From Candidatus Sericytochromatia bacterium (GTDB lineage Bacteria > Cyanobacteriota > Sericytochromatia > S15B-MN24 > UBA4093), in NCBI GenBank assembly GCA_036676985.1, contig JAKFBU010000056.1, forward strand, positions 64,001-128,000: 64,000 nt of DNA. Direction: 5' to 3'. This document shows, piece after piece, positions 1 to 64,000 of this stretch. Position 1 is the stretch's first letter; each line of letters starts with the position of its first letter. Both the position numbers and the translations under genes were made by a program. The notes under the pieces were generated by a model. That model saw only the letters and a list, made by a program, of their open reading frames with translations. It did no database searches and had not been told where the DNA came from.

Positions 1-2121
1 TCGGGCATCACGGATGCCAGCGGCCGCTTCTCACTGCCGTTCTCGAGTTACGTCCCGCCCGTCGGCCAGACCTTCGTCCTCGAGGCGGTCAAAGGACTCA
101 ACTCGCAGCTGCCCGGCAATGAGGCGCCTCGCTTCCGGACCCTCGTCAAGTACACGGCCACGGGCTGGCAGTCGATCACCAACGGCACGGCCCCCGGCAA
201 CATCGTCATCAACGCGCTGACCACCGCCATCGCCCTCGTCTCGGGCCTGGATCAGGCCAACGTCCCCTACGGCAACACCATGGGCATGGTCAACGCCGCG
301 GTCAACCCGCCCGCCCTCAACGCCGCGCCGACTTTCGCCGCCCACCCGAGCATCGAGCTCATCAACCTGAGCAACGACGTGCTCGCCTTGCTCAACCACA
401 ACCTGGACCCGGTGGCCAACACGCCCGCCATCAAGCCCTCGCTCGCGGCCGTCACCCCGAGCACGGCCGCGGCGAACCTGCCCGTGGTCATCACGGGCTC
501 GGGCTTCGTCCCGGGCGGTACCACCGTGACCATCGGCGGGGCCACCGCCGCGGTGATGGCCATGTCGAGCACCCGGATCGTGGCGGCCGTCCCGGCCGCC
601 GCCATCACGGGCACCGTGACCGTCACGACCACCCGGGGCGGCACCAGCAACGCGATCGCCTTCACCAGCCCGGACGGCTCGGCGGTCGCCATCACGACCA
701 TCAGCCCCAACCCGGCCCGCCCCGGTCAGACCGTCACGATCGCGGGCCAGGGCTTCAGCGGGGTGATCGGCAACAACGACGTCCGCCTCAACGGCCAGGC
801 GATCGTTCCCATCTTCGCCAACGAGTCGAGCCTCGTCATCAACCTGCCCACCGACAGCACGAGCGGCAACGTCTCGGTGACGGTGGCCGGCGCCAAGAGC
901 AACAACTTCTTCCTGACGCTGGACGTGCTCGCCACGCCCATCATCACCTCGCTCTTCCCGAACACCGGGGCCGTCAAGAGCATCCTCTCCATCAAGGGAT
1001 CCAACCTGGGCCCCACGGGCAAGGTCGTCATCGGCGGCTACCAGGCCAAGGTCGTCTCCTGGAGCCCCAAGGTGGTCCGCGTCGAGGTGCCCGTCAACGT
1101 CAACCCGGGCGCCACCACCGTCACGGTGTTCGCGCCCCTGGGCGTCGCCACCACCACCTTCACGGTGCTCGCGGGCGACGCCGGGGCCAACTTCATCTCC
1201 GTGGCCCCCATGGTCTCCACGGGCGGCATGGGCATGTACGCCTGGGTCGGGGACGGCAAGCTCTGGACCTGGGGGGGCGGCGACTCCACGGCCGTCAACT
1301 ACATCAACCTGAACGCCGACGGCAGCTTCAAGGATGCCAACTGGTCCGTCTCCTCCATGACCCTGCCCTACGGCACCAACCAGGACGACAACCCGAACGG
1401 CGCGGTGCAAGTGAAGAACCGGGTCTACTACACCGTCTCCAACTCCAGCAACAAGATCAACTTCGCCACCCTGGATCCCTACTCGGGGGACGTGACGGGC
1501 TTCGGCTACGATCCGACCAACGACCTGCCGCCCACCTGGCTCGGCAAGGACCTGGCCCTGGCCGCGAGCGACAAGTATGTCTACATCCTGGGTCAGGGCG
1601 TCAGCTGCTCGAGCGCCCTGGGCGGCACGGGCTGCGGCGGCCGCGCCACGACCACCATGCAGACCCGCATCCTGCCCTCGGGCGGCATCGGCATCTGGTC
1701 GACGGGCCCGGACACCCTCTACTACGGCGAGGACGCCATGCCGCTCTATATCGGCGGCGTGCTGCACCTCATCGGCGGCAACGACAGCGCGGCGGTGGGC
1801 TCGCAGTACTCGGTCATCAAGGCCGACGGCACCATGGGCGGCTGGGTGAAGAACTCGACGCCCCTCATCTCGGGCAACCCCCTCTCCAACCAGATGACCC
1901 GCATCGGGCGCTACTACTACATGTTCGAGTACAGCGGCCGGACCCTGCGCGGCCAGATCATCGACGATCTGGTGCCCAAGCCCCTGGAGACCTATCCCAC
2001 GACCTCGCCGACGCTCGGCTACTACCGGATCACGATTCCCATCGGCAAGTACGTCTACCAGCTCGGAGACAACACGGGCACCGCCACCCAGCGCAGCGTC
2101 TGGCGCTGCACCCTCAACTAG
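1..2121 (+). CDS. IPT/TIG-domain surface protein with C-terminal kelch-like propeller region (5'-truncated by window edge)
   Basis: Frame 1 is open from base 1 (SGITDASGRFSL...EAVKGLNSQLPGNEAPRFRTLVKY) and aligns with the N-terminal part of paralog 2138-4555, so the Met at 280 is internal. Three IPT-like repeats (VVITGSGF, VTIAGQGF, LSIKGSNLG). Confidence 0.85.
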   Translation, partial: SGITDASGRFSLPFSSYVPPVGQTFVLEAVKGLNSQLPGNEAPRFRTLVKYTATGWQSITNGTAPGNIVINALTTAIALVSGLDQANVPYGNTMGMVNAAVNPPALNAAPTFAAHPSIELINLSNDVLALLNHNLDPVANTPAIKPSLAAVTPSTAAANLPVVITGSGFVPGGTTVTIGGATAAVMAMSSTRIVAAVPAAAITGTVTVTTTRGGTSNAIAFTSPDGSAVAITTISPNPARPGQTVTIAGQGFSGVIGNNDVRLNGQAIVPIFANESSLVINLPTDSTSGNVSVTVAGAKSNNFFLTLDVLATPIITSLFPNTGAVKSILSIKGSNLGPTGKVVIGGYQAKVVSWSPKVVRVEVPVNVNPGATTVTVFAPLGVATTTFTVLAGDAGANFISVAPMVSTGGMGMYAWVGDGKLWTWGGGDSTAVNYINLNADGSFKDANWSVSSMTLPYGTNQDDNPNGAVQVKNRVYYTVSNSSNKINFATLDPYSGDVTGFGYDPTNDLPPTWLGKDLALAASDKYVYILGQGVSCSSALGGTGCGGRATTTMQTRILPSGGIGIWSTGPDTLYYGEDAMPLYIGGVLHLIGGNDSAAVGSQYSVIKADGTMGGWVKNSTPLISGNPLSNQMTRIGRYYYMFEYSGRTLRGQIIDDLVPKPLETYPTTSPTLGYYRITIPIGKYVYQLGDNTGTATQRSVWRCTLN

Positions 2122-2146
2122 CGCCGACGAGCCGGAGATGCGCGCG

Positions 2147-4555
2147 ATGAAGAAACTCTTGACCCTCGCCCTGGTGGGCTTCCTGAGCACCGGGCTCTAT
2201 GCCTGCCGCTTTCCGGGCCCGGCGGCCACGCCCACGGCCACCGGGACGTCCGTCGCGGCCAACGCGGCCCTGGCCTCGGTCCTGCGCGGCACGGTGGACT
2301 TCTCGAGCCTGCGATCGAGCCAGGCCGTCCCCGGGGACATCACCAACCAGGCGACCATCGCGCTGATCGACGCCATCTCGGGCGAGACCCGCACCTCGAC
2401 GATCACGGACGCCACGGGCAACTTCACGCTGAGCATGCCGGGCTTCAACCCGGTGCTCAACGGGACCTACGTCCTCGAGGCCACCAAGGGCCTGTTCGCC
2501 CAGCTTCCGGGCAACGTCGCGCCGCGCTTCCGGACGCTCGTGCAGTACACGGCCTCCGGCTGGAAGTCCCTGACGAGCGCCACGGCCGGCGGCGCAAGCG
2601 CCATCAACGCCCACACCACGGCGGTCGCCATCGTCTCGGCCCTGGATCCCATCGGCCTGCCGCCCGGCAACGCCATGGGCAAGGTGAACCCCACCCCGCC
2701 GGGCAGCCTGAATGCGAGCCCCGCCTTCCCCACGCACCCGGACGCCGAGCTGAACGCGCTCGCGACGGACATCGTCAACACCCTGAGCCAGGACCAGGAC
2801 CCCGTCGCCAGCACCAACGCCGTCAAGCCCACCCTCATGGGCATGACGCCCACGACGGCCGCCGTGGCCCAGCCCATCACGCTCACGGGCACGGGCTTCG
2901 TCGCGGGCGGGACGACCGTCAAGGTCGGGGCGGCCACCATCCCGGGCTCCAACGTCCTGCTGGTCACCAAGAGCCAGATCATCTTCACGATCCCCGCGGG
3001 CATCACCACCGGCAACGTCACGGTCACGACCGCCCGGGGCGGCGTGAGCAACGGCATCCCGCTCAGCATCCCCAACTCGGCGGCGGTCTCGGTGGCGGCC
3101 ATCAGCCCCAACCCGGCCCGGCCCAACGCCTCGGTCACGGTCACGGGCACCGGCTTCAGCACCACGCCGGCCGCCAACACCATCACGGTCAACGGCACCA
3201 GCGTCACGCCCGACTTCGCCAACCAGACGTCCCTGGTGTTCCGGGTCCCCTCCAGCGCCGTGAGCGGCAACGTCACGGTGACCGTCGGCGGCCAGACCAG
3301 CAACCAGTACTACCTGACCGTCGAGTCGCTCACCACGCCCCAGATCACGAGTCTCTTCCCGAACGTGCTGCCCACCAAGGCGGTGCTCGCCATCAAGGGC
3401 CAGAACTTCGGGCCGGACGGCTCGGTGCTGGTCGGCGACTACCAGGCCAAGATCATCTCGTGGAGCCCCAACATCATCCGCGTGGAGGTGCCCTGGTACG
3501 TCCCGCCCGGCTCGGCGGTGGTCACGGTCTTCGCGCCCCTGGGCATCACCACCCAGAACGTCACGGTCCTCGAGGCGGGGACCATCAGCCCCTGGGCCAA
3601 GGTCACGGACCTGCCCGGCGACGTGGGCGGCCTCGGCGTCCACGCCTACGTGGGCGGCGAGAAGCTCTGGGTCTGGGGCGGCAACGGCTCCACCAAGGTC
3701 TACTACATGAACCTGAACGCCGACGGCAGCTTCAAGGACGCCGCATGGACGGCCGCACCCTTCAGCCTGCCCGAGGGCACGTACCAGGACGACAACCCCA
3801 ACAGCCGCACGCAGATCAAGAACCGCATCTACTACACGGTCACCAACCAGCTGACGGCCTCGAACAGCAACCACGTCAACTTCGCCTCCCTGGATCCCTA
3901 CACCGGGGACATCACGGGCTTCGCCTACGACCCCATCAACGACCTGCCGCCCACCTGGGTGGGCAAGGACCTGGGCCTCATCGCCGGGGACAAGTACGTC
4001 TACATCATGGGCCACGGCGTCAGCTGCTCGGGCAACGGCGTCAACTGCAACGGCAACCCGGTGGGAACCATGCAGGCCCGCATCCTCGAGTCCGGCAACA
4101 TCGGCCAGTGGGAGATCGGGCCCAACCAGCCGCAGACCTACGGAGAGGACGGGGCTCCCTTCATCATCGGCGACTCGCTGTTCCAGGTCGGCGGCACGGC
4201 CGGCGTCTCCATGCAGTGCGTGATCAACGAGAACGGACAGATGTCGAGCTGGGCGACCATGTCCGTTCCGCTCATCCCGAACGGCGAGTTGCTGTCCACC
4301 CAGGTCATGAAGATCGGACACTACTACTACCTCTTCAACATGTGGAGCAGCCAGCGCTCGTTCCGAGGAGCGATCGTCGACGACCTGGTACCCAAGCCGG
4401 CGGTCGAGCTGCTGGCCAACACGCCCCTGTCCCAGGGCGTCGCGTGCGGCATCGGCCATGTCGACGTGCAGGTCGGCAAGCACCTCTACCTCATCAGCAC
4501 CCACTCGGGCGGCTACGGCGGCACGCAGAACGTCGTGCGCGGCACGATCCAGTAG
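2147..4555 (+). CDS. IPT/TIG-domain lipoprotein, tandem paralog of upstream gene
   Basis: GGAG at 2134-2137 before ATG 2147 (alternative start 2138); signal peptide with lipobox LYAC; three IPT repeats; C-terminal region collinear with the upstream gene. Confidence 0.85.
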   Translation: MKKLLTLALVGFLSTGLYACRFPGPAATPTATGTSVAANAALASVLRGTVDFSSLRSSQAVPGDITNQATIALIDAISGETRTSTITDATGNFTLSMPGFNPVLNGTYVLEATKGLFAQLPGNVAPRFRTLVQYTASGWKSLTSATAGGASAINAHTTAVAIVSALDPIGLPPGNAMGKVNPTPPGSLNASPAFPTHPDAELNALATDIVNTLSQDQDPVASTNAVKPTLMGMTPTTAAVAQPITLTGTGFVAGGTTVKVGAATIPGSNVLLVTKSQIIFTIPAGITTGNVTVTTARGGVSNGIPLSIPNSAAVSVAAISPNPARPNASVTVTGTGFSTTPAANTITVNGTSVTPDFANQTSLVFRVPSSAVSGNVTVTVGGQTSNQYYLTVESLTTPQITSLFPNVLPTKAVLAIKGQNFGPDGSVLVGDYQAKIISWSPNIIRVEVPWYVPPGSAVVTVFAPLGITTQNVTVLEAGTISPWAKVTDLPGDVGGLGVHAYVGGEKLWVWGGNGSTKVYYMNLNADGSFKDAAWTAAPFSLPEGTYQDDNPNSRTQIKNRIYYTVTNQLTASNSNHVNFASLDPYTGDITGFAYDPINDLPPTWVGKDLGLIAGDKYVYIMGHGVSCSGNGVNCNGNPVGTMQARILESGNIGQWEIGPNQPQTYGEDGAPFIIGDSLFQVGGTAGVSMQCVINENGQMSSWATMSVPLIPNGELLSTQVMKIGHYYYLFNMWSSQRSFRGAIVDDLVPKPAVELLANTPLSQGVACGIGHVDVQVGKHLYLISTHSGGYGGTQNVVRGTIQ

Positions 4556-4570
4556 CGAGAAAAGGACGGC

Positions 4571-5155
4571 ATGATGCCCTTCTCTACCCATCACTCGATC
4601 CCCCGAGGAGTCGCCGCGGGCATGCTGATGCTCAGCCTCGCCCTGTGGGGTTGCAGCGGGGACGAACTGACGGGCGTCTCCGGAGGGACCGGCGCCAAGA
4701 AGTCGCCCACCCCCACGCCCACCGAGCTTCTGGGCGGGGTCGGGCCCGGCGGCTCGGCCACCCCGACGCCCACGCCCACGCCGACCCCGTCGCCCACCCC
4801 GAGCAACGGCCTCGCGCCCGACCCCGATCCGACGCCCTTCGCCATCGGCATCACCGTCGCGCTCCAGGACGACACCATCAACCTGGCCCCGTACGACGGC
4901 GGACCCGGGCTCTACCGCTACACTACCCACGTGTCGGGGGTCGTCACGCTGAGCAACGCGCTCACCACCACCGACATCGACTGGCGCTCGTCCAACAACG
5001 CGATCGCCTCGGTGGCGAGCGACGGGACGATCACGGCCGGCTCGGTCGCGGGCGGCACGGTCAAGATCACCGGCACCTCCAAGGACGGCCTGGTCTCCAA
5101 GTCCGTCGATCTCACCGTGACCGCCTTCGGCGACGCCGAAGTCGTCGTCGACTAG
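4571..5155 (+). CDS. Lipoprotein with Pro/Thr linker and Ig-like (Big_2-like) domain
   Basis: AAGGA RBS; lipobox LWGC; PTPTPT linker; Ig-like motif IDWRSSNNAIASVASDGTITA. Confidence 0.8.
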   Translation: MMPFSTHHSIPRGVAAGMLMLSLALWGCSGDELTGVSGGTGAKKSPTPTPTELLGGVGPGGSATPTPTPTPTPSPTPSNGLAPDPDPTPFAIGITVALQDDTINLAPYDGGPGLYRYTTHVSGVVTLSNALTTTDIDWRSSNNAIASVASDGTITAGSVAGGTVKITGTSKDGLVSKSVDLTVTAFGDAEVVVD

Positions 5156-5164
5156 GGAGGCCCC

Positions 5165-6133
5165 ATGCGTCAGCTCACGCTCACCCTCACGGCCCTGTCG
5201 GCCCTCGTCTTCCTGGTGGCCTGCGACCAGGCCTCCGTGCCGTCGGCGGCGGACCCGTCCGCAGGGTCTCCTGCGGCCCTCGAGGACACCCGGACGGGCG
5301 CGGTCTCCCTGCGGGTCAAGTGGCCCGAGCGCACGACCCAGTACATCCCGGAGACGGCCGAGACGATCGTCTTTGGGATCTACAAGCCGGGCATCACGGC
5401 CCCCCTCGCGACCGCGAGCCTCACCCGGCCCGCGAGCGAGCTCTCGCTGCCGCGGCTGCCCATCGGCTCTCTGCGCTTCACGGCGGACGCCCAGGATCCC
5501 GACGGCACCGTCGGGGCGAGCGGCAGCGCCACGGTGACCATCCTGCCCAACGCGACGGTCTCGGTGCCCCTGCACCTGATCTCGGCGCTTCCTGCCCCCA
5601 CCGTCACCGGCTTCAGCCCGTCCAATGGCGTGCCGGGCCAGCAGGTGACGGTCTCGGGCACGAATTTCGGGGCGAGCCGGAACACCCCCTTTGCCATCCA
5701 GTACGGCAACACGACCCTGCCCGGCGATCGGATCTTCCGCCTCAGCGACAGCCAGCTCGCCTTCTTCGTGCCGACCGGCGCCGTCAACTCCACCTTCTCG
5801 GTGACGGTGGGCCCGCACACGGTCGCTTCGACCGCCGCGTTCCAGGTCATCGCCACCGTCTCCGTCACGCCGAGCGCCGTCGCCCTCGACGCCTCCACCC
5901 AGCAGGTCACGCTCACGGTGACGGCCAAGGACGCGGCGGGCTTCGTCATCCCCTCGCCCGTCCTGCCCTGGAACACGCTCAGCGAGAACAAGGCGGGATG
6001 GGGGACGGGCGACCCGCTCCTGTTCTTCAACGGCTCGACCCGGGTGGTCTCGCGCGGGACGGCGACGGGCTCGGCCCTGATCGGCATCGGCCTGACGCCG
6101 ACGCTCGCCACCGTCTCCGTCACGGTGGACTGA
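5165..6133 (+). CDS. IPT/TIG-domain lipoprotein
   Basis: GGGAGG RBS; lipobox LVAC; IPT motif PTVTGFSPSNGVPGQQVTVSGTNFG. Confidence 0.8.
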   Translation: MRQLTLTLTALSALVFLVACDQASVPSAADPSAGSPAALEDTRTGAVSLRVKWPERTTQYIPETAETIVFGIYKPGITAPLATASLTRPASELSLPRLPIGSLRFTADAQDPDGTVGASGSATVTILPNATVSVPLHLISALPAPTVTGFSPSNGVPGQQVTVSGTNFGASRNTPFAIQYGNTTLPGDRIFRLSDSQLAFFVPTGAVNSTFSVTVGPHTVASTAAFQVIATVSVTPSAVALDASTQQVTLTVTAKDAAGFVIPSPVLPWNTLSENKAGWGTGDPLLFFNGSTRVVSRGTATGSALIGIGLTPTLATVSVTVD

Positions 6134-8100
6134 TGCGCCTCCGTGATACGACCTGGGGCGCCTGGCTCGGCGCCCTCCTGCTCGCGAGTTCGATTGCCGC
6201 CTGCCACTCGACTCAGCTCGTGCCTCTCGGCTCGCCGCCCGGCGGCGCCACGGGTGCGACCGTGACCCAGTCGCCCCGCAGCTTCGGCCAGCTCTCCATG
6301 ACCATTCGCTGGCCCCGGCAGGTGCAGTACATCCCCGTGAGCGCCACGCGCATCGAGTTCAAGGCCTTCGTCGGCGAGAACCCCGTGCCCTACGCCACCC
6401 AGACGGCGACCTCTCCGGGCGTGGGCGGCACGAGCACGGTCAGATTCGAGGCCTTGCCGGCGGGCGAGGTCGTCATCGTCGCGAGCGCCAAAGATGCCGC
6501 CGACCAGGTCGTGGCCGCGGGCAGCATCCGGCTTGCGATCGTCGCAAACGACCTGGTGCGCGGGGCCCTGACGCTGCAATCGACCACCGAGCCGCAGATC
6601 ACGACCTTCGTGCCCCAGGCCGCCGATCCAGGCAGCGAGGTGCACCTGTTCGGGAGCCACTTCGGAGACGAGCCGGGCCGCAACGCGACGTACTCCGTAT
6701 GGGTCGGGGGGCTCGTGGCCCCGAGCGCCACGCTCGTCGACGACGGCACCCTGCGCTTCATCGTCCCGGAAGGGGCCACCAACAGCCTCGTGACCCTGCG
6801 GGTCGACGCGCTGGCGACCCGGAGCGCCCAGGTCTTCACCACGATCCGCGCGTGGACGCTCTCGCCCTCGTCGGCCGAGGTCTTCGTGCCCTACGGCACG
6901 CAGGACTTCGCGGCCACGGCCCGCGACCACGCGGGGGTTCCGGTCGAGACCCCGCCCAGCGACAGCTGGTCGGTGGTGACGGTGAGCGGAGCCACGGGGG
7001 CATCGGTCGTCCTCGAGTCGGACGAGGACGGCTCAGAGCCGTCCGAGCTCGGGGTCGAGTTCCGGGCCCCCGAGGGTCTCGGCACCTACCAGGTCCGGAT
7101 CGGGAAGGGCTCGGCCGCCAAGACCGCGACCGTCACGACCCATCCCATGACCTTCGCGGACTTCGATGACCGGCTGGGGATCCTGCCCGCGGCGGCAAAC
7201 CCCGCGGACAATCCCACGAGCCCCGAGAAGGTCGCCCTCGGCAAGCGGCTCTTCTTCGACTCGGGCATCGGCTCCAACGGCCAGATGTCCTGCGCCAGCT
7301 GCCATCAGCCGGACAAGGGCTGGAGCGACGGGCGCAAGACGTCGCTCGGCAACGACGGCCAGCCCCTCGAGCGCAACTCGCCGACCATCCTCAACGCGGG
7401 GCTCGACGGGCGTGGGCTGATGTTCTGGGACGGGCGGGCGGCCACGCTCGAGGACCAGGCGCGCCAGGTGTTCGGCAACGCCCGCGAACTCAACCGAACG
7501 GGCGATCAGCTGCGTACCTACCTGACGGGCGCCGGATACCAGGCGAGCTTCTCGGCGGTTTTCGGCCCGGCGGGCCTTTCGGACGGCACCACGACCATGG
7601 ACCAGGTGACCAAGGCGATCGCCGCCTTCGAGCGGACGGTCATGACCCAACAGAGCGCCTTCGACCGCTGGGCCGAAGGTGACGCCGGCGCGCTCGGAGC
7701 TGCCGAGAAGCGGGGCCTCGGCGTCTTCGCCACCCGCGGCCGCTGCATCGAGTGCCACAGCGGGCCCATGTTCACGGACGAGAAGTTCCACAACATCTCG
7801 GTCTTCGAGCCCCTGGGGGTCCTCAACCCGGGTCGCAAGGCAGTCACCGGTGCCGCCGGAGACCTCGGGGCCTTCAAGACGCCGACCCTCCGGAACATCG
7901 AGGAGACGGGGCCGTACTTCCACAACGGGTCGGTCGCGAACCTGACGGACGTGATCCTCCATTATGAGGGCGAGTTCGAGGAGACGCCCAACATCGACCC
8001 GTTGCTGGCCGAGCCCATCCAGATCTCGGCCCAGGACCGGGAGGACCTCATCGCCTTCCTGCGGGCGCTCTCGGGCGCCACGCCGAGCGTCACGCCGTGA
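6133..8100 (+). CDS. Lipoprotein with IPT domain fused to MauG-like di-haem cytochrome c peroxidase domain
   Basis: TGATG overlap with the upstream stop gives MRLRDTTW...IAAC; two CxxCH motifs (CASCH, CIECH); RNSPTILNA, FWDGRA, FKTPTLRN..TGPYFHNGS. Confidence 0.9.
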   Translation: MRLRDTTWGAWLGALLLASSIAACHSTQLVPLGSPPGGATGATVTQSPRSFGQLSMTIRWPRQVQYIPVSATRIEFKAFVGENPVPYATQTATSPGVGGTSTVRFEALPAGEVVIVASAKDAADQVVAAGSIRLAIVANDLVRGALTLQSTTEPQITTFVPQAADPGSEVHLFGSHFGDEPGRNATYSVWVGGLVAPSATLVDDGTLRFIVPEGATNSLVTLRVDALATRSAQVFTTIRAWTLSPSSAEVFVPYGTQDFAATARDHAGVPVETPPSDSWSVVTVSGATGASVVLESDEDGSEPSELGVEFRAPEGLGTYQVRIGKGSAAKTATVTTHPMTFADFDDRLGILPAAANPADNPTSPEKVALGKRLFFDSGIGSNGQMSCASCHQPDKGWSDGRKTSLGNDGQPLERNSPTILNAGLDGRGLMFWDGRAATLEDQARQVFGNARELNRTGDQLRTYLTGAGYQASFSAVFGPAGLSDGTTTMDQVTKAIAAFERTVMTQQSAFDRWAEGDAGALGAAEKRGLGVFATRGRCIECHSGPMFTDEKFHNISVFEPLGVLNPGRKAVTGAAGDLGAFKTPTLRNIEETGPYFHNGSVANLTDVILHYEGEFEETPNIDPLLAEPIQISAQDREDLIAFLRALSGATPSVTP

Positions 8101-8630
8101 GGGGCGGCGGCGCGTGGGCCGTGCTCCTCGCCCTGGGGCTGATCGGCTGCGTGCCGGGCCGCACCCAGGTCGAGCCGCTCGGCGATGAGGCCTTCGTGCT
8201 GGACGGGCAGATCGTCTTTCCACGCTCCGAGCCCACCCCCACGCCGGCGCCCAATCTCGCGACGCCCACGCCGCAGCCGACCAGCGCCCCGGGAGACGGG
8301 ACCTACGTACCCTTCGCGGTGCAGGTGGTGGTGACGAGCGACCACCCGGATCTCAACGTGGCGCCACCCCCGGGCAAAGCCGCCATCTACCGTGACCAGA
8401 CCTACGTGGCGGCGCAGGTGACCATGAGCAACGGCTACAGGAACAACCAGGTCACCTGGGAGTCCTCTCGCCCGGACATGGTCCGGGTCGACGCGTTCGG
8501 CAACGTCACGGCCACCGGCTCTCAGGCCGGGTGGGCCACCATCACCGCCACCTCCAAGGATGGCAAGGCCTCAGGCTCGGTGATCCTGCAGGTCACCAAC
8601 CATGGGGATGCGGAGCTGGTCGTCGAGTAG
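8097..8630 (+). CDS. Lipoprotein with Ig-like (Big_2-like) domain, paralog of 4571-5155
   Basis: GTGA overlap with upstream stop; lipobox LIGC; VTWESSRPDMVRVDAFGNVTA; shared TSKDG and C-terminal GDAELVVE. Confidence 0.75.
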   Translation: MRGGGAWAVLLALGLIGCVPGRTQVEPLGDEAFVLDGQIVFPRSEPTPTPAPNLATPTPQPTSAPGDGTYVPFAVQVVVTSDHPDLNVAPPPGKAAIYRDQTYVAAQVTMSNGYRNNQVTWESSRPDMVRVDAFGNVTATGSQAGWATITATSKDGKASGSVILQVTNHGDAELVVE

Positions 8631-8660
8631 GCGAGCCCGGAAGGCCGCATCACGTGCGCA

Positions 8661-8698
8661 AAAAAAGTCCGCGGAGTGAACACTCCGCGGGCTCTTTG
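8661..8698. terminator. Probable bidirectional intrinsic terminator
   Basis: Inverted repeat CCGCGGAGTG/CACTCCGCGG (8669-8690) with an A-run upstream and CTCTTT downstream, between convergent genes. Confidence 0.75.
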
Positions 8699-8709
8699 TG
8701 GCGCGATCG

Positions 8710-9192
8710 CTAGATGTGGGCGGACTCGCCCTCGATGATTCGCTCGATGATGGACGTGGTCGAGCGGCCCTCGACGAAGGGCAGCACCACGACCTCGCCG
8801 CCCAGGCTCCGCACCAGGGGCGTCTCGGGGATGGTGTCGGGCTCGTAGTCCCCGCCCTTGACGTAGAGCTGGGGTCGAACGGCCTCGATGGCCCGGTCCG
8901 CCGTGCGCTCGTCGAAGATGACGACGGCGTCCACGCACTTGAGCGCGTCCATGAGCTCGGCCCGCTCGTCCTCGGGGAGGATGGGGCGCGCGGGGCCCTT
9001 CAGCTCGCGGACCGACCGGTCGGAGTTGAGGCCGACGACGAGGCGATCGCCCAGCTCGCGAGCCGCCTGCAGGTAACGCAGGTGCCCCACGTGCAGCAGG
9101 TCGAAGCAGCCGTTGGTGAAGACGGTCTTGCCGCCCTGGGCCTCCCACTCGGCGACGAGCGGAGCGATGGAGTCGACGGTATGGATGCTCAC
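8710..9192 (-). CDS. rfaE2: D-glycero-beta-D-manno-heptose 1-phosphate adenylyltransferase
   Basis: [40 protein letters not shown] motifs; GTG start at 9192 overlaps the rfaE1 stop. Confidence 0.93.
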
Positions 9193-10217
9193 GAGCGCAC
9201 TCCCTGGATGCTCGCCGCATCCTGCTTGGCGAGGGCGTCGGCCAGCTCCTCGACGGTGGTGGTCGCCGTGCCGAAGCGCCGGACGACGATGGAGGCCGCG
9301 AGGTTCGCGAGCAGCGTCGCCTCGACGGGCGAGGCCCCGCCCGCAAGTGCCAGCGTGAGCGTACCCACCACCGTGTCGCCCGCCCCCGTCACGTCGAAGA
9401 CCTCCGTGCGGTTGAAGGCGGGGATCTGGGTGACGGTGCCGTTGGCCTCGAAGATCGCGATGCCGTTCGCGCCCCGGGTGATGAGGACGTTCTGCGCGCC
9501 CGTCTCCGCCAGGAGGATGCGGCCGGCCTCCATGAGGGTGGCCTCGTCCGTGATGGCGAAGCCCACGTTGGCCTCGGCCTCGGGCTGGTTGGGCGTCACG
9601 GCCGCAACGCCGGGGAAGAGGCGCAGGTCGCACTGGGCGTCGACCGTCACGAGCTTGCCGTGGACCTTGGCCAGCTCGAGAATCTTGGCGATGACCCGCG
9701 GGGTGAAGAGCCCGTTGCCGTACTCGGAGACAAGGATGCCGTCCACCTGCGGGATCTTGGCCTCGAGGGCCGCGAAGACCTGGGCCTCGATCTCGGCGCT
9801 GATGGGCTCGCGGCTCTCGCGGTCCACGCGCACGATCTGCTGGGTGACCGACTGCTGGCTCGCGGCCGAGATGCGGGTCTTGGTGGTGGTGGGGCGACTC
9901 GGGTCGACGACCACGCCCGACGAGTCGATGCCCCGCTCGCTGAGGGACTTGGCGAGCGCCACGCCCGAGGGATCGTCGCCGAAGAGGCCGATCACCTGCA
10001 CCTGGGCGCCGAGGCTCGCCATGTTGGCCGCGGCGTTGGCCGCGCCGCCCGGCACCACGTCCGTGTGCTGGTGGTAGAGGACCAGGACCGGGGCCTCGCG
10101 CGAGATGCGGCCGACCTGTCCGGTCAGGAACTCGTCGGCGATGAGGTCGCCGACAACGAGCAACCGGGTCTGGGCGAAGCCCCGGGTCAAGCGGGATAGG
10201 GTTTGCGTGTCGAGCAT
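9189..10217 (-). CDS. rfaE1: D-glycero-beta-D-manno-heptose-7-phosphate kinase (PfkB family)
   Basis: [30 protein letters not shown] motifs. Confidence 0.92.
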
Positions 10218-10250
10218 CGGGATGGTGGACTCCGAAAGGTAGGGGCTGAC

Positions 10251-11388
10251 TTATTCTTCCACGCCAACGGCAGTTTGCCACTGGCCGCTTGCCTTGGCGC
10301 GCAGGTAGGCCTCGATGTAGCCGTCCAGGTCACCGTCCATCACCGCCGCGATGTTTCCGACCTCGTGGCTCGTCCGGTGGTCCTTGACCATCTGGTACGG
10401 CTGGAAGACGTAGCTGCGGATCTGGTTGCCCCAGGCGGCCTCGCTGTAACCTCCGCGGATCTCCGCCAGGCGCTTGGCCTGCTCGGCGAGCATGCGCTCG
10501 TAGAGCTTGGCCGTCAGGATGCGCATGGCCGTCTCGCGATTCTGGTGCTGGCTGCGCTCGTTCTGGCAGGCGACCACGATGCCCGAGGGCAGGTGGGTGA
10601 TGCGCACGGCCGTCTCGACCTTGTTGACGTTCTGGCCGCCCGCGCCGCCCGACCGGAAGGTGTCGATCTTGAGCTCGGTGGGGTTGATCTCGACCTCGGT
10701 GGCCTGATCCGAGAGCTCGGGCGTCACGTCCACCGAGGCGAACGACGTCTGGCGCTTGGCGTTGGCGTTGAAGGGCGAGATGCGCACCATGCGGTGTACG
10801 CCCTTCTCGGCCGACATGCGGCCGTAGGCGTAGGGCCCCGTCATGATGATGGTGGCGCTCTTGATGCCCGCCTCTTCGCCCTCGGACATGTCGACGAGCT
10901 CGATCTTGTAGCCCTTGGACTCGGCCCAGCGGGTGTACATGCGCAGCAGCATCTGCGCCCAGTCCTGGGCGTCGGTGCCGCCCGCTCCGGCGTTGATGGA
11001 GACGATGGCGGGCGCCTGGTCGAACTCGCCGCCCAAAAGCTGCTCCATCTCCCAGTCGCCGAGCGTGCCGCGGATGCGCTCCAGACCCGCCTCGATCTCG
11101 GGCAGGACGGAGGTGTCCTGCTCCTCGAGCCCCATCTCGATGAGGACGTCGAGGTCCGAGCTGAGGCTCTCCCAGACGCGCAGGCGCTCGAGCTGGCTAC
11201 GCAGCAAGTTGAGCTGCTGCATGGTGGCCTGGGCGCGGTTGGCGTCCCCCCAGAACTCCGGCTGGGAGGCTTCCGCCTCCAGGGCGCCTAGGCGCCCTTC
11301 CAACCGGTCCGGGTCAAAGATGCCTCCTTGCTTCGGCAATGCGTCCCTTCAGCTCCTCGAGCTGGGTCCGACACTCTTGAAGCGTCAC
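10251..11388 (-). CDS. prfB: Peptide chain release factor 2 with programmed +1 frameshift
   Basis: GGQ and SPF motifs; GTG start at 11388 after AAGGAG; 24 codons end in AGGAGG-CAT-CTT-TGA-C, the canonical RF2 shift site (11313-11328). Confidence 0.96.
11313..11328 (-). other. prfB +1 ribosomal frameshift site (internal SD plus CTTTGAC)
   Basis: Minus strand reads AGGAGGCATCTTTGAC. Confidence 0.95.
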
Positions 11389-11401
11389 TTCGGACTCCTT
11401 T

Positions 11402-13999
<2,598 letters not shown>

Positions 14000-14122
14000 A
14001 GGGGGGTTTGCTACCTCTAGTCGTGGGGTGGGGGCCGCGGGGACTCCCTCGTTTCGGTCGCCCGGAAACGCGCTCATGAGGCGCGAGAATACCGGGCATC
14101 TGGTCATTTTTCCAGATATTCG

Positions 14123-14131
14123 AGTATATCA
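14123..14131 (-). promoter_or_regulatory. Extended -10 promoter candidate for secA
   Basis: Minus strand TGATATACT (TGn-TATAAT-like) about 125 nt upstream of secA. Confidence 0.5.
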
Positions 14132-14150
14132 CAACCCGACCGGAGGGCCG

Positions 14151-14180
14151 TTGACCCCTGTTCGGCGCGGGTGCTAGAAT
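14151..14180 (+). promoter_or_regulatory. Sigma70-type promoter for rpmE
   Basis: TTGACC-N18-TAGAAT with extended TG at 14172-14173. Confidence 0.65.
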
Positions 14181-14291
14181 AGCGCGATTGAAACTTTCGG
14201 CGAACGTGCCGGACCGTTGACGCCGAGCGGTCCTACAGGTTCGATGGTGTCCCTCGTCGGATACCGGTGCCTGACACCCAATGGAGAGACC

Positions 14292-14510
14292 ATGAAAGCT
14301 GACATCCATCCCCAGTACAACGAAGTGAACGTGACCTGCGTCTGCGGCAACACCTTCAAGACGGGCTCCACCAAGAAGGAGATCCGGACGGAAATCTGCT
14401 CGGCGTGCCACCCCTTCTTCACCGGCACCCAGAAGATCGTCGACACCGAGGGCCGCGTGGAGCGCTTCATGAAGAAGTACAACATGACGGCGAGCGGCAA
14501 GAAGGCGTAA
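14292..14510 (+). CDS. rpmE: 50S ribosomal protein L31 (zinc-binding type)
   Basis: [30 protein letters not shown]; GGAGA RBS. Confidence 0.97.
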
Positions 14511-14525
14511 GCCCCGAACGCTTGC

Positions 14526-14555
14526 GGCGGCTCCGATTCACGGGGCCGCCTTTTT
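14526..14555 (+). terminator. Intrinsic terminator after rpmE
   Basis: GGCGGCTCCG-attca-CGGGGCCGCC followed by TTTTT. Confidence 0.85.
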
Positions 14556-14588
14556 GTTGACCCGACCCCGTAAAGCGAGCCGCGATCC

Positions 14589-15497
14589 ATGAACGACCTG
14601 ACGCTGAAGTCCACCTCCCGCCCCGTCCCGGCCCAGGACGCCATCCTGCGTGGCGAGCCCATCCCGGTCCTCGACCACGGCTACCTGCGCTACGTGGAGC
14701 ACCTGGGCAGCGACCTGACGCCCCTCGAGGCCGCCCGCATGAGCACGGGCAACCCGACCGGCGTCGACGCCGCCAAGGACACGGCCACCCGCGACTTCCT
14801 GTGGCGCCATGCGCACGCCACCCCCTTCGAGATGGCCGTGCTGCAGATCGAGGTGCAGGTCCCCATCTTCGTCGCGCGCGAGTGGATGCGCCACCGCACC
14901 CAGTCCTTCAACGAGTTCTCGGGCCGCTACGCCGAGATGCCCGCCCTCTACTACCAGCCCTCTGCCGAGCGGGTCCAGGGCCAGTCCGAGACAAACAAGC
15001 AGGCCTCGTCCGACTCGCTCGACACGGGCGTCCGTGACTCTTTCCTCGCGTCCGTCGCCGAAGACCAGGCACTGGTCCGCGACCACTACGAGGGGTACCT
15101 GGAGGCGGGTGTCGCCCGCGAGCTCGCGCGCATCAACTTGCCCCTCTCGCAGTACACCCGCTTTAGGGCCCAGGCCAACCTCCGCAACTGGCTGCACTTC
15201 CTCAACCTGCGCATGGCCCCCAACGCCCAGTACGAGATCCGGGTCTACGCCCACGCGCTCGCGGACCTCATCCAGCTCATCTGGCCCGAGACCTGGGCCG
15301 TCTTCGCCGAGCACACGCTCGAAGGAGCGCAGCTGAGCCGCACCGAGCGCAACCTCGTCACCCGGCTGCTCGGGGAGGCCCTCGGCACCCAGGACCCGGC
15401 CGCTCTAGCTTCGGCCCTCGAGGCCAAGATCGGGTCGTCCCTCAACAAGAGCAAGACGCGGGAGTTCCTCGCCAAGCTCGGCCTGCCCTCCGCCTAG
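14589..15497 (+). CDS. thyX: FAD-dependent thymidylate synthase
   Basis: ThyX motif RHRTQSFNEFSGRY; HATPFE; ARELARINLP; AQYEIR. Confidence 0.95.
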   Translation: MNDLTLKSTSRPVPAQDAILRGEPIPVLDHGYLRYVEHLGSDLTPLEAARMSTGNPTGVDAAKDTATRDFLWRHAHATPFEMAVLQIEVQVPIFVAREWMRHRTQSFNEFSGRYAEMPALYYQPSAERVQGQSETNKQASSDSLDTGVRDSFLASVAEDQALVRDHYEGYLEAGVARELARINLPLSQYTRFRAQANLRNWLHFLNLRMAPNAQYEIRVYAHALADLIQLIWPETWAVFAEHTLEGAQLSRTERNLVTRLLGEALGTQDPAALASALEAKIGSSLNKSKTREFLAKLGLPSA

Positions 15498-15533
15498 CGC
15501 CAGCGGCTTTTCCGTTGTGAAAGGATCCCTTCC

Positions 15534-15911
15534 ATGTTCGGCATGCAGATCCCCGGCTTCATGCTCAAGCAGATGTACCGGCATGGCAGCCTCTGCAACC
15601 AACAGGACTGCTTCGAGTTCGGCGTCCACAACCCCTTCATGGATGCGACCATCGTGACGGTCAAGGAGCTGTCGGTGGGCGGCAAGACCTACGGCCTCGA
15701 GGAGCTGGAGTTCACGCAGGGAGGCGTCACGCAGCCCGGCAGCAGCGTCAGCGAGGACACGCCCGTCGCGTTCAGCAAGGGAGACGCCGTCGCCATCCGG
15801 GTCAAGGGCCACCACCTCGCCCCCGGCGAGCACACCCTTACGCTCGAGGTCCACACCGAGGAGTTCGGGACCATCCGGATCGAGGTCCAGGATTCGGTCG
15901 GCCCGGCGTGA
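15534..15911 (+). CDS. Hypothetical beta-rich protein
   Basis: AAGGA RBS, host-like codon usage; N-terminus IPGFMLKQMYRHGSLCN recalls a domain seen fused to some HMG-CoA reductases (from memory, unverified). Confidence 0.75.
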   Translation: MFGMQIPGFMLKQMYRHGSLCNQQDCFEFGVHNPFMDATIVTVKELSVGGKTYGLEELEFTQGGVTQPGSSVSEDTPVAFSKGDAVAIRVKGHHLAPGEHTLTLEVHTEEFGTIRIEVQDSVGPA

Positions 15912-15955
15912 GGCGAGGTAAAGCTTGGCAACCCTGCTAGGAGTCACGGGGGATT

Positions 15956-15964
15956 TGGTATAAT
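15956..15964 (+). promoter_or_regulatory. Extended -10 promoter candidate for HD-GYP/rsmE
   Basis: TGGTATAAT 40 nt upstream of the GTG start. Confidence 0.6.
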
Positions 15965-16004
15965 TCCCCTGGTTGACCGCCGCATGCCGACCTGAGGACG
16001 CTGC

Positions 16005-17294
16005 GTGAGCGAACGGAAAGTCCTGCCAAACGACCTCGCGCCCGGCATGGTGCTTGCCGAGCCCATTTGCCATCCCTACACGCGGCAGGTCATCTGGACG
16101 AGCGGCACCAAGCTCACCATGCAGCACATCGCCCTGCTCCAGAAGATGGAGCTGCGAGCCATCCAGGTCATCGACCTGGTCGACAAGCCGTCCACCAAGC
16201 CCCTGCCTCAGGGCCCGGCCAAGCGCTCCCTCTCGTCGATCTTCGGTGCTCCGGCCGCCGATCCCGCGCCGAGCACGCCTGCCCCGACGCCCGCTCCCGC
16301 GCCGAACGCCGCTCCGGCCTTCCGCCTGACGCGCCCGGCCGCCCACGGAGCACCTGCGAGCGGCACGTCCCGTCCGGCCGCCGTGCAGCCCGGGGCTCCT
16401 GCCAGGCGCCCCTCCGCCTCGGGCACTCCCTTCAAGCCCCAGGTCATCCGCAACGAGGTGCTGGAGCGCAACGTCCAGACCATCAAGCACATCCAGGACC
16501 AGGTCAAGAACGCCACGCGCATCGACATCCGCGAGGTGGACCAGTCGGTCCAGCAGACCATCCACAAGATCGTCTCCAACAAGGAGCTGCTCAACAGCCT
16601 CATCGACCTGCGGGTCTACGACGAGTACACCTACTCGCACTCCTCCAACGTCATGAGCCTCGCCCTGGTGGTGGGAACGGCCATGGGCTACTCGCCCGAG
16701 ACCCTGCGCATGCTGGGCATCGGGGCCTTGCTGCACGACGTGGGCAAGTCCCTGGTGCCCGAGTCCATCCTCCACAAGCCGGGCAAGCTGACCGAGGAGG
16801 AGTTCAACATCATGGCCACCCACCCGGCCAACGGCATCATGCTGCTGTCCGGCTACAGCTGGGCCAACGCCGAGATCAAGAACATCGTCTTCCAGCACCA
16901 CGAGAAGTGGGATGGCTCGGGCTACCCCATGAAGCTCTCGGGGACGGCCATCTCGGAGTTCGCGCGCATCGTGTCGGTGGTGGACGTGTACGACGCCCTC
17001 ATTTCGACCCGGCCCTACAAGAAGGGCCTGCCGCCGAACGTGGTCTACCAGGCCATCATCAACGGGGCGAACAACCACTTCGACCCGCGCGTGGTGCAGG
17101 CCTTCGTCAAGTTCATCGTGCCCTACCCGGTCAACTCGCTGGTCGAGCTCAACACGGGCCAGATCGCCCGCATCGTGCGCGTCTCGCGCCAGAACCTCAT
17201 GCGCCCGATCATCGAGCTCGAAGGCAGCATGATCGACCTCTCGCGCGACGAGCGCTTCTCGATCGTGACCATGTACCAACCCGCCACCGCCTAG
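16005..17294 (+). CDS. HD-GYP domain cyclic-dinucleotide phosphodiesterase
   Basis: YTYSHSSNV, LLHDVGK, HHEKWDGSGYP, DVYDALISTRPYK; Pro/Ala-rich insert after the N-terminal domain. Confidence 0.92.
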   Translation: MSERKVLPNDLAPGMVLAEPICHPYTRQVIWTSGTKLTMQHIALLQKMELRAIQVIDLVDKPSTKPLPQGPAKRSLSSIFGAPAADPAPSTPAPTPAPAPNAAPAFRLTRPAAHGAPASGTSRPAAVQPGAPARRPSASGTPFKPQVIRNEVLERNVQTIKHIQDQVKNATRIDIREVDQSVQQTIHKIVSNKELLNSLIDLRVYDEYTYSHSSNVMSLALVVGTAMGYSPETLRMLGIGALLHDVGKSLVPESILHKPGKLTEEEFNIMATHPANGIMLLSGYSWANAEIKNIVFQHHEKWDGSGYPMKLSGTAISEFARIVSVVDVYDALISTRPYKKGLPPNVVYQAIINGANNHFDPRVVQAFVKFIVPYPVNSLVELNTGQIARIVRVSRQNLMRPIIELEGSMIDLSRDERFSIVTMYQPATA

Positions 17295-18035
17295 ATGGAC
17301 CTGCCCCGCTTCTTTTTGCCCCCCGACCAGATCCGCGCGCCCGAAGTCCTGCTCAAGGAGGAGGACGCCAACCACGTCGCGCGCGTCCTGCGCATGCGCG
17401 AGGGGGACGCCATCTTCGTGCTCGACGGGCTAGGAACTCTGTTCACCGTGCGCCTGACGGCCGTGGACAAGCGCGAGACCCGGGGCGAGATCGTCTCCCA
17501 GGAGGCCGCCACGGGCGAGTTGCCCGTCCCTGTGACCCTGGTGCAGGGCATGCCCAAGGGCGAGAAGTTCGACTGGATTCTTCAGAAGGCCACGGAGCTC
17601 GGCGTCGCGCGCATCGTCCCGGTCATCACCGAGCGCTCGGTGGTGAGGCTCTCGGCGGATCGGAGCCAGGACAAGGTGCGACGGTGGCAGGCGATCGCCA
17701 AGGAAGCCGCCGAGCAGTGCGAGCGGGCCAAGGTGCCCGTGGTGGAGGCTCCGGTGGAACTCGGCGCCTGGCTCAAGGCGCCGGTGCCGGACGGCGTCGC
17801 GCGCCTCGCGTGCCTGGAGCGTCAAGGCGGCGTCCCGCTGGCGCGGGCGCTCGAGGGCGAGCCCGCGCAGGGTTACGAGATCGTGGTGGGCCCGGAAGGG
17901 GGCTTCAGTCCGGCCGAGGTCGAGCGGCTGGTCGCGTCGGGGGCGCGCAACGTCTCGCTGGGCGGTCGCATCCTCCGCTCGGAGACGGCCAGCCTCGCAG
18001 CGCTCGCCGTGATGGCGAGTATTTTGGAACGCTGA
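17295..18035 (+). CDS. rsmE: 16S rRNA m3U1498 methyltransferase
   Basis: HVARVLR, QKATELGV, EAAEQCER, GPEGGFS, LGGRILRSETA. Confidence 0.96.
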   Translation: MDLPRFFLPPDQIRAPEVLLKEEDANHVARVLRMREGDAIFVLDGLGTLFTVRLTAVDKRETRGEIVSQEAATGELPVPVTLVQGMPKGEKFDWILQKATELGVARIVPVITERSVVRLSADRSQDKVRRWQAIAKEAAEQCERAKVPVVEAPVELGAWLKAPVPDGVARLACLERQGGVPLARALEGEPAQGYEIVVGPEGGFSPAEVERLVASGARNVSLGGRILRSETASLAALAVMASILER

Positions 18036-18046
18036 AGAGCGAAAGT

Positions 18047-18072
18047 TGGGACAGGCGCAGAGGCCTGTCCCA
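18047..18072. terminator. Hairpin between convergent rsmE and TPR genes
   Basis: TGGGACAGGC-gcagag-GCCTGTCCCA. Confidence 0.55.
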
Positions 18073-18108
18073 CTGGAGAGAGCCGCCGCAAACTTTGAAT
18101 CTCAGTGA

Positions 18109-19530
18109 TTAGCGCTTAGGCCCCGGCCTGGTACCCGGCTTGGCGCCCGGCTTCGCCGGCGGCTTGGCCGCGGGTTTCGCGGGCGGGGCCTCGGGCGCCT
18201 CGGCCGCCGTCTGGGCCGTGCGCTCCTGCGCGCGCTTGGCGATGAGGTCTGCGACCGTCTCACCACCACCGCTGTACGTGGGCTCCGGCTTCTTCGTCTT
18301 CGTCATCCAGGACGAGAACACGCCCGCCGCCGAGTTCAACAGGCCATCGAGTGAAAAGCCGCTCTTCGGCTTCTCCTCCTCATAGACAGGCCGCGGCGTC
18401 GGGGCGCGGAGGGGCTGGGTCGGGGCCGGCTGGCGTGAGGCCAGGCTCAACGTCCCCGCGGCATGCGTCGTCAGAGGAGCGGTGGGCATGGAGCTGTTGG
18501 AGCGCTGCGGGATGGCACTCCGGTCGATCTGCTGCGGCGGCACGAAGTCGCGCGGCAGTTCGGCCGCCGACACCGTGGGCTTGGCGGTGGCGGCAGGCTT
18601 GACCCCCTTGGCCCCCTTCTTCTTCGCGGCTGGAGGCTCGGGCGGCGGAGCGGCGGCTCCCAGCTTCGCGAGCGAATCCGTCGCCATCTGCTGGTACTTG
18701 GGGAAGCGCACGGCCTCGGTCCAGAAGCGCCTCGCCCGGTCGACGTCTCCGATGCGCTCGGCGAGGCGCGCGCCCGCCACGTAGGACATCTCGTGGTCCG
18801 GGTCCAGCGTGATGACGGCCTCGAACGCCTTGAGCGCCTGCTCGAAGTCCTTGAGGTTCGCGAACGCCCGGCCCAGCCCCTCGTAGATCTCGAGGGTCGG
18901 CTCGCTCAATTGCAGCACGCGGCAGTACTCGTAGGCCGCCTGCCGGAAGTCGTTGAGGCGCAGGGCGCAGTGACCCAGCAGCAGGTGGACGGGCGCGAAG
19001 TCCTCCTTCTGCTGGACGATCATGAACGCCTGCGAGGTGGCCCGCTGCAAATCGCCCAGGTCGTAGGCGGCCTGGGCGAGCTGGAAGCGGGCGGCGATCG
19101 CCTTGGGATCGTTGCGCAACGCCAGGTTGAAGGCGAGGATGGCGCCGTCCAGGTTGCCCGCGTTCCGCCGCATGGTCCCGAGCAGGATGTAGGCGTCGGT
19201 GATCTTGGTGTCTTGCGCGACCGCGGCCTCCAGGCGCTCCTCGGCCGTGACGAAGTCGCCCGCGTAGTAGTGGCACTCGCCCAGGAAGTACTCCGTCAGG
19301 GGCGAGGGCGACATCTTGTTGGAGAGTGAGAGGGCCTCCTGGGCCATCTCGTAGTTGGCCTTACGGGTGTGGCAGCGACCGATGACGGCAAGGGCCTGAG
19401 CGAAGACCGCCGGATCGTCGTTGGCGACCTGGCTCAGGACCTCGATGGCCTGATCGTACTGTTGGGCCTTGTAATGCTCCTGGCCAGCCCTGACGAGCTC
19501 GCGGCTATTGGGCAACGGGGCGGTGGCCAT
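18109..19530 (-). CDS. Tetratricopeptide repeat protein with disordered Pro/Ala/Lys-rich tail
   Basis: About 8 TPR-like units in the N-terminal ~290 aa; paralog of 19538-21034. Confidence 0.85.
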   Translation of the reverse strand: MATAPLPNSRELVRAGQEHYKAQQYDQAIEVLSQVANDDPAVFAQALAVIGRCHTRKANYEMAQEALSLSNKMSPSPLTEYFLGECHYYAGDFVTAEERLEAAVAQDTKITDAYILLGTMRRNAGNLDGAILAFNLALRNDPKAIAARFQLAQAAYDLGDLQRATSQAFMIVQQKEDFAPVHLLLGHCALRLNDFRQAAYEYCRVLQLSEPTLEIYEGLGRAFANLKDFEQALKAFEAVITLDPDHEMSYVAGARLAERIGDVDRARRFWTEAVRFPKYQQMATDSLAKLGAAAPPPEPPAAKKKGAKGVKPAATAKPTVSAAELPRDFVPPQQIDRSAIPQRSNSSMPTAPLTTHAAGTLSLASRQPAPTQPLRAPTPRPVYEEEKPKSGFSLDGLLNSAAGVFSSWMTKTKKPEPTYSGGGETVADLIAKRAQERTAQTAAEAPEAPPAKPAAKPPAKPGAKPGTRPGPKR

Positions 19531-19537
19531 CCGTCAC

Positions 19538-21034
19538 CTACGACTTCGGCTTCGGACGGTTCGGCAGCTGGCCGGTACCGCCGGCTCCGCCCGTCGGAGG
19601 ACGCTTGAGCGCTCCGGTGGCCGGAGGTGCTGGCTTGGCGGGCGCCGGGGGCTCCGCGGCGTCGCGCTTGACCTTGGAGATGAGCCCGCTCTTGAGCTTG
19701 TCGACCATGCCCGCGGCCGAGTCCCCCTTGAAGCGGTTGACGTTGTCCGTTAGGTTGCCCGTCACCTTGTTCATGTTGTCCGAGAGGTTGCCGGTGACGC
19801 GGTTGACCTTGTTGAGCATGGTGTTGGCGAGCTGGCCCATGGCCTTCTTGTCGAAGCTGCCCTTGAGGGGCGTCTTGTCGAGAAACTTCTCGAGGCCGTC
19901 GAGGACGTTGTCGAGGGGCGTGGTGGGGCTCGCGACCGGGCGCGGCGGAGTGGGCGCCTGCGGGCGCACCGGAGCCGTCGGCTTCTCGCCGATGAGGCGG
20001 CCGGTGGTGCGGGTCGGCGCCGTGGTCGGCAACCCCGCACGGTCGATGGACTTGGGAGGCTGGAAGCGCACGGCCGGGCCCTTGGGCTTTGCCGCGGCAG
20101 CAGGCGCTTCTGCCTTGCCCTTGGCGCCCTTCTTGGGCTTCTTGGCCGCAGCAGGCGGAGGCGGGGCGTCCGCCGGCAGGCCGAGGCGGGTCAGGGCCTC
20201 GACGGCCATGTCCTTCGAGCCCTCGAAGCGCAAGAGCTTGCGGAAGAAGTCGCCGGCCTTCTGGGTGTCGCCCATGCGCTCGGCCAGGCGAGCGGCGGCC
20301 GAGCAAGCCATCTCGTTGTCCGGCTCCAGCTCGAAGGCGGCCTCGAAGGCCGACACGGCCTGCGGGTAGTCCTGCAGGTGAGCGAAGGCGCGGCCCAGGG
20401 ACATGTAGACCGTGGCGTCGGGGCCCGAGAGCTCGAGCACCCGGCAGAATTCGACGGCGGCCTGGCGATAGTCGCCGAGCTTCAGCGTGATGTTCGCCAT
20501 CAAGAGGTGGGCAGGCACGAAGTCGTCCGCATGCTGCAGCACGTGGTGGGCCTGGGTGGCCGCCCGCTGCATGTCGCCCAGCTCGTAGGTGACCTGCGCG
20601 ATCTGGAACCGGGCCACGACCGCCTTGGGGTCGTTCTTGACCGCCCGATCGAAGCAGGGGAGGGCATCCTTGGGGCGACCCTGCTCCTTGCGGACCACGC
20701 CCAGCATGATCCAGGCGTCCGTGAGGGTCTCGTCAGCGGAGGTGGCGGCCTCCAGGCACTGCTCGGCACCGGGGCGATCGCCCGACTGGTACAGGCACTC
20801 GCCCAGGTGGAACAGCGTCCGCGCGTGCTTGCGGACGTTGTAGGACTCCTCGAGGCAGATGCGGGCCTGGTCGAACTGCTTCTTGCGGAGATAGCAGCGG
20901 CCCATCAGGAGGAGGGCCTGGCCGTAGATCTGGGGATCGTCGGCGCTGACCGTGCCCAAGACGGCGATCGCCCTGTCGACGTCGCCGGCGTTGAATGCGG
21001 CGTTACCCGCTCCTAGGAGTTCCTGGTTGGTCAT
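19538..21034 (-). CDS. Tetratricopeptide repeat protein with disordered tail (tandem paralog)
   Basis: Shares NDPKA..ARFQ.AQ..Y.LGD.QRA..QA and DF.P.HLL with the neighbour; GAGG RBS. Confidence 0.85.
   Translation of the reverse strand: MTNQELLGAGNAAFNAGDVDRAIAVLGTVSADDPQIYGQALLLMGRCYLRKKQFDQARICLEESYNVRKHARTLFHLGECLYQSGDRPGAEQCLEAATSADETLTDAWIMLGVVRKEQGRPKDALPCFDRAVKNDPKAVVARFQIAQVTYELGDMQRAATQAHHVLQHADDFVPAHLLMANITLKLGDYRQAAVEFCRVLELSGPDATVYMSLGRAFAHLQDYPQAVSAFEAAFELEPDNEMACSAAARLAERMGDTQKAGDFFRKLLRFEGSKDMAVEALTRLGLPADAPPPPAAAKKPKKGAKGKAEAPAAAAKPKGPAVRFQPPKSIDRAGLPTTAPTRTTGRLIGEKPTAPVRPQAPTPPRPVASPTTPLDNVLDGLEKFLDKTPLKGSFDKKAMGQLANTMLNKVNRVTGNLSDNMNKVTGNLTDNVNRFKGDSAAGMVDKLKSGLISKVKRDAAEPPAPAKPAPPATGALKRPPTGGAGGTGQLPNRPKPKS
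19742..19807 (-). repeat. Imperfect 33-bp tandem repeat (11-aa unit N[RK]VTGNL[ST]DN[MV])
   Basis: GTTGTCCG..AGGTTGCC.GT at 19742 and 19775. Confidence 0.75.
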
Positions 21035-21174
21035 CCTCTACCCGTGAAGCTCGAAGGTCAGGACGGAAGAAGCCAGGTTCCGCCCCACGGCCGCCCGGCC
21101 GCACGTGAAAGTTATACCCCGCCCGACGGACGACCAATCGAGCAGAAAGCGGATGCGGTCCGAGGCCGCTCGGG

Positions 21175-22107
21175 TTACGGGTCCGGTCGCGCGGAGGGCT
21201 CGGTCTCGCCCGCCTCGGCGAGCTGGGCGAGCTTGCGCAGCCGATGGTTCACGGCGCTCTTGGAGATGGGCTCGCTGTGATACTCGGCCAGCTGCGCCAG
21301 GCTCGCGAACGGATGCTCCAGGCGCAGGACGGCCGTCTCTCGGAGCTCGTCGCTGAGGGTCCTCAGCACGCCGCGGGCCTGCAGGGACTCGATCTGGGCG
21401 ATCTGGGACTGGGCCGTCGACACCGTGCGATCGAGGTTCGCCGTCTCGCAGTTGACGGCGCGCTGAACGTTATTCTTGAGGTCGCGGCTGATGAGCAGCT
21501 CCTCGAGGGCCAAGAGGGCGGGTACGGCGCCCACCAGCGTGAGGAAGGTGGCGATGTCCTCGCTCTTCTTGACGTAGGCCGTCCAGTGCTGATGGCCCTG
21601 CCGCTGGTAGTGGCCCGCGCGGATGCCCTCGGCCTGCAAGAGGGAGACGATCCACGAGCTCACCTCGCCGGGGGCCGTAAACTCCATGTGGTAGGCGCGC
21701 TCGGGGTCCACCAGCGACCCGCAGCCGAGGAACGCCCCGCGCAGGAAGGCCCGCCTGCAGCAGGAGCGCTTCTGGATGGAGCGGTGGAGCTCCGAAAGGC
21801 TCATGGCACCGTCCAGCCCCTCCTCGGGCAGGGGCACCACCAGCCGAAAGTGGTTGAGCCGTCCGGTGCCGGCGCCGTTCTGGAGCTGGGGCGTAACGCC
21901 GAAGAGCTCCTTGACCAGCTTGAAGAGCAGGCGCGCCACGGCATAGTTTTCAACGGTCAGGACCAGGTCACGCTCGTCAGGGCGCTGCGTGACGGCCGCG
22001 CACACCGAGAGGAGGGCCAAGAGGAGGGCCTTTTGGCAGCAGGGCTTCCCGTGCTCCAGGTGCGCGAGCTGGGTCCGGACGTCCTGGGAGAAGGTCGGCG
22101 CGGTCAC
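21175..22107 (-). CDS. whiA: DNA-binding protein WhiA
   Basis: AFLRGAFLGCGSLVDPERAYHMEF, RAVNCETANLDRT, ISKSAVNHRLRKL; GTG start overlaps the yvcK stop. Confidence 0.93.
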   Translation of the reverse strand: MTAPTFSQDVRTQLAHLEHGKPCCQKALLLALLSVCAAVTQRPDERDLVLTVENYAVARLLFKLVKELFGVTPQLQNGAGTGRLNHFRLVVPLPEEGLDGAMSLSELHRSIQKRSCCRRAFLRGAFLGCGSLVDPERAYHMEFTAPGEVSSWIVSLLQAEGIRAGHYQRQGHQHWTAYVKKSEDIATFLTLVGAVPALLALEELLISRDLKNNVQRAVNCETANLDRTVSTAQSQIAQIESLQARGVLRTLSDELRETAVLRLEHPFASLAQLAEYHSEPISKSAVNHRLRKLAQLAEAGETEPSARPDP

Positions 22108-23420
22108 AGCCACCCCTTGGTCTTGGCCGAGAGCTCCGCCTCGACCGGAAACGGCAGGATCTTCGCCCCCGACTCCCGGCGCACGCGCAGGAGCCAGTCG
22201 ACGATGGCCCGAGAGAGCGCCTCGGGGTCGTGCCGGACCATGTCGCCCTCGTCCAGGAGCGGCGCCATCAGGACCTTGACGCCCAGCCCCACGCAAGTCT
22301 CGGGGTCGTAATCCACCGGATACTGACCCTTGACCTCGTACTTCTCGAGGAGGCGCTGGGGCAGGTCCTCGTTGACCAGGACGAACTGGACGATGTCCGG
22401 GCCCGCGAGCTGCTGCAGCGCCTTGACGTGATCCGAGACCTTGAAGTCGTCCGTCTCGCCCGGCTGGGTCATGACGTTGCAGATGTAGAGACGGGGCGCG
22501 CGGCTGGACAACAGGGCGTCCGTCAGCTCGGGGATGAGCAAGTTGGGCGCAATCGAGGTGTAGAGGCTGCCCGGGCCGATGATGATGGCGTCCGCCTCCT
22601 GAATGGCGCGGACGGCCTCGGGCAGGGCGGCCGGTTCCTCGGGCTCGCAGCGCACGGCCGCGATCCGGCCCTTGCTCTCGGTGATCTGGGACTCGCCGCG
22701 CACGATGGTGCCGTCCTCGAGCAGGGCCACGAGCTCCAGGGGCACGAGGGTCGCCGGCAGGACCTGGCCGCGAACCGCCAGAACGCGGCTCGAGGCGCGG
22801 ATCGCCTGCTCGAGATCGCCCGTGATGTCGGCCATGGCCGTCAAGAAGAGGTTGCCGAAGGAGTGACCGAGCAAGGTCGTGCCCGCCTTGAAGCGGTAGT
22901 CGAAGAGCTTGGTCATGAGCTCTTCTTCGCCGGACAGGGCCGTCAGGCAGTGGCGGATGTCGCCCGGGGGCAGCACGCCCAGCTCCTCGCGAAGGCGTCC
23001 GCTGGAGCCGCCGTTGTCCGCCATGGCGACGATGGCCGTGATGTTGTCCGAGTACTCCTTGAGGCCGCGCAGGAGCGTCGCGAGGCCGGTGCCCCCGCCG
23101 ATGGCCACGAGCTTGGGGCCGCGCTTGCTACGCTGGCGGTAAAAGGCATCCAGCAGGCGGGGCGGGGCGGGGTGCAGGACGCGCACCACCTCGCGCAGCA
23201 GGCGCCGGGCGCCGAGGGCCGTGAGGACCATGCCCATCAGGACGCAAAAGATGCCGATGGTGGGCAGCTCCCAGGTCGTCGAGCGGCCGCGGATCTCGCG
23301 CACGAAGTAGTAGGTGAGCGCGATGACCCCGCCGTTGACGGTGAGCAGGCCCATGACCGACAGGAAGAGCCAGCGCTTGATCCCCATTCCCGGTGTCAGC
23401 CACCGGAAGAGCGTATGCAT
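22104..23420 (-). CDS. yvcK: Gluconeogenesis factor YvcK / UDP-GlcNAc-binding protein with two N-terminal TM helices
   Basis: WLTPGMGIKRW N-terminus; AIGGGTGL, DNGGSSGRLR, PPGDIR, GHSFGNL, GPGSLYTS, CNVMTQPGET. Confidence 0.93.
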   Translation of the reverse strand: MHTLFRWLTPGMGIKRWLFLSVMGLLTVNGGVIALTYYFVREIRGRSTTWELPTIGIFCVLMGMVLTALGARRLLREVVRVLHPAPPRLLDAFYRQRSKRGPKLVAIGGGTGLATLLRGLKEYSDNITAIVAMADNGGSSGRLREELGVLPPGDIRHCLTALSGEEELMTKLFDYRFKAGTTLLGHSFGNLFLTAMADITGDLEQAIRASSRVLAVRGQVLPATLVPLELVALLEDGTIVRGESQITESKGRIAAVRCEPEEPAALPEAVRAIQEADAIIIGPGSLYTSIAPNLLIPELTDALLSSRAPRLYICNVMTQPGETDDFKVSDHVKALQQLAGPDIVQFVLVNEDLPQRLLEKYEVKGQYPVDYDPETCVGLGVKVLMAPLLDEGDMVRHDPEALSRAIVDWLLRVRRESGAKILPFPVEAELSAKTKGWL

Positions 23421-23427
23421 CCTCACG

Positions 23428-24327
23428 CTAGACCCGGCTCGGCTCCGCACCGTAGTACTCGGCCTGGCGGTCGATGTCGCGGTGCTCCTCGAGCACCGAG
23501 TACCCGTGGTTCTTGAGGTAGCCCGCCAGGTAGCGCGTGATGGCCACCGAGCGGTGGCGGCCGCCGGTGCAGCCGATGCCGATCGCCAGATGCGTCTTGC
23601 CCTCCTTGCGGTAGTGGGGCAAGAGGAACGACGCCAGGTCCAAGAACCGCTCCAGGAACTCGAGGGTGACGGGGTGGGTCAAGACGAAGTCCTGGACCTG
23701 CTCGTGGAGGCCCGTGAAGGGGCGCAGCTCGGGGTCGTAGTGGGGGTTGGGCAGGAAGCGCACGTCGAAGACGAGGTCCGCATCCATGGGCGGGCCGAAC
23801 TTGAAGCCGAAGCTCTTGACGGTGATCTGCATGGAGGCTTCGACCTGGTCGGTCTGGATGAAGCTCGCGATGAGCTTCTCCTTGAGCTGCTTGGAGGTGA
23901 GGTCGGAGGTGTCGATGATGACGTCGGCGGCCGCCCGGATCTCGGCGAGCCGCTCGCGCTCCTGCTTGATCGACTCCATCAGGGTGGACTCGCCCCACAG
24001 CGGGTGGCGCCGGCGCGTCTCGCTGAAGCGCGTGAGCAGCACGTTGTCGGAGGCCTCGAGGAAGACGACCTTGGTGGGGTAGCCCATGGGCTTGAGCTGC
24101 TCCATGACGCCCGTGAGGTCATCCAGGAAGCTGCCGCCGCGAGAGTCCATGACCACCGCGATCTGGCGCATGCGCGGGTAGGTCAGCTCGATGAACTGCG
24201 GCAACAGGGGCGGGATCAGGTTGTCGACGCACAGGAAGCCCATGTCCTCGAAGCAGCGGATCGCGAGGCTCTTGCCGGCGCCGGAGAGCCCGGTGATGAC
24301 GAAGATGGCGTTTTGTCGGGCGCTCAA
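23428..24327 (-). CDS. rapZ: RNase adapter / P-loop nucleotide-binding protein RapZ (YvcJ)
   Basis: ITGLSGAGKS, ETRRRHPL, SFGFKFG, DVRFLPNPHY, IGCTGGRHRSV; TTG start after GGGAGG. Confidence 0.95.
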   Translation of the reverse strand: MSARQNAIFVITGLSGAGKSLAIRCFEDMGFLCVDNLIPPLLPQFIELTYPRMRQIAVVMDSRGGSFLDDLTGVMEQLKPMGYPTKVVFLEASDNVLLTRFSETRRRHPLWGESTLMESIKQERERLAEIRAAADVIIDTSDLTSKQLKEKLIASFIQTDQVEASMQITVKSFGFKFGPPMDADLVFDVRFLPNPHYDPELRPFTGLHEQVQDFVLTHPVTLEFLERFLDLASFLLPHYRKEGKTHLAIGIGCTGGRHRSVAITRYLAGYLKNHGYSVLEEHRDIDRQAEYYGAEPSRV

Positions 24328-24377
24328 GGGCGACCTCCCTGTAGTCGGGCAATGCTGCCATGGGGACGAAGCGGCTC

Positions 24378-24386
24378 ATTATACCA
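24378..24386 (-). promoter_or_regulatory. Extended -10 promoter candidate for rapZ-yvcK-whiA
   Basis: Minus strand TGGTATAAT. Confidence 0.6.
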
Positions 24387-24485
24387 TACCCCGTTCCGCG
24401 CCGGAGGCCGCGTTGGGCCTGCCTGGAGGACCGCCGGAGGGGCTGAATTTTTGTTAGACTGAGGGGTCCCCTTTTGGAGGAAGCC

Positions 24486-25280
24486 ATGCGGCCCAAGCTC
24501 ATCGCCACCGATCTCGACGGAACCCTGTTCGGACGCGACCTGACGGTCTCCGAGCGCAACAAGCGCGCCGTGCGGCTCGCCCATGACGCCGGCATCCCCG
24601 TGGTCATGGCCACGGGCCGCATGTTCAAGGCGACCGTGCCCTATGCCCGGGAGTGCGGCATCACCACGCCGCTCATCAACTACCAGGGCGCCCTCATCCG
24701 GGACCATCAGACCCAGGAGGACCTCTGGCACCGCACCATCCCGCTCGATCTCGCCCATGAGGCGCTCGAGGCGCTGTTCGAGACGGGGCTGCACGTGAAC
24801 CTCTACGTGAACGACGAGCTGCTCATCGACCGGCACACGCCCGAGGCGGAGCTGTACTGCAGCGTCGCGCGCGTCGAGCCGCGGCTCATCCCGTCCCTGG
24901 CCGAGGGGCTCACCATGGAGCCCACCAAGATCGTGGCCATCGGCACCGTCGAGCAGGTGCGGCACTGGGTGCCCGCGCTGCAGGAGCGCTTCGACACCCG
25001 GCTCTACGTGACGGAGTCCATCCCCATCTTCCTCGAGATCGCCAACCCGACCATCCGCAAGAGCGTGGCCCTGGCGCACGTGGCAGAACGCCTGGGCGTG
25101 CGGCCGGAGGAGATCGTGGCCATCGGCGACGGCATGAACGACCTGGACATGCTGCAGTTCGCGGGGCTGGGCGTGGCCATGGGCAACGCGCCGGCTCCGG
25201 TCAAGGAGGCGGCCGATCGCGTGACCAAGCCCGTCACCGAGGACGGGTTCGCGGCGGTGCTCGAAGAGCTGCTCAACTAG
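24486..25280 (+). CDS. Cof-type HAD-IIB family hydrolase
   Basis: DLDGTL, ATGR, GDGMNDLDML, GVAMGNA; GGAGG RBS. Confidence 0.93.
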   Translation: MRPKLIATDLDGTLFGRDLTVSERNKRAVRLAHDAGIPVVMATGRMFKATVPYARECGITTPLINYQGALIRDHQTQEDLWHRTIPLDLAHEALEALFETGLHVNLYVNDELLIDRHTPEAELYCSVARVEPRLIPSLAEGLTMEPTKIVAIGTVEQVRHWVPALQERFDTRLYVTESIPIFLEIANPTIRKSVALAHVAERLGVRPEEIVAIGDGMNDLDMLQFAGLGVAMGNAPAPVKEAADRVTKPVTEDGFAAVLEELLN

Positions 25281-25373
25281 GCGCAAATGGCGCTTGGCGG
25301 GCCGACGCGCTCCGGAATCCGGACGTCAGCCCGCCAATGGCGAGGGCGATGGGCCCGCTAGGGGCCGATCCGC

Positions 25374-25727
25374 CTAGTACCGCTTCGACTTCCGCTGCTG
25401 CGTGATGCGGACGTCGACGGTCTGCTGCTCTTGGTTGCTGTCGATGTTGATGCCGTTCTGCTGGTTCAAGCTGAAGATGGTGGTGGCGCTGTTGGACTGG
25501 GAGATCGCGCTGTTGGCGTTCCCGGAATTGTTCTGCGTGGCCGCATTGCTCTGCGTGGTCGTGGTGGTCACGGTGACGTTGCCAACCGCGTTGGTCTGCG
25601 CGGCGTTGACGTTGGTCCGGCTGCCGCCCGACCGTCCCTGGATGTCCGCCTGCTGCGTGGGCAGCGACGCGCAACCCGTCATAAAGGACGCGATCGCAAG
25701 CGCACTCAGAAGCTTCGTGGAAATCAT
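25374..25727 (-). CDS. Small Gln/Asn/Ser/Thr-rich lipoprotein with Q-x-N repeats (amyloid-like candidate)
   Basis: Lipobox MTGC; GAGGAAGG RBS; five QxN motifs (QTN, QSN, QNN, QSN, QQN). Confidence 0.8.
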   Translation of the reverse strand: MISTKLLSALAIASFMTGCASLPTQQADIQGRSGGSRTNVNAAQTNAVGNVTVTTTTTQSNAATQNNSGNANSAISQSNSATTIFSLNQQNGINIDSNQEQQTVDVRITQQRKSKRY

Positions 25728-26103
25728 GGCACCTTCCTCTTTCTCTCTCTCTGGTTCCGGCAGCCAACGACTGGCCGCTCAAGAATGGGTTAACCATAGG
25801 CGATCACCCCCGGACGATCGAACATCCAAACATCAAAACACGCTTGGTCGGTTGAGACGGCTGCGCCCAGCCCCCCGGCAACAACGGGTTCAAACGGCCT
25901 AGCTGCACGGGGGGAGGCCGGACCGTGCCCGGTCCGACCGTGCAAGCAAGCAAGCTGGGGGGGCCTCCTTCCGGAAGCCCGATCAAAATCTTGGTCCGTT
26001 CGATCATTCCGACATCATCGAGCGCCTCCTATCCTTGAAGCACGGTTGGGCGGTTGAGCATGAGGCCAACCCTCAATCTTCAGAGAGGGAGGACCAACAA
26101 ACC

Positions 26104-26868
26104 ATGAATCGCGCGATACTCTGGAGCACCCTGGCGCTGTCGGTGGCGACCGGCAGCGGCTGCGGCGCCGCCCCACCTTCGGTCACCACCGGCAGCCAGG
26201 CCGCCTTCATGTCCGGCGGCAGATCGGCCCCCAAGGCTGAAGTCCGACCTGCGGCCCTGGCCCCGGCCCCCAGCAACCGGGGCCTGAACTTCATCCAGGA
26301 CAACTACCTGGGGGACACGCAGGCCTTTACCGGCTCGAGCGTCTCGGTCCAGCAGACCAACCAGGTCACCACCCTGCTGCTCGACGACCCCAAGGACATC
26401 CTCAAGTACTACGCAGAGCTCCCGGTCCAGGTGCTATGGGACATCACCACCCGCGACTTCTACGTGACCCAGGCGAACCTGGTGGACGGCGTCGTGAGCT
26501 ACTCCGAAGCGGGGCTGGTCCAGCTCAACAAGGTGCTCATCATCGTCGACCCCAACGCCACTTACTACAACGGCACGATCGTGCAGCTGAACGCCGCCGA
26601 CTCGGCCACCGCCCATGAGGGCAGCCAGCTGGCGATCGATCAGCTCAACGACATCACCGTCATCCAGCGGGACGAGGACGCCCCGGACTCCGACGACTTC
26701 GTCGCCGCCCTGCGCGGCTCCGAGAACGTCCCCTTGTCGAGCGCCGCCGTGCTGGCGCAGAAGAACCACCTGCTCATCTACATCGACGTCGCGGGCCGCC
26801 CGCACTTCTACCAGTGGAAGCCCCCCACCGGAAAGAACGGCCTCTCCGGCTATCGCCGCAGGGGGTGA
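26104..26868 (+). CDS. Lipoprotein with seven Q-x-N repeats (beta-solenoid or amyloid partner candidate)
   Basis: GGGAGGA RBS before ATG 26104; signal peptide ending GSGC; QDN, QTN, QAN, QLN x3, QKN each flanked by alternating hydrophobic residues. Confidence 0.8.
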   Translation: MNRAILWSTLALSVATGSGCGAAPPSVTTGSQAAFMSGGRSAPKAEVRPAALAPAPSNRGLNFIQDNYLGDTQAFTGSSVSVQQTNQVTTLLLDDPKDILKYYAELPVQVLWDITTRDFYVTQANLVDGVVSYSEAGLVQLNKVLIIVDPNATYYNGTIVQLNAADSATAHEGSQLAIDQLNDITVIQRDEDAPDSDDFVAALRGSENVPLSSAAVLAQKNHLLIYIDVAGRPHFYQWKPPTGKNGLSGYRRRG

Positions 26869-26921
26869 TCAACAAGCGCCCGGGGCCGATGGCCACCGGG
26901 CGCTTCACGTTTGAAGGCGAG

Positions 26922-28178
26922 CTAGCGGGTGCTCATCTGGACCGCGGCAAGCGCATCCACCACCCCGGCGCCGTACTGGGGATCCCTGCCCGTGGGGCCC
27001 GCATCCCGGGCGCTGCGAACGATCCAGTCCCGGAGCGTCTTGAGGGACGGCGGGCGGCTCGGCGTGATGAGCAATGCCGCAAGCCCGCTCACGTGCGGGG
27101 CGGCGGCGGAGGTACCTCCGAAGCGCCCGTAGCCTCCGACCGAGAGGGCCGGCACGTCGTCCGCGGGGGCCACCACCGTGAGCCAGGGGCCGTAGTTGGA
27201 ATAGGCGGCACGGCGATCGCCGCGATCCGTCGTGCCCACCGCCAGGAGCCCCTCGAAGCCGGTTTCGGCCGCCCATGCGGCCGGATAGTTCGCCACGGGG
27301 CGCCCGGAGATGTTGCCCGCCGCGCAGACGACCATGACGCCCTTCTCGAGGGCATAGGAGACGGCGCGCTGGAGGGTCTTGAGGCCGCCGGGCGTCAGGC
27401 CGTCCTCGCCCTCGGTGAAGCCGAGGCTCATGTTGATGACGTTGGCCTCGTGGTCGACCGCCCAGACGATGCCCGCGGCCGCGTCGGAGGCCCGCACGTG
27501 CCCCGAGTTCGGGACGTTGACCTTGACGGGCATCAGGCCCGCAAACGGGGCCACGCCGATGAGGCCCTCGCCGTTGTCGGCGACCGCCCCCACGATGCCC
27601 GCCGTGGCCGTCCCGTGGCCCATGTCGTCCATGGGCGGCTCGCCGGGCGACAGGATGTCCACGCCCCCCACGAGCTTGGGCGCGAGGTCCGGGTGCCCCA
27701 GATCCACGCCCGTGTCCAGGATGGCGACGACGGTCGAGCTCGCCCCGTCCCGCACGTCCCAGGCCTCGACCGTCCGCATGCGCGCCATGTCCCACTGCTC
27801 GGCGAGCATGGGGTCGGACGGAGCCTCGGTGATCGAGCGCGCGGTGTCGTGGATGGAGCCTGCCACGTCTCGCTCGACGTACTTGACGGCCGGATCCTTG
27901 GAAAGTCGGTGGAGATCCTGGGCCGAGGCGCCCGCGATCGCAAAGACGCCGCACCCGAGCCGCTCCATGGGCGTGACGAGGCGCAGACCATAGCGCTTGC
28001 CCATGGCCTGCAAGTCAGAGGCCGTCAGGCCGGGGGCCGAGACGATGACGCGCGGCGCTCCCGCCCTGGAGGCCGCTAGGAGCGAGCTCGTGGACCCGGC
28101 GGCCGTGAGCGGCACCGGGGCGCTGCAGCCGACCAGGCTCGAGGAGAGGAGGGCGAGGACGACAAGGCGGTTCTTCAT
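26922..28178 (-). CDS. S8 (subtilisin-like) serine peptidase, lipoprotein
   Basis: Lipobox LVGC; catalytic motifs AILDTG, GHGT, GGTSAAAPHVSG; VINMSLG; CAAGN. Confidence 0.93.
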   Translation of the reverse strand: MKNRLVVLALLSSSLVGCSAPVPLTAAGSTSSLLAASRAGAPRVIVSAPGLTASDLQAMGKRYGLRLVTPMERLGCGVFAIAGASAQDLHRLSKDPAVKYVERDVAGSIHDTARSITEAPSDPMLAEQWDMARMRTVEAWDVRDGASSTVVAILDTGVDLGHPDLAPKLVGGVDILSPGEPPMDDMGHGTATAGIVGAVADNGEGLIGVAPFAGLMPVKVNVPNSGHVRASDAAAGIVWAVDHEANVINMSLGFTEGEDGLTPGGLKTLQRAVSYALEKGVMVVCAAGNISGRPVANYPAAWAAETGFEGLLAVGTTDRGDRRAAYSNYGPWLTVVAPADDVPALSVGGYGRFGGTSAAAPHVSGLAALLITPSRPPSLKTLRDWIVRSARDAGPTGRDPQYGAGVVDALAAVQMSTR

Positions 28179-28224
28179 ACCGTCCTTATCGGCGATCGTC
28201 CCCCGCGAGTTTCTGTAGGGCTTC

Positions 28225-29544
28225 TTAACGGGACGGCTTGCGCGGGCGAGGCTTGCGCTCCGGCGCCGGTCCGCGTCCCTCTCGTCCGCGCGGCTGCTCC
28301 GCTTCCGGCCGATCCTCGAACCAGCCCAGGTGGCGTCCGATCTTCGGCGGACGCTTGGCGCGGGCTGCCTGGACGTGCACCGGCTCCTCCTCGACGGGCG
28401 GGCGCCAGGGCTGGACGGGGGTCTTGGAGGGCTTCGGCACGACCTTGAGGACGTCCATGGACACGGACTGGCGCAAGCGCTTGAGGTCGTCCGACTCCTC
28501 TCGATAGGAGAGGGTCACGACCCGGCCCAGTCGGCCAGCCCGGCCCGTGCGGCCGGCTCGGTGGATGTACTGGTCGGCACTCGGGGGGACCGAGTAGTTC
28601 ACGACCAATCCCACCTCCGGGATGTCGAGGCCCCGCGAGGCCACGTCGGTCGCGACGAGCACCCGGTACACTCCCTTGCGGAAGCGCTCCATGGTCTCCT
28701 TGCGATTCTCCTGGGGCAGCTCTCCGCTCAGGTAGGCGGCCTCGATTCCGGCGTCCCTCAAGCGCATAGCGAGGCGGCGGGTCTCCTCGATCTTGTGCAC
28801 GAAGACGATGGCCTGCTCGGGATGCTCCTTGAGGAGTTGCTCGACGATGGGACCCTTGCCCGATCGAGGTGCCATGACGAGGCGATGCTCCAGGGTTCCC
28901 GCGGCCTTCGCCTCGGCCATTCCCACCTCTTGCGGCTCGCGCAGGGTCTTGGCGGCGTAGGAGCGCACCTCGGGGCCGACGGTGGCCGAGACCAGGAGCG
29001 TCTGGCGCTCTTCGGGCAGGTGGCCGAGGATGGCGTCGAGATCCGGCTTGAAGCCCCTGAGGAGCATCTCGTCGGCCTCGTCGAGCACCACGGCGTGCAC
29101 GTACTTGAGGACCAGGGCCTTGCGACGCATGAGGTCGAGCACGCGGCCCGGGGTGCCGACGAGAACGGCCACGCCCTTGTCCACGAGCTTGAGCTGGGGC
29201 TCGAGGGGCTCGCCGCCGACGACCGCATGGATGGGCGGGCGCCACTTGCGGGCCGCCGTGCGCAGGACGTCTCGCACCTGCAGCGCCAGCTCGCGGGTGG
29301 GCACCAGGACGAGCACCCGGGGGCGCAGGGGCGTGCCCGCGATGCCCTGCAGGAGGGGCAGCCCGTAAGCGAGCGTCTTGCCGGTCCCGGTCTCCGCCTG
29401 GATGATGACGTCCTTGCCGCCGAGGACGGCCGGAATGGCCGCCTGCTGGACGGGGGTCGGCTCCGCGAAGCCCAGGTGATCGAGTCCTGCGAGCAGCTCC
29501 GGGCGCAGGCCAAGGGCCTCGAATCCGACGGGTGTTGGCGGCAT
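28225..29544 (-). CDS. DEAD-box RNA helicase
   Basis: PTPVQ, AETGTGKT, PTRELA, TPGR, LDEADEM, SAT, HRAGRTGR. Confidence 0.95.
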   Translation of the reverse strand: MPPTPVGFEALGLRPELLAGLDHLGFAEPTPVQQAAIPAVLGGKDVIIQAETGTGKTLAYGLPLLQGIAGTPLRPRVLVLVPTRELALQVRDVLRTAARKWRPPIHAVVGGEPLEPQLKLVDKGVAVLVGTPGRVLDLMRRKALVLKYVHAVVLDEADEMLLRGFKPDLDAILGHLPEERQTLLVSATVGPEVRSYAAKTLREPQEVGMAEAKAAGTLEHRLVMAPRSGKGPIVEQLLKEHPEQAIVFVHKIEETRRLAMRLRDAGIEAAYLSGELPQENRKETMERFRKGVYRVLVATDVASRGLDIPEVGLVVNYSVPPSADQYIHRAGRTGRAGRLGRVVTLSYREESDDLKRLRQSVSMDVLKVVPKPSKTPVQPWRPPVEEEPVHVQAARAKRPPKIGRHLGWFEDRPEAEQPRGREGRGPAPERKPRPRKPSR

Positions 29545-29577
29545 GGGTCGTTCCTTCCTCGAAATTGAATCGCTACC

Positions 29578-29586
29578 ATCATACCA
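29578..29586 (-). promoter_or_regulatory. Extended -10 promoter candidate for the helicase
   Basis: Minus strand TGGTATGAT. Confidence 0.5.
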
Positions 29587-29654
29587 AGGAATTTAAAATC
29601 GCTTAATGTTGTAGCGGCGCGCTTTCGGGTATAGGGGATCCGTCGGTTCCCTGA

Positions 29655-29682
29655 TTGACATGTCAGGGGCGAATCGTAATCT
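29655..29682 (+). promoter_or_regulatory. Sigma70-type promoter candidate for motAB
   Basis: TTGACA-N16-TAATCT. Confidence 0.45.
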
Positions 29683-29709
29683 GGCAGCATCCCTCGAAGA
29701 GGTACTGGT

Positions 29710-30609
29710 TTGTTTGCAATCATCGGCCTTCTGATCGTCTTCGGCGGCGTCTTCGGGGGCTTCTTGCTCGAAGGTGGCCCGATCGCCATCATCAATCAGC
29801 CGGCGGAGTTCGTCATCATCGGCGGCGCGGCGCTCGGCGGCTTGCTCGCGGGCACGCCCGCTCCGATCCTCAAGCAGATCGGGCGCGATCTGCCGCGGGT
29901 CTTCGGGGCGACCGCCTACCCGCGGGCGGCCTACGAGGAGATCCTCGGCGCCCTGTATGCGATCTTCAACCGTGCCAAGCGCGAGGGCTTCCTCACCGTC
30001 GAGCAGGACCTGATGAATCCGCACGAGGCCGAGGTCTTCCAGCAGTTCCCGTCGCTCCTCAAGAACCACCACGCGCTCGACTTCATGTGCGACTCCATGA
30101 AGCTCGCCATCAGCTACCAGGCCAAGCCGGAGCACATCGAGCTGGCCATGGACATCTACCTGGAGACGCACCACGAGGAGAGCGCGCTCGGCACGGCGGC
30201 CATCTCGCGCGTGTCGGACGCCCTGCCCGGCCTGGGCATCGTCGCGGCGGTGCTCGGCATCATCATCACCCTGCAGTTCCTGAGCGCGCCGGCCGAGATC
30301 CTCGGTCACCACATCAGCGCGGCGCTCGTGGGCACCTTCCTCGGCCTGTTGCTCTCGTACGGCATGCTGCAGCCCATTGCGGCCAACATCGAGACCCAGA
30401 ACAAGGAAGCGGGACGCTACTTCCAGTGCATCCGCGAGGCGGTCGGCGCCTACTTCAACGGCTGCGACCCCATCGTCGCCGTCGAGATCGGTCGCCAGGC
30501 CATCTACTCGTACAACCGCCCCACGGCCGAGGAGCTCGAGGCCATCCTCTCGGGCAAGAAGGCCGAGGCCGGCGCGACGGGCGCCGAACCGGCGACCGCG
30601 GGAGCGTAG
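29710..30609 (+). CDS. motA: Flagellar motor stator protein MotA
   Basis: QPAEFVIIGGAALG, KREGFLTVE, DALPGLGIVAAVLG, ALVGTFLG, AVEIGR; TTG start after GAGG. Confidence 0.93.
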   Translation: MFAIIGLLIVFGGVFGGFLLEGGPIAIINQPAEFVIIGGAALGGLLAGTPAPILKQIGRDLPRVFGATAYPRAAYEEILGALYAIFNRAKREGFLTVEQDLMNPHEAEVFQQFPSLLKNHHALDFMCDSMKLAISYQAKPEHIELAMDIYLETHHEESALGTAAISRVSDALPGLGIVAAVLGIIITLQFLSAPAEILGHHISAALVGTFLGLLLSYGMLQPIAANIETQNKEAGRYFQCIREAVGAYFNGCDPIVAVEIGRQAIYSYNRPTAEELEAILSGKKAEAGATGAEPATAGA

Positions 30610-30612
30610 GCC

Positions 30613-31365
30613 TTGGGCAGACGCGGCAAAGGCGGCGGCCACGGGGGGCACCATGGCGGCTCGTGGAAGGTGGCGTACGCCGACTTCGTGACCTCGATGA
30701 TGGCCCTCTTCATGGTGCTCTGGCTCATCGGCCTGACGCCCCAGGAGACCCGCGAGGACCTCGCACGGTACTTCAAGGACCCCAACCTGTTCCAGGGCAA
30801 CGGTCAGATGCCGGGCCGGGAGAATCCCATCGACACGACCATCGCGATCATTCCCTCACAGTCGTCGGGCGCCCCGGATCAGACCAGCGTGCTCCAGCAG
30901 GTCTCGCCCAGCGACAGCATCGTCACCCAGCTCCAGCAGTCCATCGAGGAAGGCTCCCTCTGGGCCTTCCGGGATCGGGTGAAGATCACCCAGACCACCG
31001 AGGGCGTCGAGGTCTCGATCATCGAGAAGGCCAACGAGATCATGTTCGACTCGGGCTCGGCCAACCCGAACCCCAAGACCCTGGACATCCTCAAGGCGAT
31101 CGCCAAGGAACTGAAGGGTCACGGCAACCACCTCATGATCGGCGGCCACACGGACGCGCACCCCTTGGTCAACAAGCCGGGCTACACCAACTGGGAGCTC
31201 TCGGCGGACCGCGCCAACAAGGTCCGCAGCATCCTCGAGCACGACGGCGTGGACCCCAAGCGGGTCTCGGCGGTGCGCGGCTTCGCGGACACCAAGCCCA
31301 TCAACGCCAAGAATCCCTTCGCGGCCCAGAACCGGCGCATCACCATCGTGGTGTTGAAGCGGTAG
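30613..31365 (+). CDS. motB: Flagellar motor stator protein MotB
   Basis: HHGGSWKVAYADFVTSMMALFMVLWL; OmpA-like domain GHTD, NWELSADRA, NRRITI. Confidence 0.93.
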   Translation: MGRRGKGGGHGGHHGGSWKVAYADFVTSMMALFMVLWLIGLTPQETREDLARYFKDPNLFQGNGQMPGRENPIDTTIAIIPSQSSGAPDQTSVLQQVSPSDSIVTQLQQSIEEGSLWAFRDRVKITQTTEGVEVSIIEKANEIMFDSGSANPNPKTLDILKAIAKELKGHGNHLMIGGHTDAHPLVNKPGYTNWELSADRANKVRSILEHDGVDPKRVSAVRGFADTKPINAKNPFAAQNRRITIVVLKR

Positions 31366-31380
31366 GTCGTCCCAAGAATC

Positions 31381-31410
31381 GAGCCCCCGTCCAACTGGAC
31401 GGGGGCTCTT
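31381..31410. terminator. Hairpin between convergent motB and phosphoesterase genes
   Basis: GAGCCCCCGTCC-aact-GGACGGGGGCTC-TT. Confidence 0.75.
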
Positions 31411-31412
31411 GA

Positions 31413-32303
31413 CTAGTTGACACGCGCGACCGTCAGGCTGCCCTGCCGGGCGTAAGAGAGCCGGTTGAGCGCCAGATGGCGCATGGCCGTTCCGATGGCG
31501 CACGGGGCGTCCTCCCGCTCGTCGAGCGGCACCCGGCGCCAGTGGTACTTGATCTCGTGCACGTGGTCGTGGTGGTGCACCTCGAACACGCGATACTGGT
31601 GCGGATGCTCGACCAGGCTCGGTCCCGTCAGCACCGTCGTCGACTCGAAGGGCGTGCTGCTGCTCAGGTGGTAATGCCCGCACAGCATCAACGGCGCATG
31701 CGTGTGCGGGGCGATCGCCCGCGCCAGCCGCATCCGGTCCTCGTCCTCGAACTTCAACGAGCCCATGAGCGGATAGGGCATGATGGGCGGATGGTGGATG
31801 GCCAGGAGCGCCAGCTCGTCCCGGCTCTCCTTGAGCGTCTCTGAGAGCCAGTCGGCCTGTGCGGCCGTGAAGCGCCCGCGCCAAGTCAGGTAGTGGGGCT
31901 CGTCGGTGTCCGTGGAGTCCAGCACGATGAGGCGGACGCCCGGCGTCGGGCTCACGCGGTAGTACGGGCTGCCGCCGCTGAGGCCATGATCGCCGAGCTC
32001 GCGCATCAAGAAGCGCTTGCGATCGCGGACGCTGTACCCCTCCACGTCATGGTTGCCGAAGGCCACGTAGAAGGGGTGGCGCAGCCCGCTCAGGATCGAG
32101 CGCATGGCGTCGATCTCCGCCGGGATCCGCTCCGGGAAGTGGAAGAGATCCCCCGTGAAGAGCACGAAGTCGAGGTCCTGCGCGTTGAGGTCCGCGACCG
32201 TGTGCTCCAGCACGAACGGCCCCGTCGGGTACCGCGGCTGGGAGAGGGTCGTGAAGTGGAGGTCCGTCAGGTGCGCGAAGCGCGCGGTGTCATGGGTCGG
32301 CAT
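31413..32303 (-). CDS. Calcineurin-like metallophosphoesterase (CpdA/Icc-like)
   Basis: DLH, GD, GNHD, HH, GHYH motifs. Confidence 0.9.
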   Translation of the reverse strand: MPTHDTARFAHLTDLHFTTLSQPRYPTGPFVLEHTVADLNAQDLDFVLFTGDLFHFPERIPAEIDAMRSILSGLRHPFYVAFGNHDVEGYSVRDRKRFLMRELGDHGLSGGSPYYRVSPTPGVRLIVLDSTDTDEPHYLTWRGRFTAAQADWLSETLKESRDELALLAIHHPPIMPYPLMGSLKFEDEDRMRLARAIAPHTHAPLMLCGHYHLSSSTPFESTTVLTGPSLVEHPHQYRVFEVHHHDHVHEIKYHWRRVPLDEREDAPCAIGTAMRHLALNRLSYARQGSLTVARVN

Positions 32304-32353
32304 ATCGTGGCTATACCCCTCGGCCCCCCTCCCCGGTACTAGTCAATGGAGGG

Positions 32354-33259
32354 TTAATAGGTTTCGACGTGCCACCGCTTGCCCTTCTTGAGGGTCTCGT
32401 GCAGCTGGGCCCAGTCCGCGTCGTGGCTGGCCGCGGTGGCGGCGAACGCCTCCTCGACTCCTACTTCCATTCCCTTGAGGCCGCACATGTAGACGTAGGT
32501 CTTGGGATCCGTCATGAGCGGCCAGAGGGCATCGCCGTACTCGCGGATCCGATCCTGGACGTACATGCGCCGACCGTCCGCGGTCTTCTGCTCGCGGCTG
32601 ATCGCGTAGTAGTGGCGGAAGTTGGCCCAGGAGTCCGCGTAGGCCTCGATCTCGTTCTGATAGAGGATCTCCTCGGAGTACGGCATGCCGAAGAACAGGC
32701 GCGCCTGCCCGAGGAAGGGCGTGTCGGGGCGGAAGATCTCGCGCAAAAAGGCCCGGAAGGGGGCGATGCCGGTGCCCGTCGCGATCATGACCAGGTTGGC
32801 CTCGGGATCCTCCGGCAGGAGGAAGGTCCGGCCCACCGGGCCCGTCATCTGGACCTCGTCACCGGGCTTGAGGTCGCACAGGTAGTTGGAGGCGACCCCG
32901 CGCACCTCCTGGCCCGTCTCGGAGTCGGTGTAGACGACGCGCTTCACGCACAGCGTGACGGTCTTGAAGTCGTCGCGATCGCCCCGGCGCGTCGAGGCGA
33001 CCGAGTACAGGCGCAGCTTCTCGGGCTTGCCCGCCTTGTCCACGCCGGGGGGCAGGATGCCCACGCTCTGGCCCTCGAGGTAACGCATCTCCCCCTGGGA
33101 GAGGTCGAAGACCAGGTGCCGCACGTCCGAGGGGTGACCCTCCGGCGTCAGGCGGACGTTCTGGAGCAGGGCGCTCGTCAAAGGGGCGTTCGGCCGGTAA
33201 AGGTTGATGGGCAACTCGCGAACCGGGGCAGCGGCAGTCGTCTCCGCGGGGCTATCCAT
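32354..33259 (-). CDS. petH: Ferredoxin-NADP+ reductase, plant/cyanobacterial type, without CpcD domain
   Basis: YLEGQSVGI.PPG, KLRLYSVAS, GVASNYLCD, MIATGTGIAPFR, YMCGLKGM, terminal WHVETY; AGGAAGG RBS. Confidence 0.92.
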   Translation of the reverse strand: MDSPAETTAAAPVRELPINLYRPNAPLTSALLQNVRLTPEGHPSDVRHLVFDLSQGEMRYLEGQSVGILPPGVDKAGKPEKLRLYSVASTRRGDRDDFKTVTLCVKRVVYTDSETGQEVRGVASNYLCDLKPGDEVQMTGPVGRTFLLPEDPEANLVMIATGTGIAPFRAFLREIFRPDTPFLGQARLFFGMPYSEEILYQNEIEAYADSWANFRHYYAISREQKTADGRRMYVQDRIREYGDALWPLMTDPKTYVYMCGLKGMEVGVEEAFAATAASHDADWAQLHETLKKGKRWHVETY

Positions 33260-33394
33260 GGCCACCTTCCTTTCCCTTGGCAGGCGCCTTCGCATGACCT
33301 CGCGGCGTGTGCGGGCGCTCCCTTGGCAAGCATGCGCCCTCAGTTTACCACCGATCGAAGGCTGTGGTCGCCAGGCGATCGACGGATGGCTGGA

Positions 33395-34195
33395 CTAGCC
33401 GCCCGTGACGTTCATCAGGAGGAAATAGCGGTTCGAGAAGAGCTGCACGTAGGCGTAGGCCGTGCCCAGGTTGGGAATCCGGCCGTTGCGGCGCCAGGCC
33501 GGATACCACACGTCCATGACCGTCCCGAACATGTCGTCGGGGTTCCAGCGGGACTTGAACTCCCGGGCGGCGAGCGTCAGGTTCAGGTATGGATCGCGCT
33601 TGAGGCGCTCCACCCGCTCCTCGAGCGTGCCGCCCAGGCGCTTGTGATCCTGCGCCTGGACCGACGTGAGACCGACGGCGACGAGCCCGCGCGCCCGGGT
33701 GTCCTGCCGGGTGTCGAAGTTGCTCTCGGTCCACACGTAGGCGCCGAGGATGAGGGGATCGATCCCCTGCTCGATGGCCACCCGCTCGATCAGGGGCCCG
33801 TACTTGGCCCAGCCGAGCTCGGCCTCCTTGAGGCTCAGGCCCCACTTGTCCTTGGCCGGCATGAGGAGGTTGTAGGGTGTCAACTCATCGTCGCGCTTGT
33901 GCGGCAGGGCCGCGAGCGACTGGTAGAGGGTCTCGACGTCGCGCGCGGCCACGCCCATCTTGCGGGCCAGTTGGGGCCAGCGATCGTCGTTGAGGCGATC
34001 GCTCAGCTGCAGCACCTGCTCCAGCGTGAGGCCATGGCGCTTGGCGAGGCCGTCGAACCGCGACGTGAAGTCCGCCGCCAGGGAGTCGACTCGCTCCACC
34101 AAAGACGGGACCGCACCGGAGGCCGATGGAATCGGCCCCCGGGCGGTCCAGCCCAGGATGCAGCAGATGGCGATGACCGCGCCGGCACGTCGCAT
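33395..34195 (-). CDS. Exported lytic-transglycosylase (SLT-like) domain protein
   Basis: Signal-like N-terminus MRRAGAVIAICC; IDPLILGAYVWTESNF and AVGLTSVQ resemble SLT motifs I/II; DPYLNL; GGAG RBS. Confidence 0.65.
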   Translation of the reverse strand: MRRAGAVIAICCILGWTARGPIPSASGAVPSLVERVDSLAADFTSRFDGLAKRHGLTLEQVLQLSDRLNDDRWPQLARKMGVAARDVETLYQSLAALPHKRDDELTPYNLLMPAKDKWGLSLKEAELGWAKYGPLIERVAIEQGIDPLILGAYVWTESNFDTRQDTRARGLVAVGLTSVQAQDHKRLGGTLEERVERLKRDPYLNLTLAAREFKSRWNPDDMFGTVMDVWYPAWRRNGRIPNLGTAYAYVQLFSNRYFLLMNVTGG

Positions 34196-34263
34196 GCTCC
34201 CCCCGAAATCAGGTGCGTCGAGGGTTACATACCCGGGCGGGCGGCGCGGCCCAACCCTCGCTT

Positions 34264-34431
34264 TTAATCTTCCTCGTGGTGCTCGCGGATGTCGCGCAGG
34301 CGCGAGCGGACGGCATCGAGGTTGATGCGCAGGACGTTCTGCTCGGCGCCCGTCATCTTGGGCTTGGCGGTCAGGAGGAACTCCTGCAGGGCGTTGAGCT
34401 GCTCTTCGGCTTGCTGGATCTTGTTCTTCAT
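34264..34431 (-). CDS. 55-aa helical hypothetical protein (below ORF-track cutoff)
   Basis: AAGGA RBS; MKNKIQQAEEQLNALQEFLLTAKPKMTGAEQNVLRINLDAVRSRLRDIREHHEED; strongly GC3-biased codons. Confidence 0.75.
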   Translation of the reverse strand: MKNKIQQAEEQLNALQEFLLTAKPKMTGAEQNVLRINLDAVRSRLRDIREHHEED

Positions 34432-34624
34432 GGCAGTGGTCCTTCTGTGACAGGGGCATGCGACGAGCCTTACAGGCCGATGGCCCGAACCAACATCACT
34501 TTATCATGGCCGGCCGACCAATCCTTCCGACGGCCAACCATGTTTGTGCAAGCTGGTCGAGGCCAACGAAACGAACGAACGTCGATACTAGGGACGTTTC
34601 TCCCGACCCTCAAGGAGCAACGCC

Positions 34625-35110
34625 ATGCGCAAGCGATACCTGTTGATGGCCGGCGCCGTCGTCACGATAGGGATCTTGGCGAGTCAGGTCCCGCGGCTAT
34701 TCGCCCAAACGCCGGCGGCACAGCCCCCTACGGCCCAGACGGCCGCCAAGCCGCCCGTCATGCCACAGCCCGGCCAGCCCGGCTTCCTGACGCCCCAGGA
34801 GGTGCACCAACTGATGCAAGCGGGTGTCACCGTCCGGATCGGCGATGTCCGCAAGGTAAACGCGTACGAGCGGCGCCACATCCAGGGCGCTCTGTCCCTG
34901 CCCCGCAAGGACATCACGACCTGGGGACCCAAGCTCTCCAAGGAGGAGATGCTCATCCTCTACTGTTCGTGACCGGACGATGCCTCCAGCGCCCGTGCGG
35001 CGCTGCAACTGTCCCAGGAGTTCGGATACAAAAACGTCCACGCCCTCAAAGGAGGGCTGGACGCTTGGATAGCCGCCGGTTATCCGTTTGAGTTGGGGGA
35101 GACGCGCTAG
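34625..35110 (+). CDS. Exported rhodanese-domain protein with in-frame TGA (probable selenocysteine at 34970-34972)
   Basis: DVR..YERRHIQGA..LILYCS-TGA-PDDASSARAALQLSQEFGYKNVHALKGGLDAWIAAGYP; the rhodanese fold is complete only if TGA is read through; AAGGAG RBS. Confidence 0.85.
34973..35014 (+). promoter_or_regulatory. Putative bacterial SECIS element
   Basis: CAGCGCC-cgtgc-GGCGCTG hairpin (34987-35005) starting 14 nt after TGA, GU in the loop; lower stem GGAC(34975)/GTCC(35011). Confidence 0.7.
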
Positions 35111-36171
35111 CGCGCCTCCCAGTCCTTGGCCGCCGTCTGCTCGAGCGCCGCGATGGCGGCCTTGTCCTGCAGGATGATGCCGACCTCGCGGTTGTTGTCC
35201 AGCGAGTTGGCCGTGAAGTTCTCCGAACCCACGTAGGCCTTGGCGCCGTCGGCGATGGCGATCTTGGCGTGCATCTTGATGCTCTTGCCGAAACGGATCT
35301 GGTCCACGCCCACGCTCTTGAGGAGCTTGGTCGTCTCGCCGACCGTGTCGCGACCCGTGACGGGATCGGCGTCGAAGTACGCGCACTGGACCTTCACGTC
35401 GACGCCGGCCTTGGCGCGTGCGCCGATGTGCTGGGCGATCTCGGGGTCGCTCAGAAACTCCACCTGGATCATGAGGCTCTTCTTGGCCCCGTCGATGAGC
35501 TTGAGGATCTTCTCGCGCGAGTTGTCGGGGCTCACGACCAGGTCGGGATCCTTGGGCTTGTAGGTCAGTTCCTCCCAGTCGGCGTGGAAGATCCGCTGCA
35601 GCTCGGCGACGTCGGTGGGGTCGCGATCGACCACCACGTACTCGCGGTTGCTGGTCAGGCCCGAGTTCGTGAAGTTCATGGTCATGATGTAGCCGACCTC
35701 GCCGTCGACGACCATGCTCTTGACGTGGGTGAAGCGGAACTTGGGGCTCGAGCGCTTGACCTTGATGCCGCCCGCGAGGAGGGCCGCGATCGTGGCCTTG
35801 TTCGGGTTCTCGGGCAAGGGCTCGCCCATCTTGGGCGGGATGTAGGGGTTGGCCTCGAGGATCACCCGGACGTCGACGCCGGCCTTCTGGCGGGCGATGA
35901 GGGCCTGCACCAGCTCGCCGCTCGCGTCGTAGTTGGTGAACATGTAGGTCTCCAACTCGATCGACTTCTTGGCGTTGCGGATGACGTCCACCATGGTCTT
36001 GGCTCCCGCGTCGGGGAAGACCAGCACCTGGGTCTGGCCGCTCGTGCGCTTGAGGGCGGAGGCCTGCGAGTCGACGCCTGCGCCCGGCGTGCCGAAGGGC
36101 AGCGTACCGCAACCGGTCAAGCCGAAAGCGAGCGCGAGGGCTAGGCTGAGGCTCTTGAACTGACGCTTCAC
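35107..36171 (-). CDS. Phospholipase D-family lipoprotein
   Basis: Lipobox LTGC; two HxKxxxxD motifs (HVKSMVVD, HAKIAIAD); GSENFT..S...NRE; GTG start after AAAGGA. Confidence 0.9.
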   Translation of the reverse strand: MKRQFKSLSLALALAFGLTGCGTLPFGTPGAGVDSQASALKRTSGQTQVLVFPDAGAKTMVDVIRNAKKSIELETYMFTNYDASGELVQALIARQKAGVDVRVILEANPYIPPKMGEPLPENPNKATIAALLAGGIKVKRSSPKFRFTHVKSMVVDGEVGYIMTMNFTNSGLTSNREYVVVDRDPTDVAELQRIFHADWEELTYKPKDPDLVVSPDNSREKILKLIDGAKKSLMIQVEFLSDPEIAQHIGARAKAGVDVKVQCAYFDADPVTGRDTVGETTKLLKSVGVDQIRFGKSIKMHAKIAIADGAKAYVGSENFTANSLDNNREVGIILQDKAAIAALEQTAAKDWEAR

Positions 36172-36386
36172 GGGCGGTCCTTTCACTGGATCTTGTGGGA
36201 GCCTTAAACCCTAGTTAACGGGTTAAGGACGTTATCGGGGGTCGGGGGCGCCGACTTGCGTGCCCACGACAATTTCCTCCACATGGCGCATGGGGACTGA
36301 CAAACGAGGCTTCATCTGCTTGAATAGAAGGATGGCCGAGGTCTTCGGCCACGTACAGACGCTGCTTTGAGTGAGGATAGGCTTTC

Positions 36387-37121
36387 ATGCGTAAAGAGGT
36401 CCACCGCTGGTATAGCCATCGCATCGGCAAGGAGATGCCGATCGCGGTCTACGGTCACTTTGGCTTCCCCCTCTTGATGTTCCCGACGGCGGCGGCGGAC
36501 TTCGAGGAGTACGAGCGCTTCCACCTGCTGACGGTGATGAAGCCCTACATCGAGGCCGGCAAGGTCAAGGTCTACTCGATCGACAGCGTCAATGCGCACA
36601 CCTGGATGAACACCCGCATCCACCCGGCGGAGCGCGCCCGCAAGCACGAATTCTACGACGCCTACGTCACCAAGGAAGTCGTTCCCTTCATCTGGAACCA
36701 CCAGGGCGGCCGCCAGGGCATCGTCACGACGGGCGCCAGCATGGGTGCTTTCCACGCGATGAACTTCCTGCTGCGCCACCCCGACATGTTCAACGGCACC
36801 ATCGCCATGTCGGGCGCCTACGACCTGGATCCCTGGACCAACGGCTACGTGGACCAGAACGTGTTCTTCAACTCGCCGTTCCACTACCTGCCGGGTCTCA
36901 CCGATCCCTGGTACCTGGAGCAGCTGCGCTCGCACGGCAAGCGCATCCACATCCTGTCGGGCCAGGGCGACTACGAGGCTCCCGGCCAGTCGCGCAAGAT
37001 GTCGCGTCTGCTCTGGGAGAAGGGCATCTGGCACAACCTCGACCTGTGGGGCCACGACATGCGCCACGATTGGCCGACCTGGCGCCGCATGATGCCGCTC
37101 TACCTCGAGCACGCGTTCTAA
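36387..37121 (+). CDS. Esterase-family alpha/beta hydrolase
   Basis: YGHFGFPLLMFPT, GASMG nucleophile elbow, HDWPTW. Confidence 0.88.
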   Translation: MRKEVHRWYSHRIGKEMPIAVYGHFGFPLLMFPTAAADFEEYERFHLLTVMKPYIEAGKVKVYSIDSVNAHTWMNTRIHPAERARKHEFYDAYVTKEVVPFIWNHQGGRQGIVTTGASMGAFHAMNFLLRHPDMFNGTIAMSGAYDLDPWTNGYVDQNVFFNSPFHYLPGLTDPWYLEQLRSHGKRIHILSGQGDYEAPGQSRKMSRLLWEKGIWHNLDLWGHDMRHDWPTWRRMMPLYLEHAF

Positions 37122-37141
37122 GCCGGTCACTCCGTCAGAAC

Positions 37142-37180
37142 CAGCGCGGCCTCCCGACATGGGAGGCCGCGCTGTTCGTT
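37142..37180 (+). terminator. Intrinsic terminator after esterase
   Basis: CAGCGCGGCCTCCC-gacat-GGGAGGCCGCGCTG then TTCGTT. Confidence 0.75.
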
Positions 37181-37338
37181 GTCTGGTCGTCAGCGTCACT
37201 CTGCTCCCGGGTCGTTATGTCAAGGCGCCGATCGAGGCTCGTTAAATGCTCGTTAGAAGCGAGCAGGCAGCGGGTATCTAACTGGATATAAGGGTTGGTA
37301 GCCAGGCTAACCGCCGGCCGGCGGGAGAGGAGCGTCAC

Positions 37339-38400
37339 ATGGGGTCGGATCTCCGCTATAACCTCATCAACTCGTTCCGCAGCATCGACACGTGGCGCGC
37401 CAACATCATCTTCAACATGCTGGGCTCCATCACGCCGGGCTTCAAGAAGCGCGAGATCGTGATGGGCATCAAGCCGGGCGACGCCAGCCTGCGCACGGGC
37501 GAGGCCCAGAGCGCGACCCACGGCTCGACCCCCGCGGCCATCGGCTCCAACTCGGAGCTCATCATCCGCGGCTACAAGATCGTGCCCGCCCAGGTCAAGC
37601 CGACCCGCGAGCAGGGCTCGACGGCCTCTCCCACGCACCTGAGCATCGTCGGCGACGGCTTCTTCGCGGTCGCCGAGAGCGACTCTCCGGGCGCGCGCAT
37701 CTTCTTCACCCGCAACGGCAGCTTTCACTGGAAGCAGACGGGGTCGGTCAACGTCGGCGGCACCCAGGTCCCGCGCTACCAGCTGGTCAACGACCAGGGG
37801 CTGATCGTGCTGCGCAAGCAGGACATCGACTTCGACGTCGCCTCCGGGGCCACCAAGCTGCGCACCTCGAGCAACCCGGCCACCGACCCCATCGGCATGG
37901 TGCTCTCCCAGGCCTCGCCCCCTGGCGAGCGGGACGGCTACTTCAAGGACGCCACCAAGACCCTGCCCGGCATCATCAAGGGTGTGCTCGGCAACCACAA
38001 GCAGGGCGACATCTCGGGCGTGGACGACGCCGAGATCTTCAACGGCGCCAACCCCAACGCCTACATCCGGCGCGACGACAACCACGACAGCGACCTGGCC
38101 ATCGTCAAGCTGCCGGCCGCTTCACGCTTGGCCACCTCGAGCTACGGCGGCGAGATCTACGAGGCGCCCATCACGGCCCGCCAGGGCATCGTCGTGGACT
38201 CGCTGCGCGGCTGGTTCTCCAAGGAAGGGGTGAACGCCCCCCACATCCTGCCCATGAGCCTGGAGTCGCTGGACGCCCGCGGCATGCTGGACCAGCTGAA
38301 CATCGAGAGCGAGACGGCGAATTTCGTCTACCGGAACCTCTCGACCTTCATGCAGGACTACAACAAGGGTATCGACGACCTGCTGGGCATCATCCGGTAA
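37339..38400 (+). CDS. Divergent flagellar rod/hook (FlgG/FlgE-like) protein
   Basis: TPGFKK, QGS..T.SPTHLSIVGDGFFAV, FFTRNGSF, LVNDQGLIV match FlgEFG motifs; termini divergent; GAGGAG RBS. Confidence 0.8.
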   Translation: MGSDLRYNLINSFRSIDTWRANIIFNMLGSITPGFKKREIVMGIKPGDASLRTGEAQSATHGSTPAAIGSNSELIIRGYKIVPAQVKPTREQGSTASPTHLSIVGDGFFAVAESDSPGARIFFTRNGSFHWKQTGSVNVGGTQVPRYQLVNDQGLIVLRKQDIDFDVASGATKLRTSSNPATDPIGMVLSQASPPGERDGYFKDATKTLPGIIKGVLGNHKQGDISGVDDAEIFNGANPNAYIRRDDNHDSDLAIVKLPAASRLATSSYGGEIYEAPITARQGIVVDSLRGWFSKEGVNAPHILPMSLESLDARGMLDQLNIESETANFVYRNLSTFMQDYNKGIDDLLGIIR

Positions 38401-38418
38401 GGCTCGTTCCACGCGACG

Positions 38419-38451
38419 AAACAGCCCCCGCCGTGGCGGGGGCTGTTTTTT
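38419..38451. terminator. Intrinsic terminator after the FlgG-like gene
   Basis: AAACAGCCCCCGCC-gt-GGCGGGGGCTGTTTTTT. Confidence 0.85.
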
Positions 38452-38520
38452 GGCTTTACTTGGAGCGGAAACTCGTTCTACCCCCCCATCCCCCCCCTGC
38501 TAGGGGGGGCGGTGCTGGCC

Positions 38521-39537
38521 TAGAGCAAGAAACGGTTGTTGATGGCGGCGAGGGATGAGATGCTGTGGCGATGCCGAAAGTATACTCAGAAGACCTTCGC
38601 CGCCGTGTCTTAGCGGCCTACGAAACAACCAACGCGACGTATGAAGAAGTCGCAGCGCGCTTTGGCGTGAGCGTGGGGTTTGTCCGAAAGCTCCGCGAAC
38701 TGTACCAGGAAACGGGTGACATCACCCGCCGTCCTCACGGGGGCGGGATGCCCCGGAAGCTCAGCCCAGACGACGAGAAGGCCATTCGACGTTGGTGCGA
38801 AGTCCAGCCTGATTTGACCCTCAAGGAATACCAAGAGCGCCTCCGCGCCGAGCGGGGCGTCGAAGTCAGCACCATGACCCTTAGTCGTGTCTTGAGGGAA
38901 ATGGGACTCACTCGAAAAAAAAGTCCCTCTACGCGACCGAGCAGCGGACGCAGAAGGTCAGGCTAGAGCGGGCGCGCTTCGTCAAACTGATCCGCCGGTT
39001 CTGCGCCAGCCGCTTCGTCTTCCTGGATGAGTTCGGCTGTAACACGGCGATGACCCGCCGCTACGCCAGAGGCCAAAGCGGGAAGCGGATTCGTAGTTAT
39101 GCCCCGATCAACTACGGCCCCAACGTCAGTGTCCTGGCCGCCATGCGGCAGGGCGGAATCGAAGCTTCGATGCGAGTCGAAGGCGCTACTTCAGGCGCAG
39201 TCTTCCTCGCCTTCCTCAAACACTTCCTCGTCCCCAAGCTGAAGCAAGGCGACATCGTGGTCATGGATAACCTGGCCGCCCACAAGGTCGACGGTGTCCA
39301 CCAGCTCATTACGAGCGCTGGGGCGCGTGTCCTCTACCTTCCCCCTTATTCGCCTGACTACAACCCAATCGAACTCGCCTTCTCCAAGATCAAAGGCTTC
39401 CTACGCTCAAAGGCAGCGTGGACGAAAGAAAGCCTGGATCAGGCACTGACCCAGGCTTTTGCTTGTATTACGAGCAGTGACACTGCCGGTTGGATAGGGC
39501 ACTGCGGATATGCCCTACTCAATCGTTAGACGCTCTA
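38521..39537 (+). mobile_element. IS630-family insertion sequence
   Basis: Imperfect TIRs TAGAGCaagaAACGgTTG (left) and TAGAGCgtctAACGaTTG (right, reverse complement), TA at both ends, visibly lower GC, split DDE transposase. Confidence 0.92.
38571..39529 (+). CDS. IS630 transposase, two ORFs joined by a -1 shift at A8 (38915-38922)
   Basis: OrfA HTH YSEDLRRRV...TRKK; the -1 frame continues KKSLYATEQ...FVFLDE...VVMDNLAAHK...YLPPYSPDYNPIE (DDE triad). Confidence 0.9.
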
Positions 39538-39542
39538 ACCTC

Positions 39543-41537
39543 TTAAAGCGAGGGCTGGAGGGCGGGGGCGGGGGTGTCCAGGGGGGCCGGGGGCGCGCCC
39601 TCGCCGCGGAAGATGGCCCGCCACTCGCGGTCCACCTCGCCCGAGGTCATCTCGCCGGTGATGAGCTTCTGGACGTAAGGGTCGAAGGGATCGGCCTCGA
39701 GCTTCACGCCCTTGTAGGACATGTTCATGAACTCCACGAAGGCCAGGGCCTCCGGCAGGCCGATGCCCTGCTTGCCGTCCTTGTAGTACTGCTTGAACGC
39801 AAGCTGCATGGCCTCGGGCGTCTGCTCGCCGTTGACCAGCGCCTGTACCCAGGGGTCCTGGGCGTCCACGGAGCCCGCGAACTGGCCCTTGTACTCGAAG
39901 TTGATCTGATTGACGAGGCCCATGGCCCGATCCTGCGACAGCCCACCCTGCGGGCTCTTGCCCTCCTTGAGGGCCTGCAGGTGCTTGCCCAGGAGCTGAA
40001 TGGGATCGCCGGGCGCCCCCATGGCGACCTGGCCGAGGCAAAGCTCGAGCGCCTGAGCGAGCTCGTCTTGGTTGGGCGTGCGGCCCATGATGGACTGGAA
40101 CTGCTGCATGATCCGCTCGACCAGGTTGAGGATCATCGACTCCAGCGCGGCCAGGTTCGGGATCTCGCTGGTGCCCACCATGCTCAGCATCTGGCGAATG
40201 AGCTTCATGAGGGCGGCCGGGACCTTCCCGATGAGGCGCTCGACGAGGTCCATGATCTTCTTGATCTGCTGCTCGGCACGGATGGTGTCGAGCTGGGCGC
40301 GCAGCATGGACTCGGTCTGGCGCGCGAGCTCGAGCTTGCGGAACCAGAACTCCTTGTCCTGGAAAAGCCGCAGGGCCTCGCGCTCGCCGAAGTCCCGGAT
40401 GGCCTTCAGCAGATCCTTCAACTCGGCCTCGTCCAGCGTCAGGGACTCGCGGATGGCCTTGTCCGAGCGCGCCAGGGGGAACGCCGAGAAGGTGTCCTGC
40501 AGGATGCCCTGCAGCCGCCGAAGCACGTCGCGGTTGGCAGCCGCCTGGGTCCCGTCGAGCATCTGCTCGAACAGCTGCGCCTCGGCCTCCGACGCGAAGT
40601 CGCGGCCGAGCATGGACTTGAAGAAGGCGCGCGGCGAATTCTCGAGGAAGCGCTCGATGGCCTCCTGCGGCTGGTAGTGGCGAGCGGTGGCCACCTCGAT
40701 GGCGATCTCGAGGTCCCGCGCCGACAGGCCCGTCACCTCGACGTTGCCCAGCCGGTCGAACTTCTTCTGGACCGTGTCGCCGCCGGCGAGCCGCGTGATG
40801 CGGTCGGCGATGACGTTCTGGAAGTAGCTCGAGAGCTTTTGCAGGGCACCCGCCCGGTTGAAGTCAGCGGGTAGGGGATCGGAGAGCTTGGCGCCCTCGG
40901 GGAAGACGAAGGTGAGCTTGGAGCGGTACTCGGCGAGCTCGTTGGCCTCGGGGGGACGGCCGAAGGCGTTCTGGAAGGCCTTGACGGCAGCGGCCTCGAG
41001 GAAGCGCGCCTTGCTGGAGAATGGCTCGGCGAGCTCGCGCGGCAAGGGGCCCGTCTGGCGCAGCTGGGCGGCCTCGCCGGCGTTGCGGGCCTCGAGGCTG
41101 TCCAGGATGCGCTGGCGGCTGGAGAAGGCCAGGCTGTCCTGCAGGCGCAGGGCGCTGTCGATGTCGCCCTGCGTGACGAAGCCCATCTCGAGCAGGACCT
41201 CGCCGATCTTCTTGTCGGTCAGGTTCTGGGTCTGGAGCGCCGCCTCGAGCTGGGCGGTGGTCAGCTTGCCCGTCTCGAGCAGCAGATCGCCCAGCTTCTT
41301 GCGGGCCATCATCGGAGCCTGCGGGTTGCGGTTGTTCTGGACCGCGAGCGCGAAATCGAGCTCCTGCTGGGAGATGAAGCCCTTGTTGACGAGCACCTCT
41401 CCCAGCTGCACGTTGAGCTTGGCTTGCTCTTGCAGGGCCGAGGAGAGCTGATTGCGGTCGATCTTCTTGAGGTTTACCAGCAGTTCGCCGATGTGTTGGC
41501 GTCCCTGTGACAGGGCGCCAATCAAGTCTCCGGTCAT
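39543..41537 (-). CDS. Protein with two tandem MshEN-like c-di-GMP-binding domains and an unknown helical C-terminus
   Basis: Four [RKQH][LI]GxxLxxxGxxxxxxLxxALxxQ-type units (HIGELLV, QLGEVLV, KLGDLLL, KIGEVLL); no Walker A seen; AAGGAG RBS. Confidence 0.8.
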   Translation of the reverse strand: MTGDLIGALSQGRQHIGELLVNLKKIDRNQLSSALQEQAKLNVQLGEVLVNKGFISQQELDFALAVQNNRNPQAPMMARKKLGDLLLETGKLTTAQLEAALQTQNLTDKKIGEVLLEMGFVTQGDIDSALRLQDSLAFSSRQRILDSLEARNAGEAAQLRQTGPLPRELAEPFSSKARFLEAAAVKAFQNAFGRPPEANELAEYRSKLTFVFPEGAKLSDPLPADFNRAGALQKLSSYFQNVIADRITRLAGGDTVQKKFDRLGNVEVTGLSARDLEIAIEVATARHYQPQEAIERFLENSPRAFFKSMLGRDFASEAEAQLFEQMLDGTQAAANRDVLRRLQGILQDTFSAFPLARSDKAIRESLTLDEAELKDLLKAIRDFGEREALRLFQDKEFWFRKLELARQTESMLRAQLDTIRAEQQIKKIMDLVERLIGKVPAALMKLIRQMLSMVGTSEIPNLAALESMILNLVERIMQQFQSIMGRTPNQDELAQALELCLGQVAMGAPGDPIQLLGKHLQALKEGKSPQGGLSQDRAMGLVNQINFEYKGQFAGSVDAQDPWVQALVNGEQTPEAMQLAFKQYYKDGKQGIGLPEALAFVEFMNMSYKGVKLEADPFDPYVQKLITGEMTSGEVDREWRAIFRGEGAPPAPLDTPAPALQPSL

Positions 41538-41668
41538 GCGGAGGCTCCTTTCCAAACAGGCCCGAGCCGGGGCTTCTCTTCAATCATCCCCCGCTCCGCC
41601 CGCTCCGTGCGCGATTTAACACACTTTTGAGCAGGTTTTATAAGAGCCCGGGAGGCTTTAAGACGCCG

Positions 41669-42007
41669 CTAATGCTCCTTACCCTGCTTGGCTGATAATT
41701 TCGCCTGCATGACGTCGAGTGGCTCCCAGAAGGTCTGGGGCCACTCGTCGGAATCGTCGGGGTTGATGAGCTCGTCCGGCCAGGGGCTCCGGTGGTTGAA
41801 GCCCCGCCGGACCATCTCGTCGGCCAGGTCGTCGTGGCGACGCTTCATGGCCTTGCTGTGGCCCATCCAGCGTCGCGTCTCCGGGTGGTTGCGGTAGCCC
41901 CGGTTGAGGCCGGCGATCGCCCGCGCCATGATGAGCAGCTCGTTGTGCTCGCCCAGGAGGCGCTTGTCGTCGAGCTCGGTGGCCGGGATCGGCCACCAGC
42001 TACGCAT
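41669..42007 (-). CDS. Pyrimidine-dimer DNA glycosylase / T4 endonuclease V family
   Basis: MR.W..P..LDDKRLLGEHNEL, GYRNHPET.RW, EMVRRGFNH. Confidence 0.8.
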   Translation of the reverse strand: MRSWWPIPATELDDKRLLGEHNELLIMARAIAGLNRGYRNHPETRRWMGHSKAMKRRHDDLADEMVRRGFNHRSPWPDELINPDDSDEWPQTFWEPLDVMQAKLSAKQGKEH

Positions 42008-42870
42008 TAATAGGACACTCCGGTGGCCATGGCCTGGAGGCGACGCACCCGCTCCTCGGTGGCCGGGTGGGTGCTGAAGAGCTTCATCAGCATGCTGCCC
42101 GCGCCGGCGAACGGGTTGACGATGTACATGTGCGCGGTCGCCGGGTTGGCGTGCGCCATGGGCTGCTGGTAGGCCGCCTGTTCGAGCTTGATGAGGGCGT
42201 TGGCCAGGGCCATGGGCCGCCCGCAGATCTGGGCCCCCACGCGGTCCGCCTCGAACTCGCGCGAGCGCGAGATGGCCATCTGCACGAGGCTCGCCGCGAT
42301 GGGCGCGACGACCATCATGGCGATCGTCCCGGCCAGGCCGGGGCCTTCTTCATCGTCCCGGTTCCCGCCGAACATCATCGCCCACTGCAGCATGTGGGCG
42401 AGCTGGGTGAGCACGCCCGCGAGCATGGCCGCGACCGAGGAGATGAGGATGTCGCGGTTCTTGACGTGCGCGAGCTCGTGCGCGAGCACGCCCTCGAGCT
42501 CGTCGTGGTTGAGCACCTGGAGGATGCCCTGCGTGACGGCGACCGCGGCATGCTCGGGATCGCGGCCGGTCGCGAACGCGTTGGGCGTCCAGTCCGGCGT
42601 GACGTAGACCCGCGGCATGGGCAGGTTCGCCCGCTGGGCGAGGTTGCCGATCACCCGGAACAGCTCGGGGCTTTCGGCCGCGCTCACCTCCTGGGCGCCG
42701 CTGAACTTGAGGGCGATCTTGTCGGAGAACCAGTAGCCCGCAAAGTTCATGCCCACGGCCAAGAGGACGCCGACCAACAGGCCGGTCCGGCCGCCCATGA
42801 CCGCCGCGCCGCCGACGACGAGCGCCGTCAGGGCAGCCAGCAGGACGAACGTCTTGAAGTTATTCCACAT
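42007..42870 (-). CDS. htpX: Zinc metalloprotease HtpX (M48)
   Basis: PNAFATGR, GVLAHELAH, ISRSREFEAD, FSTHP. Confidence 0.95.
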   Translation of the reverse strand: MWNNFKTFVLLAALTALVVGGAAVMGGRTGLLVGVLLAVGMNFAGYWFSDKIALKFSGAQEVSAAESPELFRVIGNLAQRANLPMPRVYVTPDWTPNAFATGRDPEHAAVAVTQGILQVLNHDELEGVLAHELAHVKNRDILISSVAAMLAGVLTQLAHMLQWAMMFGGNRDDEEGPGLAGTIAMMVVAPIAASLVQMAISRSREFEADRVGAQICGRPMALANALIKLEQAAYQQPMAHANPATAHMYIVNPFAGAGSMLMKLFSTHPATEERVRRLQAMATGVSY

Positions 42871-43025
42871 GTATTGGCCCCTCGTAGGCCCTCTTGCGAG
42901 GACGATCAGGTAACGTGACACAACCGGACTAAACGGTCGACTCCATTATACGGGATCCGTCGCCCGACACGAGCGCCGACCGATGCTTGGACTTGGGGGG
43001 CGGGTCAAAGGTTCCCGAACGGGAC

Positions 43026-43748
43026 CTAGACCTCGCCGCGCATGGCGCGCTTCATCTCGCGCACGGCCCGCTCCATCCCCACGAGCACGGCCCGCGAGAC
43101 GATGGAGTGGCCGATGTTGAGCTCGGCCATGCCGGGGAGCTCGGCCACGGGCCGCACGTTCCAGTAGGTGAGGCCGTGTCCCGCGTGCAGGCGCAGGCCG
43201 AGCTCGACGGCCAGCGCCCCGGCGATGCGCAGGCGCTCCAGCTCGTCGTCGGCATGGGGCCAGGTCTCGGCGTAGGTGCCGGTGTGCAGCTCGATGGCGT
43301 CCGCGCCGGCCTCGAAGCTCGCGCGCACCTGGTCGAGATCGGGATCGATGAAGAGGGAGACGACGATGCCCGCCTCCTTGAGGCGGGCGATCGCCCGCTT
43401 CAGCGACTCGAAGTGGCCGCGCACGTCGAGTCCGCCCTCGGTCGTGACCTCCTGGCGCTTCTCGGGGACCAGGGACACCTGCTCGGGCTTGACCTCGAGG
43501 GCGATGCCGACCATCTCGTCGGTGGCGGCCATCTCGAGGTTCATGGGCGTGCGCAGGGTCTGGCGCAGCACGCGCACGTCGCGGTCCTGGATGTGGCGGC
43601 GATCTTCGCGCAGGTGCACGGTGATGGAGTCGGCGCCCGCCAGCTCGCAGAGCACGGCGGCGGCGACGGGGTCCGGCTCGACGGTGCGGCGGGCCTGGCG
43701 GATGGTGGCGACGTGGTCGATGTTCACCCCGAGCTTGGGTGCGGTCAT
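43026..43748 (-). CDS. pdxJ: Pyridoxine 5'-phosphate synthase
   Basis: [47 protein letters not shown]; GGAGG RBS. Confidence 0.97.
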
Positions 43749-43761
43749 GGGTCCTCCTGGT

Positions 43762-46700
43762 TCATCCAATCAAGTCGAGCGCGCACTGCAGGGCCAAAGA
43801 CCGCTCCGTGTCGGGGGGAATCAGGCTGAAGGCGCGCTGGAGGTGGGGCTTTGCCTTGTCGGGCTGGGAGACCCGCATCAGGCCGAGGCCGAGGTCCGCG
43901 TGGGCCTCGGCGTAATCGGGATCGAGCACCAGGGCCTGGCCGAAGGCGGCGAGCGCCTCGTCCTGCTGGCCGAGGGCCAGGTAGACCGTTCCCATGGCAT
44001 GGTAGTACGCCGCCTTGGGCGCGTGGTAGATGGCGCTCGTGAGGGCCTTCTTGGCGAGGTCAAGGTCGCCCAGGTCCCTCGCCAGGCGGCCCATGGTGTA
44101 GTGGGCCTCGGCGTGCTGGGGCTGCAGGGCGATGACGTCGGCGCAAGCCTCCAGGGCCGCCCGCCGCTCCATCATCTGCTCGTGGGCCCAGGCGAGCATC
44201 ATGAGCGCCTCGGTGTTCTGCGGCTCCACGTCCAGCAGGTCGTAGGCGCGCTTGAGCGTCTCGGGCGGGTTGTGGCGATCGCGCCCCAGGTGCATGAGGG
44301 CCCGCAGGCTCGGCACGTGGCGCGGGTCCAGGGCGACGATGCGCAGCAACGGCCCTTCGGCCGAGCGCAGGTCCCCGCGCTGGCGGTGGATGTCCGCGAG
44401 GATGTGGGCGGTCTCCAGGTCCTTGGGGTCCGCGTCGAGGATCTTGGCGTAGGTGTCGGCCGCCCCGGACAGGTGGCCCACGGTGACCTGCGCGCGGGCC
44501 ATCTTGCGCAGCAGCTCCACGTCCGAGCGATCCTGCTGCCACGCGAGCTGCCACCACTGGATGGCCGCGGGGAAGTCGCCCTCGGCGCTGGAGCGCTCGG
44601 CGAAGGCCAAGGTCAGCTTGCGGAACAGGGACAGGGCCGCCTCGTCGTTCGGGCGGGCGTTGAGGGCCTCCTGCAGGTGGGTCCATGCGGGTTCCAGCTC
44701 GCTCGCGTCCCAGGCGAGCTCCGCGAGGGCGAGCCTGGCGTCGAAGTGGCCGGGCTCCTGCTCGAGGATGCCGTGGTAGATGCGCCGGGCGCCCTCGAGG
44801 TCGCCGGACTGGCGGTGGATCTCGCCCAAGAGGAAGGCGGCCTCGCGATCGCCCGGATCGGCCTGCAAGAGGGCCGAGAGCACGCCGATGGCCTCGGCCT
44901 TGCGGCCCGCCTGGTAGAAGGTGTCGGCGAGGCGCCGCCGGGCGGCCATGTCGTCCGGATCCAGCTGCACGATCTCCCCACAGAAGGCGATGGCCTCGCT
45001 CCATTTCTGCTTGGAGGCATGCATGTCGGCGAGCCGCTCGGCACAGGCCTTGGCGAGCGCGACGTACTCGGCGTGTTCCGCCTCCCCCTCCGTGAGGGTC
45101 GCCGCGCGCTTGAGAGGCTCCCAGGCCTCGGCGAGCTCGCCCTCGGCCATCAGCAACCGGCCGAGGCCGACCAGGCTCAGCAAATCGTCCGGAGCGATCG
45201 CGAGCGCGTCCCGGTAGTGGCCGGCGGCAATCGGTGGCTCGTCGAGGCCGAGCGCCACGATGGCGAGGGCCTGATGCGTGGCGAGGTGAGCGGGATCCGC
45301 GTCGCGTAGCTCCGTGAAGCAGACCCGGGCCTCGTCCCAGAACCCGCCCATGGCCGCGATCTCGCCGTGCCGGAACTTGACGTCGGGGTCGCCCTCCTTG
45401 AGCCGCACCAGCTCGCGGTGGATGCCCACGGCCTCGGCGAAGCGGCCCGCCTTGACGTAGGCCTCGCCCAGATTGGTGAGGGCCTCGACCTCGTCCGCGG
45501 CGAAGCTGAGGAGCAGCTCCCAGTAGAGGATGGCGCTCTCCCAGTCCCCGGCCTCGGTGGCCTCGTGCGCCAACAGGCGCGCGCAGCGACCGATGAGCTC
45601 CATGGCCCGCGGGTTCTTGTTGTCGAGCTTCAACAGCTCCTGGCCGAGCTCCCAGACGCCCTGGATGTCCCCCTCTTCCCAGGCCATCTCGGAGAGGGCG
45701 AAGCGGCTATCGACATGCTTCGGGTCCTCGGCGAGCACCGAGTGGAAGACCTCGCGGGCGCCCTCGCGATCGCCCTGGCGCAGCAGCACCCGGCCCAGCT
45801 GCCACCCGGCCTCGGTGCTGGCAGGCGAGAGCTCGCGGGCATGGGCGAGGGCCTCGACCGCCTCCGCCAGGCGTTCGAGGTCGGCGAGCGCACGTCCCTG
45901 GGCGATCCATGCGTCCACGTCCTCGGGCACGTGCGCCAGGTAGCGCTCGCGCCACGCGATGGCCTCGGCCGGGTCCGCCACGGACTCCGCTAGCTGGTAG
46001 GCGGCCTCCTGGGCCAGGTGCTCCGCCTCGGCATTCTCCTCGGCCTCCTGGACCTTGAGCGCCCAGTCCCAAGAGGACCGGTAGTCTTCCAGCCGTGCGA
46101 AGACGTTGGCGAGCGTGAGGGCGGCCGTCAGGTCCCCGTGATCGGTGGCAAGGCGCTCGTACGGCACTTTCGCCAGGTCGAAGTGGTCGCCCGCGAGTGC
46201 CGTCGAGCCCCAGGTCTTGAGCAAGGCGGGCTCGAAGCCCGTGGCTTCTGCGAGCCGGCGGTAGTAGTCGCAAGCCTCCCGGTGGCGATCCTCGCGCCGG
46301 CAGAGGTCGGCGAGCCGCCTCAGGATCACCGGATGGGCCGGCTCCTGCACGAGGGCCCGCTCCCACCACTGGATGGCCGCCTCGTGATCCCCCTGGTCGC
46401 TCTCGAGGGTGGCGAGCGCGTGGGCCGCAGCCAAGGGGCGGTGCGTCGCCCACAGCTCCTCGAGCGCCGTCCGGGCCTCGTCGGGCGACGGATACGAGCG
46501 CGAGAGCTGGATGCCCTCGTCGAGGGCCTCCGGATGGGCGATCAGGAGGCGGCGATAGCGGGAGGAGGCGATCGCCTGCCGTCCGGCATCGCGCGCGAGC
46601 TCCGCCTGGAAGCGCATGAGGTCGAAGGTCGGAGCCTGGTAGGCGACGAGCAGGTCCGCGTAGAGGAAGGCCTGGTCGAAATCCCGCCGGAGCCTGGCGG

Positions 46701-49700
46701 CCTCGGCGAGCTGGCGCGCGCAGTAGGCGGCGAGCAACCGGGCCCGATCGGCCTCCGGGCTGTCCCCGATGGCGAGCACGCGCTGGCAGTACTCGCCGGC
46801 CATGACGAACTCGCCCCGGGACTGGGCCGAGCGCGCGAGGGCCATGAGGGCCACCGGGTGCGCGGGGTGCTCGTCGAGCACCTCGCGGAAGAGGTGCTCG
46901 GCCCGCTCTGCCTCGCCCGTGCGCAGGAGGCACTCGGCGAGGATCGCCTTGGCATCCGGCCAGTCGGGCGCCTCCTTCAGCAGGGCCTCCAGGTGCTCGA
47001 TGGCCCCGTCCAGGTCCCCGAGGGACATCTCGGCTCGCGCGACGCCGAGGCGCGCCTCCGCGTCATGGGGCGCGAAGCCCAGCACCTGCAACCAGGCCTG
47101 GCGCGACTCGGCCGGGGTCTCGGCGGGGTCGAGCGATCGCGCCTGCGCCGTGGCCACGCGGCGGGCGAAGTCGTCAGCCCCCTCTGCCTCCTTGGCGAGC
47201 AGCGCCTCGGCGACCTCGACGGCCTCGGCAAGGTCGCCCGTCGCGAGGGCCAGATCGCCCAACTGCCTCCAGGCGCCGAGATGGTCGAACTCGCGCGTGA
47301 GCGACTGGAGGATGGCCTTGGCCTCCACGTGGCGCCGGTTGGCGAGCAAGAGCTCCGCCATGGCGAGCAGGTCCTCGGGTTCGGGCTGCTGTTTGGCCAT
47401 GGCGAACAGGCTCGAGAGGGCCTCCTCCGGCCGTTCCAGGTGGCGCAGCAGGCGGGCCGCCGCGCGCAAGGCCTCCGGCTCGTCGGGCAAGGCTTTGAGC
47501 AGGTGCTTCCACCAGGCCAGGGCCTCCGCATGGCGGCCGCGTTCCTCGGCGGCCAGAGCGAGGGTCCGGGCGAGGTCCCGGGCCCTGGGCGAACCGAGGG
47601 CACCCGGGTGGGTCTCGAGGACGGCCGCGAGCTCGCGCTCGGCGGCCTCGAGCTGACCCTGCCGGAGGTTGAGATCCGCCAGCTCCAGGCGCGGCAACAG
47701 GGCGTCAGGCTGGTCCTCCACCAGACGATTGAGGATCTCCCGGGCCTGGGCCAGATGCCCGAGGCGGCGCTCGAGGCGCGCCATGACGAGCCGCGCGAGG
47801 GCATGATCGGGACGGGCCTTGAGGATGGCCGCGAGGGCCTTCTGGGCGCCTGCGACGTCACCCTGCTCGGCGGCATGCTCGGCGATGACGGCGAAGGCCT
47901 CGGCGTCGCCCGCTGCGAGCGGCAGGAGCTTGCGGGCCCAGCCCGCCGCCTCCGAGCCCATGCCCGCCCCGTGCAGGGCGAGCATCAGGTGGCGCATGGC
48001 CCCCACGTCCTGGGGCGCGAGCTCCACGACGCGCGCCCACCACGACGCCCCTTCGGGCGTCAGGCCCGCCAGCTCGGCCTGGCTGCGGGCATGGGCCAAG
48101 GCCCGCATCTTGGCCTCACCATGCCCGGCATCCGCCTCCAGGAGGCGCATGGCCCACTGGAAGGCCTCGGCATGGGCGTTCCGTTCCGCCGCCTCGTCCA
48201 GGAGGGCCTGGCAGACGGCGGCCGTGCGCTCGCCCAGATCGAAGGCCTTGCGGTAGGCTGCCATGGCCTCGTCGTGCCGAGCGAGCCGCTCGAGGCACTC
48301 CGCCTGGAGGATCCACACCCGGGGATCCTCGGGGGCGAGCTCGCGGGCCCGCGCAACCCAGGGCATGGCGTCGTCGGCACGCTCACCGCTCGCTCCTGCG
48401 AGGCACAGCTCCAGCTGGGCGGAATGGAAGACCTCGGGCTCGCCCATGCGCTGGGTAAGCTCAGACAGTGCCAGCCACTCGGCCTCTGTGTCGCCCTCGG
48501 CATGGGCCAGGCGCCGGCGCATGCCCCAGACGGCCGCCTCATCCGGATCCTGGGCCTCGATGACCTCGATCCAGCGGCGGGCCCCCGCGTGATCGCCCAG
48601 GTTCAGGCAGGTATCGACGAGGGGCAGCAGCGCCTGCTTCAGGCCGGCCTCCGCCGCCTGCTCGAGGAGGTATCGAGCCCCCGAGTAGTCGCCTTCGGCA
48701 AGGCGCTGTTCACCCAGCGCCAGCGCGCTGGCCGTGTCGGTCGGATCGCTCTCGACGAGCTGCTCGAGGGCCTGCAGGACCTCCGTCTGGCGGTTGAGCT
48801 CGTTGGCGAGGCGCACCACGTGGCGAAGGGCATCGTCGTCGTCCGGCAAGAGGGCCGCGAGCTTCTGCCACCAGGCGAGGGCCTCGGCACCCGAGGCCTC
48901 GTACGCGAGGCTGCGCACGATGTCGGCCAGGAGGGCGAGGGCACGGGCATGGGCGGGCTCTTCCTCGAGCAGGTCGTCCAGCATGGCGGCGGCCGCCGCG
49001 AGCTGACCGGTCTCGGCCAGGATCTCGGCGTGCTCGATGGTGAACCATGCGTTGGCGCCCAGGATCCGCTGGGCCCGCTGGAACCAGACGAGCGCCTCGG
49101 CCAGGGAGCCCTCCTCCCTAAGCAGGCATGCGAGCGCCACCATGGCATGGGCGTCGTCCATGCTCGCCGCCGTGGCGTAGGCAGCCTTGGCGTCGAGGGG
49201 CCGGCCCTCGCGCAGGGCGCGGTGGCCGAGCAGGGTGTGGGCGGCGCCGGGCAGGTCCGCATCGGTGGGGTCCAGGGCGAGGGCGCGATCCAGCCACTCG
49301 CCGGATCCCGCCTGCAGGGGGGCCCAGGCGAGGCTCAGGCGTACCATGCGCAGGGTTGCGGCATCCGCGGGCCCCAGGTGCGGCTCGAGCTCTGCGAGCG
49401 CTTCCCACGCGGCCTCGGGGTCCGAAGCGGCGAGCGCGATGGCGAAGCGCACGCGCTTGACCGCGGGGCTACCAGCCGCCTCGGGAGACTGCTGGAGGTG
49501 GGCCGACAGCCAGTGCTGGGCCGCCTCGGCGTCTCCCGATTGGGCACAGGCCTCGCTGGCGGCCAGATAGACCCGCGCCATGCCGGCTTGGGCCGCCCGC
49601 TCCAGGAGGGCGCGCGCCTCGCGACCACGCCCGGCGGAAAGCCAGCGCAGGCCAAGGGCCTCGGCCCCCGAGACGTCCTCCGGGTCCCGGACCACCAGCT

Positions 49701-52700
49701 CCTGCATGGCGCGGTCCTGGACGTCCTGGCGCCCGAGCTCGGCTGCGAGCGCCGCGAGGGCGCGCCATGCCTCTAGGTCGTCGGGCGCGAGCTGCGTCAG
49801 TTCGCGCCGCCAGTGCAGGGCCTCGCTGCCGGTGGCCTCCTGGATCATGCGCCGCAGGCAGGCTACGAGGCGCTCCTTGGCGGCGGCATGGGCGTCGTGG
49901 CCCCGCAGGAAGCTCACCAGGAGCTCGTAGGCCTCGGCCAGGTGGCCGTCGGCCATCAAGACGTCCGCGAGCTCCAGCGGCAAGGCCTCGTCCGAGGGCA
50001 AGAAGGCCATGGCCCTTGCGAGCCAGCCCGCTGCGGCCGCCAGGTCGCCCTCGCCCCGCGCCATGCGCGCGAGGGCCGTCATGGCCGTGGGGTCCTGGAC
50101 CTCAGCCGCCCACAGGAAGGCCTGCCGCGCGTCGTCCTGCTTCCCCTGCGCCTGCCAGTGGAAGCCCAGGGCTGCGATCGCTTGCCCCGGCACCTCGTTG
50201 GGCCGCAGGCCGATGGAGTAGGCGCGCTCGATCCAGCGCATGGCCTCCGCGGGTTCCGGCCCCCGCATGCGGTCGACGGCGAGCGCCAGGCGCTCGGTTC
50301 GGACGGCCTCGTCCCCCGGCTTGAGGTCGGCGAGCGCCGCGAGCGTCTCCCAGGCGTACTCGGCGTCTGAGGCCGCCCGGGCGATGGCCGCCCCGAGCTC
50401 CGCGGCCTTGAGGTCGCGCGCCCCGTAGCGCGCGAGGTGCTCCCGTGCCGCGGCGACCTCACCCGCCTTCAGGGCCAGGTCGGCCAGGTACCAGTTCGCC
50501 TCCGTGAAGCCCTGCTCGGCCGCCCGGCCCAGGAGCGGGCGCGCCGCCTCGGCCTCGCCCAGGGCATGGTGATGCATGCCGAGCGTCAGGGCGCTCATGC
50601 CGTCCGAGGGGTCTACCCGGACGATCCGCTCCAGGGCCGCCCGCGAGACCGCCTCGTCTCCGAGGGCCAAGGCCTCGCGCATGGCCTCCCGGTGCGCCTC
50701 GACGTCCTCCGGATCGGCCTCCGAGAGCAGGCGCCAGCACTCCAAGGCCTCTTCGCCCGCGCTCGCGCGCGCGATGCCGCGCAGCACCAGGGCTCTCAGG
50801 GCCCGGGCGCGGGGGTGGTCAGGCTGGAAGGTTTGCACGCGCTCGACGGCCGTGCGCGCCGCCCGGACCATGCCGGCCTCGAACTGCGTCTCGGCAAGCT
50901 CCAGCCAGAGAGCCGGGTCGTCGGGGAGCCGCTCCAGGGCCTTGGTGAGCCATGCCGCCGACTGCGGCAGGTCCCCTTCCCGGCGCGAGATCTGCGCGAG
51001 GGCCTTGAGTGCCGCTGGGTCTCCGCCCTGCGCGGCGATGCCGAACGCGTTGCGGGCCTTTTCGAGGTGGCCCTCGGCCTGGTAATAGGCGCCGAGCTCG
51101 CTCGCGAGGCCCATGTGGTGGGGGGCCCGATCCAGGACCGCCTCGAGCACGCTGGCCGCGCGCGGCAGGTCCCCCTGCTGTCGCAGGAGACCGGCGAGCG
51201 TCACCTGCAGGTCCACGTCCTCGGGGTCGAGGGCGACGACCTCCTCCCACCAGGGCAGGACCTCGGAGACCTCGAGCCGCCCGGCGAGGTCGCGCAGGAG
51301 GCGGTAAGCGGTCTGCCGGACGGCGCGATCGCCCGGCGCGCCCTCCAGGAGGGCTTTGAGGTGGCGCCAGGTCTCGGGACCGTCGGCCTGCTCGGCGGAG
51401 AGCTCGGCGAGCGCCATGCGGGCCTGCGGATCCGAGGGTGCATAGCCCAGGACGCGCTCGAACTCGGACCGAGCGCGCGCGCGGTTCCCCATGCGCAGGT
51501 GCAGGCGTCCCGCGAGCACGCCAGCTGCCGGCAGCTCGGCAGCCATGAGGGGGGCGAGCGCCTTGAGGGCAGCGTCGGGCTGCCCGCCCTTGCTCAAGAG
51601 CTCGGCGAGCATCAGGGCGGCACGCTCGCAGGTGGGGTCGATGGCGAGGATCTGCTGGAGGTAGAGCGCCGCCTGGACCTCGTTCTGCTCGTCCAGGTAG
51701 ACCTCGGCGAGGGCGAAGCGCGCCTCGACGTCGCGCGGCTCCAGTTTCAGGAGCTCCTCGAAGATGGGGATGGCCGCGGGCCCGGTCGAGGTCTCGGCCA
51801 GGCGGCGGGCCACCTTGCTCGCCAGATCCCGAACCCGGGGGGTCTCGTACAGCTCCAGGGGCAGGGCCCGGACCTGGTTCCAGGCCTCACGGAAGTTCTT
51901 CTCGACCAGGGCGAGCTCCGCAAGGCCCAACAGCGCCTTGGGGTCGGCCGGGTTGGTGGCTAGGACGCCCTCGAACAAGGCCCTCGCTCGCTCGAGGTCC
52001 TGCTCGCGCAGGGCGATCTGGCCCGCGAGCACGCCCCCCAGGGGGTGCTGGAGCACGCCCGGCGTGTCGAGGTGGCGCATGGCCTCCTCGACCTGCCCCC
52101 CGTCGAAGGCCTGCTGGGCCAGGAAGACCCGCGCCTCGATGTCCGCCGGGTCCGCCTTGAGGACCTCCGCAAAGGCCTTGGCCGCCTCGGTGGGTGCGGT
52201 GGCCCGGCGGGCGGCCGTCTTGGCGAGGGCCTTGAGGGCGTCCGGGTCCTCGGGATCCAGGACGAGCACCTGCTCCCACCAGCCCAGGGCCACGTCGTCG
52301 AACGTGCTCGCCGCGAGGCGCTTGAGGATGGGCAGGGCGACGCCCTTGGCCTCCTTGTGGTCGGGGTTCTGGGCGAGCACCCGCTTCAAGAGCTCCCAGG
52401 CCCCCGCGTCGTCGCCCTTGGCGCTCGCTTGCTGCGCCATGGCCAAAGACGCCGGGAGGTGGTCCTTCTCGAGCGCGAGGATCCGGCCGAAGAGGCGCAG
52501 GGCCTCGTCGTCGTTCCCTTCCCCCGCGGCCGACTTCGCCAGGCCGTGCAGGGCCTCGAGGTTGTTCGGCCTGAGCTCGAGCACGGCCTCGAAGTACTCG
52601 CGGGCCTCCGAGAACAGGCCCTCTTCGAGCTCGTTGTTGCCGAGCCAGAGGGCTGTTTCGATGTCGGTCGAGTGGCGGCGGAACCAGGCCCGGTAGGAGA

Positions 52701-54456
52701 GGACCGCGCCGTTCAGGTCCCCTACGGCGATCTGGGCCGCCGCGAGGCGTTTGCGAGCAGGCGAGTCAGAGTCGAAGGTGACGTGCCGGTTCCACCAGGC
52801 GACGGCCTCGGCGTAGTTGCCTTCCTGCTCATGCTGCTCGGCGATCGCAGCAGACACCTTGGCCTGGGTCGGCTTGAGCTTGGGATGGTTGGGGTCCAGG
52901 CGGCCGAAGCGCTCGCACTCGGACCAGGCCCGCTGGATCTTGTGGGCGCCCAGGGACAGGCCGATGAGGTGCAGGAGGCCCTCGGCGGTCTCTCCTTCGC
53001 GCGCCATGAGGGCCGTGTAGGCCTCGTGCCCTTCGGCGTACATCTCCGCGGCGTCGCAGGCGGCCGCCAGCTCCCGCAGGAGATCCATCTTCTTGTAGCG
53101 ATCGGGCAGGGCGCGCAGGACGCGCACGGCGTCCGCGCCCCGGTGGATCTGGCGGTAGAGGATGGCGGCGGCCCGGGCCGCGGTCTCGTCCTGGGCGTTG
53201 CAGCTCAGCGCCCGCTCCCACCACTTGAGGGCCTCGACCGGATTGTCCCCCAGCTCCTCGGCCTTCATGACGGCCATGTTGCGGGCGAGGGACTTCGCCG
53301 TCTCGCCGTGCTCGGCGTCCTCGAAGAGCCCCTCGAAGAGGGACCACGCCTCCTCCTTCTGACCCTCGAGCACCTTGGCGCGCCCCACCTTCAAGCGCTC
53401 CTCGGCGGGCAGCTCCGCGAGGCTGCGGCCCAGCATCGTCAGGCTCTTGGCCTCGTGGCTGAGCCCCAGGTCGATGGCGACCTCGATGGCCTTCTGGCGG
53501 AGGGCCTCGTCGGGGTGCGTCGAGAGCACCTGCTTGTAGATGGCGAGCGCGTCCTGCTTGCGGCCGATGGCGAGCATGGCGTCGGCGAGACGCAGCACGG
53601 CGGCGGCGTCCTGGGGGTGGCGATCCGAGAAGCCTTCGAGCAGGCGCACCAGATCGCCCATGCGGCTCTGGGTGGTGTAGAGCCGCTCCAGGCGGCTCAG
53701 GGCCTCGGGGTCGTCGGGGGCGATCGCCAAGAGGCGCTCCCACCATTGGCTCGCCCTGGCGGCGTTGTTCGTCAGCTGGGCGTCGGAGGCCTGGCTCCGG
53801 CAGAGGGACAGGAGCGCCTCGCGCAGACCCGGGGCCTGCGGGGCACGACCGGCGACGGACTGGAGGATCTTCCAGGCCTCGTCGCCGCGGCCCATGCGGC
53901 CCTCGATGTCCGCGAGCAGCAGGTACCCCTGGATGGTGTTGGGTTCGAGGGCCAAGGCGTCGCGCAGGGGAATGGCGGCGTCGGCCGTGCGGCCCGCCCG
54001 CACCATGCGCTCGGCGAGGGCGAAGCGGGACTCGGCGTCCTTGGGATCCAGGGCCGCCAGGCGCTCGAGCATGGCGATCTCGCTGGCGACGTCGCCCTGC
54101 TGACGGTGGATCTCGATGAGCGCCCGCAGCGCGGGCTGGAAGGTGGCATCCAGGAAGAGGGCGCGCTGGAAGGTGCCGACCGCCTCGCCGAGGCGACCCT
54201 CGCGCGCGAGCAGGACGCCCAGGAGGTAGGCCCCGGGCAGGGAGTTGGGCTGGTCGTCGAGGAGGGTGCGCGCATGCGTCAGGGCCCCCGTCAGATCGCC
54301 CAGCTGGGCGAGGACTTCGGCGAGGGCGAGGCGCGCCTCGGCATAGCGCGCGTCATGCTCCAGGGCCTGCAGGTAGGCGTCGCGGGCGGACGCGAGATCG
54401 GCCCGATCCCTGTGCGCATGGCCTTCTTGATAGTGGGCGAGAGCCTTGGGGTGCAT
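43762..54456 (-). CDS. Giant (3564 aa) tetratricopeptide-repeat protein
   Basis: Single uninterrupted ORF, GGGAGG RBS, continuous TPR-like helix pairs with recurring A..WW...L...P.D.EA units. Confidence 0.9.
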
Positions 54457-54527
54457 GCCCCTCCCATCACGATCGCGGGCCTAATAATATAGATCGGCCT
54501 CATAACGATACCAACGGCCCCTCCAAA

Positions 54528-54556
54528 TTGTCAAACCCCCGATAGCGGGGTAGAAT
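54528..54556 (+). promoter_or_regulatory. Sigma70-type promoter for the acyltransferase operon
   Basis: TTGTCA-N17-TAGAAT. Confidence 0.7.
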
Positions 54557-54573
54557 CTGCGCGGGGGACGTCC

Positions 54574-55473
54574 GTGAACCTCGCAAACCGCATGCTGTAT
54601 ACCACCTTCCAGCAGCTCTCCGCTCTAGCCGGCCGGCTCGGGCGCGATCGCGCCATGGAGCTCGCCGGGCGGTTCGCCGACGCGGTCTGGCGGCTCTACC
54701 GCCGGACGCCCTATCGGGACTTCGTCGCGGGCAACGTCATGGCCGCCTACCCCGACTTCACCGCCGTTGACGCCAACGCGCTCGGGCATGCGCACCTGCG
54801 ATCGCTCCTGAAGAGCATTGCCGAGCTGTTGCGCTTTCCGGCCATGAGCGCCGCGGACGTCGCGAGCCTGGTGGACTGGCAGGGGCGCGAGCACCTCGAG
54901 GCGGCCCTCGCCCGGGGCCAGGGCGCCATCCTCCTCTCGGCGCACTACGGCAACTACGAGCTCATGGGCGCGGCCCTCGCGCAGCGCGCCCCGGTGACGG
55001 TGCTCGTCCAGCCGCCCTCCAAGAGCGCCTTCGAGCGCCTCTTCATCGAGTACCGGAAACTGCACGGCGTCTCCACCCACTCGAACACGGGGCCCGCGTC
55101 CCTGCGGCCCGCCATCCGCGCCCTGCAGCGCAACGAGCTGGTCGCCCTCTTGGCCGACCAGCACGGAGAGGCCCAGGAGGCGATCGTCCAGCTCTTCGGT
55201 CACCCGGTTTCGGTTCCCATGGGGGCCTTCTACCTCGCGAAGAAGACCGGTGCCGCCCTGCTGCCGGCCTTCATCGTCCGCACGGAGCGAGGCCACACCC
55301 TCGAGATCGACCCCGCGCTCAAGGTGACGGGCACCCCGGCGGATGCCCAGGAGTACTGCCGGATCCTCGAGCGGCAGGTCAGGGCCCATCCCGACCACTG
55401 GCTCTGGGTCCACAACCGCTGGGCCCGCGAGTCCGAGCTGCGCCTGCCGCGCTCCGAGGAGGCGCTCTCATGA
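54574..55473 (+). CDS. Lipid A biosynthesis acyltransferase (LpxL/HtrB family)
   Basis: SAHYGNYE, LLADQ, P.HWLWVHNRW. Confidence 0.88.
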   Translation: MNLANRMLYTTFQQLSALAGRLGRDRAMELAGRFADAVWRLYRRTPYRDFVAGNVMAAYPDFTAVDANALGHAHLRSLLKSIAELLRFPAMSAADVASLVDWQGREHLEAALARGQGAILLSAHYGNYELMGAALAQRAPVTVLVQPPSKSAFERLFIEYRKLHGVSTHSNTGPASLRPAIRALQRNELVALLADQHGEAQEAIVQLFGHPVSVPMGAFYLAKKTGAALLPAFIVRTERGHTLEIDPALKVTGTPADAQEYCRILERQVRAHPDHWLWVHNRWARESELRLPRSEEALS

Positions 55474-56387
55474 AGCGCCTCGCCCTGGCGGCGCTGGTCG
55501 CCCTGAGCGTCGCCGCCCCGGCGTGGGGGCTCTCCAAGAGCGTGCGCGCGAGCGGCTACGACATCCTGGTGGGCTACCCCACCGGCGTGGCCGTCATCGA
55601 CCCAAACCAGACGGACGACTGGGGGCTCATCCCCATGACCGGGAACGTCGAGGCGGCCGCCCACCTGCGCGAGCGCGACGTGCTGCTCCTGCACGCACCG
55701 AACGTCGGCGAGCTCACGGTCGTCGACATCCAGCCCTTCTCGGCCTCTCGCTACCAGGTGCTCGCGAGCTACCGCTCGCCCGAGCTCTACCGGCGCGGCA
55801 TGCGCTTCGTGCAGTCCGGGACCCGGGTCTACCTGGCCTCGGGCCGCACGGCCGTGGCCATCCTGGACCCCAAGACGCTGCTGGCCAAGCTCGGCACCTA
55901 CACCTTCGACTTCTTGCCCCTCGTCTACGCGACGGGCGCCCAGGCCGTACTGCCGCAGGGCATCTTCATGCTCAAGGACGGGCAGCTGACCTACGAGGAC
56001 CCGCGCCCCAAGGGCGGCATCTCGGCCCCGGTCTACGTGCGGCTGAGCCAGCGCCCGCTCGAGATGCTCGCCGACACCGTGGCCTCCAAGCTCTACCTAT
56101 CGGCGAGCAAGCCCGATGGGACGGGGGTGGTGTTCGTGGTGGACGCCGAAACCCGCCAGGTCGCCCAGGAGATCCCGGTGCCGTGGCCCATCACGTCCAT
56201 GGCCTGGCTGGACAACGGCGAGCTCGCGGTGCTCTCCGGTCCGCGCCGGCGCCTCGCCCTCTACGACACCAAGCTCAACAAGTGGGCCCGCGTCTGGTCG
56301 CCCCAGATTCCCGGCATCCCCAGGCGCCTCCTGCCCGTGGGCAGGCCGCCCGAGGTCGCCCCGCCGCCGCCCGAGGAGGAGCCATGA
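55470..56387 (+). CDS. Exported beta-propeller-like hypothetical protein
   Basis: Sec signal (APAWG); beta-strand repeats (VAVID, LTVVD, VAILD, VFVVD); ATGA coupling at both ends. Confidence 0.75.
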   Translation: MKRLALAALVALSVAAPAWGLSKSVRASGYDILVGYPTGVAVIDPNQTDDWGLIPMTGNVEAAAHLRERDVLLLHAPNVGELTVVDIQPFSASRYQVLASYRSPELYRRGMRFVQSGTRVYLASGRTAVAILDPKTLLAKLGTYTFDFLPLVYATGAQAVLPQGIFMLKDGQLTYEDPRPKGGISAPVYVRLSQRPLEMLADTVASKLYLSASKPDGTGVVFVVDAETRQVAQEIPVPWPITSMAWLDNGELAVLSGPRRRLALYDTKLNKWARVWSPQIPGIPRRLLPVGRPPEVAPPPPEEEP

Positions 56388-57511
56388 AGCGCTGGCTGAT
56401 GGCCGTCCTCCTGCTCTCCGGATGCGCGGCCTTCAATCGGGCCGAGCCCGGCGTCATCTCGGGGACCATCCAGGAGTATCCCGAAGGGACGCCCGTCAAG
56501 GGCGCGCTCGTCCGGGTGGCGGGGAGCGATCGCCCGATCGCGGCCGACGCCCTGGGCCGCTTCAAGGTGGGCGACCTGGGTGCCAGCGCCAGCCTCCAAT
56601 TCTGGGCTCCCGGCCACGCCGTCGCCACCCGCCGCTTCAACCTCTTGCCCGGCGAGACCCGGCTGGTGGACATCCCCTTGCCCGAGGAGGGGGAGACGGT
56701 CCCGACCCGGCTCGTGCTCTTCGAGCGCAGCGGTCGCATCTGGGGCGTCGACTCCCTGGGCAGCGACGAGCGGGTGCTCACTCCCGAGCTCGCAGGCACG
56801 CAGGTCTCTCCCACGTGGCTTTCGGGTCACAGCCAGTTCGCCTTCATCCAGCGCATCCCGGGCCGCACCCAGGCCTGGAGCCGCTACCCCGACGGTCGTC
56901 CTGCCCGCTTCATCGCCGAACTGCCCGACTCCGCCGCCGAGCTCCGGTGGCACCCCATCGGCAGCTCCTTCGTCTTCACGAGCACCTACTACTCCCCCGG
57001 CCGCGGCATGGTCACGGCCCTGAGGTCCCTGGACCTCAACACGGGCGTCCAGCAGGAGCTCATGTCCAGCGGTGCGGAGGCCAATCCGGCCTGGTCCCCG
57101 GATGGCAAGCAGCTAGTCTGGGCCCGGCGCATCCCCCCGCGCCCCTGGCAGATCTGGACGGCGGGGCCGCGCGGCGAGCGCGCCAAGGCGTTTCCCGGCC
57201 GGGGTAGCTGCGTCGAGCCCGCCTTCTCCCCTTCGGGCTCGCAGCTGGCCTATGCCTCCAACCAGACGGGCAATTGGAACCTCTACGTGGCGGGGGTGGG
57301 CAACGGCCTCAGCGAGCCCGTCACGAGCGTGCCGGAGGGCGGCTGGTGCCGGCGGCCCATCTGGTCCGAGTCGGGCGACGAGCTCCTCTTCGAGAGCAAC
57401 TACCACCCTGGGCTCAAGCAACTGATGGAGGCGCCGGGCCTCTTTGCCGTCCGTCTCTCCACCCATGCCGTGCGGGCGATCGTCACCGACGCCCGGGCCG
57501 GGACATGGTAG
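56384..57511 (+). CDS. Lipoprotein with carboxypeptidase-regulatory-like domain and TolB-like PD40 propeller
   Basis: GAGGAG RBS; lipobox LSGC; ISGTI...G.PV.GA.V; PAWSPDGKQL, PAFSPSGSQLAYASN. Confidence 0.85.
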   Translation: MKRWLMAVLLLSGCAAFNRAEPGVISGTIQEYPEGTPVKGALVRVAGSDRPIAADALGRFKVGDLGASASLQFWAPGHAVATRRFNLLPGETRLVDIPLPEEGETVPTRLVLFERSGRIWGVDSLGSDERVLTPELAGTQVSPTWLSGHSQFAFIQRIPGRTQAWSRYPDGRPARFIAELPDSAAELRWHPIGSSFVFTSTYYSPGRGMVTALRSLDLNTGVQQELMSSGAEANPAWSPDGKQLVWARRIPPRPWQIWTAGPRGERAKAFPGRGSCVEPAFSPSGSQLAYASNQTGNWNLYVAGVGNGLSEPVTSVPEGGWCRRPIWSESGDELLFESNYHPGLKQLMEAPGLFAVRLSTHAVRAIVTDARAGTW

Positions 57512-57620
57512 GTTATGGCCATGTTAAGAATGGCTTAGGAAATAGCGCACCGCAAACCCGCGTCCCGCCTCGATCTTTTAAAAATGTGTAAATTTTCCGT
57601 TTAAACACGACTTAAACTAG

Positions 57621-57647
57621 CAAGATTAAAATGGAGCGAGGCGATAG
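57621..57647 (+). promoter_or_regulatory. Possible sigma28 (FliA)-type promoter
   Basis: CAAGATTA-N11-GGCGATAG versus consensus TAAAGTTT-N11-GCCGATAA. Confidence 0.35.
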
Positions 57648-57734
57648 AGAAAAGGAAGAAACGGTGGCGCGAGAGGCGCCCCGCGGGGACGAGAAAGCCC
57701 CACCCGACAGATTTAACAAGGGAGATGACTAGCG

Positions 57735-58130
57735 ATGAGCGGTAAGATTAACGGCAACGGCGGGCTCGGAGAGATCTTCAAGCGGATTCTCTCGGCCAAC
57801 AACGCCCCGGCCGAAGCGACCCCCGCCAGCGAGCCCGCCAAGGCCCCCAAGGTCCAGGGCGACGTCAACCTGATCGGCAACAACGGTGGTCTGTCGCGCC
57901 TGACGCTCGCCGCCGGCCTCGAGTCGACCCAGAGCGCGTCGGCTTCCGACCTGGTCCGCAACGCCAAGGACCTCAACGACCTCATCAACACCGTCAGCCG
58001 CGGCGAGTTCCCCGGCCTCAAGCTGAGCCCCGTGCAGGCCGCCGGCCTCGCCACCTACCTGCGCGACCAGCTCGAGATCCGCGGCTTCAACGATCAGAGC
58101 TTCAAGCAGATCAAGGATCAGCTCGGCTAG
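57735..58130 (+). CDS. Hypothetical protein, no signal peptide
   Basis: AAGGGAG RBS; host codon bias; disordered N-terminus and helical C-terminus. Confidence 0.8.
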   Translation: MSGKINGNGGLGEIFKRILSANNAPAEATPASEPAKAPKVQGDVNLIGNNGGLSRLTLAAGLESTQSASASDLVRNAKDLNDLINTVSRGEFPGLKLSPVQAAGLATYLRDQLEIRGFNDQSFKQIKDQLG

Positions 58131-58133
58131 CCT

Positions 58134-58415
58134 ATGGGCATCGACGGGATCTTCAACGACCGTCCGGCACAGTCCGATCAGCGCCAGCCGATCGGCGATC
58201 CGCGCCAGGATCCCCGCTTCGCTTCCGGACGAGGGCAATCGCCCTCGTCCGATGCCGTGCCTAGGGCCTCTGGCACCTCCCCGGCCGCGCCGCTCGGCGA
58301 CGATCGACTCCAGCTCTCGCCCGAGGCGCCCGACAACCCCTTCCAATCGCTCATCAGTGCCCGACAGCGCCGGCGGCGACGCAAGCGCGACGGCGACCCC
58401 ACCTCCCTCGACTAG
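58134..58415 (+). CDS. Small disordered hypothetical protein
   Basis: Starts 3 nt after the upstream stop and is followed by a terminator; contains DDRLQLSPEA and a basic RQRRRRRKR patch. Confidence 0.55.
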   Translation: MGIDGIFNDRPAQSDQRQPIGDPRQDPRFASGRGQSPSSDAVPRASGTSPAAPLGDDRLQLSPEAPDNPFQSLISARQRRRRRKRDGDPTSLD

Positions 58416-58445
58416 CCCGGCAGCCGCCGGGCTAGTCGTTTGTTT
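58409..58445 (+). terminator. Intrinsic terminator
   Basis: CGACTAGCCCGGC-agcc-GCCGGGCTAGTCG then TTTGTTT. Confidence 0.75.
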
Positions 58446-58563
58446 GGAGCGCGTTAAAAGATCGCCAAAAGTTCGTTGACGGCCACAAGCCTGGGCCCGG
58501 AGGCGGTATAACCCTTATAGCGAAACGGGCGAGCGATACTCGCCAAACAGGAGGGACGCAACG

Positions 58564-58860
58564 ATGGATGGAATCACCCCGACGACCGCCACGCCGAACA
58601 CGCTGAAGCCCAAGGTCGACTTCAACGTCAACGAGGCCTTCGATCGTTCCGTGGCGCTCCAGAACCAGTACTCCAAGATGGAGAAGGACGCGAACAACGT
58701 CGGTCTCTGGCAGGGCCTCAAGGAGATGGTTCCCATCTACGGCAAGAAGGTCCAGAACGAGCGCCAGGAGAAGGTCGAGATGCTGAAGAACGTGAACCAG
58801 CTCATCGCCCAGATCCGCGAGTCCATGGCCCGCGCCTTCGAGAACATGAACAAGGTCTAA
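58564..58860 (+). CDS. 98-aa helical protein, no signal peptide
   Basis: AGGAGG RBS; highly biased codons; amphipathic C-terminal helix. Confidence 0.85.
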   Translation: MDGITPTTATPNTLKPKVDFNVNEAFDRSVALQNQYSKMEKDANNVGLWQGLKEMVPIYGKKVQNERQEKVEMLKNVNQLIAQIRESMARAFENMNKV

Positions 58861-58932
58861 GCGCTTTACCTGCGACCATCGCCGCGACCATGCCTTCCGG
58901 GGCATGGTCGTCCTTGTGAAGGAGGCCCCGAG

Positions 58933-59973
58933 ATGGGTGGTATCAACAACGTCCAGGCTGGCAACATCCCCATGAACAACTACCAGGCGGCGGCCCTGGA
59001 CGCCCCCGCTCCGGCGACCCCGGGCGCCGCTGCTCCCCAGGGCACGGGCGCCCTCGCCGACGCCAACCAGACCAAGGGAGGCCAGTCGGTCCTCAAGGCG
59101 GCGGCCGTCTCCGAGAACGACGTCTCGGCCTATATCGGGGCTGACCTCACCTTCCAGGACAAGACGCCGCGCAACGGCGGCTCCAGCGTCACGACCGGCG
59201 GCTTCGGCGGTGGCTCGCAGGCCCAGGATCTGGTCTCCGCCTACGCGGCCGCCGATCTCACCAAGGGCCAGCAACAGACCAACTGGGTGGCGGCCGCCAT
59301 CGAGCCCCTCCAGGCCTTCGTCGGCGGCATCGTGCGCGACCTCATCGGTCAAGACAAGACGTTCTCGTCCTGGGGCGACCCACACGAGAAGACCGGCGAC
59401 GGCCTGCAGCTCGACAATCAGCTCACGGGCCGCTTCGTGGCCTTCAAGAGCGACGAGGGCGACCTGGAGCTCCAGAAGGATCAAGGCCCCGACCAGTCGG
59501 GCCGCTGGCCCGGCATGACGCTCAACCATGCCGTCGCCATGAAGGTCGGCCAGAACCGGATCAGCTTCGACCTCGCCCAGCCCGACTCCCTGACGGTGAA
59601 CGGTCAGCGCGTGCCCTGGAAGGACGGCGCGACGACCATGCCGGACGGCACGGTGCTCCAGATCGAAGGCAAGAACCTCTCGGTCTTCTCGACCCGGGGT
59701 GACGTCGTCACCATCAAGCGCGAGGGCTCGGATAGCTACCTGAACATCGAGGGCAAGATCTCGGGCATGCGCCCGCGCGGCAGCGTCCAGGGGTCCCTGG
59801 GCAACTTCGACGGCGACGGCAACGCCAACAACGACCTGGTGGCCCGCGGCGGAGCGGCGGTTCCGGTCGAGGCCGGCAAGGGCCGCAACTCGTGGGAGCA
59901 GATCGTCTACACCCCGCAGATCGACGCCTTCCTCAAGAGCTGGCTACTGAAGCCGGGCGAGTCCCTGTTCTAG
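58933..59973 (+). CDS. von Willebrand factor type D-like domain protein with GDPH motif
   Basis: AAGGAGG RBS; SWGDPHEKTGDG and VQGSLGNFDGDGNANND match the VWD start and end motifs. Confidence 0.8.
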   Translation: MGGINNVQAGNIPMNNYQAAALDAPAPATPGAAAPQGTGALADANQTKGGQSVLKAAAVSENDVSAYIGADLTFQDKTPRNGGSSVTTGGFGGGSQAQDLVSAYAAADLTKGQQQTNWVAAAIEPLQAFVGGIVRDLIGQDKTFSSWGDPHEKTGDGLQLDNQLTGRFVAFKSDEGDLELQKDQGPDQSGRWPGMTLNHAVAMKVGQNRISFDLAQPDSLTVNGQRVPWKDGATTMPDGTVLQIEGKNLSVFSTRGDVVTIKREGSDSYLNIEGKISGMRPRGSVQGSLGNFDGDGNANNDLVARGGAAVPVEAGKGRNSWEQIVYTPQIDAFLKSWLLKPGESLF

Positions 59974-60037
59974 ATTTGTCTCGCTCGGCTCGTTTCGCAC
60001 CGACCGAGGGGGGTATGCCTCCGTCGAGGAGGTGCGA

Positions 60038-60142
60038 ATGGGCAAACAACCGATCACCCTGGGCGAGCGCGGCCTGTACATGATTCTGGCCGTGCTTGCG
60101 GCCATGGCGCTCCAGATCAGCCTGTTTCTCTCCCAGCCGTAG
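60038..60142 (+). CDS. 34-aa single-helix membrane microprotein
   Basis: GAGGAGG RBS; MGKQPITLGERGLYMILAVLAAMALQISLFLSQP. Confidence 0.6.
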   Translation: MGKQPITLGERGLYMILAVLAAMALQISLFLSQP

Positions 60143-60202
60143 ACTCCCGTCGGCGCATGGGCTACGATCCGGCAACGTTCCAGGTGTGCCAGGAGGTAGC
60201 CC

Positions 60203-60982
60203 GTGCGCATCGACTTCGCCTTCAGTCCCCTCGAGCTGGCGGCTTTCGGGGACCTCTCCCACCGCACGGTGGTGGTCATCGACGTCCTGCGGGCGACGAC
60301 CACCATCGCGCAGGCGCTCGCCTCGGGCGCCACGGGGATCTGTCCGGTGTCCGATGCCGACGAGGCCCGAGCACTCGCCAGGGCGCTCCAGGCCGAAGCG
60401 CCCCTGCTCACGGGTGAGGCGCTGGGCCACAAGCTGCCCGGCTTCGACCTGGGCAACTCCCCGCGCGAGATGACGCCCGACGCCGTCTCCGGGCGCCTGC
60501 TCATCATGGCCACCACCAACGGCACCCGCACCCTGGCCCTCGCCAAGGGGGCCAAGCGCGTCGTGACCGCCGCCTTCACCAACCTCGGGGCCGTGGTCGG
60601 CACCTTCCTGCGGGACCCGCAGGACCTGCTGGTGGCCTGCGCCGGTCGCGAGGGGATGGCGGCCCTGGAAGACACCGTCTGCGGCGGCTACCTCATCGAG
60701 CGGATCGAGAACGGGCTCGACCTCGACCTGCAGATGGGCGACGCCGCGCTGCTCGCCCAGGCCGCGAGCGAGCCTTACGATCGCGTGCTCGACATGCTCT
60801 GGCGCTCGGAGCACGGTCGCTTCCTGGTGAAGCAGGGGCTGGAGGCGGATTTGCCCGCCTGTGCCGCCATGGACAGCCTCGCGATCCTGCCCCAGCTCGA
60901 GGCTGGACGCCTCGTCATCGGCGAAGAGCTCGCCGGGTCGAGCCCTTTGACCCTCCGGTGGGGCGGTGTGCCGGGCGAATAG
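60203..60982 (+). CDS. comB: 2-phosphosulfolactate phosphatase family protein
   Basis: VVVIDVLRATTTI, GFDLGNSP, TTNGT, ALEDTVCGG; AGGAGG RBS. Confidence 0.92.
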   Translation: MRIDFAFSPLELAAFGDLSHRTVVVIDVLRATTTIAQALASGATGICPVSDADEARALARALQAEAPLLTGEALGHKLPGFDLGNSPREMTPDAVSGRLLIMATTNGTRTLALAKGAKRVVTAAFTNLGAVVGTFLRDPQDLLVACAGREGMAALEDTVCGGYLIERIENGLDLDLQMGDAALLAQAASEPYDRVLDMLWRSEHGRFLVKQGLEADLPACAAMDSLAILPQLEAGRLVIGEELAGSSPLTLRWGGVPGE

Positions 60983-61091
60983 CCAACTCCTCTCTGGACA
61001 GCGCGCGCCAAATTGTGCCACCATGGGCCAAATGGCAGCAGCCGGGCATGCCTTAGCCCGGACGAGCAGTAGAGGAGAGGTACCCAGCCCC

Positions 61092-62186
61092 ATGGCCCAT
61101 CGCGTCACGTTGATCCCCGGAGACGGCATCGGTCCCGAAATCACCGCAGCCACGGTCCGCTGTCTGGAGGCCACCGGCGTCCAGTTCGAGTGGGAGCGCT
61201 TCGATGCCGGCGCCGACTACATGGCCCGCACCGGCGACACCACGCCGCTGCCCCAGGCGGTCATCGACTCGATCAAGAAGAACAAGATCGCCCTCAAGGG
61301 CCCCTTGACCACGCCTGTCGGCAAGGGCTTCCGCTCGGTGAACGTGGCCATGCGCCAGGAGCTCGATCTTTACTCGTGCGTGCGGCCCTGCCGAGTCTAC
61401 CCGGCCATCGACACCCGCTTCCCCGAGGTGGACCTCGTGATCGTCCGCGAGAACACCGAGGACCTCTACGCCGGCATCGAGTTCGAGCAGGGCTCCGAGG
61501 GCGTCCGGCGGATCACGGAGACGGTCGCCGAGCTCACGCAGAAGACGCTCTCCGACGACGTGGCCATCTCGCTCAAGCCCATCACCCAGGCGGGCTCGGA
61601 GCGCATCGTCCGCTACGCCTTCGAGTACGCGCGGCGCCACAACCGCAAGAAGGTCACGCTGGTCCACAAGGCCAACATCATGAAGTTCTCGGACGGCCTC
61701 TTCCTCGAGACGGGCCGCCGCGTCGCCCAGGACTACCCGGACATCCAGTTCGAGGACCTGATCGTCGACAACACCTGCATGCAGCTGGTGACCAACCCCA
61801 AGCGCTTCGACGTCCTCGTCACCGAGAACCTGTACGGGGACATCCTCTCGGACCTCTGCGCGGGCCTCATCGGCGGCTTGGGCGTGGCGCCGGGCGCCAA
61901 CGTCGGCACGCTCGCCACGGTCTACGAGCCGACCCACGGCTCGGCGCCGGACGTCGCGGGCAAGAATGTGGCCAACCCGCTGGCGCAGCTCTTGAGCGCC
62001 ATCATGATGCTGCGGGACCTGGGCGAGACGACGGCCGCCGACCGCCTCGAGAAGGCCATCGTCGCGTGCCTCGAGGAGCACAAGGTCACAGCCGACATCA
62101 TGCACAGCAACACCAAGGCGCTTTCGACCAGCGAGTTCGCCGACGCCATCATCGAGAAGCTCCACAAGGCCCCCGTCAACGCCTAG
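61092..62186 (+). CDS. icd: Isocitrate/isopropylmalate dehydrogenase family protein (probable isocitrate dehydrogenase)
   Basis: [60 protein letters not shown]. Confidence 0.88.
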
Positions 62187-62197
62187 GACCTCGTTCG

Positions 62198-62230
62198 AAA
62201 ACGGCCTCCGGAGGTTCCGGAGGCCGTTTT
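62198..62230. terminator. Bidirectional intrinsic terminator
   Basis: AAAACGGCCTCCGGA-ggt-TCCGGAGGCCGTTTT between convergent icd and nfi. Confidence 0.88.
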
Positions 62231-62231
62231 G

Positions 62232-62909
62232 TCATGGCTGACCCGCCTTGCGCAGGACGTTGGAGGCGAGGTGCGCCTGTCGGGTCGGCTCGGGCAGCCG
62301 GTAGCCCCGGGCGCATTCGAGGACCCAGCGGACCGCCGTCTCGTTCGAGACCCGGTGCCCGCACGAGACGAAGACGGGATTCACTCGGTCCTTGGTCCGC
62401 ACGGCGTAGCCGACGGTCTCGCCGTGGTGGACGAGCGGCGCCATGCTGCCTTTGGGCTCCGCGAGCGGATCGTGCGTCCCCACGAGGATGGACTTGCCGC
62501 AGCCGATGGTCGGCTTGTCCAGGACGAGCCCCAGGTGGGAGGCGATGCCAATGCGCCGGGGATGCGCCCGGCCATGGCCGTCCACCACGAGCAAATCCGG
62601 CTGGGTCTGGAGCTTCTCGTAGGCGGCAAGCACCAGGGGCACCTCCCGAAAGGAGAGGAGGCCCGGGATGTAGGGCATCGAGAGCGGCAGGCGCGCGCCG
62701 GCCACCTCGAGGATCGCCATGTCCGGCACCGACAGCACGACGATGGCCGCGAAGCCCTCGTCGGCGAAGCGCTGCATGGAGACGTCCACTCCGGCGATCG
62801 TGCGCACGGGACCCAGGTCGTCCTCGCAGTGCACGCGCAGGGCGAGGTCGCGCTGGAGGGCGATCGCCTCGGTGGGACTCAGGTTCCAGGGATGGACGAC
62901 GGCCGACAT
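62232..62909 (-). CDS. nfi: Endonuclease V (deoxyinosine 3' endonuclease)
   Basis: AGVDVS, PYIPGLLSFRE, VDGHGRAHPRR.GIASH, YRLPEPTRQAH. Confidence 0.95.
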   Translation of the reverse strand: MSAVVHPWNLSPTEAIALQRDLALRVHCEDDLGPVRTIAGVDVSMQRFADEGFAAIVVLSVPDMAILEVAGARLPLSMPYIPGLLSFREVPLVLAAYEKLQTQPDLLVVDGHGRAHPRRIGIASHLGLVLDKPTIGCGKSILVGTHDPLAEPKGSMAPLVHHGETVGYAVRTKDRVNPVFVSCGHRVSNETAVRWVLECARGYRLPEPTRQAHLASNVLRKAGQP

Positions 62910-62959
62910 GGCCCCACCCTAGCACGGGACGGGCGGCCTCCCTAGTTGGAAGCGGGGGT

Positions 62960-62992
62960 AAAAGGAAGGCGCCGGTCGAATGACCGGCGCCT
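62960..62992 (-). terminator. Intrinsic terminator after the Tim44-like gene
   Basis: AGGCGCCGGTC-gaat-GACCGGCGCCT, with a T-rich tail on the minus strand. Confidence 0.7.
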
Positions 62993-62998
62993 CGGGCG

Positions 62999-63997
62999 TT
63001 AGACCTGGTTGATGGCCGACAGCTTCCAGGTCGGCTCGCCGCGATCGCGGGCGAAGGTCCAGACCTCGCGGAACTCGCTCGGTTCGGTGGCCGAGCCCTC
63101 GACGATCTGGCCGTTCTTCTCGACGTAGTCGAGGAGGCGGGCGTAGATCTTGACCGTGATGTACTCGCGGGTGCCCTCGGTCCAGGCCTCCGAGAGGTCG
63201 AAGTCACGCATGACGATGTTCTTGATCACGTTGCGCTCACCCTGGGCGGCCATGCCGTCGAGATCCTCGGCGAAGTAGTCGTAGATCTCGTCGGTCGTCA
63301 GCTGCTTGAGGGTCGCGCGGTCGTTGCCGGACCAGGCCTCCTGGATCCGGAAGAAAATCCCGGAGAGCTCGTCTTCGGTCTTCTGGGTCGTGAAGCCGGG
63401 GTTGTTGAGGGCCATGGCCGCGAGCCCCTGCTCCTTGGTCTGCCGGTAGCCGCCGATGTCCGTGACGGTCGGAGCGGTCGAGGCCCCGAACATGCTCGGC
63501 GCGCCGGGCTTGGGCATGTCGGTATGGCTGAGGCCGCTACCGCCCATGGGGCTCGAGGCGGCATAGCCCGGCTGCTGCTTGTTGCGCAGCATGCGGAAGG
63601 CCATGAAGCCCAGGAAGCCGAGCAAGAGCAGCATCAGCAGGCCGCCGAATCCTCCGCCCAGGCCGCCGAACATGTTTCCGAGCATCGAGAAGAGGGCCAT
63701 GCCGCCCAGGGCGCCGAGCAAGCCCGCCATGAACGGGTTGCGCTGGAACCAGGACTGCTTGTTCTGCATGGCCGGGTTGGCCTTGGCCGGGTTGTTCCAG
63801 GGGCTCGTCACGGGCTGACGGGACTTCTGGATGGCCTGGAAGCCATTGGTCTCGGAAGTCCGCGAGCCGCGGGCGCCGAACGACGAGTACCCGCCGCTGC
63901 GCGAGCGGCCGGCGCGCGCATCGGCGCTCTCCGCGACGACTCCGCCGAGGAAGATGCCGAGGGCGGCAATGGCAAGGAATTTACGGGCGTTCAACAT
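62999..63997 (-). CDS. Tim44/TimA-like domain membrane protein
   Basis: Signal ending ADAR, SFGARGSRT, Gly-rich TM region, C-terminal F..IQEAW...EFREVWTF.R...WKLSAINQ. Confidence 0.88.
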   Translation of the reverse strand: MLNARKFLAIAALGIFLGGVVAESADARAGRSRSGGYSSFGARGSRTSETNGFQAIQKSRQPVTSPWNNPAKANPAMQNKQSWFQRNPFMAGLLGALGGMALFSMLGNMFGGLGGGFGGLLMLLLLGFLGFMAFRMLRNKQQPGYAASSPMGGSGLSHTDMPKPGAPSMFGASTAPTVTDIGGYRQTKEQGLAAMALNNPGFTTQKTEDELSGIFFRIQEAWSGNDRATLKQLTTDEIYDYFAEDLDGMAAQGERNVIKNIVMRDFDLSEAWTEGTREYITVKIYARLLDYVEKNGQIVEGSATEPSEFREVWTFARDRGEPTWKLSAINQV

Positions 63998-64000
63998 CTG

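Follow-up and report, generated by a model that had tools for sequence, protein, structure and literature searches.

Two head-to-head genes of an uncultured soil bacterium, within the window of 64,000 nucleotides that forms the whole stretch of DNA analyzed here, encode proteins with recurrent Q-x-N motifs, P0001 and P0002, and raise the question of whether these build a secreted fiber, a membrane-bound assembly or two separate envelope proteins. A prior reading of the sequence alone (the sequence-only reading) had proposed a candidate functional-amyloid or β-solenoid fiber system, with a polymerizing 117-aa subunit and a membrane-anchored nucleator. P0001 and P0002 probably constitute a new membrane-tethered β-repeat pair that co-assembles, and a secreted fiber is not indicated.

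P0001 (117 aa) occupies 25374-25727 on the reverse strand, with its stop codon at 25374-25376, and P0002 (254 aa) occupies 26104-26868 on the forward strand, with its stop codon at 26866-26868, as given by the ORF calls and translations. The P0002 length is counted from an ATG; the mechanical ORF list instead begins at a TTG at 26035. A Shine-Dalgarno-like purine run lies 5' of both genes. The divergent intergenic region between the two ORFs, measuring 376 bp (25728-26103), has no match in Rfam and no σ70-like promoter or terminator in a consensus scan. Neighboring genes encode a HAD hydrolase, an S8 protease, RapZ, a DEAD helicase and MotAB.

Both proteins begin with a basic N-region and a hydrophobic stretch preceding a lipobox, whose Cys closes the signal peptide at residues 1-19 of P0001 (Cys19; 25671-25727, reverse strand) and residues 1-20 of P0002 (Cys20; 26104-26163, forward strand). 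The Gly-Cys of the lipobox is invariant across the aligned homologs, as G18-C19 in the small family (alignment A5) and G19-C20 in the P0002 family (alignments A1 and A3). Judged by this sequence signal, both are predicted to be lipidated as signal peptidase II substrates. Neither belongs to a family in Pfam, NCBIfam or PADLOC or has a sequence match in the PDB. The sequence-only reading had described two head-to-head lipoprotein genes of no recognizable family, which is borne out by the ORFs, the lipobox and these searches, and the peptide strings it quoted agree with the translations.

Repeat architecture and predicted fold of P0002

P0002 contains exactly seven QxN motifs, the number initially counted, versus 0.83 expected, and no composition-preserving shuffle (0/20000) reaches seven or more. 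This is the highest count among 129 lipobox ORFs of the host genome (G000), the next-best having three, in a scan that left out P0001 owing to a Lys in its signal peptide. The paired QxN units, said to align with each other, are real repeats, each a 35-residue strand-turn-strand element with a Q-to-Q spacing of 19 residues. Located by AlphaFold2 together with the unit alignment, unit 1 (residues 59-93; 26278-26382, forward strand) carries Q65xN67 and Q84xN86. Three further units on the same strand, located by AlphaFold2 and A3, comprise unit 2 (residues 118-148; 26455-26547; Q123xN125 and Q140xN142, spacing 17), unit 3 (residues 155-189; 26566-26670; Q161xN163 and Q180xN182) and an imperfect unit 4 (residues 215-238; 26746-26817; Q219xN221), the second strand of which lacks a QxN. 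Linkers between units of the family span 6-25 aa. An Ala/Pro/Ser/Gly-rich tether (residues 21-58; 26164-26277, forward strand), predicted to be disordered from pLDDT and A3, connects the lipobox to the repeats and differs in length among the A3 sequences, with little conservation. The C-terminal tail (26818-26865, forward strand), predicted to be disordered from pLDDT, ends in an Arg cluster, and Arg-rich ends are likewise present in P0004, P0005 and P0010.

Alignment of nine homologs (A3; 21-52% identity) reveals seven invariant Q/N residues, Q84, Q123, N142, Q161, N163, Q180 and N182, including all four Q/N residues of unit 3. Unit 4 aligns with QxN strands of P0008, P0009 and P0010. In a repeat profile built on 26 units of 35 aa, drawn from 11 large proteins, hydrophobic residues make up 73-96% of the flanking columns 5, 11, 14, 22, 24, 30 and 32, which keep phase with the Q/N positions. 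Searching with this unit profile for longer or differently built repeat carriers returned only six known family members.

The AlphaFold2 model, computed from nine sequences, has a mean pLDDT of 73.3 (70.1-73.3 across five models), with 97 residues at pLDDT ≥90, an all-β core at about 90 and values below 50 at residues 1-55 and 242-254. An earlier seven-sequence alignment had given a poor model (mean pLDDT 53.1), on which Foldseek was uninformative. Eight long strands, arranged as four strand-turn-strand pairs, are accompanied by two short helices. The strands span residues 59-74 and 79-93 in unit 1 (pLDDT >90), 118-127 and 136-148 in unit 2, 155-170 and 175-189 in unit 3, and 215-227 and 233-238 in unit 4. 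P0002 is thus modeled as a folded all-β domain on a flexible membrane tether of about 40 residues, its core predicted to comprise four stacked strand-turn-strand units, each about 35 residues long. These units may be antiparallel hairpins, forming a sheet or sandwich, or parallel-stacked arches, forming a solenoid. The invariant Gln and Asn residues lie mid-strand and share a face with the hydrophobic residues, so that they would make up a polar stripe, or ladder, that is buried or at an interface.

Searching this model against the PDB with Foldseek gave no significant neighbor (E 0.04-0.98, TM 0.07-0.16). The non-significant list consists almost entirely of β-solenoids, with FapC first and CsgA present, and also holds ice-binding proteins, pectate lyases, SufD and putative adhesins. 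The ESM Atlas yielded no usable match for P0002 residues 55-254 or for P0010. The structural expectation of the sequence-only reading holds in part: the model is all-β with non-significant β-solenoid neighbors, but it is a self-contained folded domain on a tether. As an assembly subunit, modeled P0002 does not look like one that stays unfolded before assembly.

The low-complexity partner and its linkage to P0002

P0001 has an uncharged Q/N/T/S-rich core at residues 38-95 (25443-25616, reverse strand), bearing five QxN motifs by count on the translation; the nearly uncharged core noted earlier is confirmed, with zero charged residues between R37 and D96. Five QxN compares with 1.97 expected in shuffles (p=0.024), and the enrichment is stronger for QxN with a preceding hydrophobic, Thr or Ala position (p=0.0005). 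Its basic C-terminal tail, read from the translation, covers residues 110-117 (25377-25400, reverse strand). M1, G18, C19, A20, P23 and T24 are invariant in the small-protein alignment A5, the profile of which recovers P0001 at E 6.3e-31, and a g3 homolog aligns with P0001 residues 2-38 (E 1.7e-5). Among the differences listed for contigs from four sequencing runs (two studies), none falls inside the P0001 ORF, with the caveat that contigs drop rare variants.

The core itself is not conserved, being Gly/Tyr-rich in the congener G076 and Gly-rich in P0015. Among the small proteins, conservation is limited to the N-terminus, short stretches of QxN strand and a basic tail; the small proteins of g3, g4 and g2 have basic tails similar to that of P0001, with RY or RR at the end. 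Conservation of QxN, as foreseen, is seen in the 254-aa protein, with its seven invariant Q/N residues, but not in the 117-aa core, and the role of P0001 as a Q/N-ladder polymerizing subunit is undermined by close relatives, which have low-complexity sequence rich in Gly/Tyr or Gly in place of that core. Repeat homology between the large and small proteins fares no better: the unit profile of the large protein scores no higher than composition-matched shuffles in five of eight small proteins, and 11 of 500 shuffles reach the P0001 score. In G109, the small mature protein aligns with its large neighbor over two consecutive units in register (BLASTP E 2e-4, 32% identity over 74 aa) and has the same 19-residue Q spacing as the large protein. 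A complex prediction combining P0002 residues 55-254 and P0001 residues 20-117, run without controls, gave scores of 0.30 and 0.01 against a mark of 0.32 and is evidence neither way. P0001 is predicted to be a tethered, mostly low-complexity chain that retains a basic tail and no more than one or two degenerate QxN strands. Further low-complexity small lipoproteins are encoded in G000.

The P0002 family is tiny, with eight matches among 1.84 billion representatives in an exhaustive profile search (E down to 1e-123), and among the genomes searched it is confined to one bacterial family of a non-photosynthetic Cyanobacteriota lineage. Scanning with A1 found no relative in metagenome contigs and only the congener in genome contigs. 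The runs holding the sequence are DNA from soil and groundwater metagenomes, with no RNA run among those listed.

Genomic linkage, named beforehand as a check, is found in every genome holding the large gene: a small low-complexity lipoprotein gene adjoins it in 7/7, at a distance of 78-376 bp. These adjoining small proteins are of two N-terminal types. P0001 positional homologs adjoin the large gene in G076, G055, G112 and G124. The two genes diverge in g1 and run in tandem in g3 and g4, occupying three unrelated neighborhoods, and in g4 a P0001-type gene sits elsewhere in the genome, unlinked to the large gene. In g1 the pair lies between the HAD and S8 protease genes, and in g2 these two are immediate neighbors, which indicates that the pair moves as a unit. 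The module is absent from g2 (0/2 genomes, 96-100% complete) and from one of three g4 genomes and is thus dispensable.

Two neighboring genes were considered as further parts and rejected. The g2 ortholog of the downstream S8 lipoprotein protease directly adjoins the HAD gene, the pair being absent from between the two, and G000 encodes 13 paralogs of this S8 protease (E up to 1e-40). A 386-aa gene downstream of the pair in g3 has no Pfam family and was not found in G000. Tandem small lipoproteins of g2 with NGNA-like repeats, considered as curlin-like, gave no Pfam match at E up to 10.

Comparison with curli, Fap and other β-repeat systems

By sequence comparison, the pair is a member of neither curli nor Fap. 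Curlin_rpt (PF07012) has no match at E up to 10 in P0001, P0002 and five homologs, and a search of the complete genome at E up to 1 is likewise negative, with the E. coli control positive. Alignment by hhalign gives a probability of 0.4% for A3 against E. coli CsgA and 0.5% for A5 against CsgB. No csgE, csgF or csgG is among the genes near the pair, and the sole CsgG-family match in the genome is weak (22.5 bits) and located on a different contig. The curlin repeat, as part of PMC10192328 describes it, comprises 23 ± 5 aa, with N-$-Psi-$-Psi-$-Q per strand and an X-G-X-X arc. Curli thus place N and Q at strand ends in units of ~23 aa, whereas P0002 units of 35 aa place Q-x-N mid-strand, flanked by hydrophobics. 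Likeness to curli resides in strand-turn-strand repeats with inward-facing Q/N and in a major and a minor protein encoded by neighboring genes. CsgB associates with the cell surface via a basic C-terminal repeat, according to part of PMC9172111. P0001 and P0002 bear a lipobox, unlike E. coli curlins as annotated.

Likeness to Fap is architectural only. The three repeats of FapC, each about 37 aa long, conserve Q/N and are separated by flexible linkers, as set out in part of PMC9172111, and, measured against that partial account, the P0002 family has three to four 35-aa units with invariant Q/N and variable linkers; two linked genes with related repeats are a further resemblance. PDB sequence searches, the library of which includes FapC chains, returned no match at E up to 10, and FapC, the top Foldseek neighbor of P0002, is not significant (E 0.04, probability 0.03, TM 0.07-0.09). 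P0001 and P0002 differ from Fap in being predicted lipoproteins, and no fapA-, fapD-, fapE- or fapF-like gene lies beside the pair in any of the three contexts. A relation to the Csg and Fap proteins finds no support in Pfam, hhalign, PDB sequence search or Foldseek. By analogy, the pair would share with curli and Fap subunits a structural principle, namely repeats with conserved core Q/N.

Non-polymerizing β-solenoid scaffolds (ice-binding, pectate-lyase-like, SufD and putative adhesins) are likewise repeat-built all-β domains, but none of these matches has the unit length or QxN signature of P0002, in which neither a catalytic nor a known binding motif was recognized. Proteins with amyloid signaling motifs are cytoplasmic and carry NLR and cell-death effector domains, whereas P0001 and P0002 appear to be exported lipoproteins and have neither. 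Amyloid signaling pairs of fungi and filamentous bacteria, as partly covered in bioRxiv 10.1101/2020.01.06.895854 and PMC4344463, are adjacent genes for an NLR and an effector sharing a short amyloid motif. Here, too, neighboring genes have a common short β-forming motif, suggesting templating between partners.

Candidate assembly and alternative readings

We tentatively favor, at somewhat less than even confidence, a lineage-restricted two-gene module encoding two lipid-anchored envelope proteins with a common hydrophobic-x-Q-x-N strand motif, which dock as a hetero-assembly. QxN enrichment, invariant Q/N, the predicted fold, the lipobox, 7/7 linkage, the G109 similarity and basic tails argue for a two-gene module with a shared strand motif. 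One or more QxN strands of P0001 would dock on the open β edge or end of the P0002 stack by β-augmentation, so that the two would form a hetero-assembly anchored to the membrane within the cell envelope, possibly serving structure or adhesion, and the basic tail of each may contact an anionic envelope polymer. Co-assembly is weakened by the failure of the unit profile in 5/8 small proteins and by the unlinked P0001-type gene in g4. Because the host genome has other low-complexity small lipoproteins, P0001 may be one of a general class, adjacent by chance.

A possible though somewhat less probable reading takes up these same weaknesses and regards the two as independent envelope lipoproteins, with P0002 a capped monomeric β-solenoid or sandwich scaffold for binding or spacing, P0001 one among several low-complexity, intrinsically disordered lipoproteins in this organism and their adjacency a matter of co-regulation or history rather than of direct stacking. 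The imperfect last unit and inserted helices would then cap P0002 against polymerization, which fits its confident prediction as a monomer, the two helices between units and the missing QxN in the second strand of the last unit. β-Solenoids are common in non-fiber proteins, and imperfect terminal motifs or blocking domains stop polymerization, as stated in part of PMC10192328. A non-conserved P0001 core, other low-complexity lipoproteins in G000, the unlinked g4 gene and the poor recognition of most small proteins by the unit profile all agree with independence, which has to contend with adjacency in 7/7 genomes across three contexts and two orientations, repeat-level similarity of the small and large proteins in G109 and the h-x-Q-x-N motif and basic tail common to both proteins. 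Far less probable is a flat-surface binder, whose regular Q/N stripe would lie exposed and bind a ligand of repetitive structure (glycan, peptidoglycan, mineral or ice) in the manner of ice- or carbohydrate-binding β-helices. Ice-binding proteins, pectate lyases and putative adhesins among the Foldseek neighbors and the soil and groundwater origin of the runs are in line with it, but no Foldseek match is significant, and Q/N in phase with conserved hydrophobics favors a buried or interface site over a solvent face.

A true functional amyloid, in which one protein nucleates and the other polymerizes into cross-β Q/N-ladder fibers, with lipoprotein export and no CsgG/FapF-type channel, is unlikely. 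Its appeal lies in invariant, core-facing Q/N in repeated strand-turn-strand units, in linked genes with a common motif like CsgA and CsgB, in a Foldseek list headed by FapC and including CsgA (E 0.04-0.98, TM 0.07-0.16, not significant), and in three to four ~35-aa units with variable linkers that resemble FapC as far as part of PMC9172111 describes it. All subunits are predicted to be lipid-anchored, however, an arrangement more in keeping with a surface patch than with a free fiber; the supposed polymerizing subunit has a non-conserved core, the last P0002 unit is imperfect, no accessory or secretion genes accompany the pair, the family is confined to few genomes, and no test reveals a relationship to curli or Fap proteins. 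Similarly improbable is a third independent route to an amyloid-like polymer, in which the lipid-anchored four-unit P0002 solenoid, with its central Gln/Asn ladder, would template QxN stacking by itself and by P0001 to give a membrane-tethered cross-β ribbon or patch in the envelope of these non-photosynthetic Cyanobacteriota, with no dedicated secretion channel. Misannotation, with one or both ORFs not being genes, is scarcely credible: the genome is high in G+C with many long spurious ORFs overlapping real genes, but related genera conserve both ORFs, including an invariant lipobox and the N- and C-termini, an exhaustive profile search retrieves the large family at the E value given above, and the structure prediction is confident. 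For P0002, an artifact is effectively refuted.

P0002 establishes a repeat family that is absent from Pfam, NCBIfam, PADLOC and the PDB, carrying a very clean signature of invariant mid-strand Q-x-N, amphipathic strands and fixed 19-residue spacing, and a predicted fold that is confident yet has no significant PDB neighbor. As a capped monomeric scaffold, it would still represent a new fold family from a little-studied soil lineage, of modest general interest. If the units stack as arches, the pair would realize the Q/N-ladder design of curli and Fap in a new way, lipid-anchored and with a motif-sharing partner gene, widening the known range of bacterial ways to build and template surface β-structures and offering a small, tractable model (200 + 100 residues) for templated β-stacking.

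Gene pair and genomic context

The small lipoprotein P0001 (25374-25727, minus strand; 117 aa) and the large lipoprotein P0002 (26104-26868, plus strand; 254 aa from ATG) are encoded divergently across a 376-bp gap. The sequence-only reading had placed two QxN-bearing open reading frames at exactly these bounds, and its positions and motif content are confirmed. Both N-termini comprise a basic N-region and a hydrophobic stretch followed by the lipobox Cys (C19 and C20), and a Shine-Dalgarno-like purine-rich run, read from the sequence, lies upstream of each gene. Neither protein matches Pfam, NCBIfam, PADLOC or PDB chain sequences at permissive thresholds. The neighbors are ordinary housekeeping genes, with WhiA-like, YvcK-like, RapZ and Cof-type HAD hydrolase genes on one flank and a lipobox-bearing S8 subtilase, a DEAD-box helicase and MotA/MotB on the other. 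The WhiA-like to HAD cluster (21175-25280) keeps its gene order in g2, another genus of the same bacterial family; the names whiA and yvcK come from reading the translations, Pfam confirming RapZ and HAD only. Elsewhere in the window, a 3564-aa ORF (43762-54456, minus strand) consists essentially of tetratricopeptide repeats (TPR_19 in Pfam at 2.1e-157, plus 21 further TPR-type families, with no other domain found).

A small lipoprotein gene adjoins the large gene in 7/7 genomes that hold the latter, bearing out the proposed genomic linkage. In g1, the window's genus, the pair is divergent between the HAD and S8 genes, with gaps of 376 bp in the window's own genome (G000) and 369 bp in G076. 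In g3 (G055, G112 and G124) it occupies a different neighborhood in tandem, small gene first, with a 78-bp gap, and in g4 (G109 and G106) it is again tandem, the gaps being 179 and 184 bp and the flanking genes a TPR gene and one that appears mfd-like by sequence reading. In g2 the orthologous HAD and S8 genes run directly into each other, sharing 4 nt. Linkage is thus tight across contexts, and the differing contexts and orientations, together with the direct HAD-S8 abutment in g2, indicate that the two genes behave as one unit, which has been moved and inverted.

The S8 protease (26922-28178, minus strand; convergent to P0002) was considered as a system component and rejected as a bystander, since in g2 it abuts HAD without the pair and the window's genome carries 13 S8 paralogs. 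These were counted at E up to 1e-40, a threshold at which each genome in the family holds 8-13; in NCBIfam the subtilase scores best with the mycosin model, reaching 192 bits where the cut-off is 279. In 3/3 g3 genomes, a 386-aa gene lies directly downstream of the pair (locus L029, 6861-8021, minus strand; G055:C10). Its product has no Pfam family, is not found in G000 and shows by eye a D-x-H-x-x-N-like stretch, which may recall small-molecule or protein kinases.

Distribution, repeat unit and predicted fold of the large protein

P0002 represents a new repeat family with a very narrow distribution. A word-indexed search of 5.8 billion proteins retrieved two relatives, and a profile run exhaustively against 1.84 billion representatives returned eight matches at E up to 1e-3, one of which (P0011) aligns over the signal peptide only. 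Searching a phylum sample with P0002 alone yielded matches in 5/201 genomes, all in the window's family, and a profile of the nine-sequence alignment A3 located the large gene in 7/47 genomes of the class (g1, 2/2; g3, 3/3; g4, 2/3; g2, 0/2). Among the whole genomes searched, the family is confined to the window's own bacterial family, and no description of it was found in full-text literature, a scope outside which supplements may hold lists. Marker genes score the window's genome as 100% complete, and it contains MotAB with no photosystem reaction-centre protein (Photo_RC), from which we infer a non-photosynthetic lineage of Cyanobacteriota. A same-genus MAG contig (L013) is titled Stenomitos sp., a photosynthetic cyanobacterial genus, at NCBI; this database label is probably overly specific or mistaken.

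Mature P0002 contains seven QxN motifs against 0.83 expected, a count reached by 0/20000 shuffles, and has the highest count among 129 lipobox ORFs of its genome (next-best, three). This is more than chance would give, and the excess recurs across the large family, the other eight members tested each carrying 5-9 motifs where 0.7-2.0 are expected. At 21-52% identity to P0002, the A3 sequences share an invariant M1, lipobox, Q84, Q123, N142, Q161, N163, Q180 and N182, so that QxN conservation among homologs, which the amyloid proposal presupposed, is clear.

Units defined by QxN (or QxS) pairs exactly 19 residues apart number 26 in 11 large proteins and align gap-free over 35 residues (eight of them form alignment A6), bearing out the repeat structure. 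This selection predetermines the Q and N columns; the remaining columns are informative. Columns 5, 11, 14 and 16 of the first strand and 22, 24, 30 and 32 of the second are 62-96% hydrophobic and keep the i, i+2 phase of Q and N; polar or charged residues occupy the columns in between, and the five columns joining the strands are N-, D-, S- and G-rich. This alternation implies two amphipathic strands per unit with a central Gln and Asn on the apolar face. Within a unit the Q spacing is 19, dropping to 17 when two residues are missing from the turn; between units it ranges from 21 to 57.

AlphaFold2 modeled P0002 poorly with a seven-sequence alignment (mean pLDDT 53.1) and well with nine sequences (mean pLDDT 73.3, pTM 0.64; five models at 70.1-73.3), with 97 residues at pLDDT 90 or above and disorder only at residues 1-55, 208-213 and 242-254. 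Strands span residues 59-74, 79-93, 118-127, 136-148, 155-170, 175-189, 215-227 and 233-238, and short helices 96-102 and 196-205. P0002 is accordingly predicted as a disordered tether of ~40 residues carrying four strand-turn-strand units, the last unit being imperfect, with a short second strand lacking QxN. A Foldseek search of the PDB with this model returned nothing significant (best FapC, E 0.04, probability 0.03, TM 0.07). The non-significant list is almost wholly beta-solenoids, including FapC, the CsgA fibril, SufB/D, the CAP C-terminal domain, ice-binding proteins, pectate lyases, LpxD/GlmU, tapirin and Ag43, and the poorer model gave a similar list. The earlier beta-solenoid idea retains a solenoid-like flavor but no significant match; the neighbor list is a hint, short of a test, of solenoid-like stacking in the model, whose units may be either parallel arches or antiparallel hairpins.

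Diversity of the small proteins

The small proteins differ greatly from one another. The core is uncharged and made of Q/N/T/S in P0001, Gly/Tyr-rich in its G076 congener and, in P0015, Gly-rich between two h-x-Q-x-N strands; in g3 proteins the repeats are longer, Q/N-rich and present in two and a half copies, and the G109 protein has two clean unit copies with the 19-residue Q spacing of the large protein. Retained among them are the lipobox, a short post-Cys motif, at least one h-x-Q-x-N strand and a C-terminal basic tail, and an Arg cluster also ends the large proteins. The QxN excess of P0001 is modest (5 against 1.97 expected, p=0.024), reaching p=0.0005 with a hydrophobic/T/A position in front. 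Mature small and large proteins of G109 align by BLASTP at E 2e-4, two consecutive units in register. The 26-unit profile does not exceed composition-matched shuffles in 5/8 small proteins; the observed score was reached by 11 of 500 shuffles for P0001, 1 for P0015 and 17 for G076. Repeat-level kinship between small and large proteins is thus detectable in G109 but not in general.

Two further observations call for caution: the N-termini differ between neighboring small genes, and low-complexity lipoproteins also occur elsewhere. Two sorts of N-terminus are found among the small genes adjoining the large one, and the sort seen in P0001 is encoded away from the pair in g4, beside a putative PAS-GGDEF-EAL gene. 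In G109 this is a Gly-rich small lipoprotein (locus L038, 2146-2676, plus strand; G109:C109), convergent with a 719-aa gene that it slightly overlaps and whose PAS-GGDEF-EAL assignment was read from sequence; the placement may hint at a c-di-GMP control link. G000 has further low-complexity lipobox ORFs at C38:212512-212985 and C39:192170-192493 (both minus strand), one with Gln-rich short repeats and the other Gly/Tyr-rich with a basic, Tyr-containing tail, recalling P0001 and its congener. In genus g2, where the large QxN protein is absent, a tandem pair of small lipoproteins (locus L039, 1450-1845 and 1961-2449, plus strand; G043:C74) carries NGNA-type repeats and, like P0001, C-termini ending in RY; Pfam gives no match for them at E up to 10.

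Comparison with curli and Fap and candidate roles

The pair resembles curli and Fap in principle and is a member of neither, because its repeat layout differs from curlin, no sequence or significant fold match exists and no system genes lie nearby. The curlin repeat is 23 +/- 5 aa, with N and Q at strand ends and an X-G-X-X arc between strands (PMC10192328), whereas P0002 units are 35 aa with Q-x-N central in each strand. Curlin_rpt matches neither the proteins nor G000, and the hhalign probabilities are 0.4% for CsgA and 0.5% for CsgB. The only CsgG-family match in G000 is weak and unlinked (C39:61065-61370, plus strand; 22.5 bits, cut-off 20.8), inside a 499-aa open frame. FapC, with three ~37-aa repeats that have conserved Q/N and flexible linkers between (PMC9172111), is the closer analogue in architecture, but the pair has no match among PDB chain sequences, no Foldseek match is significant, and no fap-like genes lie beside the pair. 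Kinship with Csg or Fap is thus not supported. As a known kind, P0002 belongs with the Q/N-core beta-repeat proteins.

The data describe two exported, lipobox-bearing proteins, the larger with a confidently predicted all-beta repeat domain whose invariant Q/N residues lie on the apolar face of the strands. We tentatively favor docking of the small protein's QxN strands onto P0002. Two independent lipoproteins, with P0002 a capped monomeric scaffold, are a somewhat unlikely alternative, consistent with the imperfect last unit and inserted helices of P0002, the unconserved core of P0001 and the general statement that most beta-solenoids do not polymerise (PMC10192328); the tight linkage of the genes is set against these points. 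A true fibre system, with P0001 and P0002 as polymerising subunit and membrane-anchored nucleator, is improbable, and that assignment of roles is unsupported because the P0001 core is replaced in relatives. A surface binder with an exposed Q/N face is very improbable beside the predicted apolar placement of these residues, and an artefact is extremely unlikely.

In the docking reading, the Q/N residues would line up as a polar stripe, buried or at an interface, that keeps the P0002 units in register, and the small protein, presumably unable to fold alone, would add its QxN strand or strands to an open edge or end of the large one. The basic tails of both proteins may then touch an anionic polymer of the cell envelope.
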